Virus record (IMG/VR): IMGVR_UViG_3300030098_001091
DNA from: an uncultured virus (IMG/VR IMGVR_UViG_3300030098_001091)
Taxonomy: Duplodnaviria > Heunggongvirae > Uroviricota > Caudoviricetes
Reading direction: 5' to 3' (one strand)
DNA: 20,000 nt
Below the pieces are notes generated by a model. It was not told where the DNA came from. It made no database searches and saw only the letters and a program-made list of their open reading frames with translations. The position numbers and the translations under genes are program-made. This document shows, piece by piece, positions 1 through 20,000 of this stretch; position 1 is the stretch's first letter, and the number at the start of each line of letters is the position of its first letter.

Positions 1-948
1 GGAATAAGGATACCTACCCTCACCATCAGGTGGTCCGTCCCCTATACGGTTATTGGCAATAGGATCCCCTGTATCAATAACGTGACTATTCCACACATAA
101 TCTTGATACTCAGACCAAAGCTCAGCTTTGCCTTCACGATCTACAGCTGACGCTGTGAGGTAGGTAACATCAGCACCTTTAAAATCAACACTATAGTGCT
201 CGTTTGCCGGATACATGGATCCATCATACCTTTTCATATACTCATCTTCAGTATTCCGCCATAGAGCTGGGTCACCAATTTTTTCTAAGCTTCCCTTATG
301 TGTAGTAAATCCAGCCTCGACTTCTTTATTAAGGATAAGTGTAGACGATCCTATGTTTACTGTTTCCAATCTTTCCCTAGCTGGAATTGGGTTGGGATTA
401 AGCGTACCGTAGTTATAAGCACCCCCGTACTGGAGATATTCGTATGTCTTCCAGTCCATATTACTGGTATAATCATCCAAAGAGGCTGTTGGAATTATAG
501 TCACATCGACAGAACCAATATTATCTTCTTGTGTTAGATCATCAGTTTCTACAAATTTATAAGCCCTAAAAGCATTAGCAGGGACCGTGAAAGATGGTTC
601 ACTGGGATCATAACCATCAGGCGGCTGATCATAGTCTGTATACGTTACTGCCATACCAGTATCAATTACCAACAAGATACTAGTTTTAGCATCCACTGTT
701 AACCAACTAAAGTATACTTGGTCCAAGCCGCCGGACGGGTCAAGCTGGCTTAAACTTCCAATACCTGAAACAAACTCTGTACCATTTCTCTTATCTAAAG
801 AAGATTGGGTGGTGCAGAAAAAGTTAGTCAAAGCGTCACACTCAGTAGGCAGCCTCTTCGATGGGATCTGCCGACCAACACCACCACTAAGGGTAAAGAT
901 GGGTATTTTTACTGGAAAATATGATTGTGCTCTCGATGCCCTAGCCAT
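1..948 (-). CDS. Tail tubular protein B (T7 gp12-like nozzle), N-terminal part; continues beyond the window edge
   Basis: Absent from the ORF track, probably because its stop lies outside the window. ATG at 948 overlaps the end of tubular protein A. My translation, MARASRAQSYFPVKIPIFTLSGGVGRQIPSKRLPTECDALTNFFCTTQSSLDKRNG...TLILNKEV, follows the gp12 pattern (l.GG+.qQ....R...q.....N.......L.KR). It lies directly downstream of the gp11-like gene. Confidence 0.85.
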   Translation of the reverse strand, partial: MARASRAQSYFPVKIPIFTLSGGVGRQIPSKRLPTECDALTNFFCTTQSSLDKRNGTEFVSGIGSLSQLDPSGGLDQVYFSWLTVDAKTSILLVIDTGMAVTYTDYDQPPDGYDPSEPSFTVPANAFRAYKFVETDDLTQEDNIGSVDVTIIPTASLDDYTSNMDWKTYEYLQYGGAYNYGTLNPNPIPARERLETVNIGSSTLILNKEVEAGFTTHKGSLEKIGDPALWRNTEDEYMKRYDGSMYPANEHYSVDFKGADVTYLTASAVDREGKAELWSEYQDYVWNSHVIDTGDPIANNRIGDGPPDGEGRYPYS

Positions 949-1603
949 TGTCACTGGTCCTCCAATATCTAAACCTGTCCGGATCGTTATAGCCACTTGC
1001 TCTATTATGAATTGCTCTTAGTTTTGGGGTACCAGACCCAAAGATTGTTCTTCTCTTATCATCTACATCTGCATTCTTACCCTTAGCTGTATACAAAACC
1101 TCAAGCTCTTGTAGATACCGATCCGATTGCACATCTCCTTGGACAATCATTTGATATTGACGAGCAGCCTGAGCCATGATAGCCCTCTGTACTACAGTAT
1201 CCATATCTTCCCACACAACCTTCACAACCATTTCTACCCAGTAATCTTTGTTTTCTTCCCAAAGATCTGTTTGGTCAGTGACGTTAAACAAGTATTGGGT
1301 TGAGCCGCTAGATCTTGCTACACCTAGGATTCTATATCCATCATCATTATTATGATCTGATACTAATTCCGCAGAAAGGACATTGGACCCTAATTGAATT
1401 TGACCTGTTGCGTCCAGTCTGTATTTCTTGTTGTATGTATTATTAGCTAGACCACGGAACTGGTAATCTGTAAGCATTCTGTCAAGGACACCCTGACAAA
1501 CGCCGGTATCGATACCACCGAGATCATCGAGGTTATCTACCGTGGATTCACCTGCCATCAAAAGCATGTGATTAATAGCATCAAGCTTAGATATCATACC
1601 CAT
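941..1603 (-). CDS. Tail tubular protein A (T7 gp11-like adaptor)
   Basis: 220 aa; N-terminal SKLDAINHMLLMAGESTV motif typical of gp11 (L.A+N.+L..+GE.pv), later W++M...+QR.I...AAR+YQ; AGAGGAGG RBS; located after the capsid gene. Confidence 0.88.
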   Translation of the reverse strand: MGMISKLDAINHMLLMAGESTVDNLDDLGGIDTGVCQGVLDRMLTDYQFRGLANNTYNKKYRLDATGQIQLGSNVLSAELVSDHNNDDGYRILGVARSSGSTQYLFNVTDQTDLWEENKDYWVEMVVKVVWEDMDTVVQRAIMAQAARQYQMIVQGDVQSDRYLQELEVLYTAKGKNADVDDKRRTIFGSGTPKLRAIHNRASGYNDPDRFRYWRTSDNG

Positions 1604-1621
1604 GGTAGTCCTCCTCTATAC

Positions 1622-1876
1622 TCAAGAATAGCTAGGTCCAACTGTTAACGCTACAATATGAGTAGCATCGGTATTAGTTCCCTTAACTCGTTTAACACCA
1701 ATAGGAATTGTGGTACCTACAGGAACGGCTTTGAAAAGCACTGTCGTGCCTTCTCTTGTAATAACATTAACATCCCCAGTACCACCAATATATAGACCAT
1801 CACAAGGCAGATTGGTCTGATCGTTAGAGTCATGGGGAGTGACTGCTACCGCGTCTTTATACATCTCATAAGGCAT
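1622..1876 (-). CDS. Small beta-rich virion protein resembling the RcGTA head-spike base (Rcc01079 family)
   Basis: 84 aa; AVAVTPHDS..LP.DGLYIGGTGDVNV....GTTVLF.....G...PI.V.RV..T.T.AT.IVAL resembles the Rcc01079 pattern as I recall it (iTPsDs...l...gG.l......g..v.+....G.ilP+...RV.aTgTtAt); AGGAGAG RBS. Confidence 0.7.
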   Translation of the reverse strand: MPYEMYKDAVAVTPHDSNDQTNLPCDGLYIGGTGDVNVITREGTTVLFKAVPVGTTIPIGVKRVKGTNTDATHIVALTVGPSYS

Positions 1877-1901
1877 ATCTATCTCTCCTATGGTTAAGGG
1901 T

Positions 1902-1935
1902 AAAACCTCCCTAGGCCCGTTAAGACCTAGGGAGG
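1902..1935 (-). terminator. T7 T-phi-like intrinsic terminator after the major capsid gene
   Basis: Minus strand reads CCTCCCTAGG-TCTTAACGGG-CCTAGGGAGG-TTTT: a perfect 10-bp stem plus T-tract, 17 nt after the capsid stop. The inner segment resembles TCTAAACGGG of T7 T-phi. Confidence 0.85.
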
Positions 1936-1952
1936 GGGAAGGCTACTGACTA

Positions 1953-3191
1953 TCAGGTGGTTCCACCTAATCCCTCAGCGGGGGTGTTCAGGTAGGATGC
2001 ACCACGGAGAGCGCCTCTTTCCTGAGCCAATTCACCGGAGCCGCCATCCTTACTCATGGCTCTGCCATGAATGACAGCAGCACACTCTGGACGGAGAACA
2101 CCAGTACCGCCCATCATGCTAGCGACGGTAAAGGTCGTGTTACGACGGACATCATCCACCGTATCAACCTTCAGTCCCTGAAGCTTCAGAGCAGCAACTG
2201 CTTCTGGAAGCCACATGACGGCACGGATCTTCGCATCACCAAAGTCCTGAGCATACTTAGCTTCGCCAAGATCGGCAGCAGAAGCGTTAGCAGTAAGGAC
2301 GTGATTGCTCTTGATGATAGTACAACCCATGTACTCAAGAGTATCATGGAGCTGACCAAGACCCTGACTGTACGGAGCACCGAGGCCACCTGCGGCAGCA
2401 ACGCCACCGAACATTGGCTGGGAATCTTCGGCTGCCGAAGCAGTACGAGCGATACCAAGTGCTCTGATGTCCATAAATGCCTGCGGTGAGCAAGCCATGT
2501 ACAGACTACCATACGGAATATGAAGTTCCTGAAGATCGACAATAAACTTCTCGATTGCTTCAAGAGCTGACAGAGCACCAGTTGAGCGATCTGCCTGAGA
2601 AGAAGCTGCGTCTCCCCATGCTTCAAACTTTCTCGTCGTAGCACCACCACTGGTTAAGTGCTCACCATAACACATGGTGTCAAGCTTAGCCTCAGTGATG
2701 TCAGAACGAGGATCATTCGCAAACGGATCTGCCGTAGCAGCCCGCACAAGATACGAATAAAGCTGCTTATCTCTAGCGTTAGCCAGAGTCAGAGCAGCCT
2801 GACGAGCCAATTCTGATCTGTACTCCCACTGAGTCAGCATAAGGTCAACATTGTCCATCTCGAAGTGCGAGGCCATTGGACGCTTATCCAACGAAACCAC
2901 GAAGCTGGTAGCCGTTGAGGTACCACCAGACAGCTCTTCACCAGCATCCCAGCTAGCCTTGAGAGACACGCTTCCCGTGATGGGGAACTCGGCGGTTGTA
3001 CCGCTAGCGATTGTTCTCGAAGTAACGAGAGGCTCAAACATGTTGTATTCATCATACGCATTAATGACTTCGCCTGCCCAAATTGGGAGCCAAAGTTTAC
3101 CGGGCGGGTTAGCTGCCGAAGTACGACCGCCAACGCCTTGTGTAGAATCACGATATGTCATCGCGTTCGGATTTAAATCTGGATATGCCAT
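1953..3191 (-). CDS. Major capsid protein (T7 gp10-like, HK97 fold)
   Basis: 412 aa; LWLPIWAGEV..AY, RTIASG..AEFP..G, Y.SELARQ....LA...D, and C-terminal MMGGTGVLRPECA (compare T7 G.G.LRPE.A); AAGGAG RBS; followed by a terminator. Confidence 0.95.
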   Translation of the reverse strand: MAYPDLNPNAMTYRDSTQGVGGRTSAANPPGKLWLPIWAGEVINAYDEYNMFEPLVTSRTIASGTTAEFPITGSVSLKASWDAGEELSGGTSTATSFVVSLDKRPMASHFEMDNVDLMLTQWEYRSELARQAALTLANARDKQLYSYLVRAATADPFANDPRSDITEAKLDTMCYGEHLTSGGATTRKFEAWGDAASSQADRSTGALSALEAIEKFIVDLQELHIPYGSLYMACSPQAFMDIRALGIARTASAAEDSQPMFGGVAAAGGLGAPYSQGLGQLHDTLEYMGCTIIKSNHVLTANASAADLGEAKYAQDFGDAKIRAVMWLPEAVAALKLQGLKVDTVDDVRRNTTFTVASMMGGTGVLRPECAAVIHGRAMSKDGGSGELAQERGALRGASYLNTPAEGLGGTT

Positions 3192-3223
3192 TGCATATTC
3201 TCCTTAAATTAAAACTATTAATT

Positions 3224-3361
3224 AAAAAAGCGGATTTAATTCTTAGCTTTAGATTATTCCCGAAGGAGTCCTACACTAGCGGCTTATGCCACCTCTGACA
3301 TTACCTTGCCCTTTATCCAAAGGGGAGGCGTGGTCAACTTAGACACTTACCATAGGTCCGC
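3224..3361 (-). promoter_or_regulatory. Candidate structured RNA leader between the scaffold and capsid genes
   Basis: 176-bp non-coding gap with three hairpins (CCCTTT-GGAT-AAAGGG at 3309-3324; GTGGC-ATAA-GCCGC at 3279-3292; TCC-TTCG-GGA at 3258-3267), enclosed by GCGGA (3361-3357) and TCCGC (3234-3230), then T6. Confidence 0.5.
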
Positions 3362-3367
3362 AAAAAC

Positions 3368-4330
3368 CTAGAACGGAAGAGAATTCCAATCTGTCATGGA
3401 CATTCTTGCTTCCACCTTTTGCCTAAAAGAAGGCTCGATATTAAACCTAGGATCGTTTCTTTCAGCCTTGAATTCTCTTTGAGTACTATACGGAACCACA
3501 CCAGTCTCGCTGGCAGGAACCGAAGTAAGCTGCTGATTTTGCGCAGGCTCAGCAGCCTTCTGAGAAATCGTAGCTTGTTCATACATAGATGATAATCCAC
3601 GAAGGGTCACCTCATATGATGGCGAAGCCAGTCCTATGTTTATTGTTTGTAGTTCTTCAGCAGTCAGAGACTGTGAAGCCCAATCAAAAATCTGTTGTAA
3701 TCTTTGCTGTCCTCCAACTACGCTGGAAGCCTGAGCAAAGTTCTCACGAAGTCTAGCCTTTTGACCAGACACATAATCATCAATCATCTTTTCAGTGAAA
3801 CCAGTCTTAGTTCTAATTTCATTTCTAGTTTCTTCTGAAATTTCCCCAGTCGAGGCCATCTCCATAGCCCAAGCCTCGTAGGTTTCTTGAGTAACTCCAA
3901 CCGCCTCGGCTTCAGATGCAACTTGTTCTTCTTTAACTTGCTTCTGAATCCGCAGCTCTGGGCTGTCTTGTGTGATAGGGGCTTCAGTAGGAGCGGGGGC
4001 TGCTTCCACAGGCGGAGCTTCTTCTGGAGGAGGAGCAGAACCTTCTGCTGCATACTGCTGCTTTAGTTCAGCAATCTCTTGCTGTCCTCTAGTGTAATTA
4101 GCCTGAGCTTCCTTAAGACTAGAGAACCATGATTCAACACTCTTAAAGTTTTCAGGAATAGGTTGACCAGTGTTTTCCACATAAGTCTTAAAGGCTCGTT
4201 GCTCTGCTTCGAATTGCGGATCTTCTACCTGACCAGAAGGAAAAGTAGTTGATGCTGTTTCATTAGTCCCAACTTCTACATTATTAAGTTGAGTCCCGTC
4301 AGAGGATTGTTCAACTTGTTCATTAGCCAT
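3368..4330 (-). CDS. Capsid assembly scaffolding protein (T7 gp9-like)
   Basis: 320 aa, acidic; PENFKSVE....S..E motif, G+..+.+D.Y+.G, VGG......+.DWA...L, C-terminal DPRF..+PSFR..VE.R; immediately upstream of the capsid gene. Confidence 0.9.
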   Translation of the reverse strand: MANEQVEQSSDGTQLNNVEVGTNETASTTFPSGQVEDPQFEAEQRAFKTYVENTGQPIPENFKSVESWFSSLKEAQANYTRGQQEIAELKQQYAAEGSAPPPEEAPPVEAAPAPTEAPITQDSPELRIQKQVKEEQVASEAEAVGVTQETYEAWAMEMASTGEISEETRNEIRTKTGFTEKMIDDYVSGQKARLRENFAQASSVVGGQQRLQQIFDWASQSLTAEELQTINIGLASPSYEVTLRGLSSMYEQATISQKAAEPAQNQQLTSVPASETGVVPYSTQREFKAERNDPRFNIEPSFRQKVEARMSMTDWNSLPF

Positions 4331-4348
4331 AAATCATATTCTCCTTGT

Positions 4349-4510
4349 TTATCGTCCACCGCTGGCGGATATAAATGTCTTTGCTTTAGAGCCAGTTCTT
4401 GATGTTTTAGAAGATGCTCTAGTAGATTTGGTAATTCTGCCAGCTGTGGCACTGGTTTTAGATCTAGATCTAGCCTTAGCCTTAGCTTTTGTTTTTCTTT
4501 TCTTGGCCAT
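4349..4510 (-). CDS. 53-aa ultra-basic protamine/histone-H1-like miniprotein (not in the ORF track)
   Basis: MAKKRKTKAKAKARSRSKTSATAGRITKSTRASSKTSRTGSKAKTFISASGGR*; AAGGAG RBS 6 nt upstream; fills the gap between the LamG-like and scaffold genes; 11 K, 7 R, no D or E. Confidence 0.8.
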   Translation of the reverse strand: MAKKRKTKAKAKARSRSKTSATAGRITKSTRASSKTSRTGSKAKTFISASGGR

Positions 4511-4521
4511 GTTACTCTCCT

Positions 4522-5517
4522 TTATGCAGGAACGCCTGCTCTTGGTGGATTAGTTTTATAAGGATGTGCTGGTGATCCTGTATGGAGAGCAGCTGTTTGT
4601 GCGTATTTGTGTGCTAAATACCCCTCAATTTTCTCCATATCATCAGTACTTAAGTTACCGTGATAGAAAATTATTTCGTAAATTTCCCCTGTAAATCCAG
4701 CAACAGCATAACGGTCACTGGAAACATGCTCCCTAGCTCCTATAAAGAACTGCTGGGAATCGTCAATATCTATAACCTGAGATCCAGTAATTGCTGTATC
4801 ATCAATACTAACGGCACTTGTCTTAAGGAATTGGTTTCCGGATTTCCTACCGACTGTGAGTATAAACGGGTCGCCGCTAACATCAACCGTCGTAGCTGAT
4901 TCGGTAGCTGAGCCATTAAAATATACTTTATACCTATCTACACCTGAAACTTCTTTAACAGATAAAGCAAAGTCTCTACTATTATCAGTACATAAGATAT
5001 ATCTTTCTGCTGTCCCAATAGCACCGTGGCTTATTAACATAGAAATAGCAAAGCCGCCAGTGCCGGGGTCTAGTTCACCGTCCCCCGATTCATCTAAAGA
5101 ATATAACCAATCATTTGCGAAACTCATACCTTTGAATCCGTTAAGCTCGGACGTAAAAGTAGGAAGAGTACCCGATGCGTGTGTGTTTTCCCAAACAACC
5201 CCATTACCAGACCTATCATCTGCCTGAGCTACTATATCATCATCAGTAGACAGTGGATGAAGGTACTCAGGGGATAGCCAGCAAACTATCGCATCACCCA
5301 GCTCCGCCGGAGTCCAGATAGGACCAAGGTTTGCGTCCCACTCTGTGTCCCAATCTTCAGGAATCTTAAATCCTCTATTCTTTAGTATTTCCTCACGGAC
5401 TGAGAGGATATATTCTTTAGATCCTTTATTAAGCATAGTGGAATGATTAGCTTTTAAAATACTAGTATCATCAGTTCCTATAATTTCTAATCTTTTTAAA
5501 GGAGTTCCTATTTCCAT
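4522..5517 (-). CDS. LamG/concanavalin-A-like (glycan-binding jelly-roll) virion protein
   Basis: 331 aa; WTPA.L...+..WL, D.SGNG, P.+....NG....+.F, FFIGA, F.G.I.E+I.Y...LS..+...+EGYLAHK+, HPYK..PP motifs typical of phage LamG-like domains. Confidence 0.7.
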   Translation of the reverse strand: MEIGTPLKRLEIIGTDDTSILKANHSTMLNKGSKEYILSVREEILKNRGFKIPEDWDTEWDANLGPIWTPAELGDAIVCWLSPEYLHPLSTDDDIVAQADDRSGNGVVWENTHASGTLPTFTSELNGFKGMSFANDWLYSLDESGDGELDPGTGGFAISMLISHGAIGTAERYILCTDNSRDFALSVKEVSGVDRYKVYFNGSATESATTVDVSGDPFILTVGRKSGNQFLKTSAVSIDDTAITGSQVIDIDDSQQFFIGAREHVSSDRYAVAGFTGEIYEIIFYHGNLSTDDMEKIEGYLAHKYAQTAALHTGSPAHPYKTNPPRAGVPA

Positions 5518-5518
5518 C

Positions 5519-5728
5519 TTAAATACCCTTAGCTATAAAGTTAAATAAAGCTGTGCAAACAGCACTGAAAATAAATGTTGCCGCATATACCTTGGTATCC
5601 AGCACAGCCAGCTTGCTTTCTATCTTTGATAATCTTTTATCAATAGTACCAAGTCTTTCGTTTGATCTTTCTAGCTCATGTACGACATGAACCTTGTACT
5701 TTTCCCACCCATTATCGTTGACATCCAT
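5519..5728 (-). CDS. 69-aa coiled-coil protein with C-terminal transmembrane helix (XhlA/holin-like architecture)
   Basis: Probable start MDVNDNGWEK at 5728, 1 nt after the upstream stop; heptad pattern L..S...L..I...L..I...L..L followed by hydrophobic VYAATFIFSAVCTALFNFIA. Confidence 0.6.
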   Translation of the reverse strand: MDVNDNGWEKYKVHVVHELERSNERLGTIDKRLSKIESKLAVLDTKVYAATFIFSAVCTALFNFIAKGI

Positions 5729-5729
5729 A

Positions 5730-7409
5730 TCAAGTACCAGACGTTTGCTTGACAACAACAACGCCGGTTGTCGAACCAAGGTCAGCACCGTTGGAATTAA
5801 CAACCCACCGAATATAAGGAGCAATAGCAGAGGGGAACTCTACTTGAGCAAGCTTTAGCCCAGCAACATTAGGTTTAATGTCAGCAATAACCTCCACTGT
5901 GTCTGTCCAAGTTAGTCCATCTAAAGACTGTTCGTATCCAAGATTACAAAGAACTTCATTTACCCCACCACTAAACGATGCTCTGGGGTTTACAGAAGAA
6001 ATGTTTGGCCACGTACTGTTGTAAGTAATTTTAGAAGAATTTCCTACCGTACCCGTAGCGGTGTTCGTACAAACAATCTGATTATTAGTAGCAGCAGCTG
6101 TAATACCCGGCACGCCATTGTTAACATCGTTAATAAGCTTTGCTAAATCATAAGCTGCATATCTGGGGCTATGTGCTCCATTGAATTGACCAGCCGCGTA
6201 AGATCTGGAAGTAGCAGTTCCGCCAGTAAAGGCAGCCGGAACATTAGAACTACAGTGATCGTCAAAGGCAATACCGCCAGTAAAGGCAGCCGGAACATTT
6301 ACAGAACATACCGAATTCCAATGAGAAGCATCGTTAACAGTAATGGTTTTATTACTTGCTGCCCCGGTAGCTCCCTGAACAAGGTCTACTTTACCAGCAG
6401 ATGGGTTGGTGGCTGTGATATCTAACGATCCCTGAGCATTAATCTTAGCAACCAGATCTGCTGCTGTTCCTGTTAAGCCACCACCTGCGGCAGCAATACC
6501 ATTGACAGCAATATTACTACCGGTTACTCCATTATCTTCATTATCAATCTCAAAGACTACAGCTGTTCCATCGGTATCCGTTAAGGTTATAGTAGATCCT
6601 TCGTTAGGTTTATCTGAGAATGTAAAGGTTGCACTAGCAGCCGTGGCTGACTTAGTAATAGCTGTATTACCACCCGCACCGGGAGTACCTTGGAGGATTG
6701 TAATCTTACCATCATTAGCTGTAGAGTTATTCTCAGACTCTACGTTCGGGAACACAAGAAGCAAGTTACCGTTGGTGGAATCACCATGCCCATTTTCTGA
6801 GGTAATCGCAGCAGCAAGATTAGCAGCAGCATCGTTTGCCTTTTGAGCATCAGACGCAGCTGTGGCATCCCATTGTGCAAACTGTATCTTCCCACTTCCA
6901 TCGTCCGTGCCGTTTGGTGTTCCGACAGCAGCAGCAATATACGTCTTTGATACAAGACTTCCAGCAGGATCAGAAGCAATAAGGGTAATGGTTTGGTCAA
7001 GCTCAGCACCTTCAGTAAATTCAAACGTAGCAGCAGCAACTTCACCAGTAGTGTTTCGTGAGAAGGTTCTTACGGTGCCATCGGAAGCTGTAAAAGTAAT
7101 AGTAGGAGTAGGACTCTGGGCCGATTCCAAAGTGGTCTTACTTGTCGTTAAAGAGAACGAACTAGTAGCAGAAGTACCTACGGTACCGCTAGAAGAAAAG
7201 GCCGTCTTAACATCAACGCCCGCTAAAACAGAAACACCACCTGCGGTAGTAGTACCTTTTAACTTTGTAGTTTGGGTACTAACCTTAGCCGTAGCAATCT
7301 TATTAGTTTTAGATGCTAACGATGTAGTAGCGGGGGTCTCGAATATCGCAGTCCCCTGTGACTTTGTTTTCACAAACCCTGCGGATTGTGAGTCTGTTGT
7401 AATTGGCAT
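5730..7409 (-). CDS. 559-aa Ala/Thr/Gly-rich putative virion protein with three homologous nested modules
   Basis: AAGGAG RBS within the end of the portal gene; three copies each of TIT(F/L)...D, A..L...I(N/T) and F(T/S)GG; C-terminal EQSLDG..W...APYIRW beta-sandwich-like segment. Confidence 0.8.
   Translation of the reverse strand: MPITTDSQSAGFVKTKSQGTAIFETPATTSLASKTNKIATAKVSTQTTKLKGTTTAGGVSVLAGVDVKTAFSSSGTVGTSATSSFSLTTSKTTLESAQSPTPTITFTASDGTVRTFSRNTTGEVAAATFEFTEGAELDQTITLIASDPAGSLVSKTYIAAAVGTPNGTDDGSGKIQFAQWDATAASDAQKANDAAANLAAAITSENGHGDSTNGNLLLVFPNVESENNSTANDGKITILQGTPGAGGNTAITKSATAASATFTFSDKPNEGSTITLTDTDGTAVVFEIDNEDNGVTGSNIAVNGIAAAGGGLTGTAADLVAKINAQGSLDITATNPSAGKVDLVQGATGAASNKTITVNDASHWNSVCSVNVPAAFTGGIAFDDHCSSNVPAAFTGGTATSRSYAAGQFNGAHSPRYAAYDLAKLINDVNNGVPGITAAATNNQIVCTNTATGTVGNSSKITYNSTWPNISSVNPRASFSGGVNEVLCNLGYEQSLDGLTWTDTVEVIADIKPNVAGLKLAQVEFPSAIAPYIRWVVNSNGADLGSTTGVVVVKQTSGT
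6220..6299. repeat. Perfect 26-bp direct repeat, 2 copies (6220-6245 and 6274-6299), encoding NVPAAFTGG
   Basis: ccgccagtaaaggcagccggaacatt occurs twice, 54 bp apart and in frame. Confidence 0.95.
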
Positions 7410-7412
7410 TTA

Positions 7413-8999
7413 TTATACTCCTTGTGCTTGCTGTATTGCTGCTTGGACATTTTGTCCACCAGTTTCTTGGATATCTTGCTGGGCGGCATTAGCTACAGCC
7501 CCCGTAATAGCTTGATTCATCATTAATTCGTTTTGCTGAGCACTCTGCATTTCTGCTTGTGCTTGTGCAATCTTCATTTGTTCTTCACGAACCTGCTGCT
7601 CAGACTTAATCCAAAGATCTGCATTAAAGCCCAGTGAAGTAATTAAAGCACGACCATATTGATCCCACTTAAACATCATAGCTGCTGGCTCAGGAAGGTT
7701 TCTAACCATTTCACCCATATGCATCAGCTTTTGAAGATCAGAATCTCGGCTAAGTGCCTGAAGACCTGTAACGATTTCGATATCAATTAATCCTTTTTCC
7801 TTACTAAACATATCCGACAAGCGGGAATCAACCTCATCATTAGTAATCATAAGGAAGACGCTTCTAGAAACAATGGGTTCCATTAAGTCTCTAGCAATAG
7901 CGGAGAAAGCTCCACCGAGAACATGCTCAAGCTCTTGTCCAATCATACGCACAGCAGTTGCAGTAACTCTCTCACCTTGAGGAATACTAGCACTGTCTAA
8001 CAAGAATGCCCGACCAAGTTCTTGTCTTAGAATGTTTACACCAGCTTGGGTATGACCAATCTGGGGATTCATTGTAGTAGCTGGAGAGACAACATGCACC
8101 TCGTTGGGTCTTGCTCCGATCCAGCCACCTGTTGGTGTTCCATTAATATCATCAACCTCAGCCATACCCGTAGGATCGACAGCCATCCAGAAGATTGAGG
8201 AAGCAGTAATGCCATTTATCAAGCCTTCAGTAAATCCTTCAAGAGCTTTAATATCACCGATTAAATCTTCACAGTGACTTCGGCCATAGTTCTCGCCCGG
8301 AATACCAGACCACCTAAGGACAACGAAAGGAGGCACAGAATATTCACCTGAGTTTAAGACATTACCATCTTTATCTTCCGTCCAAGAATCCCAGACATCG
8401 CCCCTCTTACATACCTTAGTATATAAGGGTCGATACCCACTTCGATTATCCATGTCCATCGACGTGGTTAGTAGTTCCGCACTGTCCATTTCTTCATCAA
8501 GAGTTTCATACTCTTTGTAAATCAATTCTTCAACATCACCATAGACATCACGTCTTACGACGAAGCGATCAATGCGAACAATACGGAAGTTCATATCATC
8601 TTCCATAATAAGCATAACATCTCCTACGACAATTAAGTGTTGAAGGAGTTGGTAGATAGTTTCTCTAAGATTACCACTACTTAATTTATTATAGACTTGA
8701 TAACTTAAATTATTTAAATAAGATTCTACCTCAACCTCAGGCTGTATCCCTGAAAGTAACTCAAACCTAAAGAAAGGAGTATCATTTAATGGAAGAAGTG
8801 CCGAAAGCATTCTACTTGCCATTGCGGTTACGCCCCTTGCAGCAGTAGAACTATAAGGCTGGGGTAATTGATCTTGCTCAGTCCAGCCTGCGGGAGGAAG
8901 TAAAGAGGGTACTGTCAAACTAGAGCAATATCTTGCCCGTTCTAACTTATTAAGTCTAAGGGCATCTAAGGCTCTAAAGCGATCTGCTAATGTTGACAT
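7413..8999 (-). CDS. Head-tail connector (portal; T7 gp8-like)
   Basis: 528 aa; T+PSLLP, PY.S..ARGV..+AS++L.AL.P...PFFR, RW....GE.YGRS, ERVTAT.+R....ELE..LGG.+S, TGL.AL.R. Confidence 0.96.
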   Translation of the reverse strand: MSTLADRFRALDALRLNKLERARYCSSLTVPSLLPPAGWTEQDQLPQPYSSTAARGVTAMASRMLSALLPLNDTPFFRFELLSGIQPEVEVESYLNNLSYQVYNKLSSGNLRETIYQLLQHLIVVGDVMLIMEDDMNFRIVRIDRFVVRRDVYGDVEELIYKEYETLDEEMDSAELLTTSMDMDNRSGYRPLYTKVCKRGDVWDSWTEDKDGNVLNSGEYSVPPFVVLRWSGIPGENYGRSHCEDLIGDIKALEGFTEGLINGITASSIFWMAVDPTGMAEVDDINGTPTGGWIGARPNEVHVVSPATTMNPQIGHTQAGVNILRQELGRAFLLDSASIPQGERVTATAVRMIGQELEHVLGGAFSAIARDLMEPIVSRSVFLMITNDEVDSRLSDMFSKEKGLIDIEIVTGLQALSRDSDLQKLMHMGEMVRNLPEPAAMMFKWDQYGRALITSLGFNADLWIKSEQQVREEQMKIAQAQAEMQSAQQNELMMNQAITGAVANAAQQDIQETGGQNVQAAIQQAQGV

Positions 9000-9006
9000 A
9001 GTTTAT

Positions 9007-9381
9007 TTACTCCGGTCTCGATTCTTCAATAGTAGTATCAGGTGCCTGACCAGCAGCTAAGGCTCCCCACATAGCGGTTCGTCTTCGTTCTTTATCTTGC
9101 TGGGCAAGATCAGTTTCGGGAGTAGCATATTCAGCCGCAGCTTGTTCCTGTTGCTCTAAGGCAGCTACCCTATCAGCCTCTTGTCTCTTAGTAAGCTCAG
9201 CCATCTGTCCTTCCTGAGCTTTACGTTCTCGCTCCATATCAAGCTGGAATTGTCTAGCCTTAGCATCTCTTTCTTCAGCTAATAGATTTTCTTGCTCAAG
9301 CAAAGATTGACGATCTTCCATGGACAAGCCACCTGAAAATTCTGCTCCTCCAAAAAATAATGGGTGTGATCTATAAGCCAT
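9007..9381 (-). CDS. Hypothetical coiled-coil protein (T7 gp7.3-like position)
   Basis: 124 aa, helical and Q/E/A/R-rich; TAATG coupling with the upstream gene; directly before the portal gene. Confidence 0.7.
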   Translation of the reverse strand: MAYRSHPLFFGGAEFSGGLSMEDRQSLLEQENLLAEERDAKARQFQLDMERERKAQEGQMAELTKRQEADRVAALEQQEQAAAEYATPETDLAQQDKERRRTAMWGALAAGQAPDTTIEESRPE

Positions 9382-9860
9382 TAGTAGGGTCTCCTCTGTG
9401 TTGTATCTCTATTGGTTGGTCCAACACCACGACCCTGCTGTGGCATAGTAGGAATAGTAGGCATTGCTTTAGCTCTTCGGCTTAAGGCTGAAAGTTTTTC
9501 TCTATCAAAAGATGCGTCGGTTTTCGTAGGCTTCTCATCAATCTTTTTCCTAACCGCTTCCATTTCTTCTTGATGTCTCTTTTGACCTAGGATTTTTTTC
9601 TCTCTAAATTCTTTTTCAGATTTAGCGATTTCAGTTTTATGCGTTGCTTGTAAGACCTTTAGATCTTTTTCTGCTTGAATTCTTTCCCTTGCACTTGCGG
9701 ACTTTAGCTTAGCATTTAGTTCAGCCTTTTCCTTTTCATATTGAGCAATTGCTTTAGCCCTAGCTTCTTCTTCTTGTTTCTCAAAATTAATCTCGTCTAT
9801 ACCGAGGGCATCTCCAACAGAAGAAAGGATACTACTAAGTAAATCACCTAAGTCTCCCAT
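9381..9860 (-). CDS. Hypothetical coiled-coil protein (T7 gp6.7-like position)
   Basis: 159 aa, K/E-rich coiled coil with amphipathic N-terminus; AAGGAGG RBS. Confidence 0.72.
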   Translation of the reverse strand: MGDLGDLLSSILSSVGDALGIDEINFEKQEEEARAKAIAQYEKEKAELNAKLKSASARERIQAEKDLKVLQATHKTEIAKSEKEFREKKILGQKRHQEEMEAVRKKIDEKPTKTDASFDREKLSALSRRAKAMPTIPTMPQQGRGVGPTNRDTTQRRPY

Positions 9861-9864
9861 AAGG

Positions 9865-10056
9865 CTACCTCCTTTTCTGTTGTAGGGTTATTAAAGATTC
9901 AATTGCTGCGATGGCTTCGTCGCGACCATATTGTACAGCAAGTAAGCGAACAAGCTCGTCATTTGTCGCTTCTGGGTCGTACTTTGGAGTTGAAAACTTT
10001 TCCTTCAGATACTGAACCAGTTCCTTGTCTATCTTCGGAACTCTTTTCCAATCCAT
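9865..10056 (-). CDS. Small protein resembling T7 gp6.5 (63 aa)
   Basis: Start MDWKRVPKIDKELVQYLKEKF at 10056 with GAGGAG RBS; P.+.+....YL...F and a later G....+..+ match the gp6.5-like pattern and position. Confidence 0.65.
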   Translation of the reverse strand: MDWKRVPKIDKELVQYLKEKFSTPKYDPEATNDELVRLLAVQYGRDEAIAAIESLITLQQKRR

Positions 10057-10180
10057 GTAATTTCTCCTCAAGGGATTCTATTTGTAAGATTAGCTCACGA
10101 AGACACAAAACGACTTCCGCGGGAAGGACGTGTCCCCCCATTTGAACTTTTCTTTTAATAGTCTCAAAATTATGTTGCAT
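9959..10180 (-). CDS. Hypothetical 73-aa protein overlapping the gp6.5-like gene
   Basis: GGAG RBS 7 nt upstream; starts within the end of the RNR gene; coiled coil LRELILQIESLEEKL. Confidence 0.55.
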   Translation of the reverse strand: MQHNFETIKRKVQMGGHVLPAEVVLCLRELILQIESLEEKLHGLEKSSEDRQGTGSVSEGKVFNSKVRPRSDK

Positions 10181-12098
10181 ATGTATTCTCCGTTATGTCA
10201 ACAATTTCACAAGCCCCTCCATGACAGGCTAATTCCTTTGAGTTAGTTGTCGTGTCTTCTTGTTCATAGTCAGACAGTTCCGACCAGTCCACATTCTCAG
10301 GCATCTGTGCCATAAGGTTTCTATATGTAGACTCATCAATAGATTCGAAGGGAGCTTGATCATAAATGTTGTCATCCTTAGGAAGGAAAGACACACCACT
10401 CACATAGTCCCAATTATTCCAGACCCAATTACCAACTTCCATAATGTTGTCATCATTATATGATACGGTAATACTTGGCTTATGGTCGCACCAAGTCTTT
10501 TGATATTCTAACCAAACCTCAAGGTGCTGTACAGGATCCAGATCATCTTGGATAAGACATCCACTAGGAGATTCAATTGGGAAACTAAAGACCTTAGTGA
10601 TATCAGGCTGAGAAACGCAAGATTCATATGGTATTCCTTGATCAATCATGAACTGACAAATAGGATCCTTTGTATCTACACGAACCCTACGAATATAGTA
10701 TTGGGAATATCTTGGATGCATTCCAGACGATGTGCCCGCAACGCAGGAAGTAGTGCCACTCGGCTTACAACAAGTAATTGCAGCCGAATGCCCAATACCT
10801 AGGATATCAGCATAAGTTGTATTCCAAGTCTGAGCACACTCGTGTAACTTAGACAAGGCATTTCGAAGCTTGGGCATACCTAACTGACCAGACATTAGTT
10901 TATGGTCAAAGATACCGGTAAAGGATACGCCAAGTAGTCTCTCGTCCTCACAGTTAATCTTCCATTCTTTATTAAGATAAGGAAACTTAGTACAGTTAGA
11001 CTGAATTGTTCCCAGTAAAGTAGCAAGCTTAACCTTACGCATCAAAGCATCCACTGATTCACCTTCCCTGATAACCACCTCTGTTAAATTACAGAACTGA
11101 TTAGGTCTTAAGATAATCTCACTACAGGGGTTGGTACCCCAGTCGGAAGAAGGATCTCGGCCCACACGCTCAGCAAGCATGGACAGGGCTTCTCGATTGC
11201 AGATACCACGCTCGCCAGAGCGGGAATTGTACATAGCCGTCCACTCATCCAAGAATTCAGACATGGAAGGCTTGGATGTGTAGACTGCTGAGTTATTGCT
11301 GAGGCGACGATGGCCTGCTGCCTCCCACCACGGCCCGGACTTGGCAGTTGCCATTTCACGGTCGTGTAAATCACTGAGAGAAATCAGGGCAGATCGTCGG
11401 ACAGCTCCTGCAATCACGATTTCACCGATCATGCAGACAATATCATGAACCTCGATAGACTTGAGATGTCTACCCTTGGCCTTATTAAAGACATTCACAA
11501 CATATCGGAACAGCTTCTCCAGAGGCTCCGGGCCTGAGGCTCGACCTCCAAAGGTCTTAAGCCTAGCTCCAGCCGGACGAATCTTATGAGTATCCCAAGT
11601 TGGGTGAACACCCTGATACAGCTTCGTAAGCAGGGAATAAAAAGCATCTGCCCATCCTTCTCGGGAATCCTCAACCAGAATCACATCACCCTCAAGACGA
11701 GTAATGTCCTCTGGTACTTCTGGAAGCATTGAAATATACTTCTGTTCACAAGAGAATCCCACTCCTGTACCGCAGCACAGGATATACATAATCTCTGAGA
11801 AACTATGAATGTCCTTTACAGCGACATACGAGCAGTTATACATGCACGTATCATCCACATCAGCAGCTGGGCCTGCCGTCATAAGGGCTCTCATACTAGG
11901 GAAGATCTCTAAATTCTTCGTAGCTTCTCGGGCATCCTCAATATCCTGCTTTAATTCCCCAGTAAGGGCCGTAGAGTACCTAGAAATCAGATAATCGTAA
12001 TATCTGTCGACGCATTCATCCCAGGTTTCTCTTCTCTGAAGCTCCTCATTCCACCGACAATACTTAGATGTCACTATAAATTGTTGAAAGTTATCCAT
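10170..12098 (-). CDS. nrdJ: Class II adenosylcobalamin-dependent ribonucleotide reductase (monomeric RTPR/NrdJ type)
   Basis: Likely start MDNFQQF at 12098 (642 aa); PSMRAL, NCSY, GTGVGFS, DSREGW, RP.G..LK.FGG.ASGP.PL, VRRSA, catalytic TNPCSEI, CNLTE, KPSGT and C-terminal shuttle cysteines ACHGGACE; no nrdB in the window. Confidence 0.9.
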   Translation of the reverse strand: MDNFQQFIVTSKYCRWNEELQRRETWDECVDRYYDYLISRYSTALTGELKQDIEDAREATKNLEIFPSMRALMTAGPAADVDDTCMYNCSYVAVKDIHSFSEIMYILCCGTGVGFSCEQKYISMLPEVPEDITRLEGDVILVEDSREGWADAFYSLLTKLYQGVHPTWDTHKIRPAGARLKTFGGRASGPEPLEKLFRYVVNVFNKAKGRHLKSIEVHDIVCMIGEIVIAGAVRRSALISLSDLHDREMATAKSGPWWEAAGHRRLSNNSAVYTSKPSMSEFLDEWTAMYNSRSGERGICNREALSMLAERVGRDPSSDWGTNPCSEIILRPNQFCNLTEVVIREGESVDALMRKVKLATLLGTIQSNCTKFPYLNKEWKINCEDERLLGVSFTGIFDHKLMSGQLGMPKLRNALSKLHECAQTWNTTYADILGIGHSAAITCCKPSGTTSCVAGTSSGMHPRYSQYYIRRVRVDTKDPICQFMIDQGIPYESCVSQPDITKVFSFPIESPSGCLIQDDLDPVQHLEVWLEYQKTWCDHKPSITVSYNDDNIMEVGNWVWNNWDYVSGVSFLPKDDNIYDQAPFESIDESTYRNLMAQMPENVDWSELSDYEQEDTTTNSKELACHGGACEIVDITENTYAT

Positions 12099-12108
12099 AA
12101 TTTGTTCT

Positions 12109-12855
12109 TTATACTCCAACTTTAGGTTCCCAGAGATGGATTTCACCGGTTTCATTGTCATAATCTCCATCTCGTAGGATCCTGACGCACCTTGCCATAG
12201 CTAATGCTAGCTCTTTTTCCTCCAGATCGCAAGTCTTTTTAGGAGTAAACTTCTTGTTCTCGTAAAGATTGAATATCTCTTGAACAGGATCGCCTTCCCA
12301 CTTCCTTAAAAAACTCTTAGCTCTCTTTGGTCCCACTCTCCACAACCCCGGTATATTATCAGTATTGTCCCCCGTCATCCACTGAATTAGAAAGGATTCC
12401 CAAGAATTTTCTTCAGAAATATAGACAGGATCCTCATCCTTATCAGGATTAAAGTGCCATCCCGGTACAGTTTTTAAGTCTTTGTCTATAGTAACCGCAA
12501 TGGCTCTGCCTGATGACGCGGCCATACCCATAATATCATCTGCTTCCAGTCTTGGGATTTCTTCAGTTGTGTATACCTCTCGAATATAATCCTTAATTTC
12601 CCCTAAATACTCTGGAGTAGATTGAGTATCTCGGGTTGCCTTATAGATAGGCCAAAAGTCTCTTCGATAGTTATCATTTCTACTACAAGATAAAGCCATC
12701 GTAAACTCCACGGCTTCAGTAGGTAGCCAATTTTCCAAATATTCTTCGATAATCTGGGGGATAAAAGCTGGGTCATCTGTCTCAGCACGAAAGGCGGTTC
12801 TGTACGCGATTATATCTGCGTCAATCACTGCCGTTGTCGGGAGGGTATTCATCAT
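12109..12855 (-). CDS. 5'-3' exonuclease (T7 gp6-like)
   Basis: IDADI+AY, N+R......YK..R, LEADD+MG, TIDKDL.T+PG.H, GD.TDNIPG...+G.K.A; start codon uncertain (12852, 12855 or 12867). Confidence 0.92.
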   Translation of the reverse strand: MMNTLPTTAVIDADIIAYRTAFRAETDDPAFIPQIIEEYLENWLPTEAVEFTMALSCSRNDNYRRDFWPIYKATRDTQSTPEYLGEIKDYIREVYTTEEIPRLEADDIMGMAASSGRAIAVTIDKDLKTVPGWHFNPDKDEDPVYISEENSWESFLIQWMTGDNTDNIPGLWRVGPKRAKSFLRKWEGDPVQEIFNLYENKKFTPKKTCDLEEKELALAMARCVRILRDGDYDNETGEIHLWEPKVGV

Positions 12856-13576
12856 CTTCTTCACCACCTAAATCTTTAATGATTTTATCGATTAGTTCGG
12901 ATAACAGTTCTTCAATTTCATATTGAGTGAACGGCTCATCCTCATCTTCTTCATAACTATCGAGGTTAAAGGTCAAGCTAGACGCTTGAACTCCCGTCCA
13001 AATTGGGGACATAACCTTTGCCTTAAGTTTAAGTGCTTCCATATTATCGTCGTTCAGTATATGGTAATCAAACCACTTTGCCTTTTCTTCGTCACCTTCC
13101 ATGATAGCATTTGCTAATGCTTCTGAGTGATGGTTTCTCCAATCAGCATCAGACATCGGCAATTCTCTATCCCCCGGACTTAAGAAAACCATAGTAGCAT
13201 TGTACTTTAAACCTAGTCCCACTTCATTCTGATAGCGACAATCATCAACGATGACACAACGCTCCCAATAAGGATTACCCTTTTCTAAGTCAGACTTTTC
13301 AATAGAGGCTAATCTTTGTAGGTCTTCTTCAAAGAGATTGACCCAATAGTCTGGATCTAATTCTCTCTTAATAGCACCCATCTCTTGGCAATACTCCCGA
13401 TACTTAAGAGGTTGTTCTTCCTTAGAGTACCCTTTACTGATAGCCTCCTTCTTTAAAGGATCAGCAAAAGACATAAGCTTAGGTACTAACCCAAGATCAA
13501 ATGCTTCTTTAGCTATCAGATGGGCTAAGGCTGTCTTTCCTACCTGAGCCGGTCCAGAAATGATTATCAACTCCAT
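12821..13576 (-). CDS. Deoxynucleoside monophosphate kinase-like P-loop protein with acidic C-terminal tail
   Basis: Likely start MELIIISGPAQVGKT at 13576 (Walker A); SFADPLK, R...Q..G...R..DPDYWV, V+VDD.RY.NE and H.SE motifs of phage dNMP kinases. Confidence 0.85.
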   Translation of the reverse strand: MELIIISGPAQVGKTALAHLIAKEAFDLGLVPKLMSFADPLKKEAISKGYSKEEQPLKYREYCQEMGAIKRELDPDYWVNLFEEDLQRLASIEKSDLEKGNPYWERCVIVDDCRYQNEVGLGLKYNATMVFLSPGDRELPMSDADWRNHHSEALANAIMEGDEEKAKWFDYHILNDDNMEALKLKAKVMSPIWTGVQASSLTFNLDSYEEDEDEPFTQYEIEELLSELIDKIIKDLGGEEDDEYPPDNGSD

Positions 13577-14063
13577 CTTGAAGTTCCTTGTATAATTTAT
13601 GTGGAGCAACATGGAGATCCACGGTGTATCCACAGAATCTGAGTAAATAAGAAACAGCCAAAGCACATGTCATTGGCTGATATGTTTTAGATAAGTGCCT
13701 TCCTATAACCCACCAGAATATATTCTCATAGAAGGGGGATAGTTTAAACTTAGGTCTATCCACGAAGGAGGATATTTGAACTAAACTGACGGGGGAAATT
13801 CCCAATTCAACTTTCTGTGTATCAATAGCTAATTGCTGTTGTTTTATAACCCAAAGATATTTTTCATAGTCTACTAAGTACATTCCTCCACGAGGATTGA
13901 TCACGTAGATAAATTTCTTATCTTCCTGTTCAAATATAACACTGCAATGTGCAATCTTCTGCCATGAGATAAACTGATACAGTCTAGTTCTCCATGGTCG
14001 TTCTGCTGCTTCCCTATAAAACACACAGGAAATTTTGGTTGGGCTTAGGAAGGGACTTTTCAT
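13509..14063 (-). CDS. Putative permuted papain-like (NlpC/P60, YiiX-like) enzyme
   Basis: 184 aa; His precedes Cys (IAHCSVIF ... MTCALAVSYLL ... APHKLY..L), the order and context of circularly permuted NlpC/P60 proteins; ATGA coupling with the upstream gene. Confidence 0.5.
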   Translation of the reverse strand: MKSPFLSPTKISCVFYREAAERPWRTRLYQFISWQKIAHCSVIFEQEDKKFIYVINPRGGMYLVDYEKYLWVIKQQQLAIDTQKVELGISPVSLVQISSFVDRPKFKLSPFYENIFWWVIGRHLSKTYQPMTCALAVSYLLRFCGYTVDLHVAPHKLYKELQDGVDNHFWTGSGRKDSLSPSDS

Positions 14064-14389
14064 TGATACATTATAGTTAGATTCAGCATGACCGCTAAGG
14101 CATGTTCAATCTTAGCACCCTCAGATTTTTCCCAGCCTTCTAAACAATAAACAGCATCACACTTAGTAAGCTCAGATATATCCCGAGCCATCACTTTGCG
14201 AAGACCATCTCTTGATTGAAGCTCCTCATCAGACATTTTACTTTCTTTATCCAAGTTAACTGGATTAACGATAGTATAATAGATTCGTTTACTTCTGAGA
14301 TAATCCTCAGCCTTCATAAAAGCCTCACGATTGAGGTTCTTATGTCCTCGCATCGGTCCTGCGATATAAATATTCAATTCGTTATACAT
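14060..14389 (-). CDS. DUF4406 / nucleoside 2-deoxyribosyltransferase-like protein
   Basis: Start MYNEL at 14389 (TGATG overlap with the polymerase stop); IYIAGPM.G....N..AF, +NP, M..D+..L..CDA+..L.GWE.S.GA..E..+A. Confidence 0.85.
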   Translation of the reverse strand: MYNELNIYIAGPMRGHKNLNREAFMKAEDYLRSKRIYYTIVNPVNLDKESKMSDEELQSRDGLRKVMARDISELTKCDAVYCLEGWEKSEGAKIEHALAVMLNLTIMYQ

Positions 14390-16080
14390 CAATGACACTC
14401 CGACCAATTCTTTCCGATACGGTATTCACCGTCCATACGAACTCGGCAACCTAAGATCTTTCCAGACCTCTGAATTGCATTGCATCCTAGCTTACCAACA
14501 ATGTCGGCAATGATAGGATCGCACTCTATTTGCCACTCATCATGGACTGTTGCCATGAAGTTATATTGATTATAGTATGGCTTGAGATCTCTTTCAAGTA
14601 AAATCTGAGCTAACTTCATAATCATAGCACCGTCACCCTGAATCTGTACATTCAAGGCTTTGTGACCTGAGCGGCAAGGAACTTCCCGACCATCCAGCAA
14701 AGTTATTGTACCCTTGTTAGCTACTTGCCATTCAACATTTGCGAGCAATTGCTTTAGGGCAGGCATAGCTTCTAGGTAACGGTGCTTGATAATCTTTCCT
14801 TGTTTGGCATTCGATCCGATGATCTTGCCAATCTTCATATCCCCGGCTCCATAGATCAGGGCATAAAAGAATGTTTTAGCAGCATCCCGAGAAGGAAGGC
14901 CAGCTTTCTTTTGATTTACACTGTGGATATCATCATTAAGAACAGTATCCCCAAACTCTCCGTCATCCCATCGAGCCATTCGGGAGGCCAGTAGCCTAGC
15001 TTCTAGTCCAGAAGCATCGATACCAACCTGTACCCAATCTTCCCGAGGAACAAACAAAGCCCTAGCTCTAGGATCACCAGATACTTGTTGTAGATTAGGC
15101 TGAGAAGCCGTCATTCTACCTGTTACAGTACCTTGTGTATTGACTGAGCCATGCACACGGGCATCTCTAGACGTATTAGCCCTAAGAATCCAGTCTTCAA
15201 TTTGCCCTAACAGTTTAGTGATATAGAAATACTCACATAGTTGTTTAGCTTCAGGGAAGTTTAGAGACTTTAGAACTGACTCATCAACTTTGGGATTGCC
15301 CTTGTCAGTCTTAGGGGCTACCCAGTTATACTTATCACCCAATCTTTCAGCGATTTGCTTTCGAGAGCCGGGATTAAATACAGTGATCTTATCCTTAAGT
15401 CTCTTACCGGTCTTGTCTGACCACCGTTCTTCAATGATTGGTGGGAAGATCTGACCAAGAGTATCTTCAATCTGGACTTTCTCCATAAGAAGATCTCGTT
15501 CTAATTCTTCAGCAGCATCTAAGTCAAAGCCAAATCCATTGATGATTTGATTTGACACGATGTAAGCGATCTTATGCTCCATCTTTACCGACTTCATATT
15601 CTTAGAGGTAAAGGATTTCTGAGCATTATAAATGTCTACAGTAATAGAAACATCCTGATGACAATACGAGACCATCTCATTTGTTAGTGCTGAGAAATCA
15701 TGGAACTCAAGCTTATCAGAACCGAGATGCTTTCCCCATGCTTCTAGACTGTTATTGCCTAGAGGATGGTTTTGTCGATCCGGATACATAAGACGAGAAA
15801 CAATAAGTGTATCGTAAGCCTTAGTCTTTAGGGGGCCAACCAATCTTTCTACCATGGGTATATCGTACATGATTATATTATGTCCGATGAGCAGATCAGC
15901 TGAGTTCAGGTATTCTAAAGCTTCATCAAATTCACCGGGAAGAAACTCTTTCTTTTCTCCGGTGTTTACATCTTGTGTACAAATACAGAAGATTGTATCC
16001 CCTTCCTTTTCGGGTTTCCCCTTCTTGTTAATAATGACTTCGCTTAGGCCGTTAGCCTCGATGTCGAAAGCGAGTTTCAT
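14389..16080 (-). CDS. Family A DNA polymerase (T7 gp5-like) with 3'-5' exonuclease
   Basis: 563 aa; ExoI DIEANGL, ExoII GHNI..YD, ExoIII YC.QD; TGR....PNLQQ, motif A DASGLEAR, motif B RDAAKTFFYALIYG, motif C VHDE. Confidence 0.97.
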   Translation of the reverse strand: MKLAFDIEANGLSEVIINKKGKPEKEGDTIFCICTQDVNTGEKKEFLPGEFDEALEYLNSADLLIGHNIIMYDIPMVERLVGPLKTKAYDTLIVSRLMYPDRQNHPLGNNSLEAWGKHLGSDKLEFHDFSALTNEMVSYCHQDVSITVDIYNAQKSFTSKNMKSVKMEHKIAYIVSNQIINGFGFDLDAAEELERDLLMEKVQIEDTLGQIFPPIIEERWSDKTGKRLKDKITVFNPGSRKQIAERLGDKYNWVAPKTDKGNPKVDESVLKSLNFPEAKQLCEYFYITKLLGQIEDWILRANTSRDARVHGSVNTQGTVTGRMTASQPNLQQVSGDPRARALFVPREDWVQVGIDASGLEARLLASRMARWDDGEFGDTVLNDDIHSVNQKKAGLPSRDAAKTFFYALIYGAGDMKIGKIIGSNAKQGKIIKHRYLEAMPALKQLLANVEWQVANKGTITLLDGREVPCRSGHKALNVQIQGDGAMIMKLAQILLERDLKPYYNQYNFMATVHDEWQIECDPIIADIVGKLGCNAIQRSGKILGCRVRMDGEYRIGKNWSECH

Positions 16081-16089
16081 TTTCTACTC

Positions 16090-16728
16090 CTAAAATTTAC
16101 TGTCAGTGTTAATATTTTCTACAGCCGCAGTTATATCTGCGTCTGATCCTATAAAGTTCTTTAGTTCTTTGATCGTAAGTCTGGGTGTTGCGTACCATTC
16201 CTCGAAACATACTAGGTTTACTGGGATGTCCCAATCTTGTACACAGTATCCCAAGAAACGATCAAGCTCATCTTGGTGATGCTTTATGTACGCCCGCAAA
16301 TCTGACATACGCAAGTAATGCATCAGAGTTCTTCTTGGGGAAGGATTCGGTAAGATATCATATTCTGCGTTGACCAGCTTAGACAAGCTGTAAGTTTGGG
16401 CTATCCGATCTCGTCGATAACATAAGATAATCTTTTCCACCTTTTCCATAGGAACTAGGCTGAAGGCAGGAGCGAGGACTTTAATAGCCTCGCCCTGCCT
16501 ACAACCATCTTCCGACCATAGATAGTCATACGTTAAATGATCAGGTAGATTCCAGTACCCCTTGGGGTTGTGCTCTAGAAGAACATCTCTATTTTCTACG
16601 TCTTCTGGTAGGTGGGCTACACCAGACATATCAATAGAGTCTTCCATTGCAACAGGAATACCCAATAACTTAAGCGTTTGCATGGTCATGGAAGACCCAC
16701 TTCGTGGTGTCCCAGTCACAACAATCAT
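16090..16728 (-). CDS. Sulfotransferase-family (PAPS-binding P-loop) protein
   Basis: 212 aa; N-terminal IVVTG.PRSGSS.MQ.L (5'-PSB loop), NPKGY, +K, I...RR....Q..S (3'-PB), +.FEE....P...+..L..F+G. Confidence 0.75.
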   Translation of the reverse strand: MIVVTGTPRSGSSMTMQTLKLLGIPVAMEDSIDMSGVAHLPEDVENRDVLLEHNPKGYWNLPDHLTYDYLWSEDGCRQGEAIKVLAPAFSLVPMEKVEKIILCYRRDRIAQTYSLSKLVNAEYDILPNPSPRRTLMHYLRMSDLRAYIKHHQDELDRFLGYCVQDWDIPVNLVCFEEWYATPRLTIKELKNFIGSDADITAAVENINTDSKF

Positions 16729-18449
16729 CAGACTGGCTCCGTTACGATGGAGCCTTCATCGTTTACAGCAAACTCTAGTTCTCGTAAACGACCAGTCCCA
16801 TGATCATACAGCAAGCAACTGGCTACTCCAGCCTTACCCGTCAGACGATTCTTTAGAACTCTGACTGTTGTAGTATTAGCAACCACAGGATCAGGGTTCT
16901 GCCTATCTCGTTCTAATGCAACCACAACATTGGGTACACTAGCGAGTGAGCCAGAGCCTCGGAGATCCTGAAGGGTAATACGATCACCTTCTTCATAGGA
17001 CTTCTGAGTTTTCTTCAACTGCGATACCACATCAATGCGGACACCAGTTCTAGATACCAATGCTCTTAGTTCCTTCATAATATTATCAATCAGAAGACGT
17101 TCAGAGTTACTGTTATCATAGTCTGAGTTGCTGTTCAGCAAGCCAGCGGCAGCAGCAGTAATGTGATCGAGTACGATAACATCCACACCTAAAGATACTG
17201 CCATGAATTCCATGCGAGCACATAGATTTTCTAGGGCAGCATTACCAAGATGATCATAAACATACAGTGAGGATTTCTCCAACTCTTTACGAGCTTCTGC
17301 ATACTCATCATCAGTAAGGTCATCAATCATATCGATATCGATAGGTTCCTTGCCTAGCTTAACCCGAAGCTCATTCATTAGCTTCTTGGCTCTAATAGCT
17401 CGCACAGGCTTGTTAAGGATAAGCGATACCATATCATCAACAGTCTCTTGCGGAGACTCCTCAAGCATGATAGCACCTACACTACGACCTTCACACAGAT
17501 GGTGATGCATTAGTTCTCTCAGTATAGTAGACTTGCCACTGCCAGTACCACTAGCCCAAAGAGTAATTTCACCACTACGCTGGCCGAGAAGGAACTCAGA
17601 TAGGTTGTCAAATGGGAAGGGATATACTCTTGTTTGATCCATGTGAGGATCGTTAACAACTTCTGAAACATGTACAATCTCATCTGGACTATAGTGTTGA
17701 GCTTCCCAAAGTGCTGAGATAATAGACTTACCCGCACCCTTCATTAGGCACTCATTGGGATCCTTGTAGGGAAGCCGAGCTACCTTACACTTACCGGGTG
17801 GAAGAATTTCAGCCACTGCTTTCACAGCTTCTTGGCCTGCTTCATCCTGATCAAACATCAAGATAATTTCTTGGTATGAACTAACAAACTCAAGATTCTC
17901 TTTGATTGATCTAGCAGCACCAGCCGCTCCGTTAGGTAGAGAAACTACGGGCCACTTGTTATTCATCAATTGACTCACGGTCATGCAATCGATCTCACCT
18001 TCAGTGATGATCAACATCTTACCGCCTCTAGCCTTGAACAAGTGTTGTCCCCACAAGGGAACATTAGAAGCCTGACCACGCCACTGGAAAGACTTATTAG
18101 GTCCGCGAAGCTTTTGAGCTATGCGAATTCCATCCTTATAGAAACTAGCGATCTCAACAGTTTTGTTTTGAGATACCAAAGTTTCATACCCATACTTACG
18201 TACAGTATCTTCATTGATCCTACGATGCGAAATAGCCTGAAGGTCTCCGCTAAGAAACTTCAGGCCATTCGCTGTCGCAGGTGTCTCGTCTGGTTTATTA
18301 CTTACGATTGCTTTAACTCCTCGTTCAATATATTTGCACGCAAAGCAATACTTTCCACCGTCTTCATAAACGGCAAGGTTATCTCCACTGGTGTCATTAC
18401 CAGCAGCGGCACACTTAGGACAGCGAGCCCGTGAAACTACCTTTGACAT
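16728..18449 (-). CDS. Primase-helicase (T7 gp4-like)
   Basis: 573 aa; zinc ribbon CPKC...CFAC, TOPRIM ITEGEIDC and FDQDEAG, KDPNE, SF4 helicase SGTGSGKST, LEES, LDHI, SQL, DLRGSGS, LKNR.TG; GAGG RBS. Confidence 0.97.
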   Translation of the reverse strand: MSKVVSRARCPKCAAAGNDTSGDNLAVYEDGGKYCFACKYIERGVKAIVSNKPDETPATANGLKFLSGDLQAISHRRINEDTVRKYGYETLVSQNKTVEIASFYKDGIRIAQKLRGPNKSFQWRGQASNVPLWGQHLFKARGGKMLIITEGEIDCMTVSQLMNNKWPVVSLPNGAAGAARSIKENLEFVSSYQEIILMFDQDEAGQEAVKAVAEILPPGKCKVARLPYKDPNECLMKGAGKSIISALWEAQHYSPDEIVHVSEVVNDPHMDQTRVYPFPFDNLSEFLLGQRSGEITLWASGTGSGKSTILRELMHHHLCEGRSVGAIMLEESPQETVDDMVSLILNKPVRAIRAKKLMNELRVKLGKEPIDIDMIDDLTDDEYAEARKELEKSSLYVYDHLGNAALENLCARMEFMAVSLGVDVIVLDHITAAAAGLLNSNSDYDNSNSERLLIDNIMKELRALVSRTGVRIDVVSQLKKTQKSYEEGDRITLQDLRGSGSLASVPNVVVALERDRQNPDPVVANTTTVRVLKNRLTGKAGVASCLLYDHGTGRLRELEFAVNDEGSIVTEPV

Positions 18450-18456
18450 AATTACC

Positions 18457-18606
18457 TCACTTCATCTTGAGTTTACATTCACACTTCGTCCACGGGAGCT
18501 TGCAATAGAGCCACGTCATCAGAGGACGGCCCATCCAAGCACCTGCGGAGAACATCATAATAGAATAAAAGATTGTACCAAGGGTACTGTTGATCCATTC
18601 CATCAT
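18457..18606 (-). CDS. 49-aa small membrane protein (not in the ORF track)
   Basis: MMEWINSTLGTIFYSIMMFSAGAWMGRPLMTWLYCKLPWTKCECKLKMK*; start overlaps the upstream stop (ATGATG); fills the gap before the primase gene. Confidence 0.65.
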   Translation of the reverse strand: MMEWINSTLGTIFYSIMMFSAGAWMGRPLMTWLYCKLPWTKCECKLKMK

Positions 18607-18992
18607 AGTTTCATCTCCTTAAATTTGATCTCGTCATCGTTGACGATTTTCCAAACAACTTTTCCTGTCCATGCTAGACTGATCGCACCAGTGCAGATAG
18701 CGACAGGCAGGAAGAACCAACCACCGTATAGGGCGAGCGCCCAGTTGATGGTTATAAAAACGATACCGCCAATCAACGGCCTCCACCCCATGGAACCACG
18801 GGTAATTACTAGCATTGCCATGCCCGCTAACAGGCACAGCCCACCGATCCACCCCAGCATTGGGGAGCAGGTGCTTGATTCCGACACGGCTGTTACTGCT
18901 CCGTCTGGAATACTCATCTGTGGTACGAAGCTTGTTGCTTTGCATCCCGCTAGTATACACGCTGCCAACGCAAATGTCAATAGTTTAGTCAT
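18603..18992 (-). CDS. Putative lipoprotein with three transmembrane segments
   Basis: 129 aa; signal peptide MTKLLTFALAACI-LAGC (canonical lipobox), about 27-aa polar linker, three hydrophobic segments, charged C-terminal tail; GGAGG RBS. Confidence 0.75.
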   Translation of the reverse strand: MTKLLTFALAACILAGCKATSFVPQMSIPDGAVTAVSESSTCSPMLGWIGGLCLLAGMAMLVITRGSMGWRPLIGGIVFITINWALALYGGWFFLPVAICTGAISLAWTGKVVWKIVNDDEIKFKEMKL

Positions 18993-19164
18993 CGAGATCC
19001 TCCCCTTTCATTAATTCATTTAGTCTTCTAAGACTTGCGTCCTCTTCTTCTAAGTCCATACTTATTCTTTTTCGATCTTCTCGGTTTCCCCGCCTTCTTT
19101 CCTCGGAAGTGCGAAACTCCTCCAACTGTTGTTTTAGCCATCTTAGTTTCTCCTGTCTCGTCAT
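18985..19164 (-). CDS. Hypothetical charged 59-aa protein
   Basis: Start MTRQEKL at 19164 with AGGAG RBS and ATGA overlap with the thyX stop; R/E-rich helix. Confidence 0.65.
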   Translation of the reverse strand: MTRQEKLRWLKQQLEEFRTSEERRRGNREDRKRISMDLEEEDASLRRLNELMKGEDLDD

Positions 19165-19853
19165 TGTGATTTCTCTCCTGTTAGTGCTCTCCAACTATAA
19201 GGGAACCGCGATTGAATAAGTTCTCCGATTGCTTTAGCGTATTCTCTTATTTCCCATTGAGCATGAGGATCTGATCTTTGCTTATAAAATCTAGCGTATG
19301 CAGCGAGACTTCCTGTCCAGTACCATTGTGTATAGGTTCCTTGTGGAAGCACACTTCTAGCCTGCTCTGGTGCAACGCCTTTTCTAATGAGGCTTTCATA
19401 CACAGAGATAGCATCTCCTGTTAACCACCGCATCTCTTCAAGCATTCCAGCCTCAAGATCAATAAAATCAGAGGAGCCTTGCTTAGCAGATCCTTTAGGT
19501 TTGCCTCTCCACTGTGGTTCATAAACTTCTACCTCAGTAGTAACATATCTTCGGGAGATTTCATTTTCTACAAAACCTTGCTTATGCTTAAAGAATTGAG
19601 TTCTAATAAAGATAGGAGCTTTAATCCTTAGTGTAATTTGAGGATGGGCAAAGGGAGTCCAGTGATTATAGACTGCAAGAAATCTGATTAATTTTTGATC
19701 AGCCTTAGAGAGAACGCCTTTTGTTTCATCCCATGATGATTCCTTATCAAAAGAAACACGGGCAGCGTTAACAACAGTTAAGTCAGATCCCATTACATCT
19801 TTTAGGACAACTTCCCCTTTATCTAATACTTGTGAATATAAAGTTGGTGTCAT
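19161..19853 (-). CDS. thyX: Flavin-dependent thymidylate synthase
   Basis: Start MTPTLY at 19853 (AAGGA RBS); GSDL.VVNAARVS, H.TPF.H, AP+F+..Q..KH...NE.SRRY, GVA.EQAR.VLP, R....AQWEIR. Confidence 0.93.
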   Translation of the reverse strand: MTPTLYSQVLDKGEVVLKDVMGSDLTVVNAARVSFDKESSWDETKGVLSKADQKLIRFLAVYNHWTPFAHPQITLRIKAPIFIRTQFFKHKQGFVENEISRRYVTTEVEVYEPQWRGKPKGSAKQGSSDFIDLEAGMLEEMRWLTGDAISVYESLIRKGVAPEQARSVLPQGTYTQWYWTGSLAAYARFYKQRSDPHAQWEIREYAKAIGELIQSRFPYSWRALTGEKSQ

Positions 19854-19865
19854 GATTTTCCTTAA

Positions 19866-19938
19866 TAGGCTGGGTTGGATTCGAACCAACGACTTACTCG
19901 TTATGAGCGAGGTGCTCTAACCCCTGAGCTACCAGCCC
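19866..19938 (-). tRNA. tRNA with CAT anticodon (probably Ile2, otherwise elongator Met; not initiator)
   Basis: GGGCTGG-TA-GCTC-AGGGGTTA-GAGC-A-CCTCG-CTCATAA-CGAGT-AAGTC-GTTGG-TTCGAAT-CCAAC-CCAGCCT-A; 73 nt; no encoded CCA; lacks the three G-C anticodon-stem pairs of fMet tRNA. Confidence 0.9.
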
Positions 19939-19943
19939 AGCAA

Positions 19944-20000
19944 TAGCTCCGGTGGGACTCGAACCCACACTGTATGGATTTTAAGTCCACTGCCTCTGCC
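19944..20000 (-). tRNA. tRNA-Leu(TAA), 5' part outside the window
   Basis: ...GGCAGAGGC-A-GTGGA-CTTAAAA-TCCAT-ACAGT-GTGGG-TTCGAGT-CCCAC-CGGAGCT-A; no encoded CCA. Confidence 0.8.

Follow-up and report, generated by a model that had tools for sequence, protein, structure and literature searches.

A virus of the Caudoviricetes known from an uncultured record (IMG/VR IMGVR_UViG_3300030098_001091) carries, between its DNA primase-helicase and DNA polymerase genes, a gene for a 212-residue protein, P0001, that belongs to the PAPS-type sulfotransferase superfamily. The assignment is based on profile comparison with solved structures, the structural neighbours of an AlphaFold model, the presence of 5'-phosphosulfate-binding (PSB) and 3'-phosphate-binding (3'-PB) motifs and the absence of a Walker A lysine. 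The reading that we favour, with moderate confidence, is that P0001 is a working, compact PAPS-dependent sulfotransferase that marine T7-like podoviruses carry as an optional accessory, that it is no component of the replisome, and that its acceptor is probably derived from the host. Throughout, the window refers to the whole stretch of 20,000 nucleotides that was analysed.

The gene and its junctions

Every long ORF of the window is encoded on the minus strand, and the gene order is T7-like, running from ThyX (19161-19889) through the primase-helicase, the 212-residue ORF, the DNA polymerase, a DUF4406/nucleoside-deoxyribosyltransferase-like ORF, a 184-residue ORF without assignment, a dNMP-kinase-like ORF, an exonuclease and ribonucleotide reductase to the portal, scaffold, major capsid and tail proteins. 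The sulfotransferase gene occupies positions 16090-16728 of this strand, from which its translation was read. It is preceded by the primase-helicase gene (16728-18449, minus strand; phrog_239, E 2.5e-156) and followed by the DNA polymerase gene (14389-16080, minus strand; phrog_17, E 2.2e-119). At the first junction the minus strand reads GTC TGATG ATT, so that within the TGATG at 16726-16730 the helicase TGA (16730-16728) and the sulfotransferase ATG (16728-16726) overlap by one base, and a GGAG (16737-16740) lies 8 nt upstream of the ATG. At the second, the TAG stop of the sulfotransferase gene (16092-16090) is followed by nine bases (16089-16081) and then by the polymerase ATG at 16080; an AGGAG (16087-16091) ahead of this ATG overlaps the sulfotransferase stop, the spacer and AGGAG together covering 16081-16091 of the minus strand. 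An earlier note on this DNA had described the reading frame with the motifs G.PRSGSS and R.....Q..S, the TGATG overlap, the 9-nt gap and the two replication genes on either side, and it was accurate on each count, the motifs being present as GTPRSGSS (residues 6-13) and R105-x5-Q111-x2-S114. The junction between helicase and sulfotransferase genes is similarly tight elsewhere, from -1 to -20 nt in five of six related loci measured, with +33 nt in the sixth (L002). Because of these overlaps and the near absence of intergenic space, the gene is presumed to be co-expressed with its neighbours, that is, it would be transcribed and translated together with the helicase and polymerase genes during the DNA-replication phase.

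The ORF is a real gene, since it shares its start with its relatives (47 of 57 rows of the family alignment begin with methionine at the aligned first position of P0001), has a low dN/dS (0.117) and is present in 42 out of 80 loci of related viruses. A chance ORF was considered and is ruled out by this conservation and the dN/dS value.

Two neighbouring ORFs on the minus strand merit description. The 115-residue DUF4406/nucleoside 2-deoxyribosyltransferase-like ORF (14060-14407; Pfam E 2.4e-20) overlaps the polymerase stop. Further downstream, the dNMP-kinase-like P-loop protein (12821-13666; phrog_139, E 2.3e-22) ends in a long, strongly acidic C-terminal tail (...EEDEDE...EEDDEYPPDNGSD), and since its P-loop begins some 30 residues into the translation, the GTG listed as its start probably lies upstream of the true one.

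Sulfotransferase fold and conserved residues

Searched by itself, P0001 is barely recognisable. Against Pfam it matches Sulfotransfer_3 at E 0.11 over residues 2-21 (13.2 bits, the curated cut-off being 27), PHROGs returns no family for it and NCBIfam returns noise only. Its relatives are more informative. A word-index search found eight proteins at E <= 0.001 among 93 candidates, and an exhaustive search, at the same threshold, gave 91 cluster representatives, 17 of them at <= 1e-10 and three at <= 1e-30. Seven of the eight closest proteins match PF13469 and five match PF00685 (E <= 0.01); the eighth, the window protein itself, has no match. A profile of these eight sequences finds TPST2 first among solved structures (E 1.1e-4), with PRSGT aligned on PRSGT, and 44 of its 48 rows are sulfotransferase-family by name, the other four being two ORC1 chains, a lipase and a glutamate racemase. 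With a larger profile of 57 members of about 165-240 residues, picked by length from the exhaustive search, the best 30 rows (E <= 1.5e-4) are all named sulfotransferases, headed by SULT1A3 (E 1.3e-8) and other cytosolic sulfotransferases (E 1.3e-8 to 3.5e-8). A profile of the N-terminal half (84-102 residues) yields nothing significant against solved structures. Four long proteins returned as homologues (P0024, P0068, P0071 and P0073; 557-1975 residues) are matched only by query residues ~36-100, in 5-11 repeated stretches each, and these matches may reflect an NPKGYW-like module that occurs several times, or else an artefact of repeats or composition.

The 57-row alignment served to build an AlphaFold model (pLDDT 95, pTM 0.91). 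A Foldseek comparison of this model with the PDB gave 19 matches at E <= 0.001, every one of them a sulfotransferase or retinol dehydratase, which has the sulfotransferase fold. The top structural neighbours include retinol dehydratase and the olefin-synthase and CurM sulfotransferase domains, and the sulfotransferase chains matched have 239-803 residues, against 212 for P0001. The structural comparison that the earlier note had called for thus returned sulfotransferases as best matches, and the fold and the two PAPS-binding motifs it had proposed are borne out by the profiles, by Foldseek and by the conservation of both motifs. Its remark that the fold is akin to that of kinases is also correct: the kinase fold is close in structure, and fold scores by themselves are not decisive. 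What favours a sulfotransferase over a kinase is the lack of a Walker A lysine, the retention of the arginine/serine 3'-phosphate motif and the contexts of distant homologues described below.

The PSB loop is formed by residues 6-13 (GTPRSGSS; 16690-16713, minus strand) and lies in the model between a strand (2-6) and a helix (12-21). Residues 8-13 (PRSGSS) conform to the pattern P-[KR]-[ST]-G-[ST]-[ST] and align to PRSGTT of TPST2 and PKSGTT of SULT1A3. Within the loop the 22 slot homologues (those encoded between helicase and polymerase) all have G6, R9, G11 and S13, residues that are at least 90% conserved in the 57 family members, R9 and G11 being conserved in at least 53 of the 57. Read as a Walker A motif, G-x4-G-K-[ST], the same loop fails at the catalytic lysine, the sequence being G6-TPRS-G11-S12-S13; position 12 is T or S in 54 of 57 members, a gap in three and never K. 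Phosphoryl transfer, which had been raised as a possibility, is therefore unlikely. The 3'-PB motif (R105 to S114; 16387-16416, minus strand) sits at a strand-helix junction in the model (strand 99-104, helix 108-125), with R105 present in 57 of 57 members and S114 in 55. The 57-member profile places R105...S114 on the R..S of SULT1A3 RNPKDVAVS, and a second segment, FEDM..NP...F.G, on YEDMKENP...EFVG of the same enzyme. In the spacer of this motif (R-x7-8-S) the window protein has one residue more, in a column that is gapped in 38 of the 57. The slot sulfotransferases of one polymerase clade (L068, L090, L092 and L103) have G or K at the position of S114 and a PSB loop reading GAGRCGSS; judged on these residues, they may bind the donor differently.

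Conservation extends beyond the donor motifs, in the slot homologues to N54-P55-G57, F192 and N205. K83 (codon 16480-16482, minus strand), a near-invariant lysine that ends strand 81-83, is retained by 56 of 57 family members and by every one of the 22 slot homologues; it is the presumed equivalent of the conserved strand-end lysine of cytosolic sulfotransferases. In SULTs the catalytic base is a histidine two residues after this lysine, and in TPST and the heparan-sulfate enzymes it is a glutamate; P0001 has L85 two residues after K83 and no histidine. A loop motif specific to the family in the 57-row alignment, N54-P-K-G-Y-W-N60 (16549-16569, minus strand; family consensus NPKGYWE), has N54 in 51 and G57 in 55 of the 57 members. 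Its last position, 60, is the only strongly conserved acid of the N-terminal part of the family (E or D in 47 of 57), and is N in the window and L001, Q in L002 and D or E in all 20 other distinct slot homologues. The profile of the N-terminal half gave no significant alignment to solved structures that would tie the NPKGYWE motif to a known catalytic residue.

At the extreme C-terminus (16090-16110, minus strand) the window protein and its two closest relatives share an aromatic residue after T-D (...NTDSKF, ...KTDSTF, ...ITDYY). The tail of P0001 is of low confidence in the model (pLDDT 58) and is without counterpart in other slot homologues; to our eye it faintly recalls the polymerase-docking tails of T7 gp4 and gp2.5.

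Distribution and evolution of the gene

Scanning IMG/VR with a sequence pattern yielded 22 loci, of which 14 (L001-L014) have the gene between ORFs of helicase size and polymerase size; in three of these (L003, L011 and L013) the neighbours match helicase and polymerase families in PHROGs. The other eight encode more distant homologues in other contexts, and neighbours were scanned in five. In L019 the homologue lies directly behind the large terminase gene and close to a gene for a tail-fibre-repeat protein, in L016 it lies three genes before one for a 916-residue protein with an ART-PolyVal domain, and in L015, L017 and L022 it is found amid genes for large proteins without annotation. The 916-residue protein of L016 (8192-10942), whose ADP-ribosyltransferase domain is matched at E 2.6e-11, belongs to a 38.6-kb viral record with terminal repeats.

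For a survey free of bias the slot was also examined from the polymerase side, in the best 80 viral loci, whose polymerases are 57-88% identical to that of the window. It holds the sulfotransferase gene in 42, no gene in 31 and another small ORF in three, while four have too little upstream sequence; when distinct polymerase sequences alone are counted (n=54), the figures are 29 with the gene, 22 without and three with another gene. In the 31 loci that lack it the helicase gene abuts or overlaps the polymerase gene, with a gap of -17 to +75 nt. The sulfotransferase gene is thus an optional accessory in this podovirus lineage. Because three related phages carry a different small ORF there, the helicase-polymerase junction can be regarded as a cargo site. 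These alternatives are a 138-residue ORF in L071 (2629-3045) and a 108-residue ORF in L122 and L124 (3159-3485 in the latter). The synteny that the earlier note had proposed to check holds in part: the slot is kept in 42 of 80 loci, but the gene is optional, and its distant homologues stand beside terminase, tail-fibre-repeat and other large genes.

On a polymerase tree of 76 rows the presence or absence of the gene requires five changes, of which at least three are forced by well-supported branches. The window's own clade of 12 rows (support 100) has the gene throughout, whereas the sister clade of 10 rows (support 100) has it in none. The record nearest to the window, G001, is a 4-kb fragment without the gene. 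Cultured phages are remote, the closest being only 29-41% identical, and the window polymerase is 41% identical to those of Pelagibacter podophages.

Where the gene is present it has been inherited with its neighbours. The sulfotransferase tree mirrors four polymerase clades (support 99, 99, 98 and 58), from which it follows that the gene descended with the replication module and was repeatedly lost, rather than hopping in. A mobile or homing cassette was also considered, and is ruled out by the lack of an endonuclease in the slot and by the agreement of the gene tree with the polymerase tree.

The gene changes much faster than the genes on either side. Compared with L001, whose homologue is 80% identical, the sulfotransferase gene has a dN/dS of 0.117, against 0.047 and 0.051 for the polymerase and helicase genes. 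When distinct loci are compared pairwise, sulfotransferase identity falls below polymerase identity in 230 of 231 cases, with means of 39% and 66%, and in the extreme case of L002 the helicase is 89%, the polymerase 85% and the sulfotransferase 48% identical. This change is unevenly distributed. Among slot homologues the mean frequency of the commonest residue is 0.82 over residues 1-25, 0.66 over both 51-62 and 79-86 and 0.58 over 99-118, against 0.29-0.34 over 26-50, 63-78, 87-98 and 141-168. The donor-site segments are conserved while the intervening segments diverge fast, and the gene is under purifying selection.

Donor, acceptor and relation to known systems

The window ORFs that were scanned contain no match to APS kinase or ATP sulfurylase, and a search of five related viral records for APS kinase gave nothing over the cut-off, in line with the earlier note, which had seen no gene for PAPS synthesis in the window. 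Sub-threshold P-loop matches (12.5 bits) were found ~2.5 kb downstream of the sulfotransferase gene in G002, at the position of the dNMP-kinase-like ORF of the window, and in the G003 counterpart. As neither enzyme is encoded nearby, host PAPS would be needed. That PAPS is the donor is suggested by analogy with cellular homologues: in three Thermoplasmatales contigs (L028, L032 and L034) the homologue is embedded in an operon, between or beside ATP-sulfurylase and APS-kinase genes. In L032 and L034 a DHH-family gene sits between the sulfurylase gene and the next one. These archaeal operons, with ATP sulfurylase, a small sulfotransferase and APS kinase, look like a self-contained putative sulfation cassette. 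A Thermodesulfobacteriota contig has its homologue among exopolysaccharide genes, in a cluster that also encodes two glycosyltransferases, a sugar transferase, Poly_export and Wzz. A different kind of locus is seen in a Planktotalea MAG contig (L048, 1748-9640), where Asn-synthase-like, PF00685 sulfotransferase, HPr-kinase-C-like, NTP_transf_5 and ABC exporter genes form a cluster resembling a peptide-modification or lasso-peptide-type locus; a 252-residue ORF there without Pfam matches has about 59 N-terminal residues that resemble the P-loop region of the P0001 family.

In the mechanism that we propose, the PSB loop (R9, S10, G11 and S13), K83 and the 3'-PB pair R105/S114 would hold host-made PAPS, as the motif alignment implies, and the sulfuryl group would pass to an acceptor, at a hydroxyl or amine, for which no further phage gene of the module would be required. 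Instead of phage DNA, that acceptor would be a molecule of the host cell: a protein, a small metabolite, or a glycan or glycolipid of the envelope. A host-derived acceptor is favoured over DNA because the gene is dispensable, stands alone and evolves fast, as expected of host-interaction genes. Neither a subunit of the replisome nor an enzyme serving a single step of a multi-enzyme DNA-hypermodification pathway would be expected to show this profile, and conserved donor segments in an otherwise fast-changing protein would fit an enzyme that tracks a variable host target. A bolder version, which we consider rather unlikely, is that sulfation serves as a weapon in phage-host conflict, host PAPS being used to sulfate a host molecule important for infection. 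This might be a nucleotide of immune signalling, a protein that acts in defence or as a receptor, or a glycan of the envelope that, if left unmodified, would trap progeny or let competitors in; if true, this would be the first role assigned to any phage sulfotransferase.

Sulfation of tyrosine or another residue of a host or phage protein or peptide, in the manner of TPST or RaxST, is unlikely. We also find it distinctly unlikely that P0001 is degenerate or repurposed, binding PAPS or PAP or hydrolysing PAPS so as to drain or sense the activated sulfate of the host. The replacement of the family's conserved acid at position 60 by N or Q in the window, L001 and L002, the small size of the protein, with few acceptor-side elements beside the matched chains of 239-803 residues, and the high rate of change would all suit such a role, but the dN/dS value and the conservation of residues outside the donor motifs (for example N54-P55-G57, F192 and N205) speak against it.

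The inference in the earlier note that a place among replication genes betrays a nucleotide or DNA substrate is not supported. On that reading P0001 would sulfate DNA of phage or host, a nucleotide or a signal derived from one, and its position would reflect the substrate. The reading can draw on the tight placement of the gene between helicase and polymerase in 42 related loci and on the ThyX, ribonucleotide reductase, dNMP-kinase-like and DUF4406/nucleoside-deoxyribosyltransferase-like proteins of the window. Several of the top structural neighbours (retinol dehydratase and the olefin-synthase and CurM domains), moreover, use sulfate as a leaving group, which would suit the activation of a hydroxymethyl base. 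However, the gene is missing from sister phages whose replisome is the same, being present in 42 loci and absent from 31. In a comparison of 18 distinct loci with the gene and 12 without, all 30 having full flanks, no gene cluster within 3.5 kb is positively associated with its presence. The DUF4406-like ORF, for example, accompanies 8 of the 18 loci with the sulfotransferase and 8 of the 12 without, and the kinase-like gene likewise occurs equally in both. The argument from position also fails on context, since four more distant phage homologues that were inspected lie outside replication modules and cellular ones are found in PAPS-synthesis operons or an exopolysaccharide cluster. The window thymidylate synthase is ThyX, which is distinct from the ThyA-type hydroxymethylases. 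The acidity of P0001 (pI 5.1, net charge -9, in a family whose pI ranges from 4.8 to 10) may also point, weakly, away from DNA. The evidence removes the argument for a DNA or nucleotide acceptor and makes such an acceptor less likely; we regard this reading as very unlikely. Finally, that P0001 is a P-loop nucleotide or nucleoside kinase is extremely improbable, given the missing Walker A lysine, the conserved R..S motif, the fact that neither by sequence profile nor by structure is a kinase family its best match, and the presence of archaeal homologues in PAPS-synthesis operons already equipped with their own APS kinase.

The lineage has a particular value. Sulfotransferase genes recur in marine phage genomes and viromes, and here close phages with the same replisome differ by one gene at one junction, which amounts to a natural experiment. 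Purifying selection on the cofactor site combined with rapid change elsewhere offers an entry point to the question of what phages sulfate.

Phage sulfotransferases have been annotated before, and the assignment of P0001 to this known type of enzyme is correct but describes no new system. Among its best structural matches in BFVD are a 'Sulfotransferase' of Synechococcus phage S-SCSM1 and a 183-residue 'Sulfotransferase family protein' of an uncultured member of the Caudovirales (E 4e-4 to 1e-3), and in the ESM Atlas the top cluster (score 0.95) is a sulfotransferase family whose 59 members are all viral. Like P0001, these annotated proteins and those of the OM43-phage relatives are virus-borne; they are of the Sulfotransfer_3 type, which P0001 itself matches at a sub-threshold score. 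In PMC10580990, PF13469 genes are described from the genomes of viruses related to OM43 phages, and the role of sulfotransferases in phage genomes is called unclear. Our search of the published literature found no function assigned to a phage sulfotransferase and no description of the helicase-polymerase slot or of the pattern of presence and absence. A tblastn search of 50,697 deposited phage records with P0001 and the family member P0006 gave no match at E <= 1e-3, and PADLOC gave no match for the sulfotransferase or for six of the seven neighbours scanned, the seventh having one weak match (E 0.0036).

In T7 the position between primase-helicase and DNA polymerase is that of genes 4.3-4.7. 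The earlier note had contrasted the small genes of this slot with the enzyme found here, and the contrast stands: in HTVC120P and Bylgja, the two cultured relatives inspected, Pelagibacter phages whose polymerases are 41% identical to that of the window, the slot holds just two small hypothetical genes. The position is the same as that of P0001, but the occupants in T7 and the Pelagibacter podophages are small proteins and not enzymes with a recognised fold, whereas in the present lineage they are a sulfotransferase, nothing, or an ORF of 108 or 138 residues. Cytosolic sulfotransferases (SULT1A3, 1cjm, and SULT1A1) are the best profile matches of the P0001 family, over the 3'-PB strand-helix and the FEDM..NP..F.G segment. 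P0001 differs from them in having R in place of the SULT K in the PSB loop and L85 where SULTs carry the catalytic histidine, and it is much shorter than these 295-residue enzymes, its N-terminal half being the part without a significant match to solved structures. The human tyrosylprotein sulfotransferases TPST1 and TPST2 (5wri, 3ap3) have chains of 274-282 residues, against the 212 of P0001, and are about 14-15% identical to it. The small archaeal and bacterial homologues resemble P0001 in their compactness (184-215 residues) and shared motifs. They all pass Pfam Sulfotransfer_1 and/or Sulfotransfer_3 (L026, for example, exceeds the cut-off with 48.8 bits). They differ in being only 23-31% identical and in forming a separate clade, and their genes adjoin those for making PAPS or glycans, whereas the phage gene does not.
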